Shown: positions 1-64,000 of the stretch, one piece after another
How the letters are laid out: the number at the start of each line of letters is the position of its first letter
Position numbering within the stretch: position 1 is the stretch's first letter
Sequence record: PZ445442.1
DNA length: 64,000 nucleotides
Reading direction: 5' to 3' (one strand)
From: a phage
Program-made: the position numbers and the translations under genes
Notes under the pieces: generated by a model
Seen by the model: the letters and a program-made list of their open reading frames with translations, nothing else
Database searches by the model: none
Told to the model about the DNA's origin: nothing

Positions 1-204
1 GTTGAAGTAGGTTTTGGTGGCAAAGGGTGTCAAAACTTGACTCAAGGTAAGGAATACGCTGTTATCTCTGGGGGTGGAGACGAAAGTATTGTGTTCGAGG
101 GCCACATCCTGGGTGCTGAAAACTTTGAAATCTTTGACGACGATGGGGACCCGATCACCTGCCTGCTGGACGGGAATTGGGGAACTTTCGAAGTGATTGG
201 CTAA
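1..204 (+). CDS. hypothetical protein, C-terminal fragment (gene begins upstream of window)
   Basis: Open frame 1 from window start to TAA at 202-204; same orientation as downstream block. Confidence 0.35.
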   Translation, partial: VEVGFGGKGCQNLTQGKEYAVISGGGDESIVFEGHILGAENFEIFDDDGDPITCLLDGNWGTFEVIG

Positions 205-287
205 CAAATACCTATTGTAATTTACAGAAGGGGATGCTAAAATAGTGTCTCCTTCTATGTTGTTCAAATAAAATCGGAGATTCCATA

Positions 288-653
288 ATGGAACAAATGA
301 ACGATCAAGCGTCGGTTGCGATGAACGAGCAAGAACAACCTCAAGAATTTTTCTTAGGGTTAAGTAAAGATCAAGTGTCTCTTCTGCTAGTGCTTTCTTC
401 TTTCATGGGAAGACTTCAGGAGCTTACACAACAGCCAGAGGCTGAACAATTATTCCAGGCTCTGCGTGAAGAAGAAAAATATCGTCGTTTGGACTATGCC
501 TTAGGTTGGGTAGCTCAACAACGAGATATGCTGATGGCCCTCTCTGGGACCACAAGTTTTGCAATGGGCCTGTTGGCTCAAGTTCAGGACAAATTAATTC
601 AAGCAGGGTTTGCACACACGGCAAACACTAACGAAGAACAAGGAGATAAATAA
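288..653 (+). CDS. hypothetical protein
   Basis: 121-aa ORF, GGAG-type RBS upstream, stop overlaps next start (TAATG). Confidence 0.5.
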   Translation: MEQMNDQASVAMNEQEQPQEFFLGLSKDQVSLLLVLSSFMGRLQELTQQPEAEQLFQALREEEKYRRLDYALGWVAQQRDMLMALSGTTSFAMGLLAQVQDKLIQAGFAHTANTNEEQGDK

Positions 654-1924
654 TGAGCGTTATTCAACAATTCGCTAACCCGATGAATCCGCGTGAAACT
701 GTTTTACTAGCTCACGGCATGATTAAACGTGTCAGCATCAAGCCTATCAAAGGTGCTGATCCTACAACAGGTATTAAAACCACTGTGTGGCAAGGTAAGA
801 AAATTGAATCCAGCCACACCATCTCTTTACTGATTTCTGAACTGGATTCCTCTGATAACCTACTTCAAGGTGGTGAAGAAGTTTGGATCAGTATGGGCGA
901 TAAGCTGCTTAAACCAGGTCATCAAGACTCTGTCTCTGTTAAAATTGATGACAAGTGGGAAACCGTAACGCCAGGATGGATCGTAAATATCCCTTTGAAG
1001 GCAAACGAGCATAACGGTAAGACCTACTACAAAGGCTCACTGGCTAAGATGGTTAAGCTGGGTGCAGGAGAGGCTCCAGCAGCGACTCAGCAGCAAAAAC
1101 AGCAACAAGGTGCACAATCACAAGGCCAGAAGCAGAAACCTCAGCAGAATGCCAATCAGGGCGTTTTACGCATCTATGGTGATGTGACTCAGATTGTTGG
1201 CAACGTGGTTACTGTTAATGACCACAAGATTGGCGAAGGTGCTATGGTTGTAACTGATGAGCAGCTTAAAGACCTAGTGGTAGGTGGTCGTGTTGCAGCC
1301 ATTGTTGACAAAGACACCGGAAACATTATCAGTGGTTTCAAGGCCTATCCTCCTAAGGCAGAGAACGGTACTCAAGGCTCCGGTGGCAAGCGTAAATCCT
1401 CTTACGACCCTATTGGTGTGGAGACGGGGCATAGCATCAATGCGTTGCAGATCATCCTGGATCGCGGGTTTAAGGTGGACGACCCACTAGGTGTGGCTAA
1501 AACACTGCACGTAGTCACCATTGAGCTTAAGAAAGAGTATGCTCAAGCCACCAACCGAACTGAAGATGAAGTAGGTGCCAGTGTCGGTAATGCGGTGTTG
1601 AACGCTTGTCGCCGTATTGACAAGAAAACGAAAGTTGATGATTTTGCAGCGGCAATTACTGCAGAAGCAAAAGATGTCTTGACTAATCTGGCTGAGCCGT
1701 TGTACGATTGGATCAAGAACGGTGCTGAGTCCACTGACCATCAAGAACCTCAAGCTGCCAAACAGGAAGCCGCTCCACAGCAAAACACTGTAGACGCACC
1801 TCCTGTAAATGATGAGGAAGATGACCCGATGGGTCAGAATCCGGCGCAGTATGACTTCTGTGATGACATACCTTTCGCTCCGGTAGGTTTGCAATATGGC
1901 AAAAGTAGAATCCACGCATTGTAA
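653..1924 (+). CDS. hypothetical protein, possibly SSB-like (Q-rich linker, acidic tail with DDIPF motif)
   Basis: 423-aa ORF; Gln-rich low-complexity linkers and acidic C-terminal region containing DDIPF, reminiscent of bacterial SSB tail; OB fold not verifiable by eye. Confidence 0.35.
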
Positions 1925-2519
1925 GAGGTGCATCAAGTGCGGAGAGGTGAAAGACATCTCCGAGTTCTACAAACACCCAAAGATGTCTGACGGTCATCTT
2001 AATAAGTGCAAAGAGTGTTGCAAGAAGGCCAGCAGGGAGGCTGACCAATTTTCCCACGACTCTTCAGAAAAAGGTGTAATACGCGTGCTGTACAAGGCTC
2101 AAAAGTGCAACAGCAAGCAAAGAGGTCACCCGCCTCCGACTTACACCAAAAAAGAGTTTAAGGAGTGGCTATACCTAAACGGTTACAAAGAGTTGTATGA
2201 TCAGTGGGTAGCCAGCGGATACGACAAAAGGAAAAAGCCTTCTTGTGACAGGATAGATGATTTCAAAGGGTACTCTTTTGATAATATCCGTTTAACGACT
2301 TGGGGAGAAAATAAAGACAAGCAGACAGAGGATATTCTGTTGCATAGAAGCACCAGCGGTAGACGGTGTAAAAATGTAAGGAGGCTGGACATGAATGGCA
2401 ACGTTCTTAAAGAATGGGTATCCCACAATTCTTGTAGAAGAGAAACCGGAATATGTGTTGATTACTACATTCATGAAAAAATTCCAGCCCCAGATGGATA
2501 CCTCTACGAATACTTTTAG
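1896..2519 (+). CDS. Zn-ribbon protein with degenerate HNH_3-like motif (putative homing-endonuclease-like)
   Basis: N-terminal CxxC...CxxC pairs; C-terminal [23 protein letters not shown] resembles HNH_3 motif (HHIDGNxxNNxxxNLxLxTxxEN) with the His pair replaced. Confidence 0.4.
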
Positions 2520-2581
2520 CACCTAACTAACATAGCCCTGCCCGAAAGGGTGGGGCATTTTTGTATAAGGAGATCTGAAAA

Positions 2582-2998
2582 ATGACATTAGAAGATATCA
2601 TTGTTAAACCTGAGAACTATGACCAATACAACCTGTCAACTCAATCTGTAGACCTTGGATGCGCCACAGTTAGTGCGTGGCTGGTTAACGGAAAAGAGCT
2701 GGACAAGTGCTTAGAAGCTCACATGTCTGTTAACAAGTTTCTGGATGAAAATACTCACTGGCTGGAAGGTGCAGGCGTATATGCTTCATGGTTGGAGAGC
2801 ATGGGCTTTGACTATCAATCTGATGAAGGGTGGTGGAGCTATCTAGCTATCTGTCCAGAAACACTGCAATGCTTCATGAAATACTCTGAAGATCTTGAGT
2901 ACCGAGCGGTGGTTGATAGTGCTATTGCCCGTTATAGCCGTAAACCTTTTTCCCACGACATTAAAACTGTGGAAGAGTTTGTTGAAGTTTTCTGTTGA
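2582..2998 (+). CDS. hypothetical protein
   Basis: 138-aa ORF with AGGAG RBS. Confidence 0.5.
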   Translation: MTLEDIIVKPENYDQYNLSTQSVDLGCATVSAWLVNGKELDKCLEAHMSVNKFLDENTHWLEGAGVYASWLESMGFDYQSDEGWWSYLAICPETLQCFMKYSEDLEYRAVVDSAIARYSRKPFSHDIKTVEEFVEVFC

Positions 2999-3093
2999 CA
3001 CAGGTTGAAAGGTGTGCAATTATAACTTCATAGACGGGAGGACGTGATGAACGAAGAAAACTGGGATGTATAACTAACAGGAGGCCACTGCCC

Positions 3094-3291
3094 ATGATTT
3101 ATCGAATCCGTGTAAGAGAAGATGCACCAGGCTGTTACTTTGACTGGCGTGGGTGGTGGTTTCTCCACCCAATGGATGGACTCACAGATAGAATGCTGGA
3201 TGCTGCCCTTTATACAGATACCGATATAGAATATAATCTCTATCTGAAGGACGGTATAGATAACGGCCTGTTTGAAGCAATTCCTGTGTAA
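3094..3291 (+). CDS. hypothetical protein
   Basis: 65-aa ORF with AGGAGG RBS. Confidence 0.45.
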   Translation: MIYRIRVREDAPGCYFDWRGWWFLHPMDGLTDRMLDAALYTDTDIEYNLYLKDGIDNGLFEAIPV

Positions 3292-3359
3292 GAGGCTGTG
3301 ATAGCTATGTTTTATGATCTTCCTGTAGCACCACCACCTGTTGAACCCGGAGAACTAAG

Positions 3360-3785
3360 ATGATCTATGAAATGCCAAAACTGATTCGCGACGATGCCCA
3401 AAACGCTCACACCATTATTATGGGCAAACGCATGGATATTATTTGTCATAGAGATTTCTGGGAAGGAAGTTACTTCACAGAGTATTTTGGTAAACTGGAC
3501 AATGGTCTGCTGATCCAGTTCTACACCGATGCGGAAAACAACATTCCCTGGGAGTTCGAAACTGAAGATGTCCATAAACTTTTCACCTTCCTCGGTATTA
3601 AGGTTAAGGCCAAGTTTGAAGAAGGTGAGTGCGACGATTGTGGATTTTATGAGGTAACAGATTTCTACCTTCCTAGCGGTAAGAACCTTTACTATGAAAG
3701 CCACTTCGGTAACTCCAATATGCCACAGTGCTGGACTGAGTTTTTTGAAATTGCGGAAGAGGAGCTGGCTTACCGTGATTATTGA
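3360..3785 (+). CDS. hypothetical protein
   Basis: 141-aa ORF, coding-strand consistent. Confidence 0.5.
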   Translation: MIYEMPKLIRDDAQNAHTIIMGKRMDIICHRDFWEGSYFTEYFGKLDNGLLIQFYTDAENNIPWEFETEDVHKLFTFLGIKVKAKFEEGECDDCGFYEVTDFYLPSGKNLYYESHFGNSNMPQCWTEFFEIAEEELAYRDY

Positions 3786-4233
3786 TACTGTAGAGGGAGA
3801 TTTAATCTCCCTTTTTAAGGGCGGTGCTGGTCACCTGATCCACGGTTGTAACTGCTTCCACACAATGGGCAAGGGTATAGCAAAACAGATTGCCCGTGAG
3901 TTTCCTCAAGCACTGTCAGCCGACAAAGAGACTAGATACGGTTGCCTAAGTAAACTGGGTGCGTTCTCCCGATGGGAGCACTTATCTCCGATAGGTATTG
4001 TCTACGGAATCAATCTATATACCCAGTTCTACCCAGGACCTAATGCTGAGTATTTCTCAATCCTGAAAGGCTTTGAGCTAGTCAATGAAGTATTCAGCGG
4101 ATCGACTTTACCATTCTACATCCCTAAGATCGGGTGCGGCATAGGCGGTTTGAAGTGGGAACACGTAGAGGACGTTATTAACCTTGCCACTTTCGACATA
4201 GATATTGTCGTGGTGGAGTACAAAAAGTGTTGA
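3775..4233 (+). CDS. hypothetical protein, possible macro-domain-like fold (low confidence)
   Basis: Probable GTG start at 3775 overlapping upstream stop; motifs GGAGHLIHGCNCFHTMGKGIA and IPKIGCGIGG loosely resemble macro/ADP-ribose-binding signatures. Confidence 0.3.
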   Translation: MIIDTVEGDLISLFKGGAGHLIHGCNCFHTMGKGIAKQIAREFPQALSADKETRYGCLSKLGAFSRWEHLSPIGIVYGINLYTQFYPGPNAEYFSILKGFELVNEVFSGSTLPFYIPKIGCGIGGLKWEHVEDVINLATFDIDIVVVEYKKC

Positions 4234-4484
4234 CGACCATCTTCTGAGGTGATATAGTTTCCACGACAACTAAGAGAGGAGAGCACTGTGGAGACTAAAA
4301 TCTTAATTCTTGCTGTGGTAGATACAACCGAAGGAGCTATATTCGAATCTGCAGGAGGGTATTTCTACCTACCATACGGAAAAAGAACTTCCGAGCCAAG
4401 TAAAGATTCAATCCTCAAAGTGTTCCCGTGTGCTTTCTGGCTGGAGATTTTGGTATAAGATTGCAGAGGATTTGGGAGAGAATT

Positions 4485-4679
4485 ATGAGAAACAAGAAAG
4501 AACTTTACTCCGGTGAGTGGATCAACGATCAACAGGTGGGAGAGGTAACCTGCTTCCGATGTTTTACCAGGTACAATCTTAAAACTGCACCAAAAAGTGT
4601 TCCAAAGACTGACGGTTACTACATAAAAGAACCTCATTGCCCAAAATGTAAATGCCGATTGTACTGGAGCAATCTGTAA
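4485..4679 (+). CDS. small Zn-ribbon protein
   Basis: ATG at 4485 preceded by GGGAGAG; CFRC ... CPKCKC cysteine pairs. Confidence 0.45.
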   Translation: MRNKKELYSGEWINDQQVGEVTCFRCFTRYNLKTAPKSVPKTDGYYIKEPHCPKCKCRLYWSNL

Positions 4680-4742
4680 GAGGTTGACATCTGAAAACTG
4701 CAGTGTATAATATACGCATAAACTAACAGAGGGTGATGTATT

Positions 4743-4934
4743 ATGGTAATTTTTAACCGGGATGGTATCATAGTTAGACAGCACCCGTTCCTTGAATACT
4801 ATCAAATTGAGCAATGGTGCTACGGGGATTGCAGTCACTCCTATGGGCAAAGTTGGGGATATCGTACAGTTTTTGAATCCACAGACCTTGACAAAGTAAA
4901 ACAGAAAGTTTTAGAACTTCTTAACAACAAGTGA
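4743..4934 (+). CDS. hypothetical protein
   Basis: 63-aa ORF, RBS GAGGG upstream. Confidence 0.4.
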   Translation: MVIFNRDGIIVRQHPFLEYYQIEQWCYGDCSHSYGQSWGYRTVFESTDLDKVKQKVLELLNNK

Positions 4935-4944
4935 GTATCGTGCC

Positions 4945-5277
4945 ATGGTAACATTGGAAAGACGTAAAGCTATTGCCGCCACACTGGCAGACATCTTTTG
5001 GGATTGTAATTTAAAATCTACCCGAAATTGTGGTGCATCTGTAGATGTATTATTCCCACGGCCTACTATTGTTGCAATGGGCAACCTGCTCGATGTGGTA
5101 TATGGAGCATGGGACAAGGAAGGTGGATTCTATATCTGGCAACCTGACTACGGGACTTGGAAAGAGGTTAGTGGTTCTTCGGACTTCACTCCTGCAGTGG
5201 CTAAAATGGATGGCTGGAAAATCTATGTCGGTAACGACATGGAACTGAAAGGCGAAATTGTTTACTGGTTACCTTAA
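4945..5277 (+). CDS. hypothetical protein
   Basis: 110-aa ORF. Confidence 0.45.
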   Translation: MVTLERRKAIAATLADIFWDCNLKSTRNCGASVDVLFPRPTIVAMGNLLDVVYGAWDKEGGFYIWQPDYGTWKEVSGSSDFTPAVAKMDGWKIYVGNDMELKGEIVYWLP

Positions 5278-5298
5278 GAAAGTCCAGGAGATAAAGTT

Positions 5299-5544
5299 AT
5301 GAACAAAGGGTGGACATTTGTAGACGGCGTTAAAAACATGCCTCTAGGAAAGTATATTGTAGCCATGGCAGATGAGAATGGCAAGGTTGATTTCGGAGTT
5401 TGCGAGGTTGTTCTTGCAGGATCTGGTGACTATGCTCACAAAACTGGGATAATTAACGGTCATTTCTACTTTGATTACAACCCTGTTGTGGCGTATATGG
5501 CTATGCCAGAGTTCGAGCTCCCAAAGGAAGGTGCAGATGTTTAA
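5299..5544 (+). CDS. hypothetical protein
   Basis: 81-aa ORF with AGGAG RBS. Confidence 0.5.
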   Translation: MNKGWTFVDGVKNMPLGKYIVAMADENGKVDFGVCEVVLAGSGDYAHKTGIINGHFYFDYNPVVAYMAMPEFELPKEGADV

Positions 5545-5734
5545 GCTTAAATCTGCATGGAACATCGCTGTGGGGGACGAGATCCGTATCCCAGGTGGAA
5601 AGACCATTATGAAAATATCTCGTATCGAGTACGAAGGTGATCGTGTATTTCATATCTTTGCAGAAGATGGTCGAGAAATTTATATACAGGCAGGCTCTCA
5701 CATCTATATTCGTAAGAAAGGGGAGGACAAATGA
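5537..5734 (+). CDS. hypothetical protein
   Basis: ATG at 5537 after AGGAAGGTG; overlaps upstream stop. Confidence 0.45.
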   Translation: MFKLKSAWNIAVGDEIRIPGGKTIMKISRIEYEGDRVFHIFAEDGREIYIQAGSHIYIRKKGEDK

Positions 5735-6060
5735 CAGAGATCATCATTTCAACTGCAGGGTATGTATTCCTGACAATCATTGCGCTGACTATTCTGGTGG
5801 CGGTGTATGGATTTGTTATCCTTCCTATTCTTGAGACATTTAGTTTGTGTCGGTGTTGGAGAAAAGCTTACGGTCCACAACCATGGAAGGACTGGCCCCA
5901 CCTGGTGCGCTTAGCGTTCTCTTATGCTTACGATCACTCCAGTAGTGCATGCATAACCGGATACCACGCCCACAACTGGAGCTGGGAAGGGTTGAGGAAA
6001 TGGAATGTTACAAAGACCATACCTCTGCGCATGTACAAACCTAAAAACAAAGACAACTGA
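5731..6060 (+). CDS. putative membrane protein
   Basis: 109-aa ORF, N-terminal hydrophobic stretch, ATGA overlap with upstream gene. Confidence 0.45.
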   Translation: MTEIIISTAGYVFLTIIALTILVAVYGFVILPILETFSLCRCWRKAYGPQPWKDWPHLVRLAFSYAYDHSSSACITGYHAHNWSWEGLRKWNVTKTIPLRMYKPKNKDN

Positions 6061-6095
6061 TACTTGAAAATTCCTGGCATATCAAGTATAAGGGG

Positions 6096-6560
6096 GATTT
6101 CTAAAATGGATTTCCTCCTTTTGATATTTCACCGGGCTGGATATTTTAAAATTCTTAGAAAATCAGAAAATGGATCGAAAACTAAAATGGATTTTTCAGA
6201 GTAGGCGCGACAAGCTGAATAGCTCATCCTATCGTTTGCACCATATTCCAGACCACCATTATAGATTTCCCACACATGCTAACCTCCCTCTACTAGAACT
6301 TCCTCCACTTACCCTTGACCTTCTATGGTAACAATCTAACCACTATCTTGAAGTTGCGGTGCAGCTTTCCAGGTACTCGATCTACTTTTCATTTCAGGGC
6401 TTGGATTTTCTGAAAATTTTTCTCGATAAATTTCTCAGTACTCGATCTGTTTTTCGTTTTCTGAATCGGATTTTCTGGAAATCGTTCCGGATCTCGACCT
6501 GAAATTTTTGGGGACGAAATCTATTTTTCGTTTTCAGAAATGGATTTTTAAAATTTCTAT
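6096..6560. repeat. non-coding island with dispersed AAATGGATTT motifs and three degenerate ~60-bp tandem units (starting about 6373, 6438, 6492)
   Basis: Direct reading; no ORF with RBS. Confidence 0.6.
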
Positions 6561-6689
6561 ATGGGAATATTTTATGGGGCACTGTTTTATAGGAAATTGT
6601 TACGGAGGGTAATTAGCATGCTAATTAAATTTATTAAATGCGAGGGATTCTTATTTAGAATTTTGAATGATAATTATTCTCGTTTGCAG

Positions 6690-7175
6690 AATAACGGGCA
6701 GGCCCGGTGATTGTCTCCCGGCCCCTGCTGCCCCGGCTTGTTATTATAGTATCACACAGGACAAAGAAGGCAAGGATTTTTTGCATAAATTTTTAAATGA
6801 TAATGATAACCGTTCTCATTTTATGAAGCGCCCATCCCCGGTGGTTGTCTCCCCCGTCACCGGTGCCTGCCGTCCTTTCGATAGGTATATTATGCCGCCT
6901 GGCGGGGCCGCTGTCAACACTTTTCAAAAAATTTTTCTAACCTGATGCGCTAACCGTTGCAACCTGGCGGGGCCAGCCTGGCAGGTCCGCACTATAAAGT
7001 AAACAGCTACAGAAGAGGTACAAAAATGAAAGGTAATGCTACTCGCCTGGGAAATGTAGTGATTAATGATACGGAAGCTATCGCCCTGGTTGAAAAGGTT
7101 ATGGCGGGAGCGTTGGAACATAAAGAAGAGTACGAAAAAAATGGTGGTTAACCTGGCGGGGGGCGGCAGGTGGAT
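6690..7175. repeat. GC-rich short repeats (CCGGTG(A/G)TTGTCTCC at 6703 and 6839; CCTGGCGGGG at 6898, 6963, 7152) in AT-rich background
   Basis: Direct reading; inverted copy of the 22-nt GGCAGGCCCGGTGATTGTCTCC occurs at about 16285-16306. Confidence 0.55.
7026..7151 (+). CDS. hypothetical small protein (41 aa)
   Basis: ATG at 7026 after AGAAGAGG RBS; flanked by CCTGGCGGGG repeats. Confidence 0.3.
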   Translation: MKGNATRLGNVVINDTEAIALVEKVMAGALEHKEEYEKNGG

Positions 7176-7282
7176 TCTATCATAAAAATAATTTAAAATA
7201 GTCGTTGACAACAAGGTTAATCATGGTATTATTACCCTACAAGGTGAACAACACCGCACTAACCAGTAAAGAGGATAAATTT

Positions 7283-7480
7283 ATGAACGCATACGGGATC
7301 AAAGTACGTCGCAACACTCGCCAGGTGGTCACCAATCAAGTGATTTGCCGGGTGGATGTAACCATCAACAACGGGCAAGGCCTTTATAAATTTCGTCGCG
7401 GCCATAGCTATACCCTGCAACAGCTTAATCGTTGCGCCCTGACAAAAGGTCAGATCAACCACTGGTTTAATAAAAAATAA
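7283..7480 (+). CDS. hypothetical protein
   Basis: ATG at 7283 after AAAGAGGA; promoter-like TTGACA-N16-TATTAT at about 7205-7232. Confidence 0.5.
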   Translation: MNAYGIKVRRNTRQVVTNQVICRVDVTINNGQGLYKFRRGHSYTLQQLNRCALTKGQINHWFNKK

Positions 7481-7544
7481 GTATTGACATACAGTCCGAC
7501 ACCAAATACACTAAAAGCACAAAAGACACTAAGAGGATAAAATC

Positions 7545-7943
7545 ATGAAAACCACTACCTTTAATTTTGATAATGCAGACTTTTCTTTTTCTGATGTCAA
7601 GAACTGCCGCCGTGATCGTGGATTTTACAAGGCTTATAATCTGGTGGGCCTGGACGATGACAATAATTTGCACGAAGTAGCTGAGATCCGGTATTATGCC
7701 GCCGCCAGCGGGAACACTCACTACTGCGTGTTTTGGATTCACGACAACAAGAACAATAAGTACGGTTATACTGGCGGCAAGGCGAGCGGTCACGGTTACG
7801 ATAAAGCTAACGCAGCACTTGAGAGCGCATTAAATGCTATGGGGATCACTGCCGACGGCTGGATCTACGAAGAAGAGTTTTTGTCGGCACTTGCTGACCA
7901 CCTGGGCTATAAAAAACACATTGTAACATGCGCCCACGAATAA
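7545..7943 (+). CDS. hypothetical protein
   Basis: 132-aa ORF, AAGAGGA RBS, upstream TTGACA-N17-TACACT. Confidence 0.55.
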   Translation: MKTTTFNFDNADFSFSDVKNCRRDRGFYKAYNLVGLDDDNNLHEVAEIRYYAAASGNTHYCVFWIHDNKNNKYGYTGGKASGHGYDKANAALESALNAMGITADGWIYEEEFLSALADHLGYKKHIVTCAHE

Positions 7944-7949
7944 AAATCA

Positions 7950-7977
7950 TTGACACGCTGCAAAATTTAAGTAAACT
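7950..7977 (+). promoter_or_regulatory. sigma70-like promoter (TTGACA-N16-TAAACT) followed by leader hairpin GGCGGGAATGTTTCCCGCC (7988-8006)
   Basis: Hexamers and spacing read directly. Confidence 0.55.
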
Positions 7978-8025
7978 AGACACAAAAGGCGGGAATGTTT
8001 CCCGCCAGCACAAAGGAAAAAGATC

Positions 8026-8421
8026 ATGAATAAGAACGTACGCCGCATCATGAACGAACTGGCAAACGATGAAAAAATTATTGATATGCATTTGGTCAAC
8101 ATTTGCCGCCGTTGTGTAACATATAACAACCGCGCCGCAAAAGCGCGTGAGATGAACGCAAAAGGCACCTTAAAGCCCTTTCAGGTGGTTGTAAAATCTA
8201 TAACTAGCGCAGCAGGCCAGGCGCAGGACCACAACAACGAGAGCGCTAATATTGATCCGTCTTACGTAATGAAACGGATCCGGACTTGCAAGAATAAAGA
8301 GCAGGTATATAACGTCATAGATTGGCTGGACTCCCTGGGCGATGTGGTTTACAATAGGTTTTCTGCAGCTATCGAGATCCAGCTTGACAGATTGGACGGG
8401 AAAGTACTAAAAACTTATTGA
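8026..8421 (+). CDS. hypothetical protein
   Basis: 131-aa ORF with promoter, leader hairpin and AAGGA RBS. Confidence 0.55.
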   Translation: MNKNVRRIMNELANDEKIIDMHLVNICRRCVTYNNRAAKAREMNAKGTLKPFQVVVKSITSAAGQAQDHNNESANIDPSYVMKRIRTCKNKEQVYNVIDWLDSLGDVVYNRFSAAIEIQLDRLDGKVLKTY

Positions 8422-8422
8422 G

Positions 8423-8467
8423 TTTATTTTTAGATGGCCTTGACACCAGGGCCATCAATAAAGTAAA
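8423..8467 (+). repeat. conserved 45-bp intergenic element copy 1 (TTATTTTTAGATGGCCTTGACACCAGGGCCATCAATAAAGTAAAC)
   Basis: Near-identical copies at 9043 and 12775; contains inverted repeat GATGGCC/GGCCATC around TTGACA. Confidence 0.7.
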
Positions 8468-8500
8468 CTAACCACAGTTGAGCGGAAAGGGGGCTTAAAG

Positions 8501-8620
8501 ATGAGCACTACACGCCAGCACACAAAGGTAACCATCATCGTTTGCATCATTGGGTACATCCTGGCGCAAATGTTGATGGGTAGCGCCAACGGTGTCGCAA
8601 AATTTTTCTTAAACTTTTAA
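8501..8620 (+). CDS. small hydrophobic peptide (39 aa)
   Basis: ATG at 8501 after AAGGGGG RBS; below track cutoff; hydrophobic core IIVCIIGYILAQMLMG. Confidence 0.35.
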   Translation: MSTTRQHTKVTIIVCIIGYILAQMLMGSANGVAKFFLNF

Positions 8621-8648
8621 TTGACAAGCTAACTTAAATCGATATAAT
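8621..8648 (+). promoter_or_regulatory. sigma70-like promoter TTGACA-N16-TATAAT
   Basis: Perfect consensus hexamers with 16-nt spacer, upstream of gene 8700. Confidence 0.65.
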
Positions 8649-8699
8649 AAGCACATAAACGGGAAAACTTCCCAGAACACACAAAAGGAGAAAAACACC

Positions 8700-9041
8700 A
8701 TGACTACTATGACCGCCTCAGAAAAAGCTATGCAGATCGCTGAACTGAAAAAACAGATCGCAGACCTTGAGAATAAGATCGATAACTTTGAAATCGACGA
8801 GGACAAGTACGACGAAAACTATGATGAATGGTTAGACGAGATCTACGGCGAAATTATGATCGGAAACATTTCTTTTCTTCCGTCGCGTATCCTCAAGGAG
8901 CTAGATCCTATCGCTTACCGCTGCGGATTTAGCGACTACATCGACAGCCTGGATATTGAGGACGATGAAGAATACCAGGAATTACAGACAGAGTTAGAAG
9001 AAGCAAAAGAAGAGCTTGCGGAGCTGGAAGAAAACGAGTAA
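8700..9041 (+). CDS. hypothetical highly acidic protein
   Basis: 113-aa ORF, AAGGAG RBS, D/E-rich. Confidence 0.55.
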   Translation: MTTMTASEKAMQIAELKKQIADLENKIDNFEIDEDKYDENYDEWLDEIYGEIMIGNISFLPSRILKELDPIAYRCGFSDYIDSLDIEDDEEYQELQTELEEAKEELAELEENE

Positions 9042-9042
9042 G

Positions 9043-9087
9043 CTTATTTTTAGATGGCCTTGACACCAGGGCCATCAATAAAGTAAA
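9043..9087 (+). repeat. conserved 45-bp intergenic element copy 2
   Basis: Identical to 8423-8467. Confidence 0.7.
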
Positions 9088-9130
9088 CTTTATACTGTTA
9101 ACACTGAACTAATGCATAGGAGTTAAAACC

Positions 9131-9376
9131 ATGGCAGCACTAATCACCAAATATTATGCCCCTACCAACACCAAAAGCGCCCGTATCATGGTAAAAGGCT
9201 TCGGACGTAAAAAGGTGTACACCTGGGATTATGCCTTAGACACGGAAGACAACTACACCAACGCAATGACCGATTTTATTAATGAACTAAATAAGCAGAT
9301 CTTGACAAGTTATAAAGTGACCGATATTGCTTATATAGGTGAAGGCGGGATCTGTTTTGTAGGCATTGTGAAATAG
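9131..9376 (+). CDS. hypothetical protein
   Basis: 81-aa ORF, RBS TAGGAGTTAAAACCATGG (same leader as gene at 13745). Confidence 0.5.
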   Translation: MAALITKYYAPTNTKSARIMVKGFGRKKVYTWDYALDTEDNYTNAMTDFINELNKQILTSYKVTDIAYIGEGGICFVGIVK

Positions 9377-9450
9377 TTATTTTTTCGGTGGTCCTGGTTG
9401 CAGGGCCATCTATAAAGATAATTTATTAACACCATGAAAGGAGAAAGTAC

Positions 9451-9990
9451 ATGATCAGCGGGGCAAGTTTTATTATTGGCGCTATTGCTACGGCTTTAAT
9501 TGTAAATAAGATCCAGGATAAAAAGGAAAGAGGAAGTACCGCCCTTGCAGAATATCCATTTTGGGCATTCAACGATAACGAAGATTATATTATAAAGTAT
9601 AAAAATAAAGAAGGTGACCAAGTAACACCGCGACCGATCCCGGCTTACAAAATGCAGGAAACACTATACCGCCTGGAGGCGGGAGGCGCAAAAATTGTAG
9701 ACTTTTGGGGATACGACCACACAGATCAGGAAGTTATAAAGCGCCGTATCCGGGCTATTCAGGCCAATATTGAAGTTAGCAAGGGGGAATATATGAAAAT
9801 TAATTTCGAGAAAATTGTAAAGCGCCCTCATGATTCCGAAGAGCTGCCAGAACGCCGCCAGCGTAACAATAAACTGAATAAGCCAAAAAGGTTTGGGAAG
9901 ATCTGGCGTAATCATTATGATCGTAAATTGCCCGGCCTACTTTTGGAACGTGAACGACAGGCAGAACGATACCGCCATAAAGACAAATAA
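9451..9990 (+). CDS. hypothetical protein with N-terminal transmembrane segment
   Basis: 179-aa ORF, AAAGGAGA RBS, N-terminal hydrophobic helix, basic C-terminus. Confidence 0.55.
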   Translation: MISGASFIIGAIATALIVNKIQDKKERGSTALAEYPFWAFNDNEDYIIKYKNKEGDQVTPRPIPAYKMQETLYRLEAGGAKIVDFWGYDHTDQEVIKRRIRAIQANIEVSKGEYMKINFEKIVKRPHDSEELPERRQRNNKLNKPKRFGKIWRNHYDRKLPGLLLERERQAERYRHKDK

Positions 9991-9998
9991 CAACCAAC

Positions 9999-10029
9999 GC
10001 CCCGCCATTGTGCGGGGCTTTTTATTTCT
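9999..10029 (+). terminator. intrinsic terminator (GCCCCGC-cattgt-GCGGGGC + T-run)
   Basis: Perfect 7-bp GC stem followed by TTTTTATTT directly after stop of gene 9451-9990. Confidence 0.8.
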
Positions 10030-10231
10030 ATCCTACGAATAGCGCCCCTGGTTGGCCCCACAAACGCCACAAAAGCCCCTACCTATGCAATCCCCTTTCT
10101 TGACCTGAAAACAACGTCTAGGGCCGTTTTATGGCGTTAAAAATATTATTGACAGTGATTTTATTCAAAGCTTGACACCTTGGAATAGTCCGGATATACT
10201 AACCACATCAAAGCAAGAAGGAGTAAACGCC

Positions 10232-10492
10232 ATGCGTAAATTAAAAAATTTTGATAAAGTAGATGTTGTCCTGAATAATTTTTACTACTGCAATAATAAA
10301 GCCGTTTGGTGGCGTGATAGCTCCACCGATAAAGTTAAAGCGCGCTTTCTCCAGGGGCACTGGCAAGGCCGCCCAGTGATTAAAATCTTAGGGCAATTGG
10401 TAGCGTTTAAAAATTGCCACCGTGTTGACGACGTTGAAGATATTTTGAACATTTTACGCCACAATAATTTAAAAAATAGTGTTGACAAGTAA
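10232..10492 (+). CDS. hypothetical protein
   Basis: ATG at 10232 after AAGGAG; promoter TTGACA-N17-TATACT at about 10170-10198. Confidence 0.5.
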   Translation: MRKLKNFDKVDVVLNNFYYCNNKAVWWRDSSTDKVKARFLQGHWQGRPVIKILGQLVAFKNCHRVDDVEDILNILRHNNLKNSVDK

Positions 10493-10566
10493 GCCTCAAT
10501 AAGTATACTTAAACACACAGGCGGGAAAACTTCCCGCCACTAACAAAGAAAATAGGAGAAAATATC

Positions 10567-11190
10567 ATGACCACCGTTAACATTACTACAGGTTACAATT
10601 TATCTTTCGACGTGCTGACCGACGAACAAAAAGAAAAAGCCGTTGAAATGGTCCGCGAAAGAGAAGAACACAGCGGGGATAATTTTTTTGCAGAAAGTGT
10701 AATTGAATACTATAAAGAATATGTTTTTCCAGAGTATGGCCTTGAAGATACCGAAGTACATTGGTCAGGCTTTTGGTGCCAGGGTGACGGCGCGTCAATC
10801 AGTGCGGAAAACGTGGATTTAGAAAAATTCTTGCGTAAAGTAAAGGCCCTGACCAAGTTCCGATCAATTCGTCACTTGTTCGGCACAATGCACGATGGCG
10901 AGCTATCCGCAAGTGTTGAGCGTGATCCATATAGCCGCTATAGTCACGAAAACACTGTAAGCGGGTACATCGATACTACATGGCTAGACCTGACCGCCAA
11001 ACAAGAAAATAAAGTGGAAGATCTGGAAGAGCTGATCACCGAGACGGTACGGGAGCTATCCCGCAAGGTTTACGTAGACCTGGAGGAGGCCTATCTTGAG
11101 CAATTTACCGCCGAAAACTTGATCGGCCTTATCGAGGCAAATGATTGGCGGTTTGATGTGGATGAGCATGGCGAGATGAGTTTTTCATAA
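10567..11190 (+). CDS. hypothetical acidic protein
   Basis: 207-aa ORF; promoter TTGACA-N16-TATACT (10482-10509), leader hairpin GGCGGGAAAACTTCCCGCC, RBS AGGAGA. Confidence 0.55.
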   Translation: MTTVNITTGYNLSFDVLTDEQKEKAVEMVREREEHSGDNFFAESVIEYYKEYVFPEYGLEDTEVHWSGFWCQGDGASISAENVDLEKFLRKVKALTKFRSIRHLFGTMHDGELSASVERDPYSRYSHENTVSGYIDTTWLDLTAKQENKVEDLEELITETVRELSRKVYVDLEEAYLEQFTAENLIGLIEANDWRFDVDEHGEMSFS

Positions 11191-11279
11191 ATAAAGTGTT
11201 GCAATAATCTAAAAACCTGCTATATTAAAACTCAAGGGGCAAGACGTTTGCCCCCACACAAAACAAAGAGGAAAACATC

Positions 11280-11660
11280 ATGAAAAACACTACTAAAGCT
11301 ATTGACACCGTCATGTTTAACCTGGTTACATTCCGTGAAGATATGAAAGATCTTCCTCGTGAAACAGTGTGCGACCATATCGAAAACTATCGCAAACTAA
11401 TCAAAGAGTTGCCTTTAAAACGTGATCAATATGCGGCTAACGCCATGCTTAATGCCATGATCAAAAAGATGATCCAGTGTGATTTAACCCTGGCCTATGA
11501 TTATGCAGGCGGTCGTTTTGCAGTATACAATCAGCCCGTGCCCGGTATGAGCACCACCGAAGAATTGCACGCGCTCAATCTAAAACAAGACGTGTGGGAT
11601 AGTATGCCTCGCGTGGTGGTATGGGTAGAAAGCGGAAAGATTTACGGCGATAATTTTTAA
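11280..11660 (+). CDS. hypothetical protein
   Basis: 126-aa ORF; promoter TTGCAA-N16-TATATT, leader hairpin GGGGCAAGACGTTTGCCCC, RBS AGAGGA. Confidence 0.55.
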   Translation: MKNTTKAIDTVMFNLVTFREDMKDLPRETVCDHIENYRKLIKELPLKRDQYAANAMLNAMIKKMIQCDLTLAYDYAGGRFAVYNQPVPGMSTTEELHALNLKQDVWDSMPRVVVWVESGKIYGDNF

Positions 11661-11724
11661 TCAGGTAGCAGGCGGCATATTTGCCGCCTTATTGTTAATC
11701 AGAACTGTAAAAGAGGTACATAGA

Positions 11725-12096
11725 ATGGAATTTATTATTTTGGCTGTATTTGTTGCCTTGTTCAACGCCTGGATCGCTGGCAAGATGGGTAGATCCGCCT
11801 TTTTATGGTTTATTATATCTATTTTCCTGGGGGTGGTTGCAACTATTGTACTTGTTATCCTTGCAATTGTTGACAAGGGGAATAATAGAAAGGGTAAAGT
11901 ATTTTCAGACCTGTACGACGCTCAAACGTTTGTCAACGCCTATTATAGTGATCTTCCAGTCTCCCTACGCTGCAGCCTGGCACAACAAGTTTTCGATGAG
12001 GCTAAAACCAGAGATCAAGCCCATGAGATATGTTTAACTGAGGCGGATCGCCTATTTGAGAGGAATAGAAAATATGTGGGCCAACCGTTTAAATAA
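11725..12096 (+). CDS. putative membrane protein (two predicted TM helices)
   Basis: ATG at 11725 after AAAGAGG; hydrophobic segments. Confidence 0.5.
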   Translation: MEFIILAVFVALFNAWIAGKMGRSAFLWFIISIFLGVVATIVLVILAIVDKGNNRKGKVFSDLYDAQTFVNAYYSDLPVSLRCSLAQQVFDEAKTRDQAHEICLTEADRLFERNRKYVGQPFK

Positions 12097-12295
12097 TGCC
12101 ACATTAATTAATCCCTTTAGTGAAGATTTGAAGCCAGCCGCCTGGCGTGATGGATTCAATAACGAACGCTTTATTTTCAAGCCTGATCTTGAGGAATTTT
12201 ATAACAATGGATCGAACAACGACAGAGATAATTTTTCTTGTGGTGTGCGTAGTGATGGTACTCCTGGGGGCCATTGTAAACCACGTCACTACTAA
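12074..12295 (+). CDS. hypothetical protein (uncertain; overlaps alternative small membrane-peptide ORFs)
   Basis: ATG at 12074 after GAGAGG; competing small ORFs at 12207-12332 and 12316-12432 each with RBS. Confidence 0.3.
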   Translation: MWANRLNNATLINPFSEDLKPAAWRDGFNNERFIFKPDLEEFYNNGSNNDRDNFSCGVRSDGTPGGHCKPRHY

Positions 12296-12438
12296 CAGGG
12301 GGAAAGGGGGAGACGATGACACCCAAGGATAAGCCCCGCACCGATAAGGCGCGCCGTGTTATGGTATGGCTTGAGATCATCGCCCTTGAAATATTGTTAG
12401 GGGTAGGGATGTACTTTATCGCTGTAAGTAACTAAGAA

Positions 12439-12467
12439 CGGCCCCCCGATCATGGGGGCCTATCTTT
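12439..12467 (+). terminator. intrinsic terminator (GGCCCCC-gatcat-GGGGGCC + T-run)
   Basis: GC stem-loop followed by TATCTTTT. Confidence 0.7.
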
Positions 12468-12572
12468 TAAAAAAATTCTTCCGGGGTGTTGCAATCCGGT
12501 CCGGAATGTGGATAATAACAATCAACGGGGAGCTAATCCCCACCACCACAAAAACCAGAAAGGAGAAACAAA

Positions 12573-12773
12573 ATGAGCAACAATATCCGCGTTATTAACT
12601 TCAAAAAAGAAGAAAAAATTGCCGTGCTGATTGACGGTCAAGAAATCTTCAAGGGCGACTATGAAGATCATCAAACGGCGATTAGTATCACTCGCGTGAT
12701 TGGTTACCATAATTTTTACCCCCAAGGCGCTGAGGCAGCGGTTAAACGAATCAAAGAGATTGTAGGCCTGTAA
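12573..12773 (+). CDS. hypothetical protein
   Basis: 66-aa ORF; promoter TTGCAA-N18-TAATAA, leader hairpin GGGGAGCTAATCCCC, RBS AAGGAGA. Confidence 0.5.
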   Translation: MSNNIRVINFKKEEKIAVLIDGQEIFKGDYEDHQTAISITRVIGYHNFYPQGAEAAVKRIKEIVGL

Positions 12774-12774
12774 A

Positions 12775-12820
12775 ATTTATTTTTAGATGGCCTTGACTCC
12801 AGGGCCATCAATAAAGTAAA
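12775..12820 (+). repeat. conserved 45-bp intergenic element copy 3 (one mismatch: TTGACT)
   Basis: Aligns to 8423-8467 and 9043-9087. Confidence 0.7.
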
Positions 12821-12867
12821 TTTAAACCCTGTTAAAAATACCACGCAGTTAACAAGGAGTGATAGAC

Positions 12868-13167
12868 ATGTTTATCCAGGCTAATAATCTTTATTTCTTT
12901 GATGGTCAGATCGTAGACGGCGTGGAGGTGGAAATCACCGGGTGCCCTAGCGGTCAGGTTATGACTTTTCGGAATAATGCCTTTGATGATTCTCATATCG
13001 TTATGAGAATGGAAGTTAGTAAGCTGGATGACAAGAAAACACTTATCGACTATTCCGTCAAAGATCATCCAGACTACCACATGATCTATGGTGATTTGTG
13101 CATTGTTGACCGTGACAAGGTTGGCGGCATTGTGATCGCTATTGTGAACGATGTTTTCTCAAACTAA
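12868..13167 (+). CDS. hypothetical protein
   Basis: ATG at 12868 after AAGGAG. Confidence 0.5.
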   Translation: MFIQANNLYFFDGQIVDGVEVEITGCPSGQVMTFRNNAFDDSHIVMRMEVSKLDDKKTLIDYSVKDHPDYHMIYGDLCIVDRDKVGGIVIAIVNDVFSN

Positions 13168-13184
13168 TTTCAGCAGGTAATTTT

Positions 13185-13535
13185 ATGAAAGTAAAACTAT
13201 ATTACCTTAATGAGCTTAACCCCCTTGCCCAGGTCCGCGCCCTGGCTAATACCTTGATTTGTGAGAAATCTGTATATTGTGTTGAGCTTAACGCCATGCG
13301 TGAACGTCTCAAAGGTGGTTACTTTGACATCCATGCTGCAATCAACGGCCTGAATATAGAATTTATCCGCTTACGTAACAGCCGCCAGAATCTGGCAAGA
13401 ATGGAACAAGATCCGGCCCACCTTCGTAAGCTGGTTATTGAAAATCATCTGATGTTTAATGCCGATGGTGATTATTACCATTTTCACCGTAAACGCTGGT
13501 ACCGTAGCGGCAATATAGGAAAGAATGCAAAATAA
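13185..13535 (+). CDS. hypothetical protein
   Basis: 116-aa ORF. Confidence 0.5.
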   Translation: MKVKLYYLNELNPLAQVRALANTLICEKSVYCVELNAMRERLKGGYFDIHAAINGLNIEFIRLRNSRQNLARMEQDPAHLRKLVIENHLMFNADGDYYHFHRKRWYRSGNIGKNAK

Positions 13536-13572
13536 GGCCCCTGGCAGGGCCTGCAGCGATATAATCACATAA

Positions 13573-13604
13573 AGGCTATGCGGTTGCATAGCCTTTATTA
13601 TTTT
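13573..13604 (+). terminator. intrinsic terminator (AGGCTATGC-ggtt-GCATAGCCT + T-run)
   Basis: 9-bp perfect stem followed by TTATTATTTT. Confidence 0.8.
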
Positions 13605-13744
13605 GGCGTTACAGCGGCCCCCAAGGCGCTTAAAAAATTTTTAAAGAAGTACTTGCATCAAGTCCTACAATATGGATAATAAAGGGTGTCGGGGGGGGGC
13701 GGTGAGGCCTCCAATCATTAACCGGATAGATAGGAGTTAAAACC

Positions 13745-14029
13745 ATGGCTATTGTTACCGTTGGCGATGTAGTGGAAATGGAAGCAAAATACTTAAAAGC
13801 GGGTATGCATATCCTACGCAACGATCTTGAACTAGTCCTGACAATGGTTGACTATAACCCAGGGCAAGATTATCCAAGCATCGACTACTTTTTTGAGTAT
13901 GTTGATGAAGAGTTGAAAGAGGATGAGGCCTATTGCGGTGAGTTCTGCAATTTCTTTTGTCCTGATGAGGTTGTAAAGGTTATCTATCAACCTGGCGTAC
14001 CTTTCCCGCTGCACGCTATCAATAAATAA
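13745..14029 (+). CDS. hypothetical acidic protein
   Basis: 94-aa ORF, RBS TAGGAGTTAAAACC. Confidence 0.5.
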   Translation: MAIVTVGDVVEMEAKYLKAGMHILRNDLELVLTMVDYNPGQDYPSIDYFFEYVDEELKEDEAYCGEFCNFFCPDEVVKVIYQPGVPFPLHAINK

Positions 14030-14092
14030 ACCTGGTGGGGCCGAAAAGGCCCCCTCCTGAAACTATGAAAAAATAAAGAGAGGTAAATCATC

Positions 14093-14326
14093 ATGATGGA
14101 ACAAATTAAACGCGCTGAGTCTATTAATGGCAATGTGATCTATTTTGTCAGCAAAAACGAAAAAGGCGTACCATATGCGGCGGTAATAGTACAACCTGAC
14201 GGCGATTATTGGTTTACTGTATACGGATCTTATTCTTTCGGGCGTCCGGTTCATGATAGAATTTTGAAAGTAGCAAATCCGACCGGGAAAAATATCACAG
14301 CAGAAAAATTTTTTGAAAATAGTTGA
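14093..14326 (+). CDS. hypothetical protein
   Basis: 77-aa ORF, RBS AGAGAGG. Confidence 0.5.
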   Translation: MMEQIKRAESINGNVIYFVSKNEKGVPYAAVIVQPDGDYWFTVYGSYSFGRPVHDRILKVANPTGKNITAEKFFENS

Positions 14327-14402
14327 CATGACCATATAAGACTGTAATATATAAATCAAAGGGGGGCAACAAGCCCCACCAACCACAAAGAGGATAAAAA
14401 TC

Positions 14403-14582
14403 ATGGCTATTATTGCAAAGACTGAGATCGTAGGCTTAGATTCTATTCTCCTCGCATATGAGGAAGCTATAGAAATGTATGTGGTTTCCTATGGTGAGTA
14501 TATTCGTGAATATAAATCTATTGATCTGGCTTTTGAATGTTATATTCGCCAGGTAAATAAAGCATATGATGATTATCGTTAA
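14403..14582 (+). CDS. hypothetical protein (59 aa, below track cutoff)
   Basis: Promoter TTGACA-N16-TAATAT (14321-14348), leader hairpin GGGGGGCAACAAGCCCC, RBS AAGAGGA, ATG 14403. Confidence 0.45.
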   Translation: MAIIAKTEIVGLDSILLAYEEAIEMYVVSYGEYIREYKSIDLAFECYIRQVNKAYDDYR

Positions 14583-14667
14583 AATAGTTTGACAACAATT
14601 ACAAATCGGGTAGAATGTATTTCGTAGGGCGGCAATGATGCCGCTCACAACTAAAAGAGAGATCATC

Positions 14668-14862
14668 ATGGCGCTTAAAAAACTAACAAGCAATACTCGT
14701 TGGGATGAAATCGACGGGGAAGTTTACATTTTTGCCCGTAAACCAGGGGATCAAAAATGGTCAAAGGCTTTTACTTGCCATCCTGCAACAATAGATCTGA
14801 TAAAAAGTCAAGGACTACGTGAAGCAGTAGCAAGAAGTTTACTGATCCCTTGTAAAAATTAG
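14668..14862 (+). CDS. hypothetical protein
   Basis: ATG at 14668 after AAAGAGAG; promoter TTGACA-N16-TAGAAT upstream. Confidence 0.5.
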   Translation: MALKKLTSNTRWDEIDGEVYIFARKPGDQKWSKAFTCHPATIDLIKSQGLREAVARSLLIPCKN

Positions 14863-14939
14863 TTTGACAACAGTCAACAATCTGGTAAAGTGTACTACAT
14901 AGCGCGGGAATACTTCCCGCCATTAATGAGGGTAATTTA

Positions 14940-15077
14940 ATGAAAACTTTCAACGCAACAGCCTCGACAATTGGTTATATTATTACAGTACAAGCCGTGG
15001 ATCTGGTAGCAGCAGCAAACAAGATTAAAAAGATGATTCCGCCAGGTAGTGAATTTTCCGTTTGGGAAGTAAAATAA
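14940..15077 (+). CDS. hypothetical small protein (45 aa)
   Basis: Promoter TTGACA at about 14866, leader hairpin GCGGGAATACTTCCCGC, RBS TGAGGGTA, ATG 14940. Confidence 0.4.
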   Translation: MKTFNATASTIGYIITVQAVDLVAAANKIKKMIPPGSEFSVWEVK

Positions 15078-15160
15078 ATCTTGACAATAGTTTATTACTT
15101 GATAGACTGTATTTCGTAGGGCGGGGCAATAAGGCAACGCCCATTAATGAGGGTAGAATC

Positions 15161-15265
15161 ATGTTAGAGAAAATTTTCACGGTTGTAGTAGTTGGCCTGG
15201 CATTATCGGTTGGAGTGGTTGCAACTATGGCTAACATGATCCTATCTTCCCACGGTATCGGTTAA
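15161..15265 (+). CDS. small hydrophobic peptide (34 aa)
   Basis: Promoter TTGACA at about 15071, conserved leader, RBS TGAGGGTAG, ATG 15161; single TM-like helix. Confidence 0.35.
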   Translation: MLEKIFTVVVVGLALSVGVVATMANMILSSHGIG

Positions 15266-15275
15266 GGTGAATCAA

Positions 15276-15491
15276 ATGATCACGAATAAGACAGGTAAAA
15301 CAGAATTTTTACGCGGCTTGCAAATAGGTAAGCCTGAGATCTGGCATTGCACTAAAACACCACGTGACGAAATGAAAGACTTCACCGCCACGCTGCAACG
15401 GGTAAAGATATCCATCACGCAGAAAAAGGCCTTGATAGTGGTGGAAGGTGAGATCCCTCAAACCGTTGTTATAGTTGAGCGTACAGCATAG
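15276..15491 (+). CDS. hypothetical protein
   Basis: ATG 15276 (track uses GTG 15267). Confidence 0.45.
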   Translation: MITNKTGKTEFLRGLQIGKPEIWHCTKTPRDEMKDFTATLQRVKISITQKKALIVVEGEIPQTVVIVERTA

Positions 15492-15582
15492 TTTAATTTA
15501 TAGCGATACCTGAAAATTAACCAATAAATCATAAACAGGCGGTTACCGCCGCCTTAAACGTAGCAGAAAGAGGCTAGACACA

Positions 15583-15867
15583 ATGAAAAAGATGATCGCA
15601 GTAGTTGCCCTGGTTGTTGGACTTAATGCGCCTGTAATGGCTAAAGAGCTGGCAAAAGAGGTTAATCTAACGGATATCCATGCCGTCAATCAAATCGGGG
15701 TTACTTATCGCTTATGCCTTGCCGCTAAAACTTTTAATGACGGCACAACAGAGTACTACGGATTCGAGGGTATCCGGTGCGGTAAGCTTGCTCGCGACCT
15801 TAAGGAAGATCCAGACCTGGAAGATCTGCCCATCACCGTAAACGGTAAAGCTTACGTAAACCGTTAA
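15583..15867 (+). CDS. putative secreted/periplasmic protein
   Basis: N-terminal signal-peptide-like MKKMIAVVALVVGLNAPVMA; RBS AAAGAGG. Confidence 0.5.
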   Translation: MKKMIAVVALVVGLNAPVMAKELAKEVNLTDIHAVNQIGVTYRLCLAAKTFNDGTTEYYGFEGIRCGKLARDLKEDPDLEDLPITVNGKAYVNR

Positions 15868-15870
15868 CCA

Positions 15871-16005
15871 TGAGAAAGATAATCATCACCTTGGGGATTG
15901 TGGCTGGATCGCTGGCGCTCTTTCCCCTTATGGTTAGGTATGTGCTGATCAGTATTGTCCTGGTAGTCAGTGATCTATTGGGAACGGTTGGCACCTTGTT
16001 TTAAA
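15871..16005 (+). CDS. small membrane peptide (44 aa)
   Basis: ATG immediately after upstream stop; two hydrophobic stretches. Confidence 0.35.
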
Positions 16006-16016
16006 GAGCGATAAAA

Positions 16017-16208
16017 ATGAATATCGAACAAGTTAGAAAGGTATTGGCGGTACTGCGTTATCATAATCATAGAAAGGTTATAGACGATCCTGATTATGTT
16101 GATTCAAGTCTGGAAGGGGATACACTGCAAGCCATAAGCAACATGCAAGAATTGCTCAAGCGCATGACAGAGAAAAACCGACCGGACTACATAGGCGAAA
16201 AAATATAA
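16017..16208 (+). CDS. hypothetical protein
   Basis: 63-aa ORF. Confidence 0.45.
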   Translation: MNIEQVRKVLAVLRYHNHRKVIDDPDYVDSSLEGDTLQAISNMQELLKRMTEKNRPDYIGEKI

Positions 16209-16224
16209 TCCTTATAAACTACAA

Positions 16225-16255
16225 AACAGGGCTTGCAATGGTCCTGTTTTTTGTT
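16225..16255 (+). terminator. intrinsic terminator (stem AACAGGG/CCTGTT + T-run)
   Basis: Hairpin followed by TTTTTTGTT after gene 16017-16208. Confidence 0.65.
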
Positions 16256-16419
16256 ATACTTGTTTCACGGCAGGCACCTGGCGACGGGTGGAGACAATCA
16301 CCGGGCCTGCCTGTCATATAAGAACTATAAAAACCGTTGACATCTGCCAGGTGGTGGGGTAACATTTATCTTGAAGGGGCAAAAGTGCCCACACAACAAC
16401 CAGAAGAGAGGAAAACATT

Positions 16420-16692
16420 ATGTCAAGCTGGATTAATCAAGAAGTCGAATCACGTTTTAATGCTATTTGGGATCTCATCGAAAAAGAGGACGGAACATCA
16501 AGCCCTTATCTCAATAATCTTGAATTCCATTTCGTGGAAGCGATGAACGCAGAACATGATCACGAAGGTGGTGCGGATGAGTTCGCTAAAGGGTATGGCT
16601 TCAACAATGCCAACGAAATGATCGAGGCGGTTGTACTCCAGGCTGAGGAAGATTATCAATTAAAAACGCTTGAATTCTGCCGCCGTAAGTAA
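16420..16692 (+). CDS. hypothetical acidic protein
   Basis: Promoter TTGACA-N17-TAACAT, leader hairpin GGGGCAAAAGTGCCC, RBS AGAGAGGA. Confidence 0.5.
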   Translation: MSSWINQEVESRFNAIWDLIEKEDGTSSPYLNNLEFHFVEAMNAEHDHEGGADEFAKGYGFNNANEMIEAVVLQAEEDYQLKTLEFCRRK

Positions 16693-16752
16693 TAAGATAA
16701 TGACACGGGCCAAAAGGCCCACTAATCAGAACCACACAAAGAGAGAAAGAAA

Positions 16753-16971
16753 ATGACAACCCGTAAAATTAAAGTTGTTTGCATTGAATCGACTGGGGGC
16801 GCTTTTGTAGTTGGTCAGGAATATAATGCGGTTTTAATGGGTACGGATTGGAAGGTTAAAGGCCTTAATGGTTACGAGTACGGCACTACTTGCGGCTTGC
16901 GTGGTCGAATCGGATACGTGAGTTTAGACAACAAAGAAAAATTTGTTTTCGACACCGTTGTGAGTAAATAG
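16753..16971 (+). CDS. hypothetical protein
   Basis: Leader hairpin GGGCCAAAAGGCCC, RBS AAAGAGAGA. Confidence 0.5.
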   Translation: MTTRKIKVVCIESTGGAFVVGQEYNAVLMGTDWKVKGLNGYEYGTTCGLRGRIGYVSLDNKEKFVFDTVVSK

Positions 16972-17049
16972 CATGAATTGCTAAAGACTGATCTGCGAAC
17001 TGCTGTATTATCAACTAATCAAAACGAACCGCATAAAGAGGAAAACATC

Positions 17050-17313
17050 ATGAAACGTCTGGATCAGCTTAAATTAGTTCAGTACATGGCCTACAGAATT
17101 CTTGAAGTCCAAAAAGGTAGCAAAAAAGAGGTTTGCGAGAAAGCTTATAAGATCTTTACTCGCAAAAAAGATGACTGGATGCTACGCCAGACCAAAAAAT
17201 CCGATATCCTGGGGTACCTGGAAGAAGAGATCCGGCTTGAAGAACAAGAAGAGATCCGCCGCAGTGAGGCAGATTATCAGGCAGCTTGGGAAAACTGGAT
17301 GAGCAACAAATAA
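17050..17313 (+). CDS. hypothetical protein
   Basis: ATG at 17050 after AAAGAGGAAAAC. Confidence 0.5.
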   Translation: MKRLDQLKLVQYMAYRILEVQKGSKKEVCEKAYKIFTRKKDDWMLRQTKKSDILGYLEEEIRLEEQEEIRRSEADYQAAWENWMSNK

Positions 17314-17457
17314 TACAACAAGTTACGGTCAGGGGGGTAATAAAGCCCCTTGATCACATAAAAATTATGCTATCCCTGGTTGACAGGGATCGGCAGTTTT
17401 GCTATATTCTTTTTTGAAGGGGAGTTGTAAGAAAATTAACTAAGAGGTAAAAACACC

Positions 17458-17877
17458 ATGAACATTAAATCTAATAATCCGGCATATAGCTTTGATAACG
17501 CTTTTTGTCACGGTCCGGCGGCGAAAGGATTCGAAATCGATGGTAAACTAATTATTGTCAATGTTGACGGGGAAGAGGTTGCAGTATATCCGGTGGCAGA
17601 CGTTAAAAGCCGTCTACAATGCCGCATGGATGTTACCGCCTATCAGCTTGATCCGGTCCGCATAGTTGCCCTGGTCCTGGAAGAAGAAATTAAAGCCATG
17701 CACCATAGCAACAGATTTATTGGTGACGCGCAGGATAATATGAAAGTATGCCGCCATAAAGTTAATGAAGTGCTTAAAGAGTACGGCTATAAAGATCTTA
17801 TGATCAAACGCGAGGAAAAATTCCGCTACCGTAACGACCTGGCAAATCGGATTTTTGAAATATACGAATCATTATAA
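17458..17877 (+). CDS. hypothetical protein
   Basis: 139-aa ORF, RBS TAAGAGG; last gene of + block. Confidence 0.5.
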   Translation: MNIKSNNPAYSFDNAFCHGPAAKGFEIDGKLIIVNVDGEEVAVYPVADVKSRLQCRMDVTAYQLDPVRIVALVLEEEIKAMHHSNRFIGDAQDNMKVCRHKVNEVLKEYGYKDLMIKREEKFRYRNDLANRIFEIYESL

Positions 17878-17895
17878 TTTTTTAACTGAATTATC

Positions 17896-17922
17896 AAGGG
17901 GCTTAGGCCCCTTTCTTTTTGT
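17896..17922 (+). terminator. intrinsic terminator closing the + strand block (AAGGGGC-ttag-GCCCCTT + TCTTTTTGT)
   Basis: 7-bp perfect stem plus U-run 20 nt after stop. Confidence 0.85.
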
Positions 17923-18409
17923 CTGCTCTTCCCCCTACCATAAACGGCCCTACCTGGCAAGTGGAATAATTGACGAGCCATCAATCCCACACACTGTACA
18001 AACATACATATAAAATAACTATTGCATAATTTTTCATTGTGTGGTAGCAGGGCCATTTTTACACATTTTTCCTTCCAAAATTGCACGTAATGCAGCATTT
18101 GCACAAAATTTAACCTGATGCATATATTCAATAGCTTGTCAACAACTAAAAATCTTTATAAGTCATACACTTACATAACTACAAAAGCGTTTTCTACGTG
18201 AAAAATCGAGTATAACTATAGCCGCCAGATCTCAGAATTTACGTACGCTCGCCATTCTATAGCCTGCTAAGCATTTATTCCAACCATAGAATAACGGAAT
18301 AGTCAATACCTGCATAAAATAATTATTCGTGTAAACTGCATAACATAAATCGGCCCAGGTGTCAACATTTTTCGTAAACAGTCTGGAATTGTCACGTTAG
18401 GTTACCATA

Positions 18410-18760
18410 AGCAGAGAAATCTTTAGTCGTCTAATGTTTACTGTACGTTACTATATTAACTGAAATCATTAGATGACTAATAGAAAGATAAGAAATAATT
18501 AACAATACAATTATTTTATCTGTAACAATAAGGCAACTATGCAAACGAATGGCATGGCGCGACGGAGTCGCGACATAATATAAAAGCAGTAACCATCACC
18601 CCCGTGATAGTTTGTCTGCAAACTATTAATCAGATCATAGTTGCCTTGTATTTAGTTAATCATGACATAACAAGCAAGGCAACTATAGATCTTCTAATAG
18701 TTGCCCTGCTTTTATATTATGTCATAAATTATTAACATGCAAACGAATGGCATGGCTTAT
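18410..18760. repeat. non-coding repeat cluster (direct repeat ATGCAAACGAATGGCATGGC at 18538 and 18728; inverted GACATAATATAAAAGCAG/CTGCTTTTATATTATGTC; AAGGCAACTAT motifs in both orientations; palindrome ATAGTTTG-TCTG-CAAACTAT)
   Basis: Direct reading; no credible ORF. Confidence 0.55.
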
Positions 18761-19329
18761 AATTTTTGAGAAAATAGTCTATACGTGAACAGTAAGGCAT
18801 GCAATAGTAACAATTGTTATTGTATCCAGTGTGTTGAGTATGCCCAGTATGTCACCATTGTGTCCAGTATGTCAGACAAGTTTTCCTCCTCTTTGTCAAG
18901 TGCTGCATGAAAAATTTACAAACTGGTATGGTAGCATTTTTGCGGCCCTGTTTACATTCAGTAATGTATGTATAATCCTTGTTGTGTGGGCGTTTAGACG
19001 TCTAGACGGTTGGAAGTCTACAGGTCAATATCTAATCTATTGGCTGCTAACTATATCCCACACAAATAGTAAGAAATATGATTGTTATATGCGTAAACTG
19101 TAACTCATGTTATCAATCCCTGTATGTATCACCAGTGGTGCGCATAATGGGTATTATGTTAAATTGCCCGTAATGATAACTATTCTCACAATGATAGGTA
19201 TTCTCATTCACCCCAACAAAATAGGTTGCAAATGTTGTGCCACTGTGTGAACGGCCTCACCTATTAATTTGCCTCACTGCCTCGATATTTGAGAATTATT
19301 ATAAAAATGAGAAGTATTCCCATTCCGTC

Positions 19330-19630
19330 CGCCTGGCAGCACTCCAGTCGCTACGGCTCCTGACAGGGCAGCACTCCTGTAGGTCAGGTCAAAATCGGGG
19401 TAGAACTGGACCTGTTCAGATATTTCTGGCTGACTCTTCAGGTCTGTGTGGGAAAAGCCAACCTCTCCGGCGGGGCAGGGGAGGTAAATTAAAAAATTTA
19501 CGTGGTGTATGAAGAGCCCTTCAGGTAAGGCATGTATTATAGGATGAAACCCTCTTCAGGCATGATATTTGTGGGTGTGATATTTGCTGGAAAGCCAGAT
19601 ATGACGGGACTCCCGGCGGGGCAGGGGTAG
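19330..19630. repeat. short GC-rich direct repeats (GGCAGCACTCC x2; C(T)CCGGCGGGGCAGGGG at 19457 and 19609)
   Basis: Direct reading. Confidence 0.45.
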
Positions 19631-20323
19631 TACAGACGGGGAAATATGGGGATGTAGTTGGGGAAATTGATCAGGCAGGTGGGGTATAGGATATGTTACA
19701 AGTATGTTAAATATGGAGGTTGAATATCTGTAGGATTTGTGTGTAAAATCAAAGACTTAAGTGGTGTTGTGGTATTTTCTATAAATAATTCAAGTTTAAT
19801 AGGTAATATTTGCCTCTATCCACTTTGTGTGGTAAACAGATTCAGATGAGATTAGTTTACAAGTGTATACATAATATACAAATTAAAGATACAGGAAACC
19901 CCCCTCCCCCTTCGGCTACCATTCACCTTTTCCTCTGACTGGTACTTAAACACTTATTCAGACTCTTCAGGTTATCACCCATATATCATATGGCAGTGAC
20001 TGGTGTCCTCCGGCCCCTCTTTCGTCACCCGTCCGCTTCGCCATGCTAATGCCATAGCCAAAGGTTCGGTTGTTCACCCTGTTCACTCAGGTGTATCTCC
20101 ATACCCCTTCAAACCGAAGAGAACAGAAAACCCGAATTACTCGGTAAAAGAAAAGAGAAGAACTTAATTTTATCAGGATAGGCAAGAATGTCAAGGCATG
20201 ACTGCTCACTAAACAAGCAAACAGTCATGTGTGGGAGGTAAGTGATTGTGGTGGTGGGAAATTTAGTTGAAAGATGTGTTATAGGTGCGCTTCCAGCACT
20301 TTAGCCGGGCAGCTAATTGTGTG

Positions 20324-20539
20324 TCAGTCCAGCGGTTCATCCTCTACTTCACTGAAATCAATGTTCATGGTCTCTTCCCAACCATCGATCTCAGCACAAG
20401 AGTGGAGTTCTTTAGGGTTTACTCCCAAAGCCTCAGCAACAGAGTCTATATTTAACACCTCTGGCAGGTATGATTCATCGAATTCAAGGTAAATCAGGCC
20501 ACGAGTGTTGTCAGCTCCACCAAATATTTCTATCTTCAT
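20324..20539 (-). CDS. hypothetical small acidic protein
   Basis: 71-aa ORF, last gene of - strand block. Confidence 0.45.
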   Translation of the reverse strand: MKIEIFGGADNTRGLIYLEFDESYLPEVLNIDSVAEALGVNPKELHSCAEIDGWEETMNIDFSEVEDEPLD

Positions 20540-20660
20540 GAAATCTCCTCTGGAAATGAGAGTGTGAACAGGGTTTTATACGTTCCAATACGCTGGAATT
20601 ATGCTCGTTTTCCTCTTCAGGCCATGCTTTAGCATGAGGAACCTGTGTGGGCTCGGTGCT

Positions 20661-21074
20661 TCATAGTCTACCACCTCTGAACTCTTCGTGCTCAGGCATA
20701 ATAGAGAACCAGATATCTACGATGTCCTCCCACGTCAGGTCATTAGCCTCAGGATCTGTCTGGGGCGAAGATGAAGAATCTTCAGAATCGAAGTTTTCCT
20801 CTTTCACTGGCTCAGTCAATGGACATATGGTCACTCCTTCAGATGTTTCTTCAGATGCATGTGTGTTGATCATGTTCCACCCGTGAGTATTCCGGCAACA
20901 GCCGCTATGGACGTAATGATCATCAGGATCACCACTAAAACTTCGGACAATGTTCTCATTGTGTATCCCATATTCTCCAAACGATGTGTGGATACTATCA
21001 CGAGAGCGGTAATGTGTCAACAGAAACGCCGCGAGGGTTTGGTTAAAATCCGAGCGTATGGTGATTTGGGTCAA
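20661..21074 (-). CDS. hypothetical protein
   Basis: 137-aa ORF. Confidence 0.45.
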   Translation of the reverse strand: MTQITIRSDFNQTLAAFLLTHYRSRDSIHTSFGEYGIHNENIVRSFSGDPDDHYVHSGCCRNTHGWNMINTHASEETSEGVTICPLTEPVKEENFDSEDSSSSPQTDPEANDLTWEDIVDIWFSIMPEHEEFRGGRL

Positions 21075-21233
21075 AACGGACGTGCGTTCTCGCTACGCTC
21101 GAAAGAGAGATTTGTTTGTAGGAAGCTCTTAAACGCTCTGTAATTAGATTATCTGTCTAAGGTAGGCAATCGTGCACCAGATAAAGAAAAGGACGCCACA
21201 GAGCGTCCTAGGTGTCTTAAATTTGATATTTTG

Positions 21234-21545
21234 CTATACCCATGAGGGCTTATCAAGGTTGGAGTAGCTGAAAGGTGTCAAAAGGTGACTGTCAAAATCT
21301 CTCAAACTATCCAAATCTTTTTCCTCGTCCTGACACCATCTGTGCCTACACTTATTGTTGTAGTGCATAGAATGCATAGCGTTCTGCAACTTAACAGGCA
21401 CAAGTGATTCAGGAGTAGATAGTATTGTCGGGTATGCCAGAACCACCTCAAACAGTGGAAACACATCGAAACTAAAGTCTACCTCTGCAGAGGTTGATGG
21501 CATGTAAGAGTATTTAGCCGCCTTTGTAGACATAATCCACCTCAC
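21234..21545 (-). CDS. hypothetical protein
   Basis: 103-aa ORF, overlaps neighbor by 4 nt. Confidence 0.45.
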   Translation of the reverse strand: MRWIMSTKAAKYSYMPSTSAEVDFSFDVFPLFEVVLAYPTILSTPESLVPVKLQNAMHSMHYNNKCRHRWCQDEEKDLDSLRDFDSHLLTPFSYSNLDKPSWV

Positions 21546-21868
21546 ACAGGTTTGATAATACCTTTACCGAATAACTCTTCGTATCTAATCTTATCCGGAT
21601 CCCACTCCTGGATAATTTCGAAGACAATATCCAACCCAGGGATAATCACTTCTCCAGTGTCAAGTTTGGCAAGAACAAAACCAGAAGGCTGAATGGTTTC
21701 CCAGTTGCGACGATTGGAATAGAAGACCTCGAAAATATCACCGACCTTGATCTGTTGATCAAGATGTTCAAGATTCTCTTTCATATAGACGCAGCGTATT
21801 TTTCGTGCAGGCCATAGACCGCCTGCATCACGTTCATTCAATTCTTTTACAGTAATCGGTATACCCAT
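21542..21868 (-). CDS. hypothetical protein
   Basis: 108-aa ORF. Confidence 0.5.
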   Translation of the reverse strand: MGIPITVKELNERDAGGLWPARKIRCVYMKENLEHLDQQIKVGDIFEVFYSNRRNWETIQPSGFVLAKLDTGEVIIPGLDIVFEIIQEWDPDKIRYEELFGKGIIKPV

Positions 21869-21923
21869 CTCAAATCTCCTTCATAGATAGTAAAAAGAGG
21901 GGCCCAAGCCCCTCTCTTTGTCA

Positions 21924-22229
21924 TTATTCTACAGAGCGTTTGAACAGAATGTCTGCCTCAGACATGTGCTCAACCTCTTCTTCGATTTTAGCTCGACGTT
22001 TTTCAGCCTCATAGCGAATATCGAACTCGGTAGCCACCAGGGATTTGATGAATTTAGGAGAATACAGGTGATCCTGCTTCTCTACGAGAATGATATCCTT
22101 AATGGCATCTTTCAGATCTTTAATCTGAAGTTGGAGTTCTACCAGTTCTTCGATTGTTTTGCGAAGGCGATCACGCTCTGCAGTGTCAGAAGGAAGAGAG
22201 GTGAACAGTTCAACTTTAGATTTAGCCAT
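21924..22229 (-). CDS. hypothetical coiled-coil protein
   Basis: 101-aa ORF. Confidence 0.5.
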   Translation of the reverse strand: MAKSKVELFTSLPSDTAERDRLRKTIEELVELQLQIKDLKDAIKDIILVEKQDHLYSPKFIKSLVATEFDIRYEAEKRRAKIEEEVEHMSEADILFKRSVE

Positions 22230-22257
22230 AGTAAGAGTCTCCTTATGTTGTTTTAAA

Positions 22258-22575
22258 TTAACGTTCTACAAAAATACCGTTCAGTTCAATAACCAGGAAT
22301 TTCTGGTCTTCGCTATCGTCTCGTGCCAGCACCTCACAGACGTATCGGTCATCCCCATCATCATCGCAGTCAAATACAAGACTGAGGACTTTATCATGAT
22401 AAACCTTCGCCACTACCGCCTCGTAAGTATTGCCGATTGTGAATCCAAGATAATCTCCAATGCATTTGACAACAACATGATCGCCAGCATTTAAGTCAAT
22501 CTTCGTCATTACTGCGCTCCTTGGGTAATAATACTGTATGTAAAACTTTAACCAGAGATGTGAATAACGCCCCAA
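22258..22575 (-). CDS. hypothetical protein
   Basis: 105-aa ORF. Confidence 0.5.
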   Translation of the reverse strand: MGRYSHLWLKFYIQYYYPRSAVMTKIDLNAGDHVVVKCIGDYLGFTIGNTYEAVVAKVYHDKVLSLVFDCDDDGDDRYVCEVLARDDSEDQKFLVIELNGIFVER

Positions 22576-22664
22576 AACACACCGATAGCGCTAAAACAGA
22601 CAAGGCCATCATTAAAGCTTCAGTAAAATCAGTCATTCCTCACCTCTTGTTAGTCACTATACTA

Positions 22665-22928
22665 TCATTTATCCTTGTCGTCAAGAACTTTTTTAAATCT
22701 TTCAGGGATATCTCCCGTTCTTAGATAGTTCATGACCTCGCAAGGTTCCCACTTGAATTTCTTACAGAGTAGGGCGGCTGAGATTGTTTCATTGCGAAAA
22801 GAAAGGATATTAATATCCCACTCTGAGAACCCCAACTTCCGAAGGGTAGCTACAGAAATCCTTACCGCAACCCAGCAGCAAAAACATGCAACAAACGCCA
22901 CTGCTACAACCCACATCAGGATGTTCAT
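22665..22928 (-). CDS. putative membrane protein
   Basis: N-terminal hydrophobic helix WVVAVAFVACFCCWVAV. Confidence 0.45.
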   Translation of the reverse strand: MNILMWVVAVAFVACFCCWVAVRISVATLRKLGFSEWDINILSFRNETISAALLCKKFKWEPCEVMNYLRTGDIPERFKKVLDDKDK

Positions 22929-23017
22929 ATAAGCACCTTACTGAAATACAAGACACAGTGTTAAGGTTACTGACCAGCAAATAATTAACAGTGCCGTTGC
23001 AACCTTGGCAAGATTTA

Positions 23018-23305
23018 TCATAGTGCCTCTAAGATTTCATATCCTTCGGGTCGGAATACAAGCCACTCCGTGGCTCCGTTTGGTCGATACGCTTTATACA
23101 GAACAACCTGGTCTCGGCACATGCACATGGCTACATAGTTTTCATCCACACCTGCAGCCTGCATTGCATCTTCTTCTCCGGCAACTGCTTTGCTTACAAC
23201 TTCCTTGGTAGGCAAGTGTGCGATCAGCTCGTCACCATCATTAATTCCAAAATGGCTGAGTTCGCCGTTGGTATCTTTAATCTTAATCTTAACCAGATCT
23301 TTCAT
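23018..23305 (-). CDS. hypothetical protein
   Basis: 95-aa ORF, abuts neighbor. Confidence 0.5.
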   Translation of the reverse strand: MKDLVKIKIKDTNGELSHFGINDGDELIAHLPTKEVVSKAVAGEEDAMQAAGVDENYVAMCMCRDQVVLYKAYRPNGATEWLVFRPEGYEILEAL

Positions 23306-23634
23306 TAGTCTTCCCCCAGGTTCAAAGGTCCTAAGATTTCATATGCCAGATTAGAAGTTACAAGAGGGTCTTCTGCGTCTTTAGTATTATACCACCCGTG
23401 AATAACCAGAGTCCCACTTTGTTTCATGTCCAACTGGAACTCTTCTGCCGTTTCCTCATCCAGCTCCAAGATTTCCATAAGGTATTTGATGTTAGGGAGG
23501 TATGCAGCTGTTACAGTCCCCTCTACCAGACCTTCAGGCCAACCTACATCTGGATGACAAGTAGGAACCAGGTTGGTCAGCTTAATGGTGTACGCTTTTT
23601 CTGCACGAGCCTTCAGTAACGGGTCAATCTTCAT
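23305..23634 (-). CDS. hypothetical protein
   Basis: 109-aa ORF, abuts neighbor. Confidence 0.5.
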   Translation of the reverse strand: MKIDPLLKARAEKAYTIKLTNLVPTCHPDVGWPEGLVEGTVTAAYLPNIKYLMEILELDEETAEEFQLDMKQSGTLVIHGWYNTKDAEDPLVTSNLAYEILGPLNLGED

Positions 23635-23984
23635 TATTCGTCCTCCTCTTCGGTACCTGCTTCCAGTAATAAGTTAAGAATATCTTCTGCACAAGGCTCA
23701 TAGAACTCTTGGCCTTCATTATCGATGATTTTATAGTCATCTCCACGAATAATCAGGGGATCACTCTCAAAATTATCGAGACCTTTAACAACGACAACAC
23801 GATCGATTGCCATCATTGTAAGAACTTTATCGACATCTTCCTCTGCTACACCATACTGCAGCAGAATGTCTTTGGTAGGAGGAACAGCATCCACCACAAC
23901 ACCGTTACCAAAACCTTCCGGGAGTTTAGCTAAAATATCTTCCGGAACCACATTCACATCAAAACCAGTAATTTCTACTTTCAT
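23634..23984 (-). CDS. small acidic protein, paralog family B
   Basis: Starts MKVEITGF, acidic C-terminus; similar to 23985-24245 and 25409-25678. Confidence 0.5.
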   Translation of the reverse strand: MKVEITGFDVNVVPEDILAKLPEGFGNGVVVDAVPPTKDILLQYGVAEEDVDKVLTMMAIDRVVVVKGLDNFESDPLIIRGDDYKIIDNEGQEFYEPCAEDILNLLLEAGTEEEDE

Positions 23985-24245
23985 TTACAGCACCTCTTCG
24001 TCAACTACTTCATAAAAATGGCTTGGGATTGCAATAGCGTTCTCACCTTCACCCAAGAACACTGTCCCACTAACGATTAACATTAGAAGAACGTCTGCGA
24101 TACCTTCCTCGGGGACGTTGCCAAAACCTTTGATCAGCTCGTAGGTTGGAATATTTACCTCTAAGATGTCACCATCTTTAGAACGGAAATCAACACCGTC
24201 CTGAATCTCTGCCGTTTCAAGGTTTTTCAATTTAATCTTCATCAA
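23985..24245 (-). CDS. small acidic protein, paralog family B
   Basis: MKIKL N-terminus, C-terminal YEVVDEEVL; paralog of 25409-25678. Confidence 0.5.
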   Translation of the reverse strand: MMKIKLKNLETAEIQDGVDFRSKDGDILEVNIPTYELIKGFGNVPEEGIADVLLMLIVSGTVFLGEGENAIAIPSHFYEVVDEEVL

Positions 24246-24321
24246 TCGGTCTCCTGTCTTGTTAAGATGAAGGTATTATTTCACACAGGGTTGGCGTTGT
24301 CAACACCTGTGTGCAAGAAAA

Positions 24322-24717
24322 TTACTGAAACAGTGCAGATAAATTACCTTCTGGTGGGAACTTATCTGCCAAAAACGGTGTTAGCACAGTAGCCTTCTGA
24401 AGATCTGGGGTCCACTCGTTGTTCAGAACATCCCAGTAGTACGCAATATTGCTGTGTGGGTGCCGCATTACGAACTTTTTCCCTTCGTAGTCATCTGAAA
24501 CCTCTACAGAAGAAATAACAACAGAATCTTCAAGGGTTTCTTCATAGAAAGATCCACCTTCAAATTTCCAACGAGATGCAAGAGCCCCTGCCTTGAACGC
24601 TGCAGATAACGGACTGTCGGCAAGAACATACATTTCTTGCACTCTGTCGCTGCGATCTTTGCTTCTTACGTTGTATACAGTATCTGAACTATACTCAACA
24701 CGGTATAGGCTTACCAT
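24322..24717 (-). CDS. hypothetical protein, paralog family C
   Basis: Shares FVMRHPHSNIAYYWDVLNNEWTP with FVIVHPDSRVKHYWNARTKTWTP of 26524-26922. Confidence 0.5.
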   Translation of the reverse strand: MVSLYRVEYSSDTVYNVRSKDRSDRVQEMYVLADSPLSAAFKAGALASRWKFEGGSFYEETLEDSVVISSVEVSDDYEGKKFVMRHPHSNIAYYWDVLNNEWTPDLQKATVLTPFLADKFPPEGNLSALFQ

Positions 24718-25076
24718 TACCGCACCTCCTCAATAACTTCCACATCTGAACCTACCACAAATGCAAAAGGGCAGGTTTCATGAAAGACATCCGGATCGCC
24801 GCCAAGCTTGCTAACAATCTCTCCACCACTAATAAACACAAGCTCACCGATATTCATCAAATTGCTGAAATAGTACCCATAATGATTAAAGAATGCAGCA
24901 GGGTCAGGTAGACTGGTAGCCTCAAGCACTACATCGGTTAAGGTTACTTTCTTATCATAACCTCTCGCCTTTTGAGATGCAAGATCTGCAGAATCCTCAG
25001 GCGACCGGAGATGCACAGGGATTGTTTCACCAATAAAGCGTACTTTCATATTATCACCCAACAACCATAGCTTCAA
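24717..25076 (-). CDS. small acidic protein, paralog family A-like
   Basis: Internal MKVRFIG start likely; C-terminal VEVIEEV. Confidence 0.45.
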   Translation of the reverse strand: MKLWLLGDNMKVRFIGETIPVHLRSPEDSADLASQKARGYDKKVTLTDVVLEATSLPDPAAFFNHYGYYFSNLMNIGELVFISGGEIVSKLGGDPDVFHETCPFAFVVGSDVEVIEEVR

Positions 25077-25317
25077 AAGGAGTCATGAACGAATAAACGG
25101 CATCATCATCAGCTTCAGGGAATGCTCCCAAAGACTTCATGTCTGAGCCCTTGACAAATACAAGGTTTTGATCAAAAGCTTCTTGGGGATCAATCCGATA
25201 CATATTACGTAGAATATCGCTTACCTCCTCATCAAGAGGTGAGTATGCTGTGCACGTTTTTCCGATCAAGCTTTGAGAATCAGGGTATCCACCTGAAGTT
25301 TTAAAATAAACAATCAT
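25054..25317 (-). CDS. hypothetical small protein
   Basis: 87-aa ORF. Confidence 0.45.
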   Translation of the reverse strand: MIVYFKTSGGYPDSQSLIGKTCTAYSPLDEEVSDILRNMYRIDPQEAFDQNLVFVKGSDMKSLGAFPEADDDAVYSFMTPFEAMVVG

Positions 25318-25408
25318 ATAGTATCACCTCTGGCAAGAGATTGGGATTCCTTTCCCACAAATAATTACAAACCTTCCTTATCGAGGAAGTATGCTAATCT
25401 AAGCAGGA

Positions 25409-25678
25409 TTATTCCTCTACAATCTCATACACATCAGGAGTTACAATCAACTCTTCTCCGTTACCAGGTGCAACAAACACCACCAAACCTTCAGGTGTGT
25501 GCTTTTTAGCCATCTCGATAACATCTTCCCGCAGAGCTGGCTCCATCAGATCAAAACCTTCACCCAGGGCATCACGAACCACCTTCATATAGTCCACTGG
25601 TTGTGCTTCAACAATCATGCCTTCAACCAGACCACAATTTTTGTCTGCCAGCTCAGTTTTGAATAATTTAATTTTCAT
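25409..25678 (-). CDS. small acidic protein, paralog family B
   Basis: MKIKLFKTELA... YEIVEE. Confidence 0.5.
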   Translation of the reverse strand: MKIKLFKTELADKNCGLVEGMIVEAQPVDYMKVVRDALGEGFDLMEPALREDVIEMAKKHTPEGLVVFVAPGNGEELIVTPDVYEIVEE

Positions 25679-25815
25679 TTGGAGGTCTCCTCAATTATTT
25701 GATATTAATAGCCGTAACCTAACACATTAACTACAACTGCGATTGCAAACATAATTTCAAAGCATGCAATCTCTACATTTGGGACTAATTTCTTAATCAC
25801 ACCCATTGTAGCACC

Positions 25816-26133
25816 TCATTCTCCAAAGTCAATCTTTACTTTGCCTTTCCCCTTACCTTTCTTTCCACCGCATTTAGCCAGCTGACGTGCTGCAACATCT
25901 ACCATACGGTCAGTTGCCTCGTAAGCATCACTGCCTTTAGCCTTGGCAATAACTTCTTTTCCAGAATTGTCAAAAATGAACGCCATAACTTCCTGGTGAT
26001 CATTTTCAACTTTTACACTCACACGTGCATAGTTGGCAGAGGGGTGCAAACGCTCCAGCTTAGACATTTTGTGGGAAATGAAAGACACCATACCTTCAGT
26101 GATTTCTACGTTGCCAGTGATTTCAATTTGCAT
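25816..26133 (-). CDS. hpf: ribosome hibernation promoting factor / RaiA-family homolog
   Basis: Aligns by eye along its length to E. coli HPF (I.G.NVEIT...KLE...AxI...G...DxYxA...RQLxK); K/G-rich C-terminal tail. Confidence 0.7.
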   Translation of the reverse strand: MQIEITGNVEITEGMVSFISHKMSKLERLHPSANYARVSVKVENDHQEVMAFIFDNSGKEVIAKAKGSDAYEATDRMVDVAARQLAKCGGKKGKGKGKVKIDFGE

Positions 26134-26215
26134 AACGTGTTCCTTTTAAAGAAGAGGGAACCAAACCCTCTTTGAAAACAATGATACTAAATCTGAAGCG
26201 TTGTGTCAACAGTTT

Positions 26216-26506
26216 TTACAGCTTGTTGTCGATAGTTCTTAAAATATCTACAGCAAGATCTGCCATTTTTCGAACATACTCTGCAAACTCAACAGGATCC
26301 TTGATCGAAGAATTCACAGGGTCGTACCCTAGAGCGTTCAAAATGGCTGCAGCATCTACAACCTTCTCATCATTTGCGAAGATCTCTCCGTCAAACTTGT
26401 AGGTCCATTTTGAGTCAACCTTAGCAGAGCAGGGTTTGTCCATGCTTGTTACACCATCGTCTTTAAACTCTCCTGCGTTATCAATATTTAGAATTAAATC
26501 CATCAT
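26216..26506 (-). CDS. hypothetical protein
   Basis: 96-aa ORF. Confidence 0.45.
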   Translation of the reverse strand: MMDLILNIDNAGEFKDDGVTSMDKPCSAKVDSKWTYKFDGEIFANDEKVVDAAAILNALGYDPVNSSIKDPVEFAEYVRKMADLAVDILRTIDNKL

Positions 26507-26523
26507 AGTGACACCTCACTGTT

Positions 26524-26922
26524 TCAGTTTAGCTTTTCTTCAACAACCCCATAGCTCGGGGCAGAGTCAAGAGCTTTTTGGTTTAAAAGTGGTGTAGCAG
26601 AATCTGCAAACGGTGTCCAAGTTTTTGTTCTGGCATTCCAGTAATGCTTCACTCTGGAATCTGGATGCACTATAACAAAAACTTTTTCACTTGTCAACAC
26701 ATTAATTTCTTCTACACCCTTGCTGATAATTTCTCCGTCATAGCCTCCAGTCTGGTATCCTTCGTACCAGGTTCTTGCATAGGCATAGCCAGCCTGCCAG
26801 CATGCAGCCTCCTCCGAGGTGGAGACTACGTAGAAGTCTTTCTCAAATTCCGGAATACGCCCTTGCTTTACGCTCCAAGCTCCGCGAATTTTCATTGTAA
26901 CTTTGAATAGTTTATTTTTCAC
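26524..26922 (-). CDS. hypothetical protein, paralog family C
   Basis: Paralog of 24322-24717. Confidence 0.5.
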   Translation of the reverse strand: MKNKLFKVTMKIRGAWSVKQGRIPEFEKDFYVVSTSEEAACWQAGYAYARTWYEGYQTGGYDGEIISKGVEEINVLTSEKVFVIVHPDSRVKHYWNARTKTWTPFADSATPLLNQKALDSAPSYGVVEEKLN

Positions 26923-26934
26923 AACGGTTACCCA

Positions 26935-27219
26935 TCACAGCTCTACAATATCTGCATCTGACCCTGCCCCAAAGGCATAATAGGACTCTTCCCCGAAATA
27001 ATATTCCGGTGCACCAGCAGCGATCAGGTCTGATCCCAAAATAAACACCACGTTGTGGCCTACATAGCTGTGATGTTGCCGCACAGGATCATCCCACGGC
27101 AACCCTTCAAAGTATACCGCAGGAACGACCTTTCCTTTCAGGAAGGATTGCCCCAAGTAGACGTTAGAATCAAGAATTTTAACCTTCATGATCGTCCTCC
27201 ACGATCTCCACATCCTCAC
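26935..27219 (-). CDS. small protein, paralog family A (likely starts at internal MKVKILD, about 27189)
   Basis: MKVKILDSN...DLIAAGA...DADIVEL. Confidence 0.5.
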   Translation of the reverse strand: MRMWRSWRTIMKVKILDSNVYLGQSFLKGKVVPAVYFEGLPWDDPVRQHHSYVGHNVVFILGSDLIAAGAPEYYFGEESYYAFGAGSDADIVEL

Positions 27220-27406
27220 CTAGGGCAAAGTTGTAGGTCCACTGACTGTCAAAGCAGTCCTGAGATGCACCAGCGGCAATAAGATCTGCCCCTTTTATTT
27301 TTAAAAGGTCAGGGTAATCTTCGTTAGGTACAGCAGTAAACACTTTCCCTACTAAAGGCTCCTGACCAATATAGAAGCTTGAATCTAAAACTTTAACTTT
27401 CATCAA
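27179..27406 (-). CDS. small protein, paralog family A
   Basis: MMKVKVLDSS...GADLIAAGASQD...EDVEIVEDD. Confidence 0.5.
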   Translation of the reverse strand: MMKVKVLDSSFYIGQEPLVGKVFTAVPNEDYPDLLKIKGADLIAAGASQDCFDSQWTYNFALGEDVEIVEDDHEG

Positions 27407-27690
27407 CGGTCTCCATCAGGTGGTTGTGGGACGTAAACACTGTTACGAATATCGTCCGCAGTATAGTAATAAGTGTCTCCAACCCTATCTCTGGCTGCAA
27501 TGTACTCTGCTATACCAATAAGTGCCATTGATTTGGTGGCGTATCTTCCCAACTCGTTAGCTCCCCAGTAGAATTTAGACCAGTAGGGAATAAGACCGAA
27601 CAAATATACCTTTTGACGAACTTCCCAGTAAGTGCCTTTTCCGACAAGTTTAAACTCGACTTCACTACTGTTAATCTTTTTCATTATCAA
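27403..27690 (-). CDS. hypothetical protein
   Basis: 95-aa ORF. Confidence 0.45.
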   Translation of the reverse strand: MIMKKINSSEVEFKLVGKGTYWEVRQKVYLFGLIPYWSKFYWGANELGRYATKSMALIGIAEYIAARDRVGDTYYYTADDIRNSVYVPQPPDGDR

Positions 27691-27983
27691 TCTCCCTCTA
27701 CCGTGGTCGGATTGTCAGTAAGAAATTGAGCATTGGCTGGAGGCACGCCTGACATTTTCCACACAACCATAAGTTTGTAACCCGGCACCCTGTTAAGTGC
27801 AGATCGAGTAGAGTTTGTGCACGTATACTTTCGCTTTCCAAACCCGTTCTCCATCATAATCCAGTACCCAGTATCTTTGTCACCAGGTATCGGTAGACCA
27901 CCTTCATCAACCCACTGAATGGACCACGGCACGATGGCTACAGCTTTATATTTAAACTTTTTAAACCACTCAAAAAGTTTCAT
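27687..27983 (-). CDS. hypothetical protein
   Basis: 98-aa ORF. Confidence 0.45.
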   Translation of the reverse strand: MKLFEWFKKFKYKAVAIVPWSIQWVDEGGLPIPGDKDTGYWIMMENGFGKRKYTCTNSTRSALNRVPGYKLMVVWKMSGVPPANAQFLTDNPTTVEGD

Positions 27984-27986
27984 AAT

Positions 27987-28076
27987 TCAGCCTCGCATAG
28001 ACATAATCACTATAAACAGGCAAACAATGAATCCGAATGCCACGCCACCCATAAACGTTAATATTGATGCAATCAT
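27987..28076 (-). CDS. 29-aa hydrophobic peptide (MIASILTFMGGVAFGFIVCLFIVIMSMRG), copy 1 of tandem duplication
   Basis: Encoded on - strand within 96-bp tandem unit; fits exactly between flanking ORFs; GAGG 10 nt upstream. Confidence 0.4.
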   Translation of the reverse strand: MIASILTFMGGVAFGFIVCLFIVIMSMRG

Positions 28077-28188
28077 AGTCAATCAGCCTCGCATAGACAT
28101 AATCACTATAAACAGGCAAACAATGAATCCGAATGCCACGCCACCCATAAACGTTAATATTGATGCAATCATAGTCAATCAGCCTCGC
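27988..28188. repeat. perfect tandem direct repeat, 96-bp unit, about 2.1 copies
   Basis: Unit CAGCCTCGCATAGACATAATCACTATAAACAGGCAAACAATGAATCCGAATGCCACGCCACCCATAAACGTTAATATTGATGCAATCATAGTCAAT repeats at 27988 and 28084. Confidence 0.9.
28083..28172 (-). CDS. 29-aa hydrophobic peptide, copy 2 (identical)
   Basis: Second 96-bp unit. Confidence 0.4.
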   Translation of the reverse strand: MIASILTFMGGVAFGFIVCLFIVIMSMRG

Positions 28189-28360
28189 TTGGCAACTCTT
28201 CTACCTTAACATGCCGAAAAGTGTTACCGTAATGGTTGATCCATGACATCAGCTCGCTTTCTTGCTCTTCCTCTGGGATGAACTCTCGAATGCTGACAAG
28301 TTTTAAGAAAACCCAATCACAATCTGCACCCATTCTACCAGACAGGCAATAGTGCTTCAT
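28175..28360 (-). CDS. hypothetical protein
   Basis: 61-aa ORF. Confidence 0.4.
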   Translation of the reverse strand: MKHYCLSGRMGADCDWVFLKLVSIREFIPEEEQESELMSWINHYGNTFRHVKVEELPSEAD

Positions 28361-28378
28361 AAAACCCTCCCGCCTGGT

Positions 28379-28573
28379 TTAGAATATTGCTTCTTCCATT
28401 GCGCCTGAGAGCAACAAAGAGGTGATCTGGCTAACATTCATCTCAGACTCTACTTCCTCCCCTTTGAAAGGTTCGCGGCAGAATAGGACTGTTTCAGGAC
28501 TTTTACTTCGAACAATATAATACAAATCATTCAATGTGTTGTAGTAATAAGTGTTAAAATGTAAGTTTTTCAT
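28379..28573 (-). CDS. hypothetical protein
   Basis: 64-aa ORF. Confidence 0.4.
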   Translation of the reverse strand: MKNLHFNTYYYNTLNDLYYIVRSKSPETVLFCREPFKGEEVESEMNVSQITSLLLSGAMEEAIF

Positions 28574-28857
28574 TTTCTAGTCCTCTTCTTAGATTTTTGT
28601 GCAGAAACGCTTTCTGCAATACGAGACAGGCGTTCTTCTGAAGCTTTACCTATCCCAGGTTTCTTGAGCGGGTTATCTTTATGACCGCAATCCAATTGGA
28701 TATTGGATACCTCCCCAACCTTGTAAGTCAATTCTAGCAAAAGGTTGTCGTCCTTGTCAAATGTTCTTACGATAAATTTTTTATCGTTCTCCTGAACTTC
28801 ATATCTGGTACCTGCAGTATACAACATGGTACCATCAGCATAGGATATCCAGATCAT
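28570..28857 (-). CDS. hypothetical protein
   Basis: 95-aa ORF. Confidence 0.45.
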   Translation of the reverse strand: MIWISYADGTMLYTAGTRYEVQENDKKFIVRTFDKDDNLLLELTYKVGEVSNIQLDCGHKDNPLKKPGIGKASEERLSRIAESVSAQKSKKRTRK

Positions 28858-29201
28858 TGAGCCTCCTTCTGCTGCAACAGCATTAACTCTTTGTTAGAGA
28901 TCTTTACTGCTGTTTTTATTGTTCCATCTTTACGGAACCACGACCAGAACTCTACAGTGTCCCCACTATCAAGCAAAGCATACCCGTGGTAGAAGTCTTT
29001 GTCCTTAGACAGTTTCTCATCTATGTCTGCATCGACACATTCATGATCCATAGCATTTTGCCTGAATGCATCGGTTATGCCAATGCACGCCTTGCTCTCA
29101 AGACTGGTATATCCGATATCTTTTAATTCAGTTTCCCAAGTCCAGTACCCTATAAAAGCTAAAACAGCTACCCACAGTAATAACGTTTTAATCTTTGGCA
29201 T
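28854..29201 (-). CDS. putative membrane-anchored/exported protein
   Basis: N-terminal signal-anchor LLLWVAVLAFIGYWTW. Confidence 0.45.
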   Translation of the reverse strand: MPKIKTLLLWVAVLAFIGYWTWETELKDIGYTSLESKACIGITDAFRQNAMDHECVDADIDEKLSKDKDFYHGYALLDSGDTVEFWSWFRKDGTIKTAVKISNKELMLLQQKEAQ

Positions 29202-29263
29202 TCTCTCTACCTCTTTCTTAGTTTATTTCACTATGGCACATCCTTTGTGCCATATCTCAACTA

Positions 29264-29734
29264 CTACTTAAATAGTAGTTCAAAATAGTGCAAAATTAAC
29301 AGAAGTTGAACTACACCTAGTGCAACGGCAAGTATGTTAATCTTAGAATCGAAAAACTTCTTAACTTTTACTCTAAAAGGTTCCTTAATGTCCTTTACGA
29401 TCCTATCTATAGATGACCTCATATCTCTGATTACCATCCTGAACATTAAAGACGGATGCTCCCCCATCTCTGTAACGGAATCGAAAACATACTCTCTTCG
29501 GTCATAAGGGCCGCCAGCTCTGCGTATTAACCTCTCCACAGAGACCTCGAACGTCACACCTGTAACGTAATCATCTATAACAAGTCGTGACGGGTCTTTA
29601 CCTTTACTATCAAGAGGTATCAAAGTTATCTTTCCAGATTTTGTTAAAATTTCCCCTTTTTCAAGCAAGGTGTACCAATGCTCTCTGCCAAGACTGTTGA
29701 GGCACGTTTTTACATATTTAACAAACATCGTCAC
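29264..29734 (-). CDS. hypothetical protein with C-terminal TM helix
   Basis: 156-aa ORF, C-terminal ILAVALGVVQLLLILHYF. Confidence 0.45.
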   Translation of the reverse strand: MTMFVKYVKTCLNSLGREHWYTLLEKGEILTKSGKITLIPLDSKGKDPSRLVIDDYVTGVTFEVSVERLIRRAGGPYDRREYVFDSVTEMGEHPSLMFRMVIRDMRSSIDRIVKDIKEPFRVKVKKFFDSKINILAVALGVVQLLLILHYFELLFK

Positions 29735-29934
29735 CCCTCATCGCACGTCTGATATAACCACTCTATAAAATCTTGATACCATTCTCCCTCTGAGCGCTCC
29801 GTAGGCCAATAATCTTCACCCTCTCGTGCATTAAAATCTGAGTATTCAACTTTCCACTCCTTTACCAGCTCGTGGAGAAGGTTTTCAGCCTGCTCTAAAG
29901 ATTTATTTTTTACCATTGCTGTCTCCTTTTTCAA
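29731..29934 (-). CDS. hypothetical protein
   Basis: 67-aa ORF. Confidence 0.4.
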   Translation of the reverse strand: MKKETAMVKNKSLEQAENLLHELVKEWKVEYSDFNAREGEDYWPTERSEGEWYQDFIEWLYQTCDEG

Positions 29935-30135
29935 GATAGTTATACATCAGAACTGCACCACCTAAGATGGCTACCAGTAACAATACCCCAGATAGCATCT
30001 CAATAAACATGGCTTGAAACACTGGAAGGCCTCCCTAAATTAACGCACCATTTTAAATACATGCTCTTTTCCCATAAAGGTGCCTGGCTAAGATCTGCGT
30101 AGAACGCAATCTCTTTAAGAACAGTATAAACAGTT

Positions 30136-30372
30136 TTAGGTGCGGTCTCCATCCCTACCCTCCTTTTTCTCCTTACGGATATTCTTGTAGTAATCAACCA
30201 GGCACATTATCACGATGAAGATAACAACAGGCCAAAAAGGTGCAGCAGTGATGATGGTGATAAAATCATCAAACTTCACCCTTCGTCTGGACACGATGCA
30301 TACACCTGTCAAGAATACCGCTGTTATAACGGACATTACCAGGTAACCTATTAGCACAACATTTATACTCAT
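30136..30372 (-). CDS. putative membrane protein (two TM helices)
   Basis: 78-aa ORF, two hydrophobic segments. Confidence 0.45.
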   Translation of the reverse strand: MSINVVLIGYLVMSVITAVFLTGVCIVSRRRVKFDDFITIITAAPFWPVVIFIVIMCLVDYYKNIRKEKKEGRDGDRT

Positions 30373-30402
30373 TGGTCCTCCCTTTGTAGGTTAAATTGTA
30401 TA

Positions 30403-30936
30403 CTACGGATGGTTGCTGATGGTGTTAAGAAAATTATCCCGTTCTTTCTCAGAGTTTTCACGAGTGTAGCTGAAAAACATGTCTAGAATAACCTTATTGA
30501 TATATTCCAGCTCCTCTGTGTTCAGGTACTTAGCAGGATCTGCAATGACATCCCAAGTCTCATACAGACCGCACTCATGATACCCCCAACGCTGCTCAAT
30601 TGTCAAGCTGAGTGGCAAATCTTTACCGTCACAAACAACCTTCCATCTACAAATGCTGGTATCTGGGCGTATCTGTGCACGGTATATCTGTACAAAATCC
30701 AATTTGAATTTGAGGTACTCGTCATACAATTTAAGCACAAAGCTCTCGATTTGTGGAGACACTTTTGCAGCAAACTGTGCGTATTTGTACTTGCACTGGA
30801 TGATCTTTCTGCGTTTTGCAGTTAAATTTTTTGCCGCCAGTTGTTCTTCAGTGTATCTCCACCTACGATCAACAAACGCAACAGGGTCTTTGTCCCCATA
30901 GAGGTCTTCCCAGTTAATCAGAAGCATACCTGTCAC
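30403..30936 (-). CDS. hypothetical protein
   Basis: 177-aa ORF. Confidence 0.5.
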   Translation of the reverse strand: MTGMLLINWEDLYGDKDPVAFVDRRWRYTEEQLAAKNLTAKRRKIIQCKYKYAQFAAKVSPQIESFVLKLYDEYLKFKLDFVQIYRAQIRPDTSICRWKVVCDGKDLPLSLTIEQRWGYHECGLYETWDVIADPAKYLNTEELEYINKVILDMFFSYTRENSEKERDNFLNTISNHP

Positions 30937-31166
30937 TCCTCCACAACTTCAAGGCCTTTACCGCCTCGCTCTGGCAGATTACTTAAAGATAGGTAATACA
31001 TATAATCAGGAGAGATCCTGCCAGACTCTGCACCTGCAGCTAGTAAATCCTTCCCTTTAACCAGGACAACATTCTCGTTTGCAGATAGCCGTTTTGCTTC
31101 CACAATTTTACCAACACAGTCAACCAAGGAAGGGTACCCTAAATCTGTAAGAAATTTAACTTTCAT
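30933..31166 (-). CDS. small protein, paralog family A
   Basis: MKVKFLTDLG...GKDLLAAGAESG...LEVVEE. Confidence 0.5.
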   Translation of the reverse strand: MKVKFLTDLGYPSLVDCVGKIVEAKRLSANENVVLVKGKDLLAAGAESGRISPDYMYYLSLSNLPERGGKGLEVVEE

Positions 31167-31205
31167 GCTACCTCCTGCTTCTACCGTCCCTGGTAAGATA
31201 AATTA

Positions 31206-31604
31206 TTACTGAACAGAGCGCGGGGCTGGGAAGGATAACTCTTCTAAAGAGAAGATTTCATTTCCTACCACCCAAGTTGCTGGATCATCTGGGTTGACGG
31301 GATAGATAATCATCACCTCGTCAGTGTTACATACCCGCTTTTTACCTGTGGAGTCATCAGCAACCAGCATGCGCGGTTCTTCAGAAATGCACAGGTAGCC
31401 TCCTCGGCCCACTGTTCCTTCCACAGGGTCTTGCCCTTTGATCACGATGATTATCTTCTCTCCTGAGGCGATATTACCTTGCACACTCACCGTTTGACCA
31501 ACCTTGGATGTGCCAATCTTAGTGACTTCGAACATTACATCCCGAATTACTGTTGCATAATCGCCAGACACTTTCTTACCTTCTTTAGTGATCTCAATCT
31601 TCAT
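31206..31604 (-). CDS. hypothetical protein
   Basis: 132-aa ORF. Confidence 0.5.
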   Translation of the reverse strand: MKIEITKEGKKVSGDYATVIRDVMFEVTKIGTSKVGQTVSVQGNIASGEKIIIVIKGQDPVEGTVGRGGYLCISEEPRMLVADDSTGKKRVCNTDEVMIIYPVNPDDPATWVVGNEIFSLEELSFPAPRSVQ

Positions 31605-31867
31605 ACACTGGGCTCCTTAAATGAATCTATGTAATCAATTAAATCCCAAGCATCGCGATGGGCTGTCAGAGGGTATACTTCCCCAAGAGGGATCATGGCA
31701 ATAAGTCTATCAAAAACCCAATCTGGACGCAACATTTTATGGTGATATTCCCACTCACCTTCTACAGATTTTTTCTGAGTAATCAGGATCTCTGTGTAGT
31801 GTTTCGCCTGTCTTGAGTAAATTGAGAATGACTTGTACATAAATGACCCCCTTGTTGAGAACAACAA
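31601..31867 (-). CDS. hypothetical protein
   Basis: 88-aa ORF. Confidence 0.45.
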   Translation of the reverse strand: MLFSTRGSFMYKSFSIYSRQAKHYTEILITQKKSVEGEWEYHHKMLRPDWVFDRLIAMIPLGEVYPLTAHRDAWDLIDYIDSFKEPSV

Positions 31868-31874
31868 TACACAA

Positions 31875-32189
31875 CTACCAGGTTACTGTCAAGTAGGCAA
31901 CCGTGTTATTTTTCTCTGGAGAGATGCCGACAACATCTACCTGCAAACCTCCTGCCCTTAAATCTCCAACAATGTGCGGGAAGTAATCTGAGAGATGCGA
32001 CGGTAGATTTATCGAAAATCCGCATCCCAGAAAGCCTGCTAACGCTTTATTTTGTATCTCCCCTACAATCGCATCATAAATGGAGTTAAGCTCGTCAGGG
32101 AGCGTTACAGGACGTTTTAGCGCTAACTGGTGTAATTTGTCCTTAGCACTCATTTTCATTTCAGGTCTACCTCTGGGGGTGCCAACCAC
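31875..32189 (-). CDS. hypothetical protein
   Basis: 104-aa ORF. Confidence 0.45.
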   Translation of the reverse strand: MVGTPRGRPEMKMSAKDKLHQLALKRPVTLPDELNSIYDAIVGEIQNKALAGFLGCGFSINLPSHLSDYFPHIVGDLRAGGLQVDVVGISPEKNNTVAYLTVTW

Positions 32190-32689
32190 ATAAATGGCGG
32201 CAAGTCTAAACGGTTTTTCTTATCCCACACAAAATATGCATATGCTTGCCCGTCAGTTCTACCATTTGATTGAAATGATGGACGCTTAGATATTGTGATC
32301 ACAGTAGTAGGTGCATTATCAAGCCACCATTCAAATCTGGCTTTGCTTTCCAGAAAATTAAGACGCAAAAGCATAATAACTACGTCAGCATCTTTCAACG
32401 CCTTGTCTACGAACTCACGGGCCAGACTGTATGGTGGGTTGGTGATAATACAGTCAACATGGTTGTATTCTGTATTCAGATAGTCAACACCTTCTTGGAT
32501 TTCTCCCCATGCAGATCCTAACGGCATACGGGAGTAGAACACACCTGAGGCACTATTCCTGCAAGGCTCTAAGTAGGTCCAGTCTTCTGGGAACGGAATA
32601 AGGTCATACAGCCCTTCTGCACACCACTCCGGTGTCACATACTCATCGTAGGCGTTACGTTGTTCATCAGGTTTTCTAGCACAAGTCAT
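32156..32689 (-). CDS. putative DNA N6-adenine methyltransferase (small phage Dam-like)
   Basis: Catalytic motif IV DCIITNPPY; 177 aa, no obvious separate target-recognition domain. Confidence 0.5.
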   Translation of the reverse strand: MTCARKPDEQRNAYDEYVTPEWCAEGLYDLIPFPEDWTYLEPCRNSASGVFYSRMPLGSAWGEIQEGVDYLNTEYNHVDCIITNPPYSLAREFVDKALKDADVVIMLLRLNFLESKARFEWWLDNAPTTVITISKRPSFQSNGRTDGQAYAYFVWDKKNRLDLPPFMWLAPPEVDLK

Positions 32690-32740
32690 GCAAATCTCCA
32701 GATCATAAAAGCCCTCCGAAGAGGGCTTTAGAATTAATGT

Positions 32741-33790
32741 TTAAGCTTCTTCGACAATTCCTGCACCCAGGATTTTTTCATTGAGCTCTTTTGCTGTTTT
32801 AATAATATTGTCCACCAGGCGCTTGCGAGTCTTATCTTTCACCTTAACCTCTTCACCGCCGTTCAGAGTAGTCTTCAATTGAGACAGAATATCCTGAAGT
32901 TCAACGACAGAGAATCTCTGCAGATCTTCTGAAGTAATCTCACCCAGGGCAATTCTGATGGTCTCGCCACTTTCCATCTGCAGATTCAGGAACACAGTGT
33001 GAACATCACCTTTCGAACCACCCGCTTTTGCAGATTCAACAGCATGAACTAACTCATCTAAAGATGTGCACTGGTGAATCTCCGGGAGACCTGCTTCACC
33101 TAACACGCCTTCTTCATCACCTTTTGCCAGAAGCTTTTTCGGTTTTTGTCCGTTCTGGATGCGTTGTATGTTGCCTTCATCCAGAATAATAGCTCCAGTG
33201 CGTGCTGCCAGCTCTTCTCCGTCCAACCACACTTCGCCACCAGCTGTGATGGATGCGATCTCATCTTCTGTCAGCACCCCACCGTAGTATTTTTCAATCA
33301 GGCGTTCAAAACGTTTTTTCCAGTAGCTGACCTGAGTATTCATGTTCACACCGTTACCATAAGTGCCACCTTGATAGTAGTGGAACATAAACTCTGTGTC
33401 CGGAGCCACAGTGCGTTCTTTGCAACCCAGCCATAAGATTGTTCCCGCAGAGCAGCACATTCCTTCAGCATGTGCAACAACGCTTGCCTGAGACTCGCGG
33501 AATGCCTGCAGATAAGCCATCGCAATGTGCACGCAACCACCAGGGCTGTTAATGATCACTCGAATGCTTTCTTCAGGCTGAGCCATACGGATCGTCTGCA
33601 GGCGAGACATATGATCCTGCAGGTCTTCCAAATCGTCGATATAAAGAACGTGGTCAACAACAGGTGTTGGGTAGCTGTATGTTTCCATGATACCGCCCGG
33701 CATACCAAACATTTTATTACTCATAGGTTCGAAACCGTTCTGTTTCTCTTTCATGCCGTGTACCATGGTGCTGCGAGGTGTTAAATTCAT
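32741..33790 (-). CDS. ClpP-like serine peptidase (S14/S49 fold) with C-terminal extension
   Basis: VINSPGG, AEGMCCSAGTILWLG (Ser region) and FMFHYYQGG (His region) resemble the ClpP catalytic core. Confidence 0.55.
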   Translation of the reverse strand: MNLTPRSTMVHGMKEKQNGFEPMSNKMFGMPGGIMETYSYPTPVVDHVLYIDDLEDLQDHMSRLQTIRMAQPEESIRVIINSPGGCVHIAMAYLQAFRESQASVVAHAEGMCCSAGTILWLGCKERTVAPDTEFMFHYYQGGTYGNGVNMNTQVSYWKKRFERLIEKYYGGVLTEDEIASITAGGEVWLDGEELAARTGAIILDEGNIQRIQNGQKPKKLLAKGDEEGVLGEAGLPEIHQCTSLDELVHAVESAKAGGSKGDVHTVFLNLQMESGETIRIALGEITSEDLQRFSVVELQDILSQLKTTLNGGEEVKVKDKTRKRLVDNIIKTAKELNEKILGAGIVEEA

Positions 33791-33850
33791 GAGAAATCCT
33801 TAATATTGGAAGTTGAAAGCTATTTATTTAAACCTGATTCACATTTACCT

Positions 33851-34162
33851 TTATTTAGCAATCACTATGGAATACTTACGATTGTCAGAAGCATCACAAC
33901 TCAATGATTGCCAGTCTACCACATACCACGTATCATTGTCAACAATTACTTTATCGCCTGTTCTGTAGCAAGTGCTGCTTTCAATAATTCGAGACTCGAT
34001 AAAGAATCTGTGTCGGCGCTCACGTAGCAACGCTAAGTTAATTATATTACCACCGCTGTCCTTGGTCCACACATTCTTGGATCCTTTATTTGCCAAAATT
34101 GTCTCGCCGTTATAGACAAACAGGCAGTATATTTTATTCAGTTTCTCTTGTATTGTAGCCAT
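33851..34162 (-). CDS. hypothetical protein
   Basis: 103-aa ORF. Confidence 0.45.
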   Translation of the reverse strand: MATIQEKLNKIYCLFVYNGETILANKGSKNVWTKDSGGNIINLALLRERRHRFFIESRIIESSTCYRTGDKVIVDNDTWYVVDWQSLSCDASDNRKYSIVIAK

Positions 34163-34263
34163 ACTGTCCTTCTCTCTGTTTTGTCCGATAATAATATCTA
34201 AAGCTTACCTATTTGTCAACAACTGTTTTAGATATTTAAGGGTGGAATAACCACCCTTCTGTA

Positions 34264-35052
34264 TTACTCGGAAACAGGGGTCCAAATATGATTTGCACGA
34301 TCCTCAATAAGATTGAGTGCGATCTGACGGCCCAACCCGGAACGAACGACATCGTCTGGACTATCAAAGCTGATCATTCCAACCTCAGGATCTGGATGAC
34401 GAGTAAAGAAATCCGTCACCCACGCAAGGCCAGATTTACCAGGGATGTCACGTTGGCTATTATCACCCATAATTACAAGGGTGGCTTGATCAGAGATCCT
34501 TGTGATAATTGACAACATTTCTTCAGGGTTAGTTTGCTGTGCCTCGTCAATCAGGACAAAGCATCGCTCATCGAAACTACGACCACGAATGCTTTCAACC
34601 TCACAAATCTCGATACGACTGTTCTGACCGTCTCCCAGCATTGCGGCAAAAGCACCTTTGCCAACACGACGACAAATCGTGTCCATCATGCTTCGAAGAT
34701 AGGGCCACAGTTTCTGCATTGCATTTCCGGGTTTAAATCCTGAAGTCTTTCCTGTCTGGACGTAAGGACGTGCAACAATGATCTTATCAATCTCGTTCTT
34801 ACGCAGAAGATCACCTGCATATGCAGATGCCATAAATGTCTTACCGGATCCAAACACACCGTTTACAATAATAATCTTACGTGACCCTAGATAATCAAGA
34901 TACTTTTGCTGCTTCTTATTCATTGGTCGGAGAGCTGGAGCGGTGTGCTCTCTTTCGTCAGCAAATTTCTCAGCAGCCTTACGCAAGCGATCAGATTTGC
35001 GAGCCTCTCTAGCTTCATCACGCATGCGTTTTGTTTCTTTAGCTCGACCCAT
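34264..35052 (-). CDS. phoH: PhoH-like ATPase
   Basis: Walker A VFGSGKTF, RPYVQTGKTSGFKPG, IRGRSF, Walker B/DEAQQ, MGDNSQRD - PhoH family pattern. Confidence 0.8.
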   Translation of the reverse strand: MGRAKETKRMRDEAREARKSDRLRKAAEKFADEREHTAPALRPMNKKQQKYLDYLGSRKIIIVNGVFGSGKTFMASAYAGDLLRKNEIDKIIVARPYVQTGKTSGFKPGNAMQKLWPYLRSMMDTICRRVGKGAFAAMLGDGQNSRIEICEVESIRGRSFDERCFVLIDEAQQTNPEEMLSIITRISDQATLVIMGDNSQRDIPGKSGLAWVTDFFTRHPDPEVGMISFDSPDDVVRSGLGRQIALNLIEDRANHIWTPVSE

Positions 35053-35090
35053 GTTGGGACTCCTTTCAGATTGAGATGTGCCAAGTACTT

Positions 35091-35441
35091 TTACTGCAAC
35101 AGTTTTTCAATAGCCGCTTCCATGCTGCTTGCAACAGCCTGAACTCGGATATTCATCTCTTCTTGGTGGATCAGCTCCTTAAGCTCTTTAATGGTAAATT
35201 CTTTAGAGAAACCTTCCACCATAATCTTGTGCAAGGCTTCTTGCGTGTCTACTTGCAAGAACTTTTCCAGTTTGTTGGCAGAGGCTTCTAAATCAGCCCG
35301 AATACGAGGGTCATCTGTGCGATTCAGCATTAGGCGTAAGCCATCAAGATTAGTAGAAATAGCATCTGCATGTTGAGTAACTAACCGTGGCAAAATGAGA
35401 TCTACAAACTTATTAGCCAAATCGATACGTTCTTGTGTCAC
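35091..35441 (-). CDS. hypothetical protein
   Basis: 116-aa ORF, GTG start. Confidence 0.45.
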   Translation of the reverse strand: MTQERIDLANKFVDLILPRLVTQHADAISTNLDGLRLMLNRTDDPRIRADLEASANKLEKFLQVDTQEALHKIMVEGFSKEFTIKELKELIHQEEMNIRVQAVASSMEAAIEKLLQ

Positions 35442-35551
35442 TGTTGCACCCCCTCTTCATCTCCATGATGTTTCTTTTCACGCTTGTGTTTTTTCTTAAG
35501 CTCAAGCGCAATCTCTTTCTTGTACGCCTTCTTCAAGGCTTTTTTAGCCAT
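35438..35551 (-). CDS. small lysine-rich basic protein (37 aa)
   Basis: ATG 35551 with GGAGGTG RBS; below track cutoff. Confidence 0.35.
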   Translation of the reverse strand: MAKKALKKAYKKEIALELKKKHKREKKHHGDEEGVQQ

Positions 35552-35615
35552 TTGGCACCTCCTCTGCTTTCATTTTACGATAATTATACCTATCTAAACA
35601 AAGCTTTGTCAACAA

Positions 35616-36089
35616 CTAGTCTACCTGAACCCAACCGCCTGATACTTTTTTAAACATTCTTTGGTTATCACTGCCTCGGAACGGTTTCTTGGTTGGTAAA
35701 TCTTTTACATACTTACCGTCAATGATGATATCAGCCAGTTTAAGAACATCACTAGAGATATGGTCAAATGTGAACCCAGTATATACAAGAATAGTTTTCT
35801 TGTCACCAAATTTTTCCTTAATTTTCTCCATCAGGCTAATAATATCTGGCTCATTATAGTATGCTAAGGGTTCTCCACCCAGCAGAGAGATACCGCACAC
35901 AGACGGGTTATCTAAATCTGACAAGATTTTTTGCAAGTCTTCTTCAGTGAACTCCCTCCCCTTATCTTTTGACCAAAATGCCTGATTAAAGCAACCAGGG
36001 CAAGCGTGTGGGCACCCAGATACCCACAAGGCAGTTCTAATACCTGGCCCTTCGGTGTAAGATATTTCTGTGTATCCGACAATGTTCAT
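35616..36089 (-). CDS. nrdG: anaerobic ribonucleotide reductase activating protein (radical SAM)
   Basis: GPGIRTALWVSGCPHACPGCFN with CxxxCxxC cluster. Confidence 0.85.
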   Translation of the reverse strand: MNIVGYTEISYTEGPGIRTALWVSGCPHACPGCFNQAFWSKDKGREFTEEDLQKILSDLDNPSVCGISLLGGEPLAYYNEPDIISLMEKIKEKFGDKKTILVYTGFTFDHISSDVLKLADIIIDGKYVKDLPTKKPFRGSDNQRMFKKVSGGWVQVD

Positions 36090-36202
36090 AGATACTCCGC
36101 ATCACATTTAGGGCAATGCCAAATAAAATCGTCTAGTGCCTTGCACCAACGAAGATTGCAACTACAGCCGCACTTGCAAATTTTATAAATACCTGATGAC
36201 AT
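36086..36202 (-). CDS. small Cys-rich Zn-ribbon-like protein (38 aa)
   Basis: MSSGIYKICKCGCSCNLRWCKALDDFIWHCPKCDAEYL; AGGAGG RBS; ATGA overlap with nrdG; below track cutoff. Confidence 0.4.
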   Translation of the reverse strand: MSSGIYKICKCGCSCNLRWCKALDDFIWHCPKCDAEYL

Positions 36203-36265
36203 ACTGCACCTCCTAGCTCACTGTGTGTCAATAATATGCCACATCCTTGTGGCTTTTGTCAAGAA

Positions 36266-37534
36266 TCAGCAACCACAACTTCCGTAGTGCTTAACTCGCT
36301 CGATAACTTCCGCTTGCTTACCTTTATTGTAAGGACGGGAGTTAGGACTGGAAAGATATCCAGACACTCTTCGGATCACTGAGATATATTGTTCATCGTG
36401 GCATCCGCACGCAGGGCAGCAGAACCCTTTAGCTGTTGCACTGAACTCACCAGAGAAACCACACTTGAGACATTTATCCACAGGTTGGTTAATACCAAAA
36501 TACATAATGTGTTTATACCCGAAGTCAACAAGAGCCTCTAAAGCATCCAGGTTGTTTTTCAGGTTAGGTGTCTCTACGTATCCGATGTTGCCACCAGAGG
36601 AGATCATAGCAAAACCTTCCTCATACTCCCACTTATCAAAAGGAGAGCTATTTATCCATACTGGCTGATGGAAACTGTTGGTGAGATATTCATGCTCGTG
36701 CTTCAACACTTCCGGATATTCACGATCCAGACAGGTTGCAGCTTTATAGCATAGACTCTCAGAAGGAGTGCCGTACAAGCTAAATGCTAGTCTACTTTCC
36801 TTCTTGTATCGCTCACAAGCATCTCTCATGTGCTGAAGGATTCTAAGAGCTAAAGCCTTGTCACCCTCTCTACCCAAAATCTGACAGGTTTCATACACAC
36901 CAATATACCCAATACTGATGGAAGCGTACCCGTCATAGAAGAGTTTATCAATACTCTCTTCAGGACCCAGGCGAGCAAGAGCGCCTTCACACCACATGAT
37001 AGGGTTCTGCCCTGCCTTGGTGCCTTTCAGACGGTTAACCCTTACAAGGTGAGCTTCATATGCCAAATCCAGATACTCGTCAAGAACGGCAAAGAAATCA
37101 ACACCTTCCGTCTTAGCTTTTGCCGCAATCATTGGTAGGTTAAGGCTAACAACACCCAAGTTGAATCTGCCGAGGTATTTCTCCTCACCTGTTTCCAAGT
37201 CATTGTATTTGCTAAGAAAACTCCGGCAACCCATGCTCGTTACTTTGCCATCTGTCGATCCTGTTACTTTACGATTTAGTGGAACAGAAACAAAGTCAGG
37301 ATAAATCCGCTCTGCAGAGCATTCCAGAGCTAATCGTTTCAAATCATAGTTAGGATCTCCAGGGTTCATGTTGACACCCTCTTCTAGGAAGAACAACACT
37401 TTAGGGAACACAGGTGTGATACGTTCTTCACCAAGACCCATTTTGTGGACTTTCAAGTAGTTTTTGGTAATCATTCTACCAAAGACTGAGGTGTCCAGAC
37501 CTAAACTTAATGTGATGAATGGAGTCTGCTGTCT
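36266..37534 (-). CDS. nrdD: anaerobic ribonucleotide reductase NrdD, exon 2 (C-terminal part; 5' boundary approximate)
   Basis: C-terminal Zn-binding cysteines and glycyl-radical motif RVSGY; frame stays open 93 nt upstream of annotated ATG to the HEG stop. Confidence 0.8.
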   Translation of the reverse strand, partial: RQQTPFITLSLGLDTSVFGRMITKNYLKVHKMGLGEERITPVFPKVLFFLEEGVNMNPGDPNYDLKRLALECSAERIYPDFVSVPLNRKVTGSTDGKVTSMGCRSFLSKYNDLETGEEKYLGRFNLGVVSLNLPMIAAKAKTEGVDFFAVLDEYLDLAYEAHLVRVNRLKGTKAGQNPIMWCEGALARLGPEESIDKLFYDGYASISIGYIGVYETCQILGREGDKALALRILQHMRDACERYKKESRLAFSLYGTPSESLCYKAATCLDREYPEVLKHEHEYLTNSFHQPVWINSSPFDKWEYEEGFAMISSGGNIGYVETPNLKNNLDALEALVDFGYKHIMYFGINQPVDKCLKCGFSGEFSATAKGFCCPACGCHDEQYISVIRRVSGYLSSPNSRPYNKGKQAEVIERVKHYGSCGC

Positions 37535-38325
37535 CCTCCCTGTGTTTCCACAGGGCCAGACTATCTCTTACTCTACTTCAATAAGATAATAACCCTTTAT
37601 TGTGAGATGCTTACCTTCGGCATTTCCTTCGATAGCCCTATGAACGTTACCTACGTTCAAGTTTAAGGCTTTTGCACAGGCATAGAGTGAAGGATATTCA
37701 CCCACCAAGGTTTTCCCTTTGTATGCCTGCACTTTCCTATAGCACTTACCTGGACAAAGTCCTGTTCGGAAAGCATGTCTCTTATTATCTTCCGGCAAAA
37801 CCCACTCTAGGTTAGACGGATGATCATTCAATGTATTGCCATCTTTATGATTCACTTCCCAGTTTTCAGGGTCTTCTGGGACATCCGGCAAACAATACAA
37901 GGCAACAACCCTTGAGGTTTGGATTCGAATCTTTTTACCTTTGTGGTTGAAAGAGTACATATAACGGCGTTTAACATGCTTGTTACCTTTTCCATAACCT
38001 CCCCACAATATTGGGTGTAGCATTCCACGTTTCCCGTATACGTTTCCAACCTCATCAATCACATAGTTTGATTCTTCACCATTAAGAATGATCTTTTTCA
38101 TAGAGCCTCTCCATTTCGAAGTTAGTATTTCAACTAACCCCTACACTACTTGGTTCAGAAATGTTTGTCAAGCATCTCTGCCTTTCGTTAGTCGTTACAA
38201 CCGTTCCAACTCCTGTAAGAACTAGTCACGGGATTGGCATAGCTTTCGCCTTAGCGTTCCCCGTTAGCCGGATTTACCGACCCCTCTTATGAGGTTAGGA
38301 GAGTTTTACAACGGCCAGTTTGTTA
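37535..38325 (-). mobile_element. putative group I intron in nrdD carrying an HNH homing endonuclease (boundaries approximate)
   Basis: Splits NrdD into two ORFs in the same orientation; GACUA (R-like, around 38223-38227), AAGAGAUAGUCU (S-like) right after HEG stop, CCCUGUG-GAAA-CACAGGG hairpin (P9-like), G before exon 2. Confidence 0.65.
37568..38101 (-). CDS. HNH homing endonuclease (HNH_3 type with NUMOD-like N-terminus and C-terminal HTH)
   Basis: WEVNHKDGNTLNDHPSNLEWVLPEDNKRH matches HNH_3 consensus; own RBS GGAGAGG. Confidence 0.85.
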   Translation of the reverse strand: MKKIILNGEESNYVIDEVGNVYGKRGMLHPILWGGYGKGNKHVKRRYMYSFNHKGKKIRIQTSRVVALYCLPDVPEDPENWEVNHKDGNTLNDHPSNLEWVLPEDNKRHAFRTGLCPGKCYRKVQAYKGKTLVGEYPSLYACAKALNLNVGNVHRAIEGNAEGKHLTIKGYYLIEVE

Positions 38326-39186
38326 ACCGTTGACAGAGGTTAACGTATTGATTTGATAGAGCAAAGTCTGCATGCTGTCAAATACATCTTTATCTGTCAT
38401 TTGCATTGCAACAGTTTCAGCATCCGGCAACCAATGTTCCTGGCAAAATTTAAGGTTCTTCTCATAGGTCGCTCCAGCATACTGTGCCAGATAATGATCA
38501 ATATGGCTCATAGTCTGACCTCCATATTGAGCACTAGCTACAGCACTAGAGATTTGGCTAAGGATTGTTGTTGCAACCCCTATTGACTTCGGCTTACTGA
38601 CATGGGCGTTACCAATGTTGAATCCGTTTTCCAACATATCTGGATAATTTACCAAACAACAGTTTGTTAACGGACTGATCAAGTAGTCAAGATCATGCAC
38701 ATGGATGAAGCCTTTATTGTGCTCTTCTGAAACACGGTCTGGCAGGATCTGTGTTGATGCAAGGTGTTTGCTAAGGATGCCTGCAAGCAGGTCACGATGA
38801 GTGTGTACATGATTAGTAGGCTTATTTGCGTTTTCTTTTGTAAATTCATCACAAGTTCGATCCAAGAAGCCACTAATATCTGCAAGCAGTTTTCCACCTG
38901 CCTCTCTGTTATTATCTCTTGTCTGTCTATACTGGATGTATTCTCTGGCTGCACATTTTAAACCCATATCCATAAGAGCATCTTCAACAAGGATATGGAT
39001 ATTTTTTACAGAGATCGTGCACTGGTCGGTTGGTAGATTGTTAGCCACAACTTCATTAACCGCGCAGGCGATCCGGTAAGCTTCTTCTTCAGTATGTCCA
39101 GACTCAAGTAAGGCGGACTCTGCCGCCTTGATCACCTTAATTCCGTTATAGAACTCTTCTCTACCGTCCCGTTTTACAACTTTCAC
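38323..39186 (-). CDS. nrdD: anaerobic ribonucleotide reductase NrdD, exon 1 (N-terminal ATP-cone part)
   Basis: MKVVKRDGREE ATP-cone start, HVHDLDY motif; stop lies just inside intron. Confidence 0.8.
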   Translation of the reverse strand: MKVVKRDGREEFYNGIKVIKAAESALLESGHTEEEAYRIACAVNEVVANNLPTDQCTISVKNIHILVEDALMDMGLKCAAREYIQYRQTRDNNREAGGKLLADISGFLDRTCDEFTKENANKPTNHVHTHRDLLAGILSKHLASTQILPDRVSEEHNKGFIHVHDLDYLISPLTNCCLVNYPDMLENGFNIGNAHVSKPKSIGVATTILSQISSAVASAQYGGQTMSHIDHYLAQYAGATYEKNLKFCQEHWLPDAETVAMQMTDKDVFDSMQTLLYQINTLTSVNG

Positions 39187-39461
39187 TTTTTCTCTCCAAA
39201 ACCATTCTTAACAAAAGAGATGAAATCGTCGGCACCGCCTATATGGACACTGTCAAGATCGCTTTCTAAGAAGATCTGCGGCAACGTTCTGGGGACAATT
39301 GGACTGCACTTCTCAATAAGCTCTTCTTTTGTGTAGCCCTCGCCAAGTGTCTTATATACAAAAGGCAGACCTTTGCTGATTGCAAATTCTTTTGCTCTGA
39401 CACAATGTGGGCAGTTATCCTTACCGTAAATGATGATGAAAAAAGATTTTTCGCAGCTCAT
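39183..39461 (-). CDS. glutaredoxin/NrdH-like redoxin
   Basis: Active site YGKDNCPHC (CPxC); 92 aa; between nrdB and nrdD. Confidence 0.7.
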   Translation of the reverse strand: MSCEKSFFIIIYGKDNCPHCVRAKEFAISKGLPFVYKTLGEGYTKEELIEKCSPIVPRTLPQIFLESDLDSVHIGGADDFISFVKNGFGEKK

Positions 39462-39464
39462 ATA

Positions 39465-40553
39465 TTAAAACTCCCAAATTTCTTCTTCAGCGTCGTTAAC
39501 AGTTGTGTTGACGCGGTAGTCAGTGTTCGACATTTCTTGGTTCGCCGTCTGTTGTAATGAAGGTTTCATCCACACCTGCATAAACGGTAGCGGGTCCTTT
39601 GTTGGCGGCACAAAGTCTTTGTCGATGTCGTAGTAATCATAAATCGGTGAGCAGTTATAGTCAACCCACTCTTTAAGCAACGGTGAGTTAAGACCTATAA
39701 TCGCTCTTCCTTCGCTGAAAATATAGTCACTCCAACCGTACTCTTTGGTTCGTACTTCATCAAGAATCTCTTTTAACTCCCCCTTTATCTCAAGGAAGCT
39801 TTTCTCCCATGCGGGATCATTAAGCAAGATATCAATGATGGCAAAATCACCTTTCGAATGTAGCATTTCGTCAAGCATGATTTTTTGAACAAGCTGCGCC
39901 ACCTGAACAAAGATACCCTGTTCAGCTACTGCGAAAGTGCATGCAAAACTTGCAATAAACTCAATACTTTCCAGAGCTAAAAGTGCAAAAAGCGCTCTAA
40001 GAATGCATTTCCGCACAACATCTTCTTCAACACTAGAAGGATCCAGGCGGTATTTTGCACCAATAACCTCAAGCTCTTGCATGTATTTGACAATAACGCC
40101 GGATCTGCTCAGAACGTTTTGGTTTTCCTGAATCTCTTCTATAATCTCACGGGCATTGGGGAGGCATTGTCTAACAATCTCTGAGTAAGTTAGTGCGTGA
40201 AGAACTTCAATCTCTGACTGTTTCATCAATAGAGTGAAAAGCTCACTATTAGTGATGAATGGTGAAAAGAGGCAGATGATCGATCTTGCCGCAACGCTAT
40301 CAGCCTCCCATTGCCACATCAAGGTCTGCACCATCACGTCATAAGTTGACTTTGAGCATGTTACAAAATCTGAAATAGATTGCGACAAATCCACTTCATC
40401 CTCTGCCCAATCTTGCTCTTTTTGTTTTTTGTATAGTTCAAACAGTTGTGGATATTTTTTGTTGATAGAGTCGTACATACCCATTTGCTGTCCCAGAAAC
40501 AGCGGATAGTCACCAGTTTTATGAGCGGTGTTCTCAGCATTAAATACAGCCAT
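39465..40553 (-). CDS. nrdB: ribonucleotide reductase class Ia small subunit
   Basis: Di-iron ligand motifs (EVLHA, ESIEFIASF, DEMLHS), C-terminal acidic tail; start moved to MAVFNAENT with GAGGTAG RBS. Confidence 0.85.
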   Translation of the reverse strand: MAVFNAENTAHKTGDYPLFLGQQMGMYDSINKKYPQLFELYKKQKEQDWAEDEVDLSQSISDFVTCSKSTYDVMVQTLMWQWEADSVAARSIICLFSPFITNSELFTLLMKQSEIEVLHALTYSEIVRQCLPNAREIIEEIQENQNVLSRSGVIVKYMQELEVIGAKYRLDPSSVEEDVVRKCILRALFALLALESIEFIASFACTFAVAEQGIFVQVAQLVQKIMLDEMLHSKGDFAIIDILLNDPAWEKSFLEIKGELKEILDEVRTKEYGWSDYIFSEGRAIIGLNSPLLKEWVDYNCSPIYDYYDIDKDFVPPTKDPLPFMQVWMKPSLQQTANQEMSNTDYRVNTTVNDAEEEIWEF

Positions 40554-40591
40554 TATTCTACCTCTAAAATGGGGCCGAAGCCCCTTTAAAA

Positions 40592-42907
40592 TTATAGTGC
40601 ACAGCTTTCGCAATACGGATCTTCAACTGAACTATCTGCAATCAAAGGATAGTTCTTTCTGGTTTCATCTTCAGCCTGTTTCTTGGCATGAAGTTCCTCT
40701 GCCAAGGAGTCACCAGCACCAACCCTAGAGTTTAAATAATACCATGTCTTCATCCCGAATTTAGTGGCACGGATAAGGTACCCTAACTGCTCCTTCATTG
40801 AAATTTTACCATCTTTCAACTTGGTGTAGTCTATGTATAAATCCGCGCTGATTGCCTGACCTGTGAATTTTTGAATCACGGCATACATATCGATCATGTC
40901 GTTAGTATCAACGTCCCAAGCCGAGGTGTAATACTCTTTCAACTCATCATAGTCAGGAACGATAAACAGCACCTGCCCTTGTGGCGACTTTTTAAAGATA
41001 ATGTGCTCACGGACAGGATAAACCCCGTTAGTGGTGTTTGTTGCCAGCGAAGAGCTTTCATTAGGCATATATGCTTCAAGAACGCTATTACGTAGCCCAC
41101 CATTCTCAATGATTTCTTTACGTAACCCTTCCCAATCCTGTTTAAGAGAAGGATCTTTCACCACGCTATCGACCTCTTTGTTATAGGTGTCGATTGGTAA
41201 CCAACCTTCTGGATATTTTGTTTTATGCATCCACTCGCAGACACCACGCTCTTTTGCCAACCGTAAACTTGCCTTATGCAAGCTGTAGCTGTGAAGTTCT
41301 GCAAGATCGTGAACGAGCTGTTTACTTTCAGGAGACCCGTAAGTAACCTTGTGGCTGGCAATAAAATGTGCAACATTGGTAAGGCCAACCCCGATGGATC
41401 TGCGTTTTTTAACTGTGCTTTCCATATTTTCATACGGATATGTCATGATTTCCATAACATTGTCAATCATAAGCACCGTATAGTATGCAACATCCTCATA
41501 CTCCTCTGGAGTAACCCTCCCAGCTACAAGAGATGACAGGAAGCACAATGCAACCTCTCCATCATCAGCATCGTACTTGAAGATATTACGCATATCTGAA
41601 TAGCCTTTTGTCGGGAGGGCTATTTCTGCACACAGGTTGCTTGAATAGATCACATCTTTAAAAGGTGTATGTCTATTCATCTCATCTGTCCAGTATACGT
41701 ACAGCCTTCCCACCTCAGTGCGCTGCGTGATCAGTTCAACAGCAAGATCTCTGGCTCGGATCCATGTTTTAGGAATACTGTCATCTTTAGCAATACGATC
41801 AACCTCTGCATCAAACTCCTCCATAGACATGGTGAAGATACCCTCATGCAGTTGAGGCGCGTGCTTATAAGAAACAAGCATCCAATCTAAATTCTTAGCC
41901 ACACGGTTGATAAACGACCTATTAATACCGATGGAGTAGTCCATGGTGTTGATTCTTTTTGAAGCAACAGTCATAGGGTTTCTCAAACGGATTAGCTCAT
42001 CAATCTGCGGGTCCAGTGCAAGGAATGATACTGTTGCAGAACCACCACGTGATTGTTGTCTGTTCTCCTTAACCCCAGCATCAATACCTCGATAATATGG
42101 AATCTTACCCATATGTTTAATAGTGTTACCACGAACACCATCGCCTGCAGATCTTGAGGATAAGTAGTAGCCGATACCTGCTTGATTAACCGTCATTGTG
42201 TACGCAACTTCACGTGCCACACCAATAGATTTTGCTGTATCGTCAGCTTTTATTACACAACAAGATGCATATCCTGTCTTACCTGTGCGCAGCCCGTTTA
42301 AGTACGGTGTCGGGGCATTGATCTTTAAGTCGGACAGATAAGTGTATAATTTTACAACATCGTTGATACGACGTTCTTTCGGCATATTCTTCATGACAGC
42401 CATTGCTATCCCCATAAACATCATCTGGGGAGATTCAAACAAGGTGTCTTTAAGAGTATCCTTGATCCCATATTTGTCGCGAAACTGTTTAAGGACTGCA
42501 TAGCCATAACCGAGATCTTTACTGTGGTCAATAACAGCGTCTAAAGTGTTTAGCTCGGTAAAGCTATAACCCATATCCTCCCAATAACCTTTCTCAACCA
42601 TGTCATTGTAAAATGATGGTAAGGAAGGGATCTTTGTAAACCCTCCAAAAGCCTCTTTATAGATCTGACCAATAAGAACACGACCAGCCATACAGGAATG
42701 TGCTTCGTCTTTACGGCTAACACAAGAGTCTATAATAGCTTGGTTAACTTCTTTGGTTGTACATCCATCATACAACCGCTTGTAGGCATCCAGTGCAATA
42801 TGTGACCAATTGCCGTTACCATCGTCACCGAAAATAGCTGCCTTATTTAAACGTTCTGGATCGAATGCCACTTCACATCCGTTGCTTTTAATTACCTTGG
42901 TGATCAA
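40592..42907 (-). CDS. nrdA: ribonucleotide reductase class Ia large subunit
   Basis: ATP-cone N-terminus, NLCAEIALPT active-site motif, C-terminal CESCAL. Confidence 0.9.
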   Translation of the reverse strand: MITKVIKSNGCEVAFDPERLNKAAIFGDDGNGNWSHIALDAYKRLYDGCTTKEVNQAIIDSCVSRKDEAHSCMAGRVLIGQIYKEAFGGFTKIPSLPSFYNDMVEKGYWEDMGYSFTELNTLDAVIDHSKDLGYGYAVLKQFRDKYGIKDTLKDTLFESPQMMFMGIAMAVMKNMPKERRINDVVKLYTYLSDLKINAPTPYLNGLRTGKTGYASCCVIKADDTAKSIGVAREVAYTMTVNQAGIGYYLSSRSAGDGVRGNTIKHMGKIPYYRGIDAGVKENRQQSRGGSATVSFLALDPQIDELIRLRNPMTVASKRINTMDYSIGINRSFINRVAKNLDWMLVSYKHAPQLHEGIFTMSMEEFDAEVDRIAKDDSIPKTWIRARDLAVELITQRTEVGRLYVYWTDEMNRHTPFKDVIYSSNLCAEIALPTKGYSDMRNIFKYDADDGEVALCFLSSLVAGRVTPEEYEDVAYYTVLMIDNVMEIMTYPYENMESTVKKRRSIGVGLTNVAHFIASHKVTYGSPESKQLVHDLAELHSYSLHKASLRLAKERGVCEWMHKTKYPEGWLPIDTYNKEVDSVVKDPSLKQDWEGLRKEIIENGGLRNSVLEAYMPNESSSLATNTTNGVYPVREHIIFKKSPQGQVLFIVPDYDELKEYYTSAWDVDTNDMIDMYAVIQKFTGQAISADLYIDYTKLKDGKISMKEQLGYLIRATKFGMKTWYYLNSRVGAGDSLAEELHAKKQAEDETRKNYPLIADSSVEDPYCESCAL

Positions 42908-43212
42908 TTTGCTTCCTCCACTTCACTAACGTATTTATCAAGGCAGGTATCAGTATCTTGCTGGATAAAAGTATCCTCTTCTACAGAGATATTTATAATT
43001 TTACCTGTATACTCGTCATAATAGACATCATCATACATTTTAATATCGTTTGTCAGGCCATTGAACCAAAGCCAACCAACATACTCTGCCCGACTTGCAA
43101 AACCAAGATCCTTCCACTTGGAGTTATGACTCATCTTCACCACCTTAGCTTTCAATACCGAATAATTTTTCCAGGCGATGCAGATCTTCAAAATTGAAAG
43201 GTTCATCAACAA
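42904..43212 (-). CDS. hypothetical protein
   Basis: 102-aa ORF overlapping nrdA start. Confidence 0.45.
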   Translation of the reverse strand: MLMNLSILKICIAWKNYSVLKAKVVKMSHNSKWKDLGFASRAEYVGWLWFNGLTNDIKMYDDVYYDEYTGKIINISVEEDTFIQQDTDTCLDKYVSEVEEAN

Positions 43213-43645
43213 TATGAATATCTTCAGCCTTTTCAGATTGTTTTGTATACTTTCTTACATTAACACGATCCTCTACAGGGATATCATACGGGAGATCTTG
43301 AACAAGCATTGCCTCACCAGGTGCTTTATCTACATCTAAAATATCTACACCGTTATACATTTGTGGGTATCTAAAGTCTGCACGCATGACACCAGCAAAT
43401 ACATCTGCCTTTCGATAATGTGTTGGCTTATTTTTGCATCGAACGTTTTTTCCACGAAGAACATCAATACTTTTTAAATCAAACCCTACGGCAAAGAGTG
43501 CAGCTCGGAGACCGTTTCGTGTGCGAACGTTAAACCCGGGGACGGTAGATAGAAAATCTAAAGTAACTGAAATAAATGTCTTTTTAGGAATCATAACATT
43601 ACTCATATCTGTCTCCATTTCTGGCTCACCAACAAAGTGAGCCAT
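43145..43645 (-). CDS. hypothetical protein
   Basis: 166-aa ORF. Confidence 0.45.
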   Translation of the reverse strand: MAHFVGEPEMETDMSNVMIPKKTFISVTLDFLSTVPGFNVRTRNGLRAALFAVGFDLKSIDVLRGKNVRCKNKPTHYRKADVFAGVMRADFRYPQMYNGVDILDVDKAPGEAMLVQDLPYDIPVEDRVNVRKYTKQSEKAEDIHIVDEPFNFEDLHRLEKLFGIES

Positions 43646-43704
43646 TATTATAGATTATCTAATACTATTAGTCAACACAAAAGTTACCTATCGCTGTGAT
43701 AGGA

Positions 43705-44688
43705 TTAACCTTTCACGAAGTGGTTATTAAGCAGTTGTCTGTGCTGAACCCACCCACAAAAGTTGGCAGACCAGAATTTACCATCACGGTCTTGATGGGT
43801 TACACCTTCCTGCCAAGTACTGATGTCTTGTGTGATTTCACATGAAGACAGGTAGTAGTTTAAACGTTCCATTGCGTTATCGTGATCCATAGGTGTTGCC
43901 TGGTGCTCGTAAGGGCTTGCATGAATACGATCCCCACCAATCAATTTTTTAGCCACACTATCTGCCTTTTCAAACGTGCTGTCAATATTTCGATAAGATA
44001 CTTGTGCACAGCAACTAGCACTGATAGACAGAGCTTCTTTAGTATCGAGAATGCAGAGCTTTCCTTCTGTGTCACGTACAGCGTAGTTAAACTCTCCGTC
44101 CAAATAAACGTGCTCTACATATGGGGTGTGCCATTGACCCGGTTTAAGGATTTCAGGAGTGCTATTCTCAAGAGCCTCCCACATACAATTAGCTAACATC
44201 TGAATCGTAGGATCCGCATCGTGCCAGCAACGGAGGTGGAAAAAATTATTCCACTCGGTGCTTGTTACAACTGTTTTCATGCGCTGGAACGGCTCCACTA
44301 AGCGGTTACATACTTGCTTATGGTAACCAGCAAGGGCGAACTTCTCTGCATGCCAAGCGGCGTTTTTTGCAGCTTCTTTCCAAAACTCTTCAGGAGTTAG
44401 CTCCATGTCAGTGTACTCTACACGGATCTTTTGATCGTGTTCCCCACCATCTTCCATTCCTCGCTTATTTACACCGAAGCGAACTGGCATTGCCGGATTC
44501 TCCACAATCTGTTGCAGCATCTTGCCGACAGGTACTGCACGGGAAGACATGGCGTTTCGGCTGAACACTCGGTGCGTCATAAGCTCTGAGTGAATAATTC
44601 GAGGATACTCTAGTTCAAAAGTGGTGATACGCTTACCTTTCTCGGAAATGCTGTCAGCAATAATCTTTGCAGTGCACAGTTTTAGCAT
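43705..44688 (-). CDS. thyX: ThyX-like (flavin-dependent thymidylate synthase family) protein
   Basis: SELMTHRVFSRNAMSSRAV aligns with ThyX signature HELVRHRHASYSQQSQRYV (first Arg replaced by Thr). Confidence 0.55.
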   Translation of the reverse strand: MLKLCTAKIIADSISEKGKRITTFELEYPRIIHSELMTHRVFSRNAMSSRAVPVGKMLQQIVENPAMPVRFGVNKRGMEDGGEHDQKIRVEYTDMELTPEEFWKEAAKNAAWHAEKFALAGYHKQVCNRLVEPFQRMKTVVTSTEWNNFFHLRCWHDADPTIQMLANCMWEALENSTPEILKPGQWHTPYVEHVYLDGEFNYAVRDTEGKLCILDTKEALSISASCCAQVSYRNIDSTFEKADSVAKKLIGGDRIHASPYEHQATPMDHDNAMERLNYYLSSCEITQDISTWQEGVTHQDRDGKFWSANFCGWVQHRQLLNNHFVKG

Positions 44689-44888
44689 TATTTAGCTCTC
44701 CTTGTTTTAATTTTGGAAATTTCGTCTGGGTTTATGTTGGCCTTAAATGCAAGGTATCTGTTGAACATGTCAGAGCACATATCTTGGGTGATCCTAGAGG
44801 CATACACTAGCTTACCTCCTAGATCATACACCTCTAGCCAGTCACCGTATCTGACTACAGGATCGCCACCTTTAGAACATCTGCCCAT
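44688..44888 (-). CDS. hypothetical small protein
   Basis: 66-aa ORF. Confidence 0.4.
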   Translation of the reverse strand: MGRCSKGGDPVVRYGDWLEVYDLGGKLVYASRITQDMCSDMFNRYLAFKANINPDEISKIKTRRAK

Positions 44889-44889
44889 T

Positions 44890-45483
44890 TCAAATACCTT
44901 CTAAAAATTTTCCTATTTTATACCAGCTATTAGCGGTATAGTCAACACTGACCTTTAACTCCTCGAATTGCTCATAAGGCGTATCTTTTAGGATTTTAAT
45001 AACTTCAGGTCGTGAAGCGAATTGGTTCAGGTATTCATGCCTGTCGTCAATTATAACATCTACAGCCACATTCCCTTTGAAATGTGTGGCGTAGAAGCCG
45101 TGGCCCTGGGTGTGATCGTCCAGATCCATAAAATCACTGGTCCAACGCTTTAAGAACCTTGATTTAGATGCAAGGTGACCTTTCTTGCATACCGAGATAA
45201 ATGCAAGCTTGTGACCACGAGCCACCAAATCTTTCATAACCTCAATAGCCCCCTCTTCAGGCTTAAGGAAGTCGTAGAGGAACGGATCACTCCAGAAATC
45301 AAAAGGTCCTATGATGTTTTCTTTGGGACGATCAGGCCAATACTTTGACAGATCGTAATACATTAGCCCATTAGATGGTTTAGCCACTGTCTTACTGGCT
45401 GGACCATACAAACGCTCCAACCACTCCCACCATGCTGTTCCTGAATCTACCAGTGTCAGATCTACATCAATTCCGATTAACAT
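44890..45483 (-). CDS. HAD-family 5'(3')-deoxyribonucleotidase-like phosphatase
   Basis: N-terminal HAD motif I IGIDVDLTL (DxDxT), later IIDDR. Confidence 0.5.
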   Translation of the reverse strand: MLIGIDVDLTLVDSGTAWWEWLERLYGPASKTVAKPSNGLMYYDLSKYWPDRPKENIIGPFDFWSDPFLYDFLKPEEGAIEVMKDLVARGHKLAFISVCKKGHLASKSRFLKRWTSDFMDLDDHTQGHGFYATHFKGNVAVDVIIDDRHEYLNQFASRPEVIKILKDTPYEQFEELKVSVDYTANSWYKIGKFLEGI

Positions 45484-46091
45484 TCTTCTTGGGCCTCTTT
45501 AGCATCAATATACTTGCACACAATCTCCGATGCACACTCCCAAGGTGCACCTTCAGGGTTTACAACATCAAACTCAACCCCTTTTATTCCGTTCTTTTCC
45601 AGACTTAGATAGGTTCTGGAATCATTTCCCCAGTCATATCCTACACGGTGAATACGGAACAACAACAGATCTCCACCTGTGCTGTATGCGTACTCGCTAA
45701 GGCATGCCAGCTCCTCTTTGAATCCCCCATCGGAGTAAACAATAACCCCTTTACCTTCAGGGAAATCTTTCTTCAAAGATGCGACTGCGGCTTTACCGAA
45801 AGCATCTTCACCAAAGATAGGTTTAATCAGATTTTCACTACAATGGATCATCCATTCTCGCGGAGAAACATGCTTGCCGTCTATCATTAAGAAAGGGCAA
45901 GGCTCTTCTTTGTAGTGGCGGTCATAAAGTGCATTCCAGAGTTGAGGAGTTACACCAGCTGCCTTAATTGCCACACTGAAGAGCATTTCCTTAACCTCAC
46001 GGTGGTGTGAGTTAGGAATAGCTTCCAACAAGAGATCTGCAATGTGATCCTTACCACTGCTGGGTGGGGCGTTAAGAACAATAATATCCAT
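45477..46091 (-). CDS. deoxynucleoside monophosphate kinase-like P-loop protein
   Basis: MDIIVLNAPPSSGKD resembles T4 gp1 dNMP kinase N-terminus (LSGVKRSGKD). Confidence 0.5.
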   Translation of the reverse strand: MDIIVLNAPPSSGKDHIADLLLEAIPNSHHREVKEMLFSVAIKAAGVTPQLWNALYDRHYKEEPCPFLMIDGKHVSPREWMIHCSENLIKPIFGEDAFGKAAVASLKKDFPEGKGVIVYSDGGFKEELACLSEYAYSTGGDLLLFRIHRVGYDWGNDSRTYLSLEKNGIKGVEFDVVNPEGAPWECASEIVCKYIDAKEAQEEC

Positions 46092-46294
46092 TAAAAACCT
46101 CCGTGGTATTCTTCAACTGCATCAATAATACTTTTACACTTATCTACCAGCTCGTTAGCCACTACAGCATCGTCTTCCCAAACAGCTTCCTCGATCTGAT
46201 CAAGCAATGATCGCATCTTACCCATCATTTCTGGGATAAAGTCTTCTGAAAAGCTGTCTGGAATTGTTAACTTTAGTGTCATTGCGTTCTCCAA
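46091..46294 (-). CDS. hypothetical small protein
   Basis: 67-aa ORF. Confidence 0.4.
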   Translation of the reverse strand: MENAMTLKLTIPDSFSEDFIPEMMGKMRSLLDQIEEAVWEDDAVVANELVDKCKSIIDAVEEYHGGF

Positions 46295-46309
46295 TCATAC
46301 TATGCGTTA

Positions 46310-46768
46310 TTAGAAGTTTGTTTTTACACGTCCCTTTTCATCAACCTCGTTGTTGGCTAGAAGCGTTACAAAGTCTGTGAAACGGACATGAAGAACTCTT
46401 TTCTTATCAAGGTATCCTAAAGCCACCCCTGAGAAATTTAGCATCAAAGGGGCTAAAGAAGCTCTGGCACTGAAATGCTGTTGTTCTACCCTTCCAACAC
46501 CCTTAGTGTAGGATGGGTTAAGATTGTAAGTTCTGAATCCCAGTTTTGTTGGAGCTTTAGAATTAAAAACAACTTTATAGCGTTTCTTACTCAACTTATG
46601 CTCCAGGATAAGCATTCCCTTATCACCCTTGATAAGTTGAAAATCTGTAAAGTGCTCTTTTAATACGAAAGGTAGTGCCAGTCCCATCGCCTGCCCCCTT
46701 TGTACCGCTGTCTCACCAAAAGCTTTTGCATCAGTAAGTTCTTTGGTCAAGTCTATGCTTTTGATCAT
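46310..46768 (-). CDS. hypothetical protein
   Basis: 152-aa ORF. Confidence 0.45.
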   Translation of the reverse strand: MIKSIDLTKELTDAKAFGETAVQRGQAMGLALPFVLKEHFTDFQLIKGDKGMLILEHKLSKKRYKVVFNSKAPTKLGFRTYNLNPSYTKGVGRVEQQHFSARASLAPLMLNFSGVALGYLDKKRVLHVRFTDFVTLLANNEVDEKGRVKTNF

Positions 46769-56795: not shown

Positions 56796-57146
56796 TCAGT
56801 AGATGTTTTGTTTAATCTCTATTCCAAACTTCTTGAATGAGTCAGCAGCAAGCATAAATTTACGAGCTGCCGATGGATTAGAAGTATGCACGAAAATAAT
56901 CACGTTGTCAATAAGTGGTGGCTTTCCGAATACAAGTTTCTCCTCTAGCGCAGAGAAGCAGTCGTACCCTTCAAGCACTTCACCTAGATCATTGTCAAAA
57001 TACCACTCAGATACGCGTCTGTAGAGCTTTCTCTTATCATTAAGAAAATCCATAAACTCAGAAGAATTCTTTAGCCACAGAGCGTCTGGGAGTCCATAAT
57101 CTGACGGATCTCTAAAATCATCAAGCCACACAATCCACTTCTTCAT
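56796..57146 (-). CDS. hypothetical protein
   Basis: 116-aa ORF between RNA ligase and Sir2, 4-nt overlap with ligase. Confidence 0.45.
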   Translation of the reverse strand: MKKWIVWLDDFRDPSDYGLPDALWLKNSSEFMDFLNDKRKLYRRVSEWYFDNDLGEVLEGYDCFSALEEKLVFGKPPLIDNVIIFVHTSNPSAARKFMLAADSFKKFGIEIKQNIY

Positions 57147-58078
57147 TGCATATAGTCCTCGTTGTGGAAATAGTAGTCCAGTATCTCACGACGCTCCTGC
57201 TCTAATAAGCAATTCCACACATCTTCTGTATAGTTGCTACGAATAAATTTTACCATACCGTAAAACTCTTCGTCAACACGTTTAAAGATATCATCATCCC
57301 AAATCTTCCAAGCTTTACCCCTCATTACTGCCTTCCGTGCCAGATAGTATGGAGACTTGATCTTCAGCTGCAGATCATAAGGGTAGTAAGGCTTACGAAT
57401 CATATACCCTTCACCTCTTGTTTCTGCAGCTAATTCTTTTGCATAGCTGAACGGAATTTCACGCACAGTGTTAGGACGTTTTGCACCAAGGTATTTGGCA
57501 ATCCCATCTAAAGCTGCTTCTGGTAGCATTATTCCAGAATCATTATATCTGCAACCTATCAAATATGCGCCATGATCTTCCTGAACAATATGCGGATCTG
57601 AAGGGTGGCAAATTTCAAACATGAATGTCATGTTTTCATTGCCCATAACCTTCTTGATAAGATCTAAATTACCACATTGCTCCCTGATGGTTTCTTTTGC
57701 GAGGTTACAATATGGGGAATCAAGAGACCCGGTTGTTGAGAACAATAGTTCACCTTTATGAGATGATACCACACCGAGGAATCCGTTCTTTTTCTCTACC
57801 GCAGTAACAAGTTTACTGTCCGGTAGGTTGGTGGAGTTTTCTCCTAAGTTGAATACTTTTGTGAAAGGCCATGCCACAACATTCCCCTCATTGCCAACAA
57901 CAATACCTCGGCACTCCAGTAAACGCGGAGACAAATGCCACAGATTGTTGTAGAATACTTTTCTGGCATATTTATAGATCTTTAATCCAAGATCTGGATA
58001 ATACCGACTGGTTACAAGACCTTTGTCAACCAGGTCGTCTGCATTAAAATACTTCATTATACGTTCCTCATTTGTCAT
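57143..58078 (-). CDS. polynucleotide (RNA) ligase, Rnl1/Trl1-like
   Basis: Nucleotidyltransferase motifs I EKKNGF (KxNG), IV GEGYMIRK, V LQLKIKSP. Confidence 0.6.
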   Translation of the reverse strand: MTNEERIMKYFNADDLVDKGLVTSRYYPDLGLKIYKYARKVFYNNLWHLSPRLLECRGIVVGNEGNVVAWPFTKVFNLGENSTNLPDSKLVTAVEKKNGFLGVVSSHKGELLFSTTGSLDSPYCNLAKETIREQCGNLDLIKKVMGNENMTFMFEICHPSDPHIVQEDHGAYLIGCRYNDSGIMLPEAALDGIAKYLGAKRPNTVREIPFSYAKELAAETRGEGYMIRKPYYPYDLQLKIKSPYYLARKAVMRGKAWKIWDDDIFKRVDEEFYGMVKFIRSNYTEDVWNCLLEQERREILDYYFHNEDYMQ

Positions 58079-58121
58079 TTTGTCAGTCTATCCTGCCACA
58101 CAAATAACCTAGTGTCAACAC

Positions 58122-58150
58122 TTGAAATTAACAAAACAGTTAGGTATACT
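58122..58150 (+). promoter_or_regulatory. sigma70-like promoter TTGAAA-N17-TATACT for kinase/phosphatase operon
   Basis: Hexamers and spacing read directly. Confidence 0.5.
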
Positions 58151-58178
58151 ACCGTTGAAATTAAAACGGAGGGTCACT

Positions 58179-58589
58179 ATGTTTAAAATGCTATATATCG
58201 TGCGTGGTCTACCAGGGTCTGGCAAATCAACACTGGCAAATGCGCTATCTTTAGAGGGTCTGTATCCACATTTTGAGAACGACATGTTCTGGTATGACGA
58301 TGACGGCAATTACAACTGGGATGCAAGTAAAGTAACACTCGCAGCAAAATGGTGCAAAGATAACGTAGAAGATATGATGCGTATGGGATACGACCGTATC
58401 GTGGTAAGTAATACGTTTACAAAAGAAAAACATGTGCAGGAATATGTTGACATGGCAATCAGTCATGGGTATAGTTATACCGTGATCGTGGTTGAAAACC
58501 GCCACGGTAATAAAAGCATTCATGATGTTCCAGACAAGGTTGTGGATCGTATGGAACGCCAGCTTAAAAACTGCATTAAACTTAAATGA
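58179..58589 (+). CDS. P-loop polynucleotide kinase-like protein
   Basis: Walker A GLPGSGKST; ATG 58179 with ACGGAGGG RBS; about 136 aa. Confidence 0.55.
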   Translation: MFKMLYIVRGLPGSGKSTLANALSLEGLYPHFENDMFWYDDDGNYNWDASKVTLAAKWCKDNVEDMMRMGYDRIVVSNTFTKEKHVQEYVDMAISHGYSYTVIVVENRHGNKSIHDVPDKVVDRMERQLKNCIKLK

Positions 58590-58596
58590 GGAATGT

Positions 58597-59151
58597 ATGA
58601 AATACTTTGTAACAAGCGACACACACTTTCTCCACCAGCAGGTCATGGAGTTTGATTCATGTCAAAAACACAGATCTCAGTATGATCACAATCTTGACAG
58701 TATGAATGCGGGAATCATCGCCGAGTGGAACTCTGTTGTGTCACCTGCAGACACTGTGTTCCACTTGGGAGATATTGCGTGCACTAATGATAAGAATATC
58801 AACAACTTACTTCCAGATATTCTAAATATGTTGAACGGACATATTATTCTTGTTCGTGGCAACCATGACACAAGGACGACTGTCAGAATTATGAAAGAGT
58901 TCGGTCATGAGGTTGTAGATTATTACGAGCTTCGCCACAACAAGAATTTGATCTGTATGAGCCATTACCAGTTTGCAAAGTGGAACAGAAAGCCTCACGG
59001 ATCAGTCCAACTGTTCGGTCATGCTCACGGAACCACACAACAGTTGTTTGGCAGGCAGCTTGATGTCGGTTGGGATGTGTGGGGGAGACTCTTACCATTA
59101 GAAGAGGCATACCGTATTGCAATGAGTTTTGATATTGACAGCAGGGAGTAA
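58597..59151 (+). CDS. calcineurin-like metallophosphoesterase
   Basis: Motifs DTHF, GDIA, GNHD, GHAHG; ATG 58597. Confidence 0.7.
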   Translation: MKYFVTSDTHFLHQQVMEFDSCQKHRSQYDHNLDSMNAGIIAEWNSVVSPADTVFHLGDIACTNDKNINNLLPDILNMLNGHIILVRGNHDTRTTVRIMKEFGHEVVDYYELRHNKNLICMSHYQFAKWNRKPHGSVQLFGHAHGTTQQLFGRQLDVGWDVWGRLLPLEEAYRIAMSFDIDSRE

Positions 59152-59198
59152 TCCCTGCTATTTTAAAGAAAATTGCCACACAAGGAGAATCAGGAGAT

Positions 59199-59549
59199 AT
59201 GAAAGATGGGGATAAGCTGCTATATCTTAAAGTCCCCCTTGAAATACTATCTATGTCAAAAGTTTTGAATGACACAACTGGGGAGGTTGTTGTTCTTGAC
59301 TTGTATGACAAGATCGTATACTGCTACCTGCACAACTGGTATAAGCTTGGAGGAAATTCACGCTTCACACCAAGCACAAGGAAAATTGCAGCAGATGTTG
59401 GGATAAAGAAAACAAAAGCAGCAGCGTGCGTTAAAACTTTAGAATGTGCAGGAGTGGTTGAAACATCCACACAAGGGAGAGGTAAAAGATGCACATTTTC
59501 CAAAGTTTTGCCACCAGAAGAAGTTATTCGGATGTCAACAACTGGTTAG
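59199..59549 (+). CDS. putative DNA-binding protein (winged-helix/HTH-like)
   Basis: 116-aa ORF, AAGGAGAATCAGGAG RBS; followed by iteron array. Confidence 0.4.
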   Translation: MKDGDKLLYLKVPLEILSMSKVLNDTTGEVVVLDLYDKIVYCYLHNWYKLGGNSRFTPSTRKIAADVGIKKTKAAACVKTLECAGVVETSTQGRGKRCTFSKVLPPEEVIRMSTTG

Positions 59550-59624
59550 ACCAGTAAAAACTTAAATATCTGTACTATAAGGATTCGTATGTTTTATGTT
59601 CGCCATGGAACGGATACTATTAAC

Positions 59625-59705
59625 TGTCCGTGATACGGACACTACTGTCCGTCACGCGGACACATCTGCCCGTAATACGGACACTAACTGTCCGTGATAC
59701 GGACA
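59625..59705. repeat. four direct copies (about 22-bp phasing) of palindromic site GTCCGTGATACGGACAC (GTCCGT-N3-ACGGAC), then AT-rich tract
   Basis: Copies at 59625, 59645, 59667, 59689. Confidence 0.8.
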
Positions 59706-60209
59706 CATAAAGAATATAACTAAAATAACTAAATAATAAAAAATAAAAGATCTAGTACTTATGGTACTAAGTACATATACTTAACTTATGTAGAATATAC
59801 TAGATCCCAAGTACCATGTTTTAAATTTATTACTTACTATGGGCAGTGTCGGCCCTTCATTGGCACTCGCCTACGAGGGGCGAGATGCCGGGCCTCCTTG
59901 GTGCACACAATAACAGAAGTGCATACATGCAGGTCTGTTAACATGTGTGGGAGCGAAGCTATAGCGCAGGCCAAAGGCCGAGCAATGATGTGGACCACCG
60001 ACGAAAGCTTGCCAGCGCCGTAAGGAGTCGGTTGAGAGTCTCCCGCGCGAGCTTGGATGAAGTTTATGTGTGGAAACTGACAAGAAGGCCCCTAAATCGC
60101 TCCACAGCTATATAAACTATACCAGGTAATGCAATCGCACCAGTTTGATAGAAAAGCTCGTTACAAAGCGATACAGTGAGTTTTTCTATAACTTGAAGAG
60201 GAGGCAGCT

Positions 60210-60788
60210 ATGGGTTCACGCAAAGATGACCGTGAAAAGATTGCAAAACGTTATCAGAATGAAGAACAGATGGAGAAAACTTTCAAGTGGAAGCCCGGTT
60301 TCCAGCGTAATCATTCTAACGCCCGTGATCGTAAGCATCCGGATAAGTGGCTAACACCGCCAAATGATGTCATGCAGGTTGGGGATGAGAAGGAGATGTC
60401 GCCTGGAAAAGATGGCAACTACATTCGCACTAAGGACGCTGGTCCAAAGGATGACAGCTATCTTGTAGATAAGGTTCTTGATGGTATCAATGTAGATGTT
60501 GACACTGCACGAAACCTTTTTCTTGGGTGGTATCGCACAGGTTTTTTCGACATCAAGGCTATTCGTCGTGTTTGTGATATTAAAAAGTCTGCATATGATG
60601 ACGACTCGTTACATCGCACCCTGAGACAATATTCAGAAAGATATGGTCATCCGGTTATCACTCTTGACGATGTTAACGAAGTGATGTATCATGCAGAGGT
60701 TGTTGCAGGAAGATTTGGTGATGCATATCTTGATATCCTTTCTGCAAAGGATGAGGTAATGTTAAATAAGATTTACTATGAACGCTGA
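60210..60788 (+). CDS. hypothetical protein
   Basis: 192-aa ORF with GAGGAGG RBS. Confidence 0.55.
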   Translation: MGSRKDDREKIAKRYQNEEQMEKTFKWKPGFQRNHSNARDRKHPDKWLTPPNDVMQVGDEKEMSPGKDGNYIRTKDAGPKDDSYLVDKVLDGINVDVDTARNLFLGWYRTGFFDIKAIRRVCDIKKSAYDDDSLHRTLRQYSERYGHPVITLDDVNEVMYHAEVVAGRFGDAYLDILSAKDEVMLNKIYYER

Positions 60789-60987
60789 GGAGCGCTTAAT
60801 GAACAACCCGGTAGCAAAGAACTGTAATAAGTTCAACAAGTCTGCAATTCACACTGACAGGAAAAAGAGCTGGTCTCCTGACATTGACGAGGAGCTTGAG
60901 AGTTACTTTGAAGACCTGGTCACTAATGCAGATGAGGTTGCGATTAAAGAATACGCAGACAGGAAGGATAAGGCCGGAATCTGTTGA
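60778..60987 (+). CDS. hypothetical protein
   Basis: 69-aa ORF overlapping upstream stop. Confidence 0.45.
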   Translation: MNAEERLMNNPVAKNCNKFNKSAIHTDRKKSWSPDIDEELESYFEDLVTNADEVAIKEYADRKDKAGIC

Positions 60988-61063
60988 CAAAAATAGTGTT
61001 ACCTGATAAGATCTGCAATATGATGTGATGCAATTTTAACTTACGAGGTCTACAGGTAATGCT

Positions 61064-61306
61064 ATGTTTAAGGTTAAGCTCGTTTTTCGTTCCATGAATG
61101 AGGATTATTTAGAAGATGAAGGTGAATTTCGTGCACTGGATGATGCAATAGATTTTGCCAACGACTTAGCTTGTATGAATACGGGTTATGGGCTATGCTG
61201 TTGGGATGGTGGTGTTCAGATCGGTGATAGCAAGATCTTCTACTTCTACCCTGAGCCTGATAACAAACAAATTAAGTATGTTTTATTTATTTGTGCTTTA
61301 CAATGA
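61064..61306 (+). CDS. hypothetical acidic protein
   Basis: 80-aa ORF. Confidence 0.45.
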   Translation: MFKVKLVFRSMNEDYLEDEGEFRALDDAIDFANDLACMNTGYGLCCWDGGVQIGDSKIFYFYPEPDNKQIKYVLFICALQ

Positions 61307-61593
61307 GGTTGTTTTCGTGTATCATGATGAATATCCAATTTAAAGATGAATTTGATGGCTTTATCTCCGGATGCTTTGAAACAGGGTTCGGAGAAGGCTG
61401 AGTTCCCCTTAGAGGGCTTGATAGTGCACCACACTTAAAATGGTAGGGGCAGCCAGCACATGACGATGTGACCCCAGCCAACCTGTAATAAGGTCGAGCC
61501 AAAGTGCGGTAATGGGCTCTGGTAACCCACTTGTTGGGTCTTGCTGGTCCAGGACGCTGGACAAGTCGCAGGGAATACCACCCTGCGGCGAAC

Positions 61594-61622
61594 TTGACAA
61601 TCAGTATTTGCTATGATAAAAT
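61594..61622 (+). promoter_or_regulatory. sigma70-like promoter TTGACA-N17-TAAAAT with downstream palindrome TATCACGTGATA
   Basis: Read directly; palindrome 61627-61638 could be an operator. Confidence 0.55.
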
Positions 61623-61650
61623 CCACCTATCACGTGATAATGGAGGAAAC

Positions 61651-61989
61651 ATGGCGGATACAACTAAAAAGCGTCGCCGTAGAGGCAGACCTCTGAAAGA
61701 GGAGTCCAACGCCATTCAGCTAGAGAAGAACATCCTTGATATGAAGGAATCTTTTATAGCGATGGTTCCAGAAGCTCACAAAGTTTTAAGAGAGCTGATG
61801 TTGGACCCGAAAACCAAACAAAATATTCGTCAAAGCATTGCAGAGTATGTTCTTGATAAGGCAGACCGAATGCAGGAAGAATATGATGAGATGTTTGGTG
61901 AAGAGGAAGAGGTGGTAGTAGAAGAGGCTGAAAAACCAGCACCTTTTATGCCATTTACCACAGAAATACAACCTGTTAGCAATAGCTAA
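61651..61989 (+). CDS. hypothetical basic/acidic protein with AT-hook-like KKRRRRGRP N-terminus
   Basis: ATG 61651 after GGAGGAA. Confidence 0.5.
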   Translation: MADTTKKRRRRGRPLKEESNAIQLEKNILDMKESFIAMVPEAHKVLRELMLDPKTKQNIRQSIAEYVLDKADRMQEEYDEMFGEEEEVVVEEAEKPAPFMPFTTEIQPVSNS

Positions 61990-61998
61990 AATATTTTC

Positions 61999-62027
61999 TT
62001 GACAAACTTTGCTTAACAGTGTAATAT
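61999..62027 (+). promoter_or_regulatory. sigma70-like promoter TTGACA-N17-TAATAT upstream of tRNA cluster
   Basis: Consensus hexamers about 60 nt upstream of first tRNA. Confidence 0.6.
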
Positions 62028-62086
62028 TGTAAACATGGTCTCCCACCTTTTCTGGCGGCTAAGGTGTAAAAGAAAGCCACCCAGTG

Positions 62087-62161
62087 CCCTGTTAGCTTAG
62101 TGGATAAAGCAGCGGCCTTCTAAGCCGTTGACACTGGTTCGAGTCCAGTACGGGGTGCCAA
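62087..62161 (+). tRNA. tRNA-Arg (anticodon UCU)
   Basis: Manual cloverleaf: acceptor GCCCTGT/ACGGGGT, D-arm GCTT/AAGC, anticodon loop CTTCTAA, T-arm ACTGG-TTCGAGT-CCAGT, CCA encoded. Confidence 0.8.
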
Positions 62162-62165
62162 ATTG

Positions 62166-62252
62166 GGGAGTTATCCCGTAGGGGTAGCGGTGTAGACTGT
62201 AAATCTATTGTCATTGCGACTCGGGTGGTTCGACTCCACCACTCCCCACCAA
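62166..62252 (+). tRNA. tRNA-Tyr (anticodon GUA), type II with long variable arm
   Basis: Acceptor GGGGAGT/ACTCCCC, anticodon stem GTAGA/TCTAT, loop CTGTAAA, variable arm hairpin, T-arm GGTGG-TTCGACT-CCACC, CCA encoded. Confidence 0.75.
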
Positions 62253-62366
62253 ATTTATATTTTTAAATGCATAAATCATACAGATAATGACATTGATATT
62301 TATCGTCGTTTATACTAGTCACTAACTGCTCGAAAATCAGTGTCATTATCAGTGTAATTTATAAAG

Positions 62367-62457
62367 GAGGGTAGGGAGCAATGGTGCTCAAGCGGTCTTG
62401 AAAACCGTCCCGTTGAGGATGACTCGATGATGGTTCGATTCCATTACTCTCCGCCAC
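62367..62457 (+). tRNA. tRNA-Ser (anticodon UGA), type II
   Basis: Acceptor GGAGGGT/ACTCTCC, anticodon stem GCGGT/ACCGT, loop CTTGAAA, long variable arm, T-arm GATGG-TTCGATT-CCATT, CCA encoded. Confidence 0.7.
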
Positions 62458-62554
62458 ATTGTTGACCTTGTAATTAAGCGAAAGCCGGAAGCAGAACCGG
62501 ATTATCAAATGTTACAGTCGTCATCGCCGACTAGCCACATGGTCAACATATTGC

Positions 62555-62653
62555 GCTAGGTAAGCCCTTTGGCAAGGGCGAGGATTTTTAATCCTGAAAA
62601 TAGACGAGGTAGTCGTTGAATACATAGGTGGTTCGATTCCATCACCTAGCACC
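62555..62653 (+). tRNA. atypical tRNA-like element (possible tRNA-Lys UUU with about 30-nt insertion in variable region; may be non-functional)
   Basis: Acceptor GCTAGGT/ACCTAGC 7/7, D-arm GCCC-TTTGGCAA-GGGC, T-arm GGTGG-TTCGATT-CCATC, but the anticodon arm is irregular and the element is about 97 nt. Confidence 0.4.
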
Positions 62654-62657
62654 TTTT

Positions 62658-62733
62658 GCTGATGTAGCACAATTGGCAGTGCAATTGATTTGTAATCAAT
62701 AGGTTGCAGGTTCAAGTCCTGCCATCAGCACCA
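62658..62733 (+). tRNA. tRNA-Thr (anticodon UGU)
   Basis: Acceptor GCTGATG/CATCAGC, D-arm GCAC/GTGC, anticodon stem ATTGA/TCAAT, loop TTTGTAA, T-arm GCAGG-TTCAAGT-CCTGC, CCA. Confidence 0.8.
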
Positions 62734-62734
62734 T

Positions 62735-62809
62735 GGCCCTGTAGCTGGAAGGTTCAAGCAAGCGACTCATAATCGCCAGACGGTGGTTCAATTCCACCCA
62801 GGGCCACCA
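62735..62809 (+). tRNA. tRNA-Met or tRNA-Ile2 (anticodon CAU)
   Basis: Acceptor GGCCCTG/CAGGGCC, anticodon loop CTCATAA, T-arm GGTGG-TTCAATT-CCACC, CCA. Confidence 0.75.
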
Positions 62810-62820
62810 AATAATAAATA

Positions 62821-62897
62821 CTCCGCGTAGCTCAGCTTGGTAGAGCGCCTGATTTGGGATCAGGAGGTCGAGTGTTCGAATCACTCCGTGGAGACCA
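62821..62897 (+). tRNA. tRNA-Pro (anticodon UGG)
   Basis: Acceptor CTCCGCG/CGTGGAG (C1-G72), D-arm GCTC/GAGC, anticodon stem CCTGA/TCAGG, loop TTTGGGA, T-arm GAGTG-TTCGAAT-CACTC, CCA. Confidence 0.8.
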
Positions 62898-62943
62898 CCT
62901 TTAGTTATACTTTAAATATATATACACAAAAGGAACCTTTAAA

Positions 62944-63213
62944 ATGTATACACTTAAAATTGTAGAACGTGTAAATCCAACCCATACTGTAGATTTTCGT
63001 GACGATTTCAACCCTCTTGCTGTAAATCTTCGAGAGTCGTATCATGAACTAAGCTGCGATGCAGTTGTGGTCTTCTTTGAAGACAACTCTGAAGGGGCAG
63101 TAGCTTGTGTTGTTGATAGCGAGCAGAAGTTTTATATTTACAGAGATGTGGATGCTTACTTGATGAATGAGAATGCGGTTACTGTCAGAATCATCCACCG
63201 AGTGCCTCGATAA
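62944..63213 (+). CDS. hypothetical protein
   Basis: 89-aa ORF with AAGGAA RBS. Confidence 0.5.
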   Translation: MYTLKIVERVNPTHTVDFRDDFNPLAVNLRESYHELSCDAVVVFFEDNSEGAVACVVDSEQKFYIYRDVDAYLMNENAVTVRIIHRVPR

Positions 63214-63269
63214 GTATTAGTCTCCTTTTAGTTAGTTTCGATCTATTTAGGTTACTCAATTTTAACCCG

Positions 63270-63303
63270 CCCCGTTAGCTGTATAGCTGCGGGGTTTTTT
63301 CGT
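63270..63303 (+). terminator. intrinsic terminator (CCCCG...CGGGG hairpin + TTTTTTCGTTT)
   Basis: GC-rich nested hairpin followed by T-run after gene 62944-63213. Confidence 0.75.
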
Positions 63304-63318
63304 TTCTGGAGCCTTAAA

Positions 63319-63717
63319 ATGATTTCAGTTTTAACATTGATGAGTAAATACAGAGGGATCATAAAAGGTTTAGTTTTTGCAGCGGCTATAGGTATGGCTT
63401 ATCTTGGGGCCGTGTATTGGTTTAACTCTAAGCTCAATGATGCTTATCAGGAAGGTGTGTCAGCAACAGAGTTAAAGTGGGAACGGATCCTTGATCAGCA
63501 ACAAAAGCAGGCTGACAAAATTAAAATGGGCCACGCAGAGGAGGTTAAAAACCTTGAAAAATCTCTTTCTGACCTACAGGATAAATTAAATATGGCTGAG
63601 AAGGCAGGTAAAGAAAAGCAGATTATCTACCTCCAATCACCTGAAGGTAAGAAGTCAACACTCCCTGATCAGCTTATAGATATTTATAATGAGAGTATCA
63701 ATCAGGAGGGTCGATGA
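63319..63717 (+). CDS. putative i-spanin (Rz-like)
   Basis: N-terminal TM helix then coiled-coil periplasmic domain; directly followed by overlapping lipoprotein gene. Confidence 0.55.
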   Translation: MISVLTLMSKYRGIIKGLVFAAAIGMAYLGAVYWFNSKLNDAYQEGVSATELKWERILDQQQKQADKIKMGHAEEVKNLEKSLSDLQDKLNMAEKAGKEKQIIYLQSPEGKKSTLPDQLIDIYNESINQEGR

Positions 63718-64000
63718 GAGTTGCTACACTGTTTATTGTGTGCTTGTTATTATGTGGGTGTGCAACAAGCGTTGAGAGAGAATACAAGATTGACCCTCCG
63801 GATGTAGGAAGGTTGATTGTTAAACCCCCGGAAGGTGCCATGAAACCACCTGCTAAAGCTATGCCTTTGAAGAAAGGTGCGCCAGATGCAGTGAATTCTG
63901 GCATTATGAGGGATAATAATCTGTCTTGTAGCAATGATAGAGCTAAATTGATCATTTTGCAAGACTATATTAGAACACTGTTTCCAAAGGAGAGAGGTTA
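63714..64000 (+). CDS. putative o-spanin (Rz1-like lipoprotein), 3' end beyond window
   Basis: MRVATLFIVCLLLCGCATS lipobox, Pro-rich mature region; ATGA overlap with i-spanin stop; AGGAGGG RBS. Confidence 0.55.
   Translation, partial: MRVATLFIVCLLLCGCATSVEREYKIDPPDVGRLIVKPPEGAMKPPAKAMPLKKGAPDAVNSGIMRDNNLSCSNDRAKLIILQDYIRTLFPKERG

What the first reader, a model, noticed from the sequence alone, without database searches (positions are those of the whole stretch)
43705..44688. ThyX-family protein with altered signature (THR instead of RHR), 327 aa
The ThyX motif is recognisable but the first arginine is replaced and the protein is longer than typical ThyX. It could be a divergent thymidylate synthase or a pyrimidine-modifying enzyme (phage base hypermodification pathways use thymidylate-synthase-like enzymes). 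The neighbouring nucleotidase and dNMP kinase fit a nucleotide-modification route.
Basis: partly seen in the sequence, partly recalled or inferred. Interest (0 to 1): 0.45.

Follow-up and report, generated by a model that had tools for sequence, protein, structure and literature searches.

The report
Rearranged phage ThyX-type thymidylate synthase
This is the long-annotated "thymidylate synthase" gene of an rV5-like E. coli phage, and it most likely still makes the DNA building block dTMP, but its large, untested phage family lacks two residues thought essential in textbook ThyX and carries one active-site module at a different place in the chain.

Summary
A 327-aa ORF lies at 43705-44688 on the minus strand. 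It has T38-H39-R40...S48-S49-R50 where canonical ThyX has RHR...SxR. The window is a Vequintavirus (rV5-like coliphage), and identical genes are already annotated "thymidylate synthase" (rV5 gp106).

- **Family:** the protein passes Pfam Thy1 but fails NCBI's ThyX equivalog model (39.5 against 87.9 bits). It represents at least 5,050 50%-identity clusters, seen in rV5-like, ICP1, Pakpunavirus, N4-like and phiCbK-like phages.
- **Lost residues:** Thr replaces Arg78 in 96% of relatives, and Ala replaces the "strictly conserved" Tyr91 in all of them.
- **Kept residues:** the equivalents of His79, Asn85, Ser88, Arg90, Arg147, Asn169 and Arg174.
- **Moved module:** the Ser30/His53 helical module (HxSPxEH) lies after the core, at aa 222-263.
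- **Inteins:** relatives carry inteins at five sites, all inside these motifs.
- **Context:** ribonucleotide reductase genes lie nearby here and in three other phage groups. No ThyA is annotated. Vequintavirinae are exceptionally restriction-sensitive.

Best reading: a divergent, rearranged flavin-dependent thymidylate synthase (about 0.7). A base-modification role is not supported but not excluded.

The parts
43705..44688 (-). ThyX-like coding sequence, 327 aa plus stop (TAA at 43705-43707).
44155..44646 (-). ThyX core, aa 15-178. It corresponds to T. maritima ThyX residues 55-199 and holds R129 (=Arg147), N148 (=Asn169) and R153 (=Arg174).
   Evidence: Profile-profile hhalign, probability 89%, E 2.6e-6. 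Pfam profile positions 60-191 match aa 23-179. These residues are invariant or nearly so in 134 representatives.
44536..44577 (-). Altered ThyX signature T38-H39-R40-V-F-S43-R-N45-A-M-S48-S49-R50-A51. The canonical form is R78-H79-R80-x-x-S83-x-N85-E86-x-S88-G89-R90-Y91.
   Evidence: Sequence, ungapped alignment. Family composition: T38 129/134 (K3, R2); H39 134/134; R40 112/134; S48 133/134; R50 134/134; A51 134/134.
44395..44529 (-). Family-specific beta-rich insertion, aa 54-98. It contains the motif FGxNxxG77-M78 and has no counterpart in canonical ThyX.
   Evidence: Strands at 72-74, 80-83, 88-90 and 95-97 in the model. This stretch is gapped against ThyX. G77 and M78 are 135/135 conserved.
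43900..44025 (-). Relocated helical module, aa 222-263 (ISASCCAQVSYR...IHASPYEHQ). It corresponds to T. maritima ThyX residues 21-60, with S231=Ser30 and H256=His53.
   Evidence: hhalign probability 84-92%, E 8e-6 to 8e-7. Score 46.1, against a best of 20.3 in 30 column shuffles and 15.6 for the reversed alignment. Helices 216-229, 239-251 and 258-262. S231 134/134, H256 134/134, H262 132/134.
43708..43899 (-). C-terminal tail, aa 264-327. It carries the conserved motif G-x-T-H...W-S-x-N-x-x-G-W-x-Q-x-R317. Its role is unknown.
   Evidence: R317 134/134, Q315 131/134, N309 128/134. A similarity of 'GWVQHR' to ThyX 'RQWFRHR' is not significant (E 0.29).
44698..44703 (-). Shine-Dalgarno sequence AAGGAG, 9 nt upstream of the ATG.
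   Evidence: Read directly from the sequence.
44688..44888 (-). Upstream 66-aa ORF of unknown function (PHROG 4903). Its stop codon overlaps the ThyX-like start by 1 nt (TAATG), which suggests translational coupling.
   Evidence: Annotated as a hypothetical protein in phage EmilHeitz.
44890..45483 (-). HAD-superfamily 5'(3')-deoxyribonucleotidase-like protein, 197 aa, with an N-terminal DxDxT motif (IDVDLT).
   Evidence: Pfam NT5C 27.1 bits against a cut-off of 24.8. PHROG 420. No PDB sequence match.
45477..46091 (-). P-loop dNMP-kinase-like protein, 204 aa.
   Evidence: PHROG 139 'deoxynucleoside monophosphate kinase', E 4e-44. Annotated 'putative P-loop NTPase' in EmilHeitz.
39465..42907 (-). 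Class I ribonucleotide reductase genes nrdA (40592-42907) and nrdB (within 39465-40613), downstream in the same gene array.
   Evidence: ORFs. Annotation of the near-identical phage EmilHeitz.
43647..43703 (-). Short hairpin directly after the stop codon (43703-43687), followed by a near-consensus sigma-70-type promoter TTGACT-17-TATAAT (43675-43647) that faces the next gene.
   Evidence: Consensus scan: 11 of 12 matches, the best site in 42800-48800.

Best explanation
The gene most likely encodes a flavin-dependent thymidylate synthase of a divergent clade seen here mostly in phages. The proposed reaction is reductive methylation of dUMP to dTMP using FAD, NADPH and methylene-tetrahydrofolate. 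This would add to the host's ThyA during infection, alongside the phage's ribonucleotide reductases and dNMP kinase.

Shown here:
- The fold is ThyX.
- The equivalents of His79, Ser83, Asn85, Ser88, Arg90, Arg147, Asn169 and Arg174 are conserved across the family.
- The Ser30/His53 module (flavin and folate contacts in T. maritima ThyX) is conserved but lies after the core in the chain.
- Arg78 and Tyr91 are replaced by Thr and Ala throughout the family.

Inferred, not shown:
- The enzyme binds FAD and makes dTMP.
- Family-specific invariant residues (K124, R317, H187, and the motifs G77-M78 and W-H-x-P-Y) take over the roles of Arg78 and Tyr91. In canonical ThyX, Arg78 contacts dUMP and stabilises the reduced flavin, and Tyr91 is the proposed general acid.
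- The relocated module occupies the same place in three dimensions as in canonical ThyX.
For: - **Sequence:** Pfam Thy1 is above its gathering score. Profile-profile matches link the core and the relocated module to canonical ThyX, and the module match holds against shuffle controls.
- **Residue conservation in 134 representatives at 37-53% identity:** H39, S48, R50, R129, N148, R153, S231 and H256 are at least 99% conserved.
- **Roles of the canonical residues:** PMC3498832 and PMC11940539.
- **Inteins:** five insertion sites in relatives fall exactly in these motifs. From my own knowledge, inteins usually sit in the catalytic motifs of functional nucleotide-metabolism enzymes.
- **Context:** the gene lies in one array with nrdAB, nrdDG and glutaredoxin here. 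It is adjacent to nrdBA in Pakpunavirus, within 4 kb of a ribonucleotide reductase gene in ICP1, and near a dCTP deaminase gene in an N4-like phage. The gene annotated thyX in Rhodovirinae, one of which (phage R7L) is a 36%-identical relative of this protein, co-occurs with dCMP deaminase and has dN/dS 0.18 (PMC11934525).
- **No alternative synthase:** no ThyA in the window and none annotated in phage EmilHeitz, whose copy of this gene is 100% identical in DNA (annotation).
- **DNA looks unmodified:** Vequintavirinae are exceptionally susceptible to restriction-modification systems, and XbaI cuts rV5 DNA.
Against:
- The protein fails NCBI's curated ThyX equivalog threshold (39.5 against 87.9 bits). 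Direct sequence searches do not reach solved ThyX structures.
- Two residues described as critical in T. maritima ThyX are absent throughout the family. Tyr91 mutation slows flavin oxidation about 1000-fold, and Arg78 contacts dUMP and stabilises reduced FAD.
- The Arg80 equivalent is only 84% conserved.
- Model coordinates could not be inspected, so the position of the relocated module and the candidate compensating residues are not verified.
- Restriction sensitivity does not exclude a simple modification such as 5-hydroxymethyl-dU.
Confidence: 0.7

Rival explanations
1. The protein is a ThyX-fold enzyme that makes a modified pyrimidine nucleotide rather than dTMP. One possibility: with the Tyr91 and Arg78 roles missing, the exocyclic-methylene intermediate is captured by water to give 5-hydroxymethyl-dUMP. 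Another is that it acts on a different nucleotide. The neighbouring nucleotidase would then remove the competing normal nucleotide, and the kinase would phosphorylate the modified one.
Against: The arginines that read uracil (R50, R153) and the flavin and folate contacts (H256, S231, N45) are kept. The annotation of a near-identical genome lists no hypermodification genes such as a 5-hmdU DNA kinase, an amino-acid or glycosyl transferase acting on DNA, or a dTTP-excluding enzyme set. Vequintavirinae are exceptionally restriction-sensitive and XbaI cuts rV5 DNA. The nucleotidase and kinase are not annotated next to the gene in other clades, whereas ribonucleotide reductase or deaminase genes are. 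Known thymidine hypermodification pathways start from ThyA-family enzymes (PMC8989533).
Confidence: 0.1
2. The protein is a degenerate or non-catalytic ThyX relic, for example a nucleotide- or flavin-binding regulator, kept for a reason other than thymidylate synthesis.
For: Canonical Arg78 and Tyr91 are lost. The host E. coli already has ThyA (my own knowledge).
Against: About 25 positions are at least 97% conserved across representatives that share only 37-53% identity, including the substrate and cofactor contacts. There are at least 5,050 cluster representatives. dN/dS is 0.18 in one clade. Inteins persist at five motif sites. The gene is consistently placed among nucleotide-synthesis genes.
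Confidence: 0.05
3. The C-terminal half is a remnant of a second ThyX copy rather than a relocated module. On this reading the protein arose by tandem duplication followed by partial deletions (a '1.5-copy' protein). The Ser30/His53 module then sits where a neighbouring subunit's module sits in canonical ThyX, which would change the oligomeric state. The enzyme activity could still be thymidylate synthesis.
For: In T. maritima ThyX, His53 is supplied by a different monomer from the rest of the active site. The tail ends in 'GWVQHR', which recalls 'RQWFRHR'. An invariant R317 aligns with Arg80, whose first-copy equivalent R40 is variable. From my own knowledge, permutation by duplication is the usual route to reordered domains.
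Against: The tail match is not significant (E 0.29). The N-terminal and C-terminal halves show no detectable similarity to each other (E 0.06). No coordinates or multimer model were available.
Confidence: 0.15

Closest known systems
Canonical flavin-dependent thymidylate synthase ThyX (Pfam PF02511, TIGR02170; e.g. T. maritima TM0449, PBCV-1 A674R, M. tuberculosis ThyX)
   Different: Thr replaces Arg78 and Ala replaces Tyr91. The Arg80 equivalent is variable. The Ser30/His53 helical module comes after the core instead of before it. There is an extra 45-aa beta insertion with an invariant Gly-Met, and a conserved 64-aa tail. The length is 327 aa, against 216-270 aa for solved ThyX chains. The protein scores below the equivalog cut-off. 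No member has been tested experimentally, as far as I could find.
PolB of Streptomyces cacaoi, a ThyX-fold UMP/dUMP methylase (PDB 4p5a)
   Different: PolB sits in an antibiotic (polyoxin) biosynthesis cluster (my own knowledge). This gene sits among phage DNA-precursor genes. Sequence identity is only 18%.
ThyA-family dUMP/dCMP hydroxymethylases of phages with modified DNA (SPO1 gp29, T4 gp42; the entry step of thymidine hypermodification, PMC8989533)
   Same: Phage enzymes that add a one-carbon unit from folate to C5 of a pyrimidine nucleotide. They are often found near nucleotidases and kinases.
   Different: The fold and chemistry are unrelated (ThyA type, no flavin). Those phages carry downstream modification genes and have restriction-resistant DNA. 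Neither applies here.
Intein-bearing ThyX genes of mycobacteriophages (the paper PMC5050341 turned up; that it reports inteins in ThyX is from my own knowledge, I did not open it)
   Same: Relatives of this protein also carry inteins with LAGLIDADG or HNH endonucleases inside conserved motifs.
   Different: The gene in this window has no intein. The insertion sites lie in this family's own versions of the motifs, including the relocated H|ASPFEH.

Membership tests
ThyX / flavin-dependent thymidylate synthase | Match to the Pfam Thy1 domain (PF02511) above its gathering score | tested here: met
   38.1 bits against 24.8. Only profile positions 60-191 are matched, by aa 23-179.
ThyX / flavin-dependent thymidylate synthase | Match to the NCBIfam equivalog TIGR02170 (thyX) above its curated cut-off | tested here: not met
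   39.5 bits against a cut-off of 87.9.
ThyX / flavin-dependent thymidylate synthase | ThyX three-dimensional fold | tested here: met
ThyX / flavin-dependent thymidylate synthase | Signature RHRxxSxxxxSxR: first Arg (T. maritima Arg78) | tested here: not met
   Thr38. T in 129/134 relatives, K in 3, R in 2.
ThyX / flavin-dependent thymidylate synthase | Signature: His79, Arg80, Ser83, Ser88 and Arg90 | tested here: met
   H39, R40, S43, S48 and R50 are present. In the family: H 134/134, R40 112/134, S43 125/134, S48 133/134, R50 134/134.
ThyX / flavin-dependent thymidylate synthase | 'Strictly conserved' active-site Tyr after the SxR (Tyr91) | tested here: not met
   Ala51, 134/134 in the family. 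Tyr91 is invariant in the canonical alignment A3. Its role is described in PMC11940539.
ThyX / flavin-dependent thymidylate synthase | Further nucleotide and flavin contacts: Arg147, Asn169, Arg174 | tested here: met
   R129, N148 and R153 by profile alignment. Each is at least 134/135 conserved.
ThyX / flavin-dependent thymidylate synthase | Ser30 and His53 (HxSPxEH) module that contacts flavin and folate | tested here: met
   Present as S231 and H256-A-S-P-Y-E-H262. hhalign E 8e-7 with controls. Conserved in at least 132/134.
ThyX / flavin-dependent thymidylate synthase | Canonical order of elements along the chain (Ser30/His53 module before the RHR core) | tested here: not met
   The core is aa 15-178 and the module is aa 222-263. 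The N-terminal strand joins the second strand by a direct hairpin.
ThyX / flavin-dependent thymidylate synthase | FAD binding, NADPH oxidation, and dUMP to dTMP conversion | not testable with these tools
   Requires biochemistry or a thyA complementation test.
ThyX / flavin-dependent thymidylate synthase | Homotetramer with active sites built from three subunits | not testable with these tools
ThyX / flavin-dependent thymidylate synthase | Placement among deoxynucleotide-synthesis genes, and absence of ThyA | tested here: met
   nrdAB, nrdDG and glutaredoxin lie nearby. Ribonucleotide reductase or dCTP deaminase genes lie nearby in three other clades. No ThyA in the window or in the annotation of a near-identical genome.
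Phage thymidine hypermodification pathway | Entry enzyme of the ThyA (classical thymidylate synthase) family | tested here: not met
   The fold is ThyX, not ThyA. No ThyA homologue is in the window. The pathway definition is from PMC8989533.
Phage thymidine hypermodification pathway | Downstream modification genes (5-hmdU DNA kinase, transferases, PLP or radical-SAM enzymes) | tested here: not met
   None is annotated in the near-identical phage EmilHeitz. Only DNA methyltransferases are listed. This rests on annotation, not on an exhaustive profile search.
Phage thymidine hypermodification pathway | Virion DNA protected from restriction enzymes or carrying non-canonical thymine | not testable with these tools
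   The literature points the other way. Vequintavirinae are 'exceptionally susceptible' to restriction-modification systems, and XbaI digests rV5 DNA. I found no nucleoside mass spectrometry.

The most novel reading that the evidence does not exclude
This large clade, seen here mostly in phages, may be a distinct structural class of flavin-dependent pyrimidine C5 transferase. It has lost the canonical Arg78 and Tyr91. The chain is reordered, so the His53/Ser30 module follows the core. It has its own invariant elements (G77-M78, W-H-x-P-Y, K124, R317).

On this reading it either reaches dTMP through a different catalytic arrangement and possibly a different oligomer, or it releases a different product such as 5-hydroxymethyl-dUMP. 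The stated probability is for a substantively different catalytic or quaternary solution. A different product alone is about 0.1.
Probability: 0.4. Interest if true: 0.6.

Novelty: new variant of a known kind. Interest (0 to 1): 0.38.

Why it matters
ThyX is studied as an antibiotic target and as a model for flavin-mediated methylene transfer. Current mechanisms give key roles to Arg78 (dUMP contact and stabilisation of reduced FAD) and Tyr91 (general acid). Here is a very large natural family, with at least 5,050 clusters at 50% identity, that lacks both residues and carries the His53 module at a different point in the chain. The phages that carry it include several therapeutic and model phages (rV5-like, ICP1, Pakpunavirus, N4-like).

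If these proteins are active thymidylate synthases, they are a natural experiment on which residues are really required. If they are not, thousands of database annotations are wrong, and the thymidine supply or DNA chemistry of these phages needs another look. For this particular window the practical message is modest. The gene is the known rV5 gp106 homologue, and the altered motif is a family trait, not a local oddity.

Tried and rejected
- **Direct sequence search of the PDB.** The protein found nothing. A close-homologue profile gave only E of about 1 to T. maritima ThyX. Profile-profile comparison and fold search were needed.
- **Tandem duplications.** I first took the 520-680-aa relatives for duplicated ThyX genes that would support a duplication origin. 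They are intein-containing genes.
- **Internal duplication.** The N-terminal and C-terminal halves show no similarity (E 0.06). The tail 'GWVQHR' against 'RQWFRHR' is not significant (E 0.29).
- **AlphaFold database search.** The afdb50 library was unavailable.
- **ThyA search across the full relative genome.** The fetched loci were not all present in the script sandbox. For the rest of the genome I relied on the annotation tables.
- **Neighbour proteins.** The nucleotidase and kinase have no PDB sequence relatives.
- **Literature.** Ten searches found no functional test of this clade and no description of the rearrangement.
- **Rejected: local mutation or pseudogene.** The Thr is conserved in 96% of relatives.
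- **Rejected: a hypermodification operon.** See the first rival explanation.
Full report
**1. What is there**

The window holds one ORF at 43705..44688 on the minus strand: ATG start, 327 codons, TAA stop. An AAGGAG ribosome-binding site lies 9 nt upstream. The start codon overlaps the stop of a 66-aa upstream ORF by one base.

The DNA is 100% identical to 12 of the listed phage records (slur16, slur12, PDX, nomine, EmilHeitz and others) and at least 90% identical to 121 records. The window is therefore a Vequintavirus. In those records the gene is annotated 'thymidylate synthase' or 'FAD-dependent thymidylate synthase'. In the rV5 genome paper it is gp106 (PMC3606486).

**2. Family membership by sequence**

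- Pfam Thy1 scores 38.1 bits against a gathering score of 24.8. Only profile positions 60-191 are matched, by aa 23-179.
- PHROG 85 'thymidylate synthase' matches at E 5e-113.
- NCBI's curated equivalog model for ThyX (TIGR02170) scores 39.5 bits against a cut-off of 87.9, so the protein does not qualify as an equivalog.
- The protein alone finds no solved structure by sequence. A profile of close homologues reaches T. maritima ThyX only at E of about 1.
- The family is very large. The exhaustive search found 5,050 representatives of 50%-identity clusters, 2,010 of them at E no greater than 1e-30. Among phage records, 1,036 match, including rV5-like phages, Vibrio ICP1, Pseudomonas Pakpunavirus, N4-like Schitoviridae, and Caulobacter, Cellulophaga and Flavobacterium phages.

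**3. Fold**

**4. The signature and the active-site residues**

I confirmed that my recalled T. maritima ThyX sequence is identical to PDB 1kq4/1o26. I then built a canonical alignment, A3, and ran profile-profile comparisons. The core aligns as aa 15-178 to T. maritima residues 55-199 (probability 89%, E 2.6e-6). There is no gap across the signature, which gives this mapping:

| T. maritima ThyX | This protein |
|---|---|
| Arg78 | T38 |
| His79 | H39 |
| Arg80 | R40 |
| Ser83 | S43 |
| Asn85 | N45 |
| Glu86 | A46 |
| Ser88 | S48 |
| Gly89 | S49 |
| Arg90 | R50 |
| Tyr91 | A51 |
| Arg147 | R129 |
| Asn169 | N148 |
| Arg174 | R153 |

Conservation in 134 representatives that share 37-53% identity with the query:

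| Position | Count |
|---|---|
| T38 | 129 (plus K 3, R 2) |
| H39 | 134 |
| R40 | 112 |
| S48 | 133 |
| R50 | 134 |
| A51 | 134 |
| R129 | 134 |
| N148 | 134 |
| R153 | 135/135 |

So Thr-for-Arg is the family consensus, not a local mutation. A second canonical residue, Tyr91, is replaced by Ala in every member.

The literature makes both losses notable. Arg78, Arg80, Ser88 and Arg90 form direct hydrogen bonds with dUMP (PMC3498832). Arg78 also faces N1/C2=O of the reduced flavin. Tyr91 and Ser88 are called 'strictly conserved' and critical, and Tyr91 mutation slows flavin oxidation about 1000-fold (PMC11940539).

**5. A reordered chain**

Canonical ThyX begins with a strand, then helices H1-H3. 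These carry Ser30, which hydrogen-bonds the flavin C4=O, and His53 in the motif HxSPxEH, which stacks on flavin or folate and comes from a different monomer. Then follows the strand that leads into the RHR helix.

In this protein the first strand (aa 6-15) joins the second (aa 20-29) by a direct hairpin, so the helices are missing there. They reappear after the core. The stretch aa 222-263 (ISASCCAQVSYRNIDSTFEKADSVAKKLIGGDRIHASPYEHQ) aligns to T. maritima residues 21-60 with probability 84-92% and E 8e-6 to 8e-7. The score is 46.1, against a best of 20.3 in 30 column shuffles and 15.6 for the reversed alignment. The model places helices at 216-229, 239-251 and 258-262. S231 (=Ser30) is 134/134, H256 (=His53) is 134/134 and H262 is 132/134.

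The family also has elements with no canonical counterpart. There is a beta-rich insertion (aa 54-98) with G77-M78 invariant in 135/135. There is a W186-H187-x-P189-Y190 motif with H and P invariant, a K124 at 134/134, and a tail ending in R317 at 134/134.

I could not inspect coordinates. Whether the relocated module sits where the canonical one does, in the same subunit or mimicking a neighbour, remains an inference. I found no significant internal duplication.

**6. Inteins in relatives**

Sixteen relatives of 520-680 aa are not duplications. Each is a single gene interrupted by an insertion of about 180-340 aa. Pfam scans of four of them found Intein_splicing plus HNH domains in P0146 and LAGLIDADG_3 domains in P0155 and P0230, but no intein or endonuclease domain in P0131. 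I call the other twelve inteins from the flanking sequence pattern alone. There are five insertion sites:

- between H33 and S34;
- just after T38-H39-R40;
- between S48 and S49;
- just after R153-x-H;
- between H256 and A257, in the relocated HASPFEH motif.

From my own knowledge, inteins typically occupy the catalytic motifs of functional replication and nucleotide-metabolism enzymes. I take this as independent support that these motifs, including the relocated one, are functional.

**7. Context**

The gene lies in a co-directional minus-strand array. Upstream of it, in order of transcription, are:

- a DnaQ-like exonuclease;
- a methyltransferase-like protein;
- two small ORFs;
- a dNMP-kinase-like P-loop protein;
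- a HAD/NT5C-type nucleotidase;
- the 66-aa ORF.

Downstream of the ThyX-like gene are:

- two small genes;
- nrdA and nrdB;
- glutaredoxin;
- nrdD and nrdG.

A hairpin and a near-consensus sigma-70 promoter lie directly downstream of the gene.

In other clades the recurring annotated neighbours are nucleotide-synthesis genes, not the nucleotidase or kinase. Pakpunavirus PaGz-1 has nrdB and nrdA adjacent. ICP1 has a ribonucleotide reductase gene within 4 kb. The N4-like phage Moo19 has a dCTP deaminase gene 2 kb upstream. The gene annotated thyX in Rhodovirinae occurs only together with dCMP deaminase and has dN/dS 0.18 (PMC11934525). One of those phages, R7L, carries a 36%-identical relative of this protein. 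Pakpunavirus Adele is described as carrying ribonucleotide reductase, dCMP deaminase and ThyX as a thymidine-production set (PMC12846349). ThyA and ThyX anticorrelate in jumbo phages (PMC7824862). No ThyA-like sequence is in the window, and none is annotated in phage EmilHeitz, whose copy of this gene is identical.

**8. Is the DNA modified?**

There are no direct data. Indirectly, Vequintavirinae are 'exceptionally susceptible' to restriction-modification systems, unlike phages with modified bases (PMC8594841). XbaI digests rV5 DNA. The curated annotation lists DNA methyltransferases only. Known thymidine hypermodification starts from ThyA-family hydroxymethylases (PMC8989533). This argues against hypermodification. 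It does not exclude a simple change such as 5-hydroxymethyl-dU.

**9. Verdict**

The best explanation is a divergent, reordered flavin-dependent thymidylate synthase (confidence about 0.7). The fold, the residue conservation and the reordering are shown here. FAD binding, dTMP formation and compensation for Arg78 and Tyr91 are inferred.

The modification-enzyme reading is about 0.1, and a non-catalytic relic about 0.05. A further question is whether the C-terminal half is a remnant of a second copy (about 0.15). That concerns origin and architecture rather than activity, so it is compatible with the best explanation and the figures are not meant to sum to 1.

As a gene, this is already annotated and ordinary for its phage group. 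As an enzyme family, it is an uncharacterised variant of ThyX that fails several defining sequence features. That is worth a modest amount of specialist attention.

Noticed in passing
Proteins P0126, P0131, P0137, P0146, P0150, P0155, P0161, P0180, P0200, P0209, P0214, P0215, P0217, P0230, P0249, P0266 (relatives; not in the window): Sixteen relatives of 520-680 aa carry an insertion of about 180-340 aa at one of five sites, each inside a family-invariant motif, including the relocated H|ASPFEH motif. Pfam found intein-splicing plus HNH domains in one of four scanned and LAGLIDADG domains in two more.
   Followed up: partly
window 43647-43703 (-): A near-consensus sigma-70 promoter (TTGACT-17-TATAAT, 11/12) and a 6-bp hairpin lie in the 59-nt gap after the ThyX-like gene. 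The -10 box ends 1 nt before the ATG listed at 43645. The PHROG match of that 166-aa ORF starts at residue 14, so its true start is probably Met14 (ATG at 43606), which is preceded by GGAGA.
   Followed up: partly
window 36266-39186 (-): The anaerobic ribonucleotide reductase gene nrdD is split by an insertion that carries a homing-endonuclease ORF (37568-38101). The near-identical phage EmilHeitz annotates it as a two-piece joined CDS. The DNA polymerase of that phage is annotated the same way.
   Followed up: no
window 46731-47579 (-): A 282-aa protein contains an NPPF motif (FIGNPPFGKN). It matches PHROG 5172 (unknown function) strongly and DNA methyltransferase PHROGs weakly, and it gets no Pfam hit. 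It is one of four putative N6-adenine methyltransferases annotated in this phage type, alongside a Dcm-like C5-cytosine methyltransferase.
   Followed up: no
window 39465-40613 (-): The mechanical ORF for nrdB starts at a TTG and gives 382 aa, overlapping nrdA by 22 nt. The relative's annotation is 362 aa, so the real start is probably the internal Met ('MAVFNAENT').
   Followed up: no
BFVD entries A0A4Y5TVX3 and A0A4Y5TVY4 (Escherichia phage vB_EcoM-ECP26): In this relative the ThyX-like gene is deposited as two proteins of 245 and 97 aa, both 96% identical to the query. This is probably a frameshift or a sequencing error.
   Followed up: no
BFVD entry A0A127AWA5 (Bacillus phage SP-15): SP-15 has a 413-aa 'thymidylate synthetase' with weak ThyX-fold similarity to the model (E 0.08). 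From my own knowledge, this phage has hypermodified thymine. It could be worth checking whether ThyX-fold enzymes ever feed modification pathways.
   Followed up: no
window 44688-44888 (-): A conserved 66-aa ORF (PHROG 4903, unknown function) has a stop codon that overlaps the ThyX-like start codon by one base, which suggests translational coupling. Its role is unknown.
   Followed up: no

What the first reader, a model, noticed from the sequence alone, without database searches (positions are those of the whole stretch)
57143..59151. Split RNA-repair module: RNA ligase divergent from P-loop kinase and metallophosphoesterase, next to a tRNA cluster
A ligase with nucleotidyltransferase motifs I (KxNG, as in T4 Rnl1 / Trl1-type RNA ligases), IV (EGYMIRK) and V (LKIK) is transcribed divergently from a Walker-A kinase (GLPGSGKST) and a calcineurin-like phosphoesterase (DxH, GDxx, GNHD). 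Together these are the three activities of a polynucleotide kinase-phosphatase plus ligase healing-and-sealing pathway (T4 Pnk/Rnl1; bacterial Pnkp, which fuses kinase, metallophosphoesterase and ligase domains). Here they are three separate genes, about 3 kb from the tRNA genes. The architecture suggests a counter-defence against host anticodon nucleases or a tRNA end-repair system; this split arrangement with a Trl1-like KxNG ligase may be undescribed.
Basis: partly seen in the sequence, partly recalled or inferred. Interest (0 to 1): 0.8.

Follow-up and report, generated by a model that had tools for sequence, protein, structure and literature searches.

The report
Phage RNA end-repair gene cluster
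This is a real but already annotated gene cluster of an rV5-like coliphage: an RNA ligase, a small polynucleotide kinase and a metallophosphoesterase that most likely re-join cut tRNAs. It was described by comparative genomics in 2022 and has never been tested biochemically.

Summary
Three intact genes sit at 57143-59151: a T4-Rnl1-family RNA ligase (minus strand), and a 136-aa P-loop kinase and a 184-aa binuclear metallophosphoesterase (plus strand). All the quoted motifs are present.

Profile and fold searches place the ligase among RNA ligases (T4 Rnl1, Trl1, Rnl3), not DNA ligases. They place the kinase next to T4 Pnk, Clostridium Pnk and Pnkp1.

Ligase, kinase and phosphoesterase lie within 4 kb of each other in seven unrelated phage genera. 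An RNA healing-and-sealing module is therefore the best reading (about 0.65).

- The window is Escherichia phage EmilHeitz (Bas49), whose GenBank record already names these genes.
- Iyer et al. 2022 described this neighbourhood using phage V5 as prototype.
- "Trl1-like" rests on one residue.
- The phosphoesterase is not of the lambda/CthPnkp clade, and it also occurs alone in many phages.
- tRNA adjacency and the divergent layout are not conserved.
- In sister phage Bas54, transposon insertions in all these genes are tolerated on E. coli K-12.

Verdict: ordinary, already known, biochemically untested.

The parts
57143..58060 (-). Stand-alone Rnl1-family ATP-dependent RNA ligase, 305 aa (the longest ORF runs to 58078). 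The predicted AMP-accepting lysine is K90 in KKNG.
   Evidence: PF09511 9.9e-15; phrog_562 1.8e-65. Family profile A1 hits T4 Rnl1 2C5U at 2.1e-13. It aligns R51/K68/F70/K90/G93/E149/E217-G218/K233/K235/Y239 with T4 R54/K75/F77/K99/G102/E159/E227-G228/K240/K242/Y246. AF2 model pLDDT 93.4. Foldseek top hits are RNA ligases.
58061..58178 (.). Divergent intergenic region holding the Shine-Dalgarno sequences of both genes and a sigma-70-like site for the kinase/phosphoesterase unit.
   Evidence: TTGAAA-17-TATACT at 58122-58150 on the + strand (consensus match only, and the scan as a whole is not enriched). GGAGG lies before ATG 58179, and GAGGA before the ligase ATG at 58060 on the - strand.
58179..58589 (+). 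136-aa P-loop kinase of the polynucleotide-kinase clade. It has Walker A GLPGSGKST, a candidate general base D35, and a conserved ENRH lid.
   Evidence: AAA_33 1e-10; phrog_505 'polynucleotide kinase' 5.6e-10. Profile A2 hits T4 Pnk 1LTQ at 6.6e-8 over the full length with D35 aligned to T4 D35, and Pnkp1 4XRP at 1.7e-5. AF2 pLDDT 84. Foldseek top hits are CthPnk, T4 Pnk and Pnkp1.
58597..59151 (+). 184-aa binuclear metallophosphoesterase (DxH / GD / GNHD / H / GHxH). It is the candidate 2',3'-cyclic-phosphate and 3'-phosphate end-healing enzyme.
   Evidence: Metallophos_2 1.6e-6; phrog_547 2.1e-51. All metal-ligand motifs are invariant in 7 lineages. The closest solved relative is aq_1665 (1XM7, 9.7e-20), which is uncharacterised. 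Its function in RNA healing is inferred from gene linkage only.
56796..57146 (-). cREC protein ('cyclic-phosphate processing receiver' domain), 116 aa. Its start overlaps the ligase stop by 4 nt (ATGA), so the two are probably translationally coupled.
   Evidence: PF20274 9.1e-14; phrog_1479. It lies next to the ligase in 343 enterobacterial phage records. It is present in Vequintavirus and Phapecoctavirus loci only.
56026..56787 (-). Sir2-family NAD-dependent enzyme, 253 aa. It has the GAGxS...GIPxFR and HG motifs and no Zn-ribbon cysteines.
   Evidence: PF02146 6.9e-28; phrog_2162 1.5e-108; CobB-like subfamily model 1.3e-35, below its cut-off. Iyer et al. 2022 name it as the centre of this neighbourhood. 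It also occurs in T5-like phages that have no such ligase.
55299..56012 (-). MazG-like nucleotide pyrophosphohydrolase candidate, 237 aa.
   Evidence: phrog_671 5.7e-22; no Pfam or NCBIfam match. A 31%-identical homologue lies 2.3 kb from the kinase in phage ukendt. Listed by Iyer et al. 2022 as part of the neighbourhood.
62086..62897 (+). Cluster of seven tRNA genes (Arg-UCU, Tyr, Ser, Lys-UUU with a long variable arm, Thr, Met/Ile-CAU, Pro). This is genomic context, not a conserved part of the module.
   Evidence: ARAGORN; Rfam. tRNA genes lie within 7 kb of the ligase in only 3 of 8 lineages.

Best explanation
The three genes form a stand-alone RNA end-healing and end-sealing set.

Proposed pathway:
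1. A metal-independent ribonuclease, such as a host anticodon nuclease of the PrrC/RloC, colicin or HEPN type, cuts a tRNA or other RNA. [quoted passage not shown]
2. The 136-aa P-loop kinase phosphorylates the 5'-OH.
3. The binuclear metallophosphoesterase opens and removes the cyclic or 3'-phosphate to give a 3'-OH.
4. The Rnl1-family ligase self-adenylylates on K90, transfers AMP to the 5'-phosphate and seals the break.

Functionally this is the T4 Pnkp + Rnl1 pathway. Here a metallophosphoesterase, as in bacterial Pnkp, replaces T4's HAD phosphatase, and each activity sits on its own small protein. In Vequintaviruses the co-oriented cREC, Sir2 and MazG-like genes are lineage-specific additions that may handle 2'-phosphate or ADP-ribose by-products.

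Shown here: family membership and conserved catalytic residues of the ligase and kinase, intact metal-binding motifs of the phosphoesterase, and conserved gene linkage.

Inferred: the RNA substrate, the role of the phosphoesterase in 3' healing, and the counter-defence purpose.
For: - Ligase family: Pfam RNA_lig_T4_1. The family profile hits only T4 Rnl1 among PDB sequences (2e-13), with the catalytic residues aligned.
- Ligase fold: a confident model whose best structural matches are RNA ligases, with DNA ligases about 6 orders of magnitude weaker.
- Kinase: the best sequence-profile and fold matches are T4 Pnk, CthPnk and Pnkp1, and the general-base Asp is aligned.
- Phosphoesterase: all binuclear-metal motifs are invariant.
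- Linkage: ligase, kinase and phosphoesterase lie within 4 kb in Vequinta-, Phapecocta-, Otago-, Thalassa-, Pakpuna-, Saclay- and Shenzhen-virus, whose flanking genes otherwise differ.
- Co-distribution of ligase and kinase: 662 versus 621 phage records with almost identical genus counts, for example Escherichia 199/198, Pseudomonas 175/173, Klebsiella 36/36 and Acinetobacter 24/24.
- Substitution: Streptomyces phages with a related ligase carry a T4-type Pnk instead, which is the replacement expected of one pathway.
- Fusion: a phage family (phrog_8238) matches the kinase at its N-terminus and the ligase at its C-terminus, so fused versions exist.
- Dispensability: in the congeneric phage Bas54, which has the same gene order and gene lengths, transposon insertions are tolerated in the ligase (mean count 192), kinase (171), phosphoesterase (140), cREC (88) and Sir2 (406). 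The adjacent regulator scores 13.6. T4 rnlA does not tolerate insertions in its N-terminal domain. This fits an accessory, host-dependent function and argues against a virion-assembly role.
- Precedent: binuclear metallophosphoesterases are known to heal 2',3'-cyclic phosphate ends (CthPnkp and lambda phosphatase; abstract of PMC2190708). The classical model is reviewed by Iyer et al. 2022.
Against: - No member of this ligase, kinase or phosphoesterase subfamily was found to be biochemically characterised.
- The phosphoesterase has no detectable sequence relation to lambda phosphatase or CthPnkp. Its nearest solved relative is of unknown function.
- The phosphoesterase family is twice as widespread as the ligase (1258 records). 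It occurs without any ligase or kinase nearby in Herelleviridae and T5-like vibriophages.
- Some residues essential in T4 enzymes are not conserved: Rnl1 D101 becomes N and K119 becomes T; Pnk R38 is variable.
- The ligase lacks most of T4 Rnl1's C-terminal tRNA-specificity domain. It scores 37 bits against a 242-bit cut-off for the T4 RnlA equivalog model.
- In the rows of the Bas54 host-comparison table that were retrieved, these genes are not depleted (q 0.75-1.0). The host compared was not identified and the file is truncated.
- tRNA adjacency is not conserved.
Confidence: 0.65

Rival explanations
1. NAD-dependent, yeast/plant-style repair, as proposed by Iyer et al. 2022. cREC (or the phosphoesterase) opens the 2',3'-cyclic phosphate to a 2'-phosphate/3'-OH end. 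The kinase phosphorylates the 5' end and the ligase seals, leaving a 2'-phosphate at the junction. The Sir2 enzyme then removes that phosphate by ADP-ribosyl transfer from NAD, acting like Tpt1/KptA. MazG and the phosphoesterase degrade the ADP-ribose cyclic phosphate by-product.
For: - cREC, Sir2 and MazG-like genes lie directly downstream of the ligase on the same strand, and cREC overlaps the ligase stop codon.
- This reading is published for phage V5.
Trl1-LIG is the top Foldseek hit by a small margin.
- cREC lies next to the ligase in 343 records.
- NAD-salvage genes (NAMPT, PRPP synthetase) adjoin the ligase and kinase in five other genera.
Against: - Sir2 is present in only one of the seven lineages carrying the trio, and cREC in two. 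The core pathway must therefore work without them.
- Sir2 of this clade is abundant in T5-like phages that lack the ligase.
- By sequence the ligase matches T4 Rnl1, which needs no 2'-phosphate, and matches no Trl1 chain.
- No sirtuin is known to remove RNA 2'-phosphates, and cREC is experimentally uncharacterised (Iyer et al.).
Confidence: 0.2
2. The genes are neighbours but work separately. The ligase has some other RNA-processing or morphogenetic role, like T4 gp63 tail-fibre attachment. The kinase acts on a small molecule, for example in nucleotide or NAD metabolism. The phosphoesterase is a general phosphodiesterase or protein phosphatase, for example degrading host signalling nucleotides.
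For: - The phosphoesterase family occurs alone in many phages.
- The kinase belongs to a very large family of roughly 130-aa 'predicted kinases' found in metagenomes.
- Database names such as 'tail attachment protein' persist.
- The module sits in a long block of nucleotide-metabolism genes.
Against: - Ligase and kinase are almost perfectly co-distributed and usually adjacent across genera with otherwise different neighbours.
- The kinase's nearest folds are polynucleotide and tRNA kinases, not nucleoside or nucleotide kinases.
- The module occurs in T5-like siphoviruses (Thalassavirus, Shenzhenvirus), classified outside the T4-like phages.
- Insertions in the Bas54 ligase are tolerated, unlike in T4 rnlA.
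Confidence: 0.1
3. DNA-end processing. The kinase and phosphoesterase clean 5'-OH and 3'-phosphate DNA ends for the phage ATP-dependent DNA ligase encoded nearby, as PNKP does in DNA repair.
For: - An ATP-dependent DNA ligase lies 2.5-6 kb from the RNA ligase in the window and in four other lineages.
- The phosphoesterase weakly resembles the 'ligase-associated DNA damage response' phosphoesterase PdeM (2e-4, far below the cut-off).
- From general knowledge, T4 Pnk also acts on DNA.
Against: - The kinase is adjacent to the RNA ligase, not the DNA ligase, in every lineage.
- The PdeM match is 20.7 bits against a 150-bit cut-off.
- This reading gives the conserved RNA ligase no role.
Confidence: 0.05

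Closest known systems
Sirtuin-centred phage RNA-repair neighbourhood, type 2, of Iyer, Burroughs, Anantharaman and Aravind 2022 (Viruses 14:1977), prototyped by Escherichia phage V5 and Proteus phage Mydo
   Same: It is the same locus. Phage V5 is 97.9% identical to the window here. [quoted passage not shown] All six are present.
   Different: The paper centres the system on Sir2 and treats the phosphoesterase as optional. My comparison shows the opposite pattern across genera: ligase, kinase and phosphoesterase are the constant trio, while Sir2 and cREC are the lineage-specific parts. Neither view has been tested experimentally.
Phage T4 Pnkp (PseT) + RNA ligase 1 (RnlA/gp63), the anticodon-nuclease counter-defence
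   Same: The ligase family is the same, and most catalytic and Rnl1-specific residues are conserved. The kinase has the same fold and general-base Asp as the T4 Pnk kinase domain. The predicted chemistry is the same: 5' phosphorylation, 3' dephosphorylation, ATP-dependent sealing.
   Different: - The kinase is a free 136-aa protein with no HAD (DxDxT) phosphatase domain.
- 3' healing is assigned to a separate metallophosphoesterase.
- The ligase is 305 aa rather than 374 aa, with only a short helical tail in place of the tRNA-specificity domain.
- D101 becomes N and K119 becomes T.
- The ligase falls far below the T4 RnlA equivalog cut-off.
- It is dispensable on K-12, where the N-terminal domain of T4 rnlA is not.
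Bacterial Pnkp/Hen1 (Clostridium thermocellum) and the Pnkp1-Rnl-Hen1 complex (Capnocytophaga gingivalis)
   Same: Both pair a P-loop Pnk kinase with a binuclear metallophosphoesterase and an ATP-dependent RNA ligase. Pnkp1-Rnl-Hen1 already shows the ligase as a separate polypeptide (abstract of PMC4411300). CthPnk and Pnkp1 are among the best structural matches of the kinase.
   Different: - Here all three activities are on separate small proteins.
- No Hen1 methyltransferase is annotated in the part of the record covering the window.
- The phosphoesterase shows no detectable sequence similarity to the lambda-phosphatase-like domain of CthPnkp.
- The ligase matches Pfam's T4 Rnl1 family. From my own knowledge, the ligase domain of bacterial Pnkp belongs to a different family; this was not compared here.
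Fungal/plant Trl1 + Tpt1 tRNA splicing pathway
   Same: The ligase fold is as close to Trl1-LIG as to T4 Rnl1 (Foldseek 4e-12 versus 1e-11). Motif I is KxNG. The presence of cREC and Sir2 allows a hypothetical 2'-phosphate route.
   Different: There is no ligase-kinase-CPDase fusion, no 2H cyclic phosphodiesterase and no Tpt1/KptA. No sequence-profile match to any Trl1 chain was found.

Membership tests
Rnl1 family (T4 RNA ligase 1, Pfam PF09511) | Covalent nucleotidyltransferase motifs I (KxxG lysine), III, IV (EG) and V (KxK) | tested here: met
   K90-x-N-G93, E149, E217-G218 and K233-x-K235 are invariant in 34 diverse homologues. They align to T4 K99/G102, E159, E227-G228 and K240/K242. PF09511 scores 55.4 bits against a cut-off of 28.3.
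Rnl1 family (T4 RNA ligase 1, Pfam PF09511) | Rnl1-specific N-terminal residues (T4 R54, K75, F77) and Y246. The list of essential residues is recalled from the T4 Rnl1 mutagenesis literature. | tested here: met
   R51, K68, F70 and Y239 are invariant and aligned to those T4 positions. Two other T4 positions differ: D101 becomes N92 and K119 becomes T110.
Rnl1 family (T4 RNA ligase 1, Pfam PF09511) | C-terminal all-helical domain (T4 residues 255-374) that confers tRNA specificity | tested here: not met
   The profile alignment ends at T4 residue 249. The protein has only about 65 residues of helices after motif V. The T4 RnlA equivalog model scores 37 bits against a 242-bit cut-off. It is therefore a distinct short subfamily, not a T4 RnlA orthologue.
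Rnl1 family (T4 RNA ligase 1, Pfam PF09511) | ATP-dependent sealing of 3'-OH/5'-phosphate RNA ends | not testable with these tools
   Needs an enzyme assay.
Trl1-type tRNA ligase | Sequence membership, and fusion to kinase and 2H cyclic phosphodiesterase domains | tested here: not met
   No Trl1 chain is matched by the family profile at E<1, although several are in the PDB. The protein is a stand-alone 305-aa ligase. The fold resemblance is equal to that with T4 Rnl1 and Rnl3.
Trl1-type tRNA ligase | Requirement for a 2'-phosphate at the 3'-OH end | not testable with these tools
   Needs an enzyme assay.
Polynucleotide 5'-kinase clade (T4 Pnk / CthPnk / Pnkp1) | P-loop GxxxxGK[ST] plus a general-base Asp about 20 residues downstream, and a Pnk-like fold | tested here: met
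   G10-K16-S17 and D35 are invariant. D35 aligns to T4 D35. The best folds are CthPnk, T4 Pnk and Pnkp1 at TM 0.75-0.79.
Polynucleotide 5'-kinase clade (T4 Pnk / CthPnk / Pnkp1) | Arginines that bind the 5'-OH polynucleotide and the NTP (T4 R38 and R126; recalled from the literature) | tested here: inconclusive
   The T4 R38 position is variable (W/Y/H/L/F/Q). One conserved Arg (R108 in ENRH) aligns to T4 R122 rather than R126, in a gapped region.
T4 Pnkp (bifunctional kinase-phosphatase) | C-terminal HAD/DxDxT 3'-phosphatase domain | tested here: not met
   The protein is 136 aa and covers only T4 residues 1-147. No HAD domain is found in any of the module's proteins.
Bacterial Pnkp (CthPnkp-type) | Single polypeptide with kinase, lambda-phosphatase-like metallophosphoesterase and ligase domains, and a Hen1 partner | tested here: not met
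   The activities are on three separate genes. The phosphoesterase profile finds no lambda-phosphatase or CthPnkp chain at E<10. No Hen1 is annotated in the part of the record covering the window.
Binuclear metallophosphoesterase superfamily (calcineurin-like) | DxH / GD / GNH[DE] / H / GHxH metal-ligand motifs | tested here: met
   D8 and H10, G58-D59, G88-N89-H90, H123 and G141-H142-x-H144 are present. All are invariant in 7 lineages except H10, which one lineage lacks. Both Pfam models score above their cut-offs.
Binuclear metallophosphoesterase superfamily (calcineurin-like) | RNA 2',3'-cyclic phosphodiesterase / 3'-phosphatase activity (the role assigned here) | not testable with these tools
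   Inferred only from conserved linkage with the ligase and kinase. The nearest solved relative, aq_1665, has no known function.
Iyer et al. 2022 sirtuin-linked RNA-repair neighbourhood, type 2 | Co-located sirtuin, T4-like ligase, cREC, nucleotide kinase and MazG, with or without a calcineurin-like phosphoesterase | tested here: met
   All six genes lie at 55299-59151. The locus is 97.9% identical to the named prototype, phage V5. Paper text.

The most novel reading that the evidence does not exclude
In Vequintaviruses the ligase-coupled cREC protein and the Zn-less Sir2 enzyme form a new NAD-dependent branch of RNA repair. cREC opens 2',3'-cyclic phosphates without metal. Sir2 then removes the resulting 2'-phosphate by ADP-ribosyl transfer. 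That would be a Tpt1/KptA-like activity never shown for a sirtuin, and the first demonstrated function for the cREC domain. This is the hypothesis of Iyer et al. 2022, still untested. My data neither exclude it nor favour it as the main route.
Probability: 0.15. Interest if true: 0.7.

Novelty: already known. Interest (0 to 1): 0.3.

Why it matters
If the module works as inferred, about 620-660 sequenced phages of at least seven genera carry a compact three-protein RNA repair kit. These phages infect Escherichia, Klebsiella, Salmonella, Pseudomonas, Vibrio, Acinetobacter and Aeromonas. The kit differs from the T4 paradigm by using a metallophosphoesterase instead of a HAD phosphatase.

That would make resistance to tRNA-cutting defence systems a widespread phage trait. 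It is relevant to the choice of phages for therapy, since many of these genera are used therapeutically. The small enzymes could also be useful reagents.

None of this is a new idea, however. The genes are annotated as such, and the neighbourhood is published. The remaining value lies in biochemical validation and in finding which host nuclease the module counters.

Tried and rejected
- Single-sequence PDB searches with the ligase and kinase found nothing meaningful. Family profiles were needed.
- The 'Trl1-like' label was considered and rejected as membership. The fold match to Trl1 is no better than to T4 Rnl1 or archaeal Rnl3, and there is no sequence-profile match.
- I tested whether the kinase could be an NAD-salvage kinase, because NAMPT and PRPP-synthetase genes adjoin it in five genera. 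Nicotinamide riboside kinase matched only the P-loop and is absent from the top 50 folds. Rejected.
- I tested whether tRNA-gene adjacency is a conserved feature of the module. It is not: 3 of 8 lineages.
- I tested whether the phosphoesterase belongs to the lambda/CthPnkp clade. There is no hit. Only two structure jobs were allowed, so it was not modelled.
- I looked for any biochemical or genetic study of this module in rV5-like or related phages. Only the Bas54 transposon data bear on it.
- The Burroughs and Aravind 2016 paper that first defined cREC is not held in the library.
- The promoter scan of the region is not enriched over shuffles (19 found versus 13.1±3.5). The promoter assignment is therefore tentative.

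Full report
**What is there**

The window matches Escherichia phage EmilHeitz (BASEL phage Bas49, MZ501062.1, genus Vequintavirus). Window 50700-63318 is identical to the record.

The finding's interval holds three intact genes.
- On the minus strand, an RNA ligase at 57143-58060 (305 aa). The longest ORF reaches 58078, but the Shine-Dalgarno sequence, the homologues and GenBank all support the start at 58060.
- On the plus strand, after a 118-bp divergent intergenic region, a 136-aa P-loop kinase at 58179-58589.
- Also on the plus strand, a 184-aa metallophosphoesterase at 58597-59151.

The first tRNA gene is 2.9 kb downstream.

Three more genes follow the ligase on the same strand.
- A cREC ('cyclic-phosphate processing receiver') protein at 56796-57146. 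Its ATG overlaps the ligase stop codon.
- A Sir2-family enzyme at 56026-56787.
- A MazG-like pyrophosphohydrolase candidate at 55299-56012.

An ATP-dependent DNA ligase lies further along at 53389-54672.

**The ligase**

- It matches Pfam RNA_lig_T4_1 (9.9e-15).
- It belongs to a family of roughly 300-aa proteins with 554 homologues in the large protein database and matches in 662 phage records.
- A profile of 34 diverse members hits only T4 Rnl1 among PDB sequences (2.1e-13). The alignment places invariant R51, K68, F70, K90, G93, E149, E217-G218, K233, K235 and Y239 on T4 R54, K75, F77, K99, G102, E159, E227-G228, K240, K242 and Y246. T4 D101 corresponds to an invariant Asn, and K119 to an invariant Thr.
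- A confident model (pLDDT 93.4) matches Trl1 ligase domains, T4 Rnl1 and archaeal Rnl3 about equally (E 4e-12 to 1e-9). DNA ligases are far weaker (1e-5 to 1e-2).

So it is an RNA ligase of the Rnl1/Trl1/Rnl3 group, closest in sequence to T4 Rnl1. It is a distinct short subfamily: the alignment stops at T4 residue 249, only about 65 helical residues follow motif V, and the T4 RnlA equivalog model scores 37 bits against a 242-bit cut-off. 'Trl1-like' is not justified beyond one residue.

**The kinase**

- It matches Pfam AAA_33 (1e-10) and the PHROG 'polynucleotide kinase' family (5.6e-10).
- A profile from seven phage lineages gives T4 Pnk as best PDB hit (6.6e-8, full length, D35 on T4 D35). 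Next come Pnkp1 of the Pnkp1-Rnl-Hen1 complex (1.7e-5) and CthPnk (2.5e-3).
- The model (pLDDT 84) is closest to CthPnk, T4 Pnk and Pnkp1 (TM 0.75-0.79) and to the tRNA kinase PSTK. Gluconate, UMP/CMP, APS and shikimate kinases are clearly worse (TM 0.5-0.6).

One caveat remains: the T4 R38 position is not conserved, and the lid arginine alignment is ambiguous.

**The phosphoesterase**

- The binuclear-metal motifs DxH, GD, GNH[D/C], H and GHxH are present. All are invariant across seven lineages except the His of DxH, which one lineage lacks.
- Its only close solved relative is the uncharacterised Aquifex protein aq_1665 (9.7e-20). Rv0805, GpdQ and YfcE-type phosphodiesterases follow at E of about 0.02 to 1.
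- Neither lambda phosphatase nor the CthPnkp phosphatase appears, even at E<10.
- NCBIfam gives only sub-threshold hints (PdeM, YfcE).

Its role in RNA 3'-end healing is an inference from gene linkage, not from homology to a proven healing enzyme.

**Linkage**

I fetched loci around ligase homologues from eight phage lineages and searched them with the window's proteins.
- Ligase, kinase and phosphoesterase lie within 4 kb of each other in seven genera: Vequintavirus, Phapecoctavirus, Otagovirus, Thalassavirus, Pakpunavirus, Saclayvirus and Shenzhenvirus.
- The kinase is next to the ligase in six of the seven. In those six the genes are on the same strand, so the divergent layout is peculiar to Vequintaviruses.
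- cREC is present in two of these lineages and Sir2 in one.
- Streptomyces phages with a related, longer ligase carry a T4-type bifunctional Pnk instead.
- Across the phage collection, ligase and kinase have nearly identical distributions. There are 662 versus 621 records, with Escherichia 199/198, Pseudomonas 175/173, Klebsiella 36/36, Acinetobacter 24/24, Salmonella 14/14 and Aeromonas 13/13.
- The phosphoesterase family is broader (1258 records). It occurs without ligase or kinase in Herelleviridae and T5-like vibriophages.
- The Sir2 clade (988 records) is common in T5-like phages that lack this ligase. cREC (343 records) is confined to enterobacterial phages and sits beside the ligase.
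- tRNA genes lie within 7 kb of the ligase in only three of eight lineages.

**Prior knowledge**

- The GenBank record already annotates 'RNA ligase', 'polynucleotide kinase' and 'putative phosphoresterase'.
[quoted passage not shown] They propose that the sirtuin removes 2'-phosphates in the manner of KptA.
- Phage V5 is 97.9% identical to the window at this locus.

The arrangement is therefore not undescribed. I found no biochemical study of any component.

**Experimental hint**

The supplementary tables of the HIDEN-SEQ preprint (bioRxiv 10.1101/2025.11.20.689424) cover Bas54, a congeneric phage with the same gene order and gene lengths. Mean insertion counts are 192 for the RNA ligase, 171 for the kinase, 140 for the phosphoesterase, 88 for cREC and 406 for Sir2. 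The adjacent regulator scores 13.6. In the rows retrieved, none of these genes is significantly depleted. The same paper reports that T4 rnlA does not tolerate insertions in its N-terminal domain. The module is thus dispensable on E. coli K-12. That fits an accessory, host-dependent function and argues against a tail-fibre-assembly role.

**Most likely mechanism (confidence about 0.65)**

The module heals and seals RNA broken by metal-independent nucleases.
1. The kinase phosphorylates the 5'-OH.
2. The metallophosphoesterase removes the 2',3'-cyclic or 3'-phosphate.
3. The Rnl1-family ligase seals.

This is the T4 pathway with bacterial-Pnkp-style phosphatase chemistry, spread over three small proteins. 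Family placement, catalytic residues and linkage are shown. Substrate, the phosphoesterase's role and the counter-defence purpose are inferred.

The main rival (about 0.2) is the published NAD-dependent route through cREC and Sir2. It may operate in Vequintaviruses, but it cannot be the core mechanism, because five of the seven trio-bearing lineages lack both proteins. Independent functions (about 0.1) and DNA-end repair (about 0.05) are less likely.

**Verdict**

This is a real and sensible finding, but ordinary. The genes are already annotated, and the neighbourhood is already published as a computational prediction. One modest addition comes from this analysis. Sir2 and cREC are the variable parts, which reverses the emphasis of the 2022 description.

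Noticed in passing
window 62555-62653 (+): ARAGORN cannot type this tRNA ('anticodon atcc'). By the Rfam alignment it is a tRNA-Lys(UUU) with a roughly 26-nt insertion in the variable region. The insertion folds into a 5-bp extra stem-loop, giving a class-II-like cloverleaf (MFE -34.2 kcal/mol, z -3.7). That is unusual for tRNA-Lys. It is at least 95% identical in 116 records, most of which leave it unannotated or call it 'tRNA-OTHER'. From general knowledge, tRNA-Lys(UUU) is the target of PrrC and PARIS, so it could be a nuclease-evading replacement tRNA.
   Followed up: partly
L003 8499-12398; L004 10322-13328; L005 8322-11154; L006 12730-14828; L008 14560-14870: In Otago-, Thalassa-, Pakpuna-, Saclay- and Shenzhen-virus the ligase/kinase pair lies close to NAD-salvage genes. 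PRPP synthetase is annotated in all five loci, and nicotinamide phosphoribosyltransferase in four of them; locus L008 ends inside the synthetase gene. This may reflect a functional tie between RNA repair and NAD supply, or simply a shared anti-defence island.
   Followed up: no
L004 6184-6933 (Vibrio phage Quinn): A NinI/lambda-phosphatase-like gene sits immediately upstream of the ligase, in addition to the aq_1665-like phosphoesterase downstream. The locus therefore has two metallophosphoesterases. The lambda-type one belongs to the clade with proven 2',3'-cyclic phosphodiesterase activity.
   Followed up: no
L006 11627-12730 (Acinetobacter phage Aci02-2): A second gene annotated 'putative RNA ligase' (about 367 aa) lies 3.8 kb from the Rnl1-like ligase and directly upstream of the NAD-salvage genes. 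It is not matched by the window's ligase, so it is probably a different ligase family.
   Followed up: no
window about 17878-20323: A roughly 2.4-kb stretch has no annotated gene and only short non-ATG ORFs. It lies where plus-strand genes meet minus-strand genes, and it has only one weak tandem repeat. The HIDEN-SEQ preprint reports no transposon insertions in the equivalent roughly 2-kb intergenic region of Bas54 and suggests an important function.
   Followed up: partly
phage database records MG0656xx: About 23 records labelled 'Campylobacter phage' (host C. jejuni) are 95-100% identical to E. coli rV5-like phages at this locus. They are probably mislabelled or contaminant genomes.
   Followed up: no
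window about 28100, and 63319-64000: The window is not perfectly colinear with MZ501062.1. There is a 96-bp length difference near window 28100, and the last 682 bases run past the record's end. This fits a different start point or a near-identical isolate.
   Followed up: partly
window about 36266-38973 (-): The class III anaerobic ribonucleotide reductase gene is annotated as joined from two pieces, with a putative homing endonuclease gene inside the gap. This implies an intron in nrdD.
   Followed up: no
window 59199-59549 (+): The HTH protein just downstream of the phosphoesterase is labelled DUF6945/HTH_36 by Pfam, 'replication initiation protein' by PHROGs and 'transcriptional regulator' by GenBank. 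Its Bas54 orthologue has about 10-fold fewer transposon insertions than its neighbours (13.6 versus 140-400). It is probably important for fitness and is not part of the repair set.
   Followed up: no

What the first reader, a model, noticed from the sequence alone, without database searches (positions are those of the whole stretch)
59199..59830. Iteron array of four palindromic sites plus AT-rich tract downstream of an HTH-like gene: candidate origin or operator array
Four copies of GTCCGT-N3-ACGGAC (one GCCCGT variant) are phased 20-22 bp apart (about two helical turns), followed by about 120 bp of AT-rich DNA with inverted repeats (GATCTAGTAC ... GTACTAGATC). This matches initiator-binding iterons with an adjacent unwinding element, or a multi-operator regulatory site; the upstream 116-aa protein is a plausible binder.
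Basis: partly seen in the sequence, partly recalled or inferred. Interest (0 to 1): 0.65.

Follow-up and report, generated by a model that had tools for sequence, protein, structure and literature searches.

The report
Likely replication origin of rV5-like phages
Four phased palindromic repeats plus the most easily melted DNA in the genome lie beside a small gene related to a proven replication-initiator DNA-binding domain, so this is probably the unmapped replication origin of rV5-like E. coli phages, though nothing here has been tested at the bench.

Summary
There are four 21/22-bp direct repeats at 59621-59706, each with a GYCCGY-N3-RCGGAC dyad, then 130 bp at 20% GC. The window is a Vequintavirus (rV5-like, 100% identical to phage EmilHeitz here).

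Evidence for an origin:
- In the complete 137-kb genome of relative Gotham, the motif occurs only in this array.
- The AT tract is the least stable 100 bp of that genome.
- The cumulative GC-skew minimum and the genome-wide divergence of transcription lie 1.5 kb away.
- Repeats and AT tract change 4-5 times more slowly than third codon positions and the adjoining spacer.
- The 116-aa protein is homologous to PDB 4RO3 (E 3e-6 alone, 3.8e-15 as a family profile). 4RO3 is the DNA-binding domain of Vibrio PLE RepA, an initiator shown experimentally to bind semi-palindromic origin iterons.
- The next best fold matches are staphylococcal RepA_N initiators.
- Distant homologues in three other phage lineages also sit beside their own dyad repeats.

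Most likely this is an iteron origin with a minimal RepA_N-like origin binder (confidence 0.6). The main rival is an operator or roadblock array.

Against it: the protein lacks the C-terminal domain essential in known RepA_N initiators, and there is no experimental evidence. A packaging site is excluded, because the terminal repeats map 40 kb away.

The parts
59135..59164 (+). Sigma-70-like promoter (TTGACA-18-TATTTT with a TG extension) directly upstream of the 116-aa gene. Probably early, host-RNAP-driven expression.
   Evidence: The same site is annotated 'Sigma70-type promoter P76' in rV5 RefSeq and predicted in Gotham.
59199..59549 (+). Gene for the 116-aa winged-helix protein (rV5 gp075). 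It is a stand-alone homologue of the RepA_N-type initiator DNA-binding domain and the proposed origin binder.
   Evidence: PHROG 12838 'replication initiation protein', E 5e-80. Pfam DUF6945 27.4 bits (cut-off 28) and HTH_36 24.5 bits (cut-off 25). PDB 4RO3 at E 3e-6 alone and 3.8e-15 as a profile. AF2 model pLDDT 75; the top Foldseek hits are 4RO3, 4PQL, 4PT7 and 5KBJ.
59550..59620 (.). Spacer between the stop codon and the first repeat. It evolves at the neutral rate and serves as an internal control.
   Evidence: 21 of 71 columns vary, the same as third codon positions (175 of 625; Fisher p=0.78).
59621..59706 (.). Iteron array: four 21/22-bp direct repeats, each a dyad TGTCCGY-N3-RCGGACA (cores at 59626-59640, 59647-59661, 59668-59682, 59690-59704). 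Spacing is two helical turns.
   Evidence: Only 5 of 86 columns are substituted across 12 genomes, against 28% of third codon positions (p=1e-6). Phage nomo has three copies. This is the only cluster of the motif in the 137-kb Gotham genome.
59707..59836 (.). AT-rich tract (20% GC), the proposed DNA-unwinding element. It contains the 9-bp inverted repeat GATCTAGTA / TACTAGATC (59749-59757 / 59798-59806), the inverted repeat GTACTTA / TAAGTAC (59755-59761 / 59768-59774), two GATC sites and four GTAC sites.
   Evidence: Lowest-GC and least stable stretch of the window at 50-130 bp. Lowest-GC 100- and 130-bp window and least stable 100 bp of the whole Gotham genome. 9 of 130 columns vary (p=4e-8 against third positions). 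No consensus sigma-70 promoter. No DnaA box or IHF site.
59837..60105 (+). GC-rich (52-62%) conserved non-coding element immediately after the AT tract. It may be a structured RNA. Whether it belongs to the origin is open.
   Evidence: No codon-phase bias. RNA fold z = -2.2. Only 1 compensatory pair. No Rfam family. Restricted to the genus and co-occurs with the gene.
58079..58140 (.). Divergent transcription switch and cumulative GC-skew minimum, 1.5 kb left of the repeats.
   Evidence: Window minimum at 58137. Genome-wide minimum at Gotham 98397. Gene orientation.

Best explanation
This is the replication origin of the phage, or one of its origins, built like an iteron origin.

Proposed mechanism:
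1. The 116-aa winged-helix protein is made early from a sigma-70 promoter.
2. It binds as dimers to the four dyad-symmetric repeats. Their 21-22-bp phasing puts all dimers on one face of the helix.
3. The resulting bent nucleoprotein complex helps open the adjacent 130-bp AT tract.
4. The phage's T7-type primase-helicase and PolA-type polymerase enter on that tract.
5. Transcription from the upstream promoters probably runs through the site and may assist opening.

Shown here: the repeats, their uniqueness and their conservation; the extreme instability of the AT tract; and homology of the protein to the iteron-binding domain of a proven initiator.

Inferred: binding, dimer stoichiometry, melting and replisome entry.
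For: (1) Homology. The protein matches PDB 4RO3 at E 3e-6 over residues 12-89. The 22-sequence family profile matches it at 3.8e-15. The AF2 model (pLDDT 75) has 4RO3, 4PQL, 4PT7 and 5KBJ as its seven best Foldseek PDB matches, ahead of generic repressors. 4RO3 is the N-terminal domain of PLE RepA. PLE RepA binds semi-palindromic iterons by EMSA, is required for replication together with those iterons, and works with the T7-type replisome of phage ICP1 (PMC7145576). Its DNA-binding domain covaries with the origin (PMC8263062). pSK41 Rep binds four Rep boxes through the same kind of domain (PMC5703833).

(2) Architecture. There are four same-orientation dyad repeats at 21, 21 and 22 bp. They abut the lowest-GC, least stable DNA of the window and of the complete 137-kb Gotham genome. 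The motif occurs nowhere else in that genome.

(3) Genome context. The global cumulative GC-skew minimum lies 1.45 kb away. Nearly all genes point away from it toward both physical ends.

(4) Selection. Repeats vary at 5 of 86 columns and the AT tract at 9 of 130. Third codon positions vary at 175 of 625 and the adjoining spacer at 21 of 71 (p from 1e-6 to 4e-5).

(5) Family-level co-occurrence. Homologues at 21-30% identity each sit next to their own dyad repeats, near a divergent switch. These are phiPMW (3x GGACA-N3-TGTCC), Henunavirus (2x TCAATTTGAG..TAGGC next to an AT-rich tract) and an uncultured lineage (TACCT-N3-AGGTA; one locus is 1.4 kb upstream of a PolA gene).

(6) Longer homologues carry acidic tails ending in ..APF or ..EPF. 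From general knowledge, these resemble the partner-binding tip of SSB.

(7) The AT tract has no consensus promoter, although this phage's roughly 50 predicted promoters are near-consensus TTGACA-N17-TAtAAT.
Against: - There is no experimental evidence for binding or initiation in any rV5-like phage. The rV5 genome paper could not define an origin.
- The protein is only the DNA-binding domain. The C-terminal domain that is essential in pSK41 Rep, and that is thought to recruit the replisome in PLE RepA, is absent. No neighbouring gene resembles the C-terminal extensions of the longer homologues.
- The same domain is reused outside initiation (ICP1 Odn nuclease), and DnaD-NTD does not bind DNA.
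- GC skew in this genome follows transcription direction, so the skew minimum is not independent evidence.
- In phiPMW and Henunavirus the repeats lie just upstream of the gene, which equally fits autoregulation.
- Pfam RepA_N itself is not hit, and the HTH_36 and DUF6945 scores fall just under their cut-offs.
Confidence: 0.6

Rival explanations
1. The array is a set of operators and the 116-aa protein is a transcription factor. It would act as a repressor or roadblock that tunes read-through into the downstream GC-rich element and gp73, or it would control a promoter hidden in the AT tract. Replication would start elsewhere, or without a dedicated initiator.
For: Winged-helix proteins are mostly regulators, and weaker matches go to CodY, SlyA/MarR and LexA. 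Many records annotate the protein as 'putative transcriptional regulator'. No terminator separates the gene from the array, so RNA polymerase probably crosses it. In Henunavirus and phiPMW the repeats lie between an AT-rich or promoter-like stretch and the gene's own start, the classic autoregulation layout. PhagePromoter placed an 8-bp late-type motif in the AT tract of Gotham.
Against: The best sequence and fold matches are initiator domains, not repressors. No sigma-70-type promoter lies in or beside the array, although this phage's predicted promoters are near consensus. Four same-orientation sites next to the least stable DNA of the genome is not a usual operator layout. The AT tract is conserved in sequence over 130 bp, far more than one promoter needs.
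Confidence: 0.22
2. The repeats act at the RNA level. Four short hairpins at the 3' end of the gene's mRNA would act as stabilisers or processing sites, like REP elements.
For: Each unit can form a 6-7-bp stem with a 3-nt loop, and it is probably transcribed. One substitution (59652 T/C opposite G) keeps pairing.
Against: Copy 3 has a C-A mismatch inside the stem. Natural variants put C opposite A at the loop-closing pair of copy 4 (SYGMH1 and L007) and inside the stem of copy 1 (L007). No U-run follows. Strict two-turn phasing and the adjacent conserved AT tract are unexplained by this model. The neighbouring gene encodes a DNA-binding domain whose homologues recognise exactly this kind of site.
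Confidence: 0.05
3. The array is a DNA-packaging recognition site (pac or cos), or marks the genome ends.
For: Terminase recognition sites are often repeat arrays. The large terminase gene lies about 4 kb downstream. Three metagenomic contigs end inside or just after the array.
Against: Phage Gotham has defined 459-bp terminal repeats (PMC7471380). They map to window 18875-19333, 40 kb from the array. The three contig ends fall at different positions in or beside the array, which indicates assembly breaks. The adjacent protein is not terminase-like.
Confidence: 0.03

Closest known systems
PLE RepA and the PLE origin (Vibrio cholerae phage satellite; PDB 4RO3; Barth et al., NAR 2020 and eLife 2021)
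   Same: The DNA-binding domain is homologous (E 3e-6 alone, 3.8e-15 as a profile; best fold match). Its target is a short array of semi-palindromic direct repeats in non-coding DNA. It operates with a phage T7-type replisome (PolA plus primase-helicase), which the rV5 paper also reports for rV5 (gp228, gp230).
   Different: PLE RepA has a conserved C-terminal domain, whereas this protein is the N-terminal domain alone. PLE has three repeats of about 30 bp with 13-bp arms around a poly-A centre. Here there are four (sometimes three) 21-bp units with 6-7-bp arms and a 3-bp non-A centre. PLE is a satellite; this is the phage's own genome.
Staphylococcal RepA_N plasmids (pSK41, pTZ2162 Rep; PDB 4PQL, 4PT7, 5KBJ)
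   Same: The winged-helix N-terminal fold is the same (Foldseek E 5e-4 to 5e-3). pSK41 has four Rep boxes bound by that domain, with DNA bending (PMC5703833).
   Different: Their origin lies inside the rep gene. An essential C-terminal domain binds host DnaG. Pfam RepA_N does not score on this protein. The hosts are Firmicutes.
Phage lambda ori with O protein (from general knowledge, not tested here)
   Same: Four dyad-symmetric iterons of about 19 bp are followed by an AT-rich tract. They are bound by dimers of a winged-helix N-terminal domain and sit inside an early transcription unit.
   Different: Lambda ori lies within the O gene. O has a C-terminal domain that recruits P-DnaB. Pfam Phage_rep_O is not hit. 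This phage encodes its own replisome.
HTH_36 (PF13730) initiator domains, e.g. pPR9 Rep
   Same: The protein scores 24.5 bits on HTH_36, and relatives P0009 and P0011 pass the cut-off. In pPR9 an HTH_36 domain replaces RepA_N and supports autonomous replication (PMC5703833).
   Different: The score here is just below the curated cut-off, and there is no attached C-terminal domain.

Membership tests
RepA_N-type initiator plus iteron origin (PLE RepA, pSK41 Rep) | Winged-helix N-terminal DNA-binding domain homologous to RepA_N-type NTDs | tested here: met
   4RO3 at E 3e-6 and 3.8e-15 as a profile. Foldseek top 7 are 4RO3, 4PQL, 4PT7 and 5KBJ.
RepA_N-type initiator plus iteron origin (PLE RepA, pSK41 Rep) | Match to the Pfam RepA_N model (PF06970) | tested here: not met
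   PF06970 is not among the Pfam hits at E up to 1. PLE RepA itself was assigned to the family by structure, not by sequence.
RepA_N-type initiator plus iteron origin (PLE RepA, pSK41 Rep) | C-terminal domain needed for replication or replisome recruitment | tested here: not met
   The protein is 116 aa and ends about 15 residues after the wing. Neighbouring ORFs show no similarity to the C-terminal extensions of the longer homologues.
RepA_N-type initiator plus iteron origin (PLE RepA, pSK41 Rep) | Array of semi-palindromic direct repeats at or near the rep gene | tested here: met
   Four units at 59621-59706, starting 72 bp after the stop codon.
RepA_N-type initiator plus iteron origin (PLE RepA, pSK41 Rep) | Inverted sub-repeats converging on a poly-A tract | tested here: not met
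   The centres are GAT, CAC, AAT and GAT. The feature is as described in PMC7145576.
RepA_N-type initiator plus iteron origin (PLE RepA, pSK41 Rep) | Protein binds the repeats, and both are required for replication | not testable with these tools
   Needs EMSA, deletions and marker-frequency analysis.
Iteron origin in general (repeats plus DNA-unwinding element) | AT-rich, easily melted tract directly beside the repeats | tested here: met
   Lowest-GC and least stable stretch of the window at 50-130 bp, and lowest-GC 100/130 bp and least stable 100 bp of the 137-kb Gotham genome.
Iteron origin in general (repeats plus DNA-unwinding element) | Host-factor sites (DnaA box, IHF) as in many plasmid origins | tested here: not met
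   No TTWTNCACA or WATCAANNNNTTR with up to 1 mismatch in 59500-59900. This is not obligatory for a phage with its own replisome.
Lambda-type ori with O protein | Phage_rep_O domain, and origin inside the initiator gene | tested here: not met
   No PF04492 hit. The array lies downstream of the gene.
Operator array of a wHTH repressor | Sites overlap or flank a promoter that they control | tested here: inconclusive
   No sigma-70-type promoter between the gene's stop codon (59549) and 60300. There is only an 8-bp late-type motif predicted by others. No transcript data are available.
Packaging site or genome terminus | Coincides with the physical ends or terminal repeats | tested here: not met
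   The Gotham terminal repeats map to window 18875-19333.
Pfam DUF6945 / HTH_36 | Score at or above the curated cut-off | tested here: inconclusive
   27.4 against 28 and 24.5 against 25 for this protein. Relative P0011 passes both models and P0009 passes HTH_36.

The most novel reading that the evidence does not exclude
The locus is a composite origin in which a domain-minimal RepA_N-like protein has no replisome-recruiting part. It would only shape and open DNA. Priming or opening would come from transcription running through the repeats and AT tract into the conserved 270-nt GC-rich non-coding element. That element would form a stable R-loop or primer RNA for the T7-type replisome. This would be a hybrid of protein-iteron and RNA-primed origins in a large lytic coliphage.
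Probability: 0.12. Interest if true: 0.7.

Novelty: new member of a known kind. Interest (0 to 1): 0.45.

Why it matters
rV5-like phages (Vequintavirus) are widely used in E. coli O157 biocontrol, in therapy cocktails and in the BASEL reference collection. Their origin of replication has never been mapped, and the 2013 genome paper tried skew analysis and could not define one.

This locus gives a precise 300-bp candidate and a candidate binder, testable with simple experiments.

If confirmed, it would be, as far as the literature searched here shows, the first RepA_N-like initiator serving a lytic phage's own genome in a Gram-negative host. It would also show that the DNA-binding domain alone can serve as the origin-recognition factor for a T7-type replisome. 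Finally, it would provide a handle for engineering phage-dependent replicons.

Tried and rejected
- Packaging site or terminus: rejected, because the Gotham terminal repeats map 40 kb away. Contigs ending in or beside the array break at different positions, so they are assembly artefacts.
- RNA hairpins: no consistent compensatory change.
- Host-factor sites (DnaA, IHF): none found.
- A split initiator with its C-terminal part encoded nearby: no similarity between neighbouring ORFs and the C-terminal extensions of longer homologues.
- Known RNA family for the repeats or the GC-rich element: none.
- The ORF that rV5 annotates as gp074 inside the GC-rich element: no codon-phase signal.
- Satellites or plasmids carrying the same repeats or gene: none in 5,426 E. 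coli genomes. The single 'plasmid' hit is itself an rV5-like phage genome.
- IMG/VR searches: nothing for the rV5-type protein and only four Henunavirus-type loci.
- Single-sequence AlphaFold was uninformative (pLDDT 39) until a 21-sequence alignment was used.
- Literature searches found no paper linking rV5-like phages to iterons or a mapped origin.

Full report
**What the window is.** The region 58100-61000 is 100% identical to Escherichia phage EmilHeitz and 98-99.9% identical to about 120 other Vequintavirus (rV5-like) genomes. In these records the 116-aa gene is labelled 'putative transcriptional regulator', 'DNA-binding protein', 'hypothetical protein' or, in RefSeq, 'replication initiation protein'. 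The repeats appear at most as an unnamed 'repeat_region'. The rV5 genome paper tried to find the origin by skew analysis and reported only four skew changes tied to transcription direction (PMC3606486).

**The observation.**
- The repeat finder gives four 22-nt direct repeats at 59621, 59642, 59663 and 59685, with spacing 21, 21 and 22 bp.
- Each repeat holds a dyad GYCCGY-N3-RCGGAC, extendable to TGTCCGT-N3-ACGGACA.
- The degenerate pattern is expected 0.22 times per window by chance. It occurs at these four sites, plus one 1-mismatch site at 46373 that I treat as chance.
- The following 130 bp (59707-59836) are 20% GC. They are the lowest-GC and thermodynamically least stable stretch of the window at 50-130 bp.
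- The tract also holds four GTAC sites, against 0.24 expected, and two GATC sites.

**Uniqueness and genome context.** I assembled the whole genome of phage Gotham (137,025 bp). Its physical ends are defined by 459-bp terminal repeats (PMC7471380).
- The motif occurs only in this four-site array.
- The adjacent AT tract is the lowest-GC 100- and 130-bp window and the least stable 100 bp of the entire genome.
- The global cumulative GC-skew minimum (98,397) lies 1.45 kb from the array, at the point where transcription diverges.
- Apart from one 7-kb block and one small ORF, all genes point away from that point toward the two ends.
- The skew follows transcription, so I count it only as consistent evidence.
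- The terminal repeats map to window 18875-19333, which removes the packaging-site reading.

**Selection.** I aligned 12 genomes, down to 90% identity, over 2.7 kb.
- Third codon positions of the four flanking genes vary at 175 of 625 columns.
- The 71-bp spacer between the stop codon and the first repeat varies at 21 of 71 columns, which is indistinguishable (p=0.78).
- The repeats have substitutions at only 5 of 86 columns (p=1e-6).
- The AT tract varies at 9 of 130 columns (p=4e-8).
- Both parts are therefore constrained in sequence, not just in composition.
- Variable repeat positions are the 3-bp centre and the innermost or second arm base. CTG..CCG...CGGACAC is invariant.
- Phage nomo has exactly one 21-bp unit fewer, so three units are compatible with viability.
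- Variants do not preserve hairpin pairing, which argues against an RNA-level role.

**The protein.**
- Pfam gives near-threshold hits to DUF6945 and HTH_36.
- PHROGs place it in phrog_12838, 'replication initiation protein', with weaker hits to three other initiator PHROGs.
- It is nearly confined to the genus: tblastn and the 5.8-billion-protein search find only relatives of at least 87% identity.
- An exhaustive HMMER scan of 1.8 billion representatives adds only a few distant relatives. A profile search brings the family to 21 clusters.
- The single sequence matches PDB 4RO3 at E 3e-6, and the family profile matches it at 3.8e-15.
- An AlphaFold model built on the alignment (pLDDT 75, pTM 0.70) finds 4RO3 first. 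Staphylococcal RepA N-terminal domains come next, including a Rep-DNA complex, and generic winged-helix repressors only after that.

**What the homologues are known to do.**
- 4RO3 is the N-terminal domain of RepA of the Vibrio cholerae satellite PLE. RepA and a set of semi-palindromic iterons are necessary and, with phage ICP1's replisome, sufficient for PLE replication. RepA shifts the iteron probe in EMSA (PMC7145576).
- The DNA-binding domain covaries with the origin among PLEs. The conserved C-terminal domain is thought to recruit the replisome (PMC8263062).
- pSK41 Rep binds four Rep boxes with the equivalent domain and bends DNA. Its C-terminal domain is essential and binds DnaG (PMC5703833).

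**Relatives elsewhere.** Homologues at 21-30% identity all lie at or near a divergent transcription switch. The phiPMW and Henunavirus loci adjoin RNA-ligase, kinase and phosphoesterase genes as in rV5, and one uncultured locus (L017) carries an AAA_33 kinase and an RNA-ligase gene 1-2 kb downstream. Each has its own nearby dyad repeats.

| Lineage | Protein | Nearby repeats |
|---|---|---|
| Pseudomonas phage phiPMW | PMW_115 | Three GGACA-AAA-TGTCC units, then a purine/AT-rich stretch |
| Erwinia Henunavirus phages | gp227 type | Two TCAATTTGAG..TAGGC units, 23 bp apart, beside an AT-rich tract |
| Uncultured lineage | 182-217 aa | TACCT-N3-AGGTA sites about 108 bp apart; one locus has PolA 1.4 kb downstream |

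The longer proteins end in acidic ..APF or ..EPF tails. From general knowledge, these resemble the partner-binding tip of SSB. This co-occurrence supports the inference that the protein recognises the adjacent repeats. It does not separate origin from autoregulation, because in two lineages the repeats sit just upstream of the gene.

**Promoters.** The scan finds one sigma-70-like site in 59000-60300, upstream of the gene. This is rV5's annotated P76. The phage's roughly 50 predicted promoters are near-consensus TTGACA-N17-TAtAAT, and none lies in the AT tract. Only an 8-bp late-type motif was predicted there by others. No terminator follows the gene. Transcription therefore probably crosses the array. 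That fits transcriptional activation of an origin (known for lambda, from general knowledge) but also fits a roadblock model.

**Weighing.** I favour an iteron origin with a minimal RepA_N-like origin binder (0.6). The reasons are the homology to a proven iteron-binding initiator domain, the canonical repeats-plus-unwinding-element layout, genome-wide uniqueness, purifying selection on both parts, and family-level co-occurrence.

The main weakness is the missing C-terminal domain. Known RepA_N initiators need it. The domain is also reused outside initiation (Odn), and its structural relative DnaD-NTD does not bind DNA. A plausible answer, by inference only, is that a T7-type primase-helicase can load on opened DNA without a loader, so shaping and melting may be enough.

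The operator or roadblock reading keeps 0.22. RNA hairpins get 0.05 and a packaging site 0.03. The remainder covers other DNA-binding roles.

**Novelty.** The kind of system is well known (lambda ori/O, plasmid iterons, PLE RepA). The protein already carries an automated 'replication initiation protein' label. What is new is the link between that protein, the specific repeats and the unwinding element in this phage genus, the homology to PLE RepA, and the domain-minimal form of the binder. I rate it a new member of a known kind, with interest 0.45. It would not surprise a specialist, but it turns an unanswered question for a much-used phage group into a simple experiment.

Noticed in passing
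window 59837-60105: A GC-rich (52-62%), ORF-free, conserved element lies directly after the AT tract. The ORF annotated there in rV5 (gp074) shows no codon-phase bias. There is no Rfam hit. The fold z-score is -2.2 and there is only one compensatory pair. It is genus-restricted and always accompanies the 116-aa gene. It is a candidate structured RNA.
   Followed up: partly
window 61350-61640: A second GC-rich (53-57%) stretch lies upstream of the 61650 ORF, with no convincing coding frame. It may be another non-coding RNA.
   Followed up: no
window 18875-19333 (and 18432-18531, 19865): The 459-bp direct terminal repeat of phage Gotham maps here, so the physical genome ends lie inside this window. 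They sit next to the second most AT-rich tract and the cumulative GC-skew maximum.
   Followed up: partly
window 62555-62653: A 99-nt tRNA-like gene inside the tRNA cluster. ARAGORN reports a 4-base anticodon loop call (atcc), and the Rfam tRNA score is only 35.5 bits. Other records call it tRNA-Lys or 'tRNA-OTHER'.
   Followed up: no
L021 (phage nomo) 1523-1586; window 59621-59706: Natural copy-number polymorphism: nomo has three repeat units, an exact 21-bp unit deletion. Several other records show the same 21-bp-shorter match but were not inspected.
   Followed up: partly
GenBank MG0656xx records: Eighteen records named 'Campylobacter phage' are about 99% or more identical to E. coli rV5-like phages across this locus. 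This suggests mislabelling or contamination of those entries.
   Followed up: no
CP057073.1 102789-103136: A 137.6-kb E. coli 'plasmid' from cattle faeces is an rV5-like phage genome. It may reflect a carrier state or co-assembled phage.
   Followed up: no
P0009, P0011, P0016, P0021, P0023 C-termini; L018 4001-4588: Longer homologues of the protein end in acidic tails ..EAPF, ..DAPF or ..EEPF that resemble the SSB C-terminal tip. One such gene sits 1.4 kb upstream of a PolA gene.
   Followed up: partly
L015 2337-2413 versus window 59621-59706: The phiPMW sites (GGACA-N3-TGTCC) and the rV5 sites (TGTCCGT-N3-ACGGACA) share the pentamer TGTCC/GGACA in opposite arrangement. In rV5 the junctions between units also read GGACA-N4/5-TGTCC (TGCCC at one junction), so the true register of binding is ambiguous.
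   Followed up: no
window 56796-57146 and 55299-56787: A cREC_REC-domain protein lies next to two Sir2-like genes, just left of the divergent switch. They may be anti-defence or NAD-related functions.
   Followed up: no

What the first reader, a model, noticed from the sequence alone, without database searches (positions are those of the whole stretch)
59830..60110. GC-rich structured non-coding segment upstream of gene 60210
About 280 bp with much higher GC than its surroundings, nested inverted repeats (e.g. CTCGCC-tacgag-GGCGAG) and no credible ORF (the 70-aa antisense ORF lacks an RBS). Possible stable RNA or structured 5' UTR.
Basis: seen in the sequence. Interest (0 to 1): 0.4.

Follow-up and report, generated by a model that had tools for sequence, protein, structure and literature searches.

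The report
Conserved folded non-coding element beside phage origin
The GC-rich stretch is a real, non-coding element, conserved in rV5-like E. coli phages and copied by small satellite-like plasmids, that folds as a single strand and most likely serves as a docking site for phage replication machinery (or as a structured RNA).

Summary
The window is a Vequintavirus (rV5-like) genome. In detail: 59846-60050 has GC 0.52 against 0.36-0.42 in the flanks, contains nested hairpins and has no conserved ORF. It matches no Rfam family.

Base pairing is selected on the + strand. One 6-bp helix has three fully complementary versions in three lineages, with 4 of 6 pairs changed on both sides. It encloses an invariant 24-nt loop whose GNRA tetraloop varies only at N. 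A second hairpin has two compensatory pairs.

The same core, in one copy, occurs in three phage lineages and in 13-kb circular E. coli plasmids. These plasmids carry homologues of rV5 tail and neck proteins but no terminase, so they look like satellites. In every case the element follows four or five dyad-symmetric repeats and an AT/GATC-rich stretch. The repeats differ between lineages. A Rep-like gene lies nearby in two phage lineages and the one plasmid scanned. This resembles a lambda-type origin.

It is not an obligatory 5' UTR of gene 60210.

- **Best reading (about 0.4):** an origin-linked priming or loading signal that acts in single-stranded form.
- **Main rival (about 0.35):** a structured regulatory or stable RNA.
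- **Packaging site:** about 0.1.

The function is untested.

The parts
59199..59549 (+). 116-aa winged-helix protein: Rep/O-like initiator or regulator, cognate to the repeats that follow
   Evidence: PHROG 12838 'replication initiation protein' at E = 5e-80, with weaker hits to four other replication-initiator or HTH PHROGs. Pfam HTH_36 and DUF6945 score just below their cut-offs. Annotated as a transcriptional regulator or replication initiation protein in GenBank relatives. The L004/L021 clade has a different 143-aa Rep-like protein paired with different repeats.
59621..59706 (.). Four 22-nt repeats, each with internal dyad symmetry (TGTCCGTnnnACGGACA), spaced 21, 21 and 22 bp (lambda-iteron-like)
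   Evidence: Repeat family D1 and inverted repeats I1-I5. Different palindromic repeats replace them in L004/L021, in L055 and in each plasmid, while the downstream element is kept.
59707..59845 (.). AT-rich spacer with a long AT-rich palindrome (about 59749-59807) and two GATC sites
   Evidence: GC 0.36. Predicted hairpin at alignment columns 38-96. The equivalent stretch in L055 carries six GATC sites, counted by eye.
59851..59894 (+). 5' nested hairpin: outer stem 59851-59855/59890-59894, inner stem 59862-59872/59878-59889
   Evidence: 16 pairs, 99% paired in 7 distinct sequences. Two pairs change on both sides between phage and plasmid L027 (G-C to U-A twice); sliding the partners drops pairing to 33-51%. 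Four other plasmids have an unrelated 10-bp hairpin at this position.
59904..59949 (+). Variable hairpin: CACACA/UGUGUG outer stem with an inner extension
   Evidence: MFE fold. rV5 and Pr121LW carry an 18-nt deletion that removes the 5' arm of the inner extension; the remaining sequence can form an 8-bp stem, CACACATG/CATGTGTG (read from the alignment). The outer stem cannot form in L004/L021, so this part is not universal.
59944..59951 (+). TGTGTGGG box
   Evidence: One copy here. There are 3 in the L027 element and 4 (3 full octamers plus one TGTGTGG 7-mer) in the L055 element, always on the folded strand. The octamer is over-represented: 14 in the window against 2.05 expected, and 10 in the 13.7-kb plasmid against 0.36 expected.
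59952..59987 (+). Middle hairpin region (contains GCGAAGC and GGCC-AAA-GGCC); lineage-specific
   Evidence: Conserved among the phages. In the plasmids a different hairpin set replaces it, including small stems with UUCG-type and triloop loops. Pairing here was not tested by covariation.
59988..60051 (+). Universal core: ATGTGG, helix Pa (59997-60002/60027-60032), invariant 24-nt loop (60003-60026) with a CC-GNAA-GG mini-hairpin (tetraloop 60020-60023), then GAGAGnCUCCCGCGCG
   Evidence: Covariance model R1 finds exactly one copy per genome: 90-97 bits in phages and plasmids, and 20.6 bits (rough E about 0.005) in the distant phage L055. In Pa, 4 of 6 pairs change on both sides, with an A-U/G-U/G-C series. 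All 128 cells are paired, 0 of 500 shuffles reach the observed score, and slid controls give 13-53% pairing. The tetraloop reads GUAA, GGAA or GUGA.
60052..60110 (+). Looser 3' tail with TGTGTGG (60067-60073) and CCCTAAATCG (60090-60099)
   Evidence: Partly conserved. CTAAAT-type motifs recur downstream of the core in the plasmids and in L055. The extended pattern occurs only once in the window.
60148..60189 (+). Perfect 13-bp hairpin (AUAGAAAAGCUCG / UGAGUUUUUCUAU) just before the RBS of gene 60210
   Evidence: 13 pairs that are nearly invariant: 10 never vary, 2 vary on one side only, and one cell is broken, across 16 phages. Not present in the plasmids. Its relation to the element is unknown; it may belong to the downstream gene's own control region.
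60210..60788 (+). 192-aa protein of unknown function (PHROG 12226), first gene downstream
   Evidence: It is not an obligatory partner of the element.

Best explanation
The segment is the conserved module of a lambda-type, origin-like region, and it works in single-stranded, folded form.

**Shown**
- It is non-coding.
- Its + strand forms hairpins that selection maintains.
- Its core loop sequence is invariant.
- It is present once per genome in three Vequintavirus-like phage lineages and in a family of 13-kb satellite-like plasmids.
- It always lies just downstream of four or five dyad-symmetric repeats and an AT/GATC-rich stretch. The repeats differ between lineages. A Rep-like gene lies nearby in two phage lineages and in the one plasmid scanned.

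**Inferred**
- The lineage-specific initiator binds its repeats and opens the AT-rich DNA.
- The + strand of the GC-rich segment is the lagging-strand template of the fork moving away from the repeats. A 5'->3' T7-gp4-like primase-helicase would ride on this strand.
- That strand then folds and displays the invariant loop and the TGTGTGGG box or boxes.
- This serves as a priming or helicase-loading signal for the phage replisome, by analogy with IncQ ssiA/ssiB, the R1 G-site and G4-type ssi signals.
- A close variant is that the same fold acts in a transcript crossing the origin, or in the non-template strand it displaces, as a primer or R-loop origin of the ColE1, T7 or T4 kind.
- The plasmids keep the phage's core because they need phage-encoded machinery to act on their own DNA during infection.
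For: **Base pairing and strand**
- Compensatory changes and 100% pairing in helix Pa across 16 distinct sequences; two compensatory pairs in the 5' hairpin.
- G-U intermediates and the GNRA orientation place the fold on the + strand.

**Context**
- Four 22-nt dyad-symmetric repeats at 21-22-bp spacing, followed by AT-rich DNA.
- The neighbouring 116-aa protein, the 143-aa protein of L004 and the plasmid's 303-aa protein all hit PHROG replication-initiator families; the plasmid protein also hits an O-like family.
- The order repeats, then AT/GATC-rich stretch, then boxes and hairpins, then core recurs with about seven different repeat sequences: window, L004/L021, L055 and four plasmid types.
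- The downstream genes differ between these contexts. TTGACA-type promoter-like sequences, read by eye, lie after the element in the plasmids and in L055.

**Link to the plasmids**
- Across the whole phage genome, the element is the only non-coding similarity to the plasmid.
- The plasmid encodes homologues of rV5-type tail tube initiator (54% identity), neck protein (48%) and tape measure protein (38%), but no terminase or portal.

**Octamer**
- TGTGTGGG is enriched in both phage and plasmid. On the plasmid, and at most phage sites, it points away from this locus.
- The phage encodes a primase/helicase and a DNA polymerase.
Against: - No experiment or read data shows that replication starts here.
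- The repeats could be operators of a repressor rather than iterons. The Rep-like assignments rest on weak profile hits and on a PHROG label.
- Several stems are only 4-6 bp long. That is more typical of RNA than of SSB-coated single-stranded DNA.
- A second GC-rich block 1.4 kb downstream (61385-61595) also shows compensatory changes but has no repeats beside it. This favours the view that GC-rich blocks in this operon are RNAs.
- The element lies on the same strand as its flanking genes, with no terminator between them, so it is probably transcribed anyway.
- The octamer polarity model was fitted after the fact to 22 sites.
- A second repeat-rich, gene-free 2.4-kb region at 17.9-20.4 kb is a competing candidate for the origin.
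Confidence: 0.4

Rival explanations
1. A structured RNA acting on gene expression, or a stable RNA. The element is transcribed with the long + strand unit that runs from the PNK gene through the tRNA cluster into the late genes. It would act in one of three ways:
- as a cis leader bound by a phage protein (antitermination, processing or stabilisation, in the manner of nut or put);
- as a processed stable RNA, like the non-tRNA stable RNAs of the T4 tRNA cluster;
- as a trans-acting RNA whose UGUGUGGG box pairs with CCCACACA in the 5' leaders of early mRNAs.

The plasmids would copy it to tap the helper's regulator.
For: - Covariation with G-U intermediates, and a GNRA loop that varies only at N.
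- The plasmid-specific insertions are self-contained small hairpins.
- The rV5 deletion removes the 5' arm of the inner extension of a hairpin, and the remaining sequence can still form an 8-bp stem.
- The element has the same orientation as its flanking genes, with no terminator between them.
- Its GC content matches that of the tRNA genes downstream.
- A second GC-rich block at 61385-61595 is 92% conserved and has 2 compensatory pairs.
- rV5 genes 27-81 were proposed to form one transcription unit that includes this locus and the late genes (PMC3606486).
- CCCACACA lies 20-30 nt upstream of two start codons in the early region.
Against: - No Rfam, tRNA or tmRNA match.
- No sigma-70 promoter or terminator brackets the element.
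- The downstream genes differ between lineages, and promoter-like sequences lie after the element in the plasmids and L055.
- This reading does not explain the constant position next to the repeat arrays, nor the occurrence of the octamer on both strands and inside coding regions.
- No transcript data are available.
Confidence: 0.35
2. A packaging (pac) recognition site of the headful-packaging Vequintavirus terminase. Satellite plasmids that lack a terminase would have copied it so that the helper packages them, as P4 carries the P2 cos site.
For: - The plasmids have no terminase or portal. The element is the only non-coding sequence they share with the whole phage genome.
- Vequintaviruses are reported as circularly permuted with headful packaging (PMC8407724, PMC13211470).
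- The element lies on the same strand as the large terminase gene and about 4.2 kb upstream of it, at the head of the late block.
- No small terminase is annotated. A conserved 112-aa protein with a basic N-terminus lies between them and has a weak small-terminase hit (E = 0.06).
- Short boxes are repeated at variable spacing.
Against: - The stem arms change while staying complementary, and the loop between them is invariant. This is the signature of a folded single strand, not of a double-stranded protein-binding site.
- The pac sites I know of (recalled, not checked here) are not known to need hairpins.
- In L055 the element points away from the terminase operon.
- The record start points of deposited genomes give no support.
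Confidence: 0.1
3. A short protein-coding gene, for example rV5 ORF78 (= bas49_0221) or the antisense 70-aa ORF.
For: Gene callers annotated small ORFs here in some records. ORF78 is open in 12 of 16 phages.
Against: - Stops or frameshifts occur in 4 to 14 of 16 phages, depending on the ORF.
- Start codons are not conserved.
- There is no third-position bias in variable columns (15:19:20).
- A 40-nt stretch is invariant, with no wobble variation.
- The plasmid and L055 homologues keep the RNA-like core but not the reading frames.
Confidence: 0.02

Closest known systems
Lambda-type origin (O initiator, four dyad-symmetric iterons, adjacent AT-rich region)
   Same: Four roughly 20-bp repeats, each with internal dyad symmetry and phased about 21 bp apart, followed by AT-rich DNA. 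A winged-helix initiator-like protein is encoded next to them. The plasmid's Rep hits an O-like PHROG.
   Different: The repeats lie outside the initiator gene. The phage protein is only 116 aa and has no obvious helicase-recruiting domain. A 200-nt GC-rich folded element follows the AT-rich part. Origin activity is untested. The description of the lambda origin is from my own knowledge.
Single-strand initiation signals: IncQ RSF1010 ssiA/ssiB, G4-type ssi, the R1 G-site
   Same: Strand-specific hairpin-forming DNA next to an iteron origin, where a dedicated primase starts synthesis after the initiator and helicase open the duplex. The sequence of these signals is conserved independently of the iterons.
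   Different: No sequence similarity was detected, and no models exist to test it. The element is longer (150-330 nt) and modular, with short stems. The primase involved would be a phage gp4-like enzyme. Priming was not tested. The comparison rests on my own knowledge of those systems.
Primer or R-loop origins (ColE1 RNA II; T7 and T4 transcription-dependent origins)
   Same: A structured, G-skewed transcript or displaced strand at an origin; the fold matters and covaries; it lies in the direction of transcription.
   Different: No antisense regulator is evident. No mapped promoter or RNA-DNA switch point is known. Iteron-like repeats are present, which the ColE1 type lacks.
P2/P4 helper-satellite pair sharing the cos site
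   Same: A small, plasmid-capable element encodes capsid- and tail-modifying proteins but no terminase. It shares one short non-coding sequence with a large myovirus.
   Different: The shared sequence here behaves as a folded single strand, not a duplex site. Satellite behaviour of the plasmids is inferred from sequence only.
Cis-acting antitermination RNAs (lambda nut boxB, HK022 put) and phi29 pRNA
   Same: Phage-encoded structured RNAs whose stems covary while their loops are read by a phage protein or machine. They sit at the head of long operons (nut, put) or act in packaging (pRNA).
   Different: No match to any Rfam model, including pRNA. No partner protein has been identified. In the plasmids and L055, promoter-like sequences lie downstream of the element.

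Membership tests
Any described RNA family (Rfam 15, 4227 models, including phi29 pRNA, C4/P4 CI antisense RNA, T-box, RNase P, 6S, SRP, Y-RNA-like, ROOL/GOLLD, HEARO) | Covariance-model score at or near the family threshold | tested here: not met
   At the gathering threshold only tRNAs are found in the window. At E <= 10 on 59500-60300 the best hit is rli43 at 22 bits against a threshold of 100; the other hits are noise. The plasmid versions give zero hits at E <= 1.
tRNA / tmRNA / tRNA-like | Cloverleaf or tmRNA detected by ARAGORN | tested here: not met
   ARAGORN finds 7 tRNAs at 62086-62897 and nothing at 59.8-60.1 kb.
Protein-coding gene | An open frame and start codon conserved among relatives, with variation biased to third codon positions | tested here: not met
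   Frames are broken in 4 to 14 of 16 phages. Start codons are lost. Variable columns split 15:19:20 and similar in every frame.
Structured single-stranded element (RNA or ssDNA) | Base pairs kept through changes on both sides, above shuffled and slid controls | tested here: met
   In helix Pa, 4 of 6 pairs change on both sides, 128 of 128 cells are paired, 0 of 500 shuffles reach the score, and slid controls give 13-53% pairing. The 5' hairpin has 2 double changes and 99% pairing. Caveat: there are few independent lineages (three phage clades and the plasmids), and alignment A8 is fitted to the model.
Cis-regulatory 5' UTR of gene 60210 | Co-occurrence with homologues of the downstream gene | tested here: not met
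   The 50%-identical homologue in L020 has a 60-nt upstream gap and no model hit. The plasmids and L055 carry the element upstream of unrelated genes.
Lambda-type / iteron replication origin (for the whole locus) | Several phased repeats with dyad symmetry next to an AT-rich stretch | tested here: met
   Four 22-nt repeats spaced 21, 21 and 22 bp. The adjacent stretch has GC 0.36. The same layout is seen in L004/L021, L055 and the plasmids.
Lambda-type / iteron replication origin (for the whole locus) | A cognate initiator protein encoded nearby | tested here: inconclusive
   The PHROG replication-initiator hits are strong only to the protein's own family (12838) and weak to others (1e-5 to 5e-3). 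The Pfam HTH hits fall below their cut-offs. A transcriptional repressor would look the same.
Lambda-type / iteron replication origin (for the whole locus) | Replication demonstrably starts there | not testable with these tools
   This needs marker-frequency or 2D-gel data. The rV5 authors could not place the origin from skew analysis (PMC3606486).
ssi / primosome-type priming signal | Strand-specific priming by a primase on the folded ssDNA | not testable with these tools
   Only position, strand and fold are consistent with this. No sequence model of ssi signals was available.
pac / cos packaging site | Virion DNA ends or packaging series start at the site | not testable with these tools
   The literature reports only circular permutation and headful packaging. 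Record start points are arbitrary.
pac / cos packaging site | Recognition as duplex DNA, so that half-sites are conserved | tested here: not met
   The arms of the inverted repeat change at 4 of 6 positions while staying complementary, and the 24 nt between them are invariant among the phages and plasmids.
Independent sRNA gene | Its own sigma-70 promoter and intrinsic terminator | tested here: not met
   No promoter-like or terminator-like site in 59400-60400 on either strand. The scan is simple and does not cover non-sigma-70 promoters.

The most novel reading that the evidence does not exclude
The element and the polar TGTGTGGG octamer together form a helper-specific 'address label', read either by the Vequintavirus replisome or, more radically, by an RNA-dependent packaging machine in a phage with no recognisable small terminase. 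An undescribed family of 13-kb plasmid satellites has copied both. These would be the first satellites known for a virulent rV5-like myovirus, and they would exploit a folded nucleic-acid signal rather than a duplex cos or pac site.
Probability: 0.2. Interest if true: 0.85.

Novelty: new variant of a known kind. Interest (0 to 1): 0.66.

Why it matters
- rV5-like phages are widely isolated and are used for biocontrol and therapy of E. coli, including O157. Their replication origin and their packaging signal are still unknown.
- A conserved, covarying element with an invariant loop next to an origin-like repeat array gives a concrete, mutable target for locating that origin or defining a new phage RNA.
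- The element also led to small E. coli plasmids that carry rV5-type tail and neck genes, their own capsid gene and no terminase. If these are satellites, they would be a new helper-satellite system for a 'strictly lytic' phage group. That would matter for phage-therapy outcomes and for horizontal transfer.
- The shared folded element would then be the handle by which the satellite hijacks the helper.

Tried and rejected
**Searches for a known family or signal**
- Rfam at gathering and permissive thresholds, on the phage and two plasmid versions: nothing.
- ARAGORN: nothing in the interval.
- Promoter and terminator scan of 59400-60400: nothing.

**Searches for more copies**
- Exact-pattern scans: viral contigs gave only one IMG/VR contig. 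Metagenome contigs gave four rV5-like contigs and one chance hit. All 19 genome-contig hits were chance matches in GC-rich bacteria with no flank similarity.
- blastn against phages finds only Vequintavirus.
- GAP31-like Seunavirus loci have tRNA genes at the syntenic place and no hit to the model.
- The model finds no second copy in the phage genome or in L020.

**Resemblances seen by eye and dropped**
- Hammerhead core: the UGAUG is not conserved.
- T-box-like GUGGACCGC, RNase P-like GAAAG and SRP-like GGAA loop: no Rfam support.
- DnaA boxes: one-mismatch 9-mers are expected by chance at this length.
- A sigma-70 or extended -10 promoter at TGTTAACAT: not conserved in L004/L021.
- The long-range helix UGUGUGGGAG/CUCCCGCGCG and the alternative UGUGG/CCGCG closure are possible but unsupported: there is no double change and several boxes compete for the same partner.
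- CCCTAAATCG as a genome-wide promoter motif: it occurs only once in the window.

**Other dead ends**
- No extended consensus around the octamer.
- Literature searches found nothing on Vequintavirus satellites, non-coding RNAs or this motif.
- The plasmid's capsid protein has no tblastn match in the phage collection.
- The 192-aa protein has no PDB or Pfam relative.

Full report
**Identity of the window.** The region is 100% identical to Escherichia phage EmilHeitz (Bas49). It is at least 90% identical to 119 Vequintavirus (rV5-like) records. The local gene order is:
- RNA ligase (- strand);
- polynucleotide kinase, phosphoesterase and a 116-aa winged-helix protein (59199-59549);
- about 660 nt without a credible gene;
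- a 192-aa protein (60210), several small genes and a tRNA cluster (62086-62897).

After the record wraps, the order continues with spanins, large terminase, portal and the late genes, all on the + strand.

**The observation.** GC is 0.515-0.53 at 59800-60099, against 0.36 upstream and 0.41-0.455 downstream. The quoted inverted repeat is the inner part of a nested hairpin at 59851-59894. Single-sequence folding is only mildly better than shuffles: z = -1.9 on the + strand and -2.3 on the - strand.

None of the small ORFs is conserved in a 16-phage alignment:
- The antisense 70-aa ORF has internal stops in 12 of 16 phages.
- The +41-aa ORF keeps its start in 4 of 16.
- ORF78, as annotated in rV5, is broken in 4 of 16.
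- Variable columns are flat across codon positions.

A 40-nt stretch, CCGACGAAAGCTTGCCAGCGCCGnAAGGAGTCGGTTGAGAG, is invariant in all 16 phages. This includes a contig whose 192-aa protein is only 82% identical. The conserved block is 59846-60050, with a looser tail to about 60100.

**Not a known family.** Rfam 15 gives nothing at gathering or permissive thresholds, for the phage or for the plasmid versions. ARAGORN gives nothing here. No sigma-70 promoter or intrinsic terminator was found in 59400-60400.

**Relatives outside the phage genus.** A blastn search of complete E. coli genomes found diverged copies, about 85% identical in two pieces. They lie in the large non-coding region of circular 13.2-13.7-kb 'plasmids', plus a 39.6-kb record with three copies.

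One plasmid, NZ_CP020521, encodes:
- a major capsid protein;
- a tape measure protein;
- a 'baseplate' protein and a neck/tail-completion protein;
- a Rep/O-like 303-aa protein;
- HTH proteins, but no terminase and no portal.

Compared with the whole EmilHeitz genome, three of its proteins are homologous to rV5-type proteins: tail tube initiator (54% identity), bas49_0011 neck protein (48%) and tape measure protein (38%). The only non-coding similarity is this element. Its capsid protein has no match in the phage collection. I read these plasmids as satellite-like parasites of rV5-like phages. This is an inference from sequence. I found no paper describing them.

**Base pairing is under selection.** Between phage and plasmid, the 5' hairpin changes GGCACUCGCC...GGCGAGAUGCC to GUCACUCUCC...GGAGAGAUGAC. 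That makes two double changes in 16 pairs, with 99% of cells paired and slid controls at 33-51%.

The core helix Pa (59997-60002/60027-60032) reads:
- ACCGAC/GUCGGU in the phages, with G-U at the first pair in three of them;
- GCUGCC/GGCAGC in the plasmids.

A covariance model of the 64-nt core finds one copy per genome at 90-97 bits. It also finds a distant copy (20.6 bits, rough E about 0.005) in a 139.9-kb phage contig, L055. There Pa reads GACGGC/GCCGUC.

Over 16 distinct sequences, 4 of 6 Pa pairs change on both sides and 128 of 128 cells are paired. No shuffle out of 500 reaches the covariation score, and slid controls pair at 13-53% (also on an alignment not fitted to the model).

Pa encloses 24 nt that are invariant in the phages and plasmids, apart from the second position of a CC-GNAA-GG mini-hairpin. 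That tetraloop reads GUAA or GGAA, and GUGA in L055. G-U pairs and the loop orientation put the fold on the + strand. Other parts are modular:
- rV5 and Pr121LW lack 18 nt, which removes the 5' arm of the inner extension of a hairpin. The remaining sequence can form an 8-bp stem.
- The plasmids carry extra small hairpins between copies of a TGTGTGGG box.
- Four plasmids replace the 5' hairpin with an unrelated one.

The caveat is that there are few independent lineages.

**Context is constant upstream and variable downstream.** In the window the element follows four 22-nt repeats, each with dyad symmetry, spaced 21, 21 and 22 bp. An AT-rich palindromic stretch with two GATC sites lies between them and the element.
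- The L004/L021 clade has a different Rep-like 143-aa protein and different repeats, but the same element.
- Each plasmid type has its own palindromic repeats and the same core.
- L055 shows, in order: a promoter-like sequence, four different palindromic repeats, an AT-rich stretch with six GATC sites, four boxes with hairpins, the core, a CTAAAT motif, a TTGACA promoter-like sequence and then an unrelated gene. All of these point away from the terminase operon.

The 116-aa protein and the plasmid's 303-aa protein hit PHROG replication-initiator families, and the plasmid protein also hits an O-like family. A 50%-identical homologue of the 192-aa gene has no element upstream. So the element is not tied to gene 60210. 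It is tied to a lambda-like array of dyad-symmetric repeats plus AT-rich DNA.

**The octamer.** TGTGTGGG occurs 14 times in the window against 2.05 expected, and 10 times in the 13.7-kb plasmid against 0.36 expected. No shuffle reaches either count. It has no extended consensus.
- In my crude gene map of the window, 8 of 14 copies are outside called ORFs and 2 more lie in a doubtful ORF inside the gene-free region.
- On the plasmid it points away from the repeat array on both arms.
- On the phage genome, 20 of 22 copies point away from either this locus or the gene-free 2.4-kb region near 96 kb of the record.

This pattern was fitted after the fact. It does not follow gene orientation. It is what strand-specific replication-linked motifs look like, but it remains a lead, not a result.

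**Interpretation.** A duplex protein-binding site does not explain arms that change while staying complementary around an invariant centre. This lowers the packaging-site reading to about 0.1, even though the satellite argument and the position 4.2 kb upstream of the large terminase gene favour it.

Two readings remain.

The first is an origin-linked signal that works in single-stranded form. The folded + strand is the lagging-strand template of the fork leaving the repeats. The phage's gp4-like primase/helicase would travel on that strand. The precedents, from my own knowledge, are IncQ ssiA/ssiB, G4-type ssi signals, the R1 G-site and the primer or R-loop origins of ColE1, T7 and T4. This reading explains three things: the constant position beside variable repeats, the retention by plasmids that have their own initiator, and the boxes.

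The second is a structured RNA, either a leader or a stable RNA. It is supported by:
- the short stems;
- the orientation shared with the flanking genes;
- the absence of a terminator upstream;
- a GC content like that of the tRNA genes;
- a second GC-rich block at 61385-61595, which is 92% conserved and has two compensatory pairs but no repeats beside it.

I put 0.4 on the first and 0.35 on the second. Both may hold if a transcript through the origin is the active species.

**Novelty.** The element belongs to no described family. The kind of thing it is, a covarying cis element at a phage control or origin region, is known. The helper-plasmid sharing and the modular box-hairpin design are new. 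I classify it as a new variant of a known kind, with interest 0.66.

Noticed in passing
window 19137-19164: A near-perfect E. coli dif-like XerCD site, GGTGCGCATAATGGGTATTATGTTAAAT. It differs by 2 substitutions from the dif sequence as I recall it. A 43-nt query around it matches one place per chromosome in 5417 E. coli chromosomes at about 92% identity. This is unexpected in a phage regarded as strictly lytic. It suggests a circular episomal phase or Xer-dependent dimer resolution or integration.
   Followed up: partly
window ~17880-20420: A stretch of about 2.4 kb with no annotated gene, lying between divergent gene blocks; this is probably the 'non-coding' box of the rV5 paper. It holds the dif-like site, iteron-like repeats (AAGGCAACTAT / CAAACGAATGGCATGG at about 18530-18760), convergent promoter-like sites and six TGTGTGGG copies. 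It is a competing candidate for the origin or for a plasmid-maintenance region.
   Followed up: partly
whole window; plasmid L029 (NZ_CP020521.1): The octamer TGTGTGGG is strongly over-represented: 14 against 2.05 expected in the window, 22 in the 140-kb genome, and 10 against 0.36 expected in the 13.7-kb plasmid. Its orientation is polar. It switches at this locus, at the 2.4-kb gene-free region and at the plasmid's repeat array, and it does not follow gene orientation. It could be a primase-site-like, Chi-like or KOPS-like motif. The polarity model was fitted after the fact.
   Followed up: partly
window 61385-61595: A second GC-rich (0.55) non-coding block just upstream of a TTGACA-N17-TAAAAT promoter-like sequence (read by eye) and the 112-aa gene. 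It is 92% identical in the L004/L021 clade. Its first 100 nt are almost invariant, and one hairpin has two compensatory pairs (GUCCAG/CUGGAC to GCUCAG/CUGAGC). No Rfam hit at gathering threshold. It is absent from the plasmids.
   Followed up: partly
L027-L032 (NZ_CP020521.1, NZ_CP043822.1, CP148565.1, NZ_CP035869.1, NZ_CP178698.1): A family of circular, non-mobilizable E. coli plasmids of 13.2-13.7 kb; one 39.6-kb record has three copies of the element. They carry their own capsid gene, homologues of rV5-type tail tube initiator, neck and tape measure proteins, a Rep/O-like gene and plasmid-specific palindromic repeats. They have no terminase or portal. They look like undescribed satellites of rV5-like phages.
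   Followed up: partly
window 60148-60189: A perfect 13-bp hairpin with a 16-nt loop, immediately before the Shine-Dalgarno sequence of gene 60210. It is nearly invariant in 16 phages, including the 82% clade. It may be an RNA processing or stability site or a translational control site.
   Followed up: no
window 61651-61989: A 112-aa protein with an arginine-rich N-terminus (MADTTKKRRRRGRP...) and an acidic C-terminus. It is conserved across Vequintavirinae upstream of the large terminase gene. It has only a weak sequence hit to a small terminase structure (7joq, E = 0.06). It could be the missing small terminase or an N-like RNA-binding factor.
   Followed up: partly
CP057073.1 (PLSDB): A 137.6-kb record deposited as an E. 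coli plasmid carries the rV5-type element and has the size of an rV5-like genome. Together with the dif-like site, this hints that these phages can persist as episomes.
   Followed up: no
window 62555-62653: An unusually long tRNA-like gene of 97-99 nt. ARAGORN reports a 4-base anticodon, the Rfam tRNA score is only 35.5 bits, and EmilHeitz annotates it as tRNA-Lys.
   Followed up: no
GenBank MG0656xx records: Eighteen records named 'Campylobacter phage' are at least 90% identical (the listed ones 97.6-99.4%) to E. coli rV5-like phages at this locus. The host label is probably wrong, or the isolates were propagated on contaminating E. coli.
   Followed up: no
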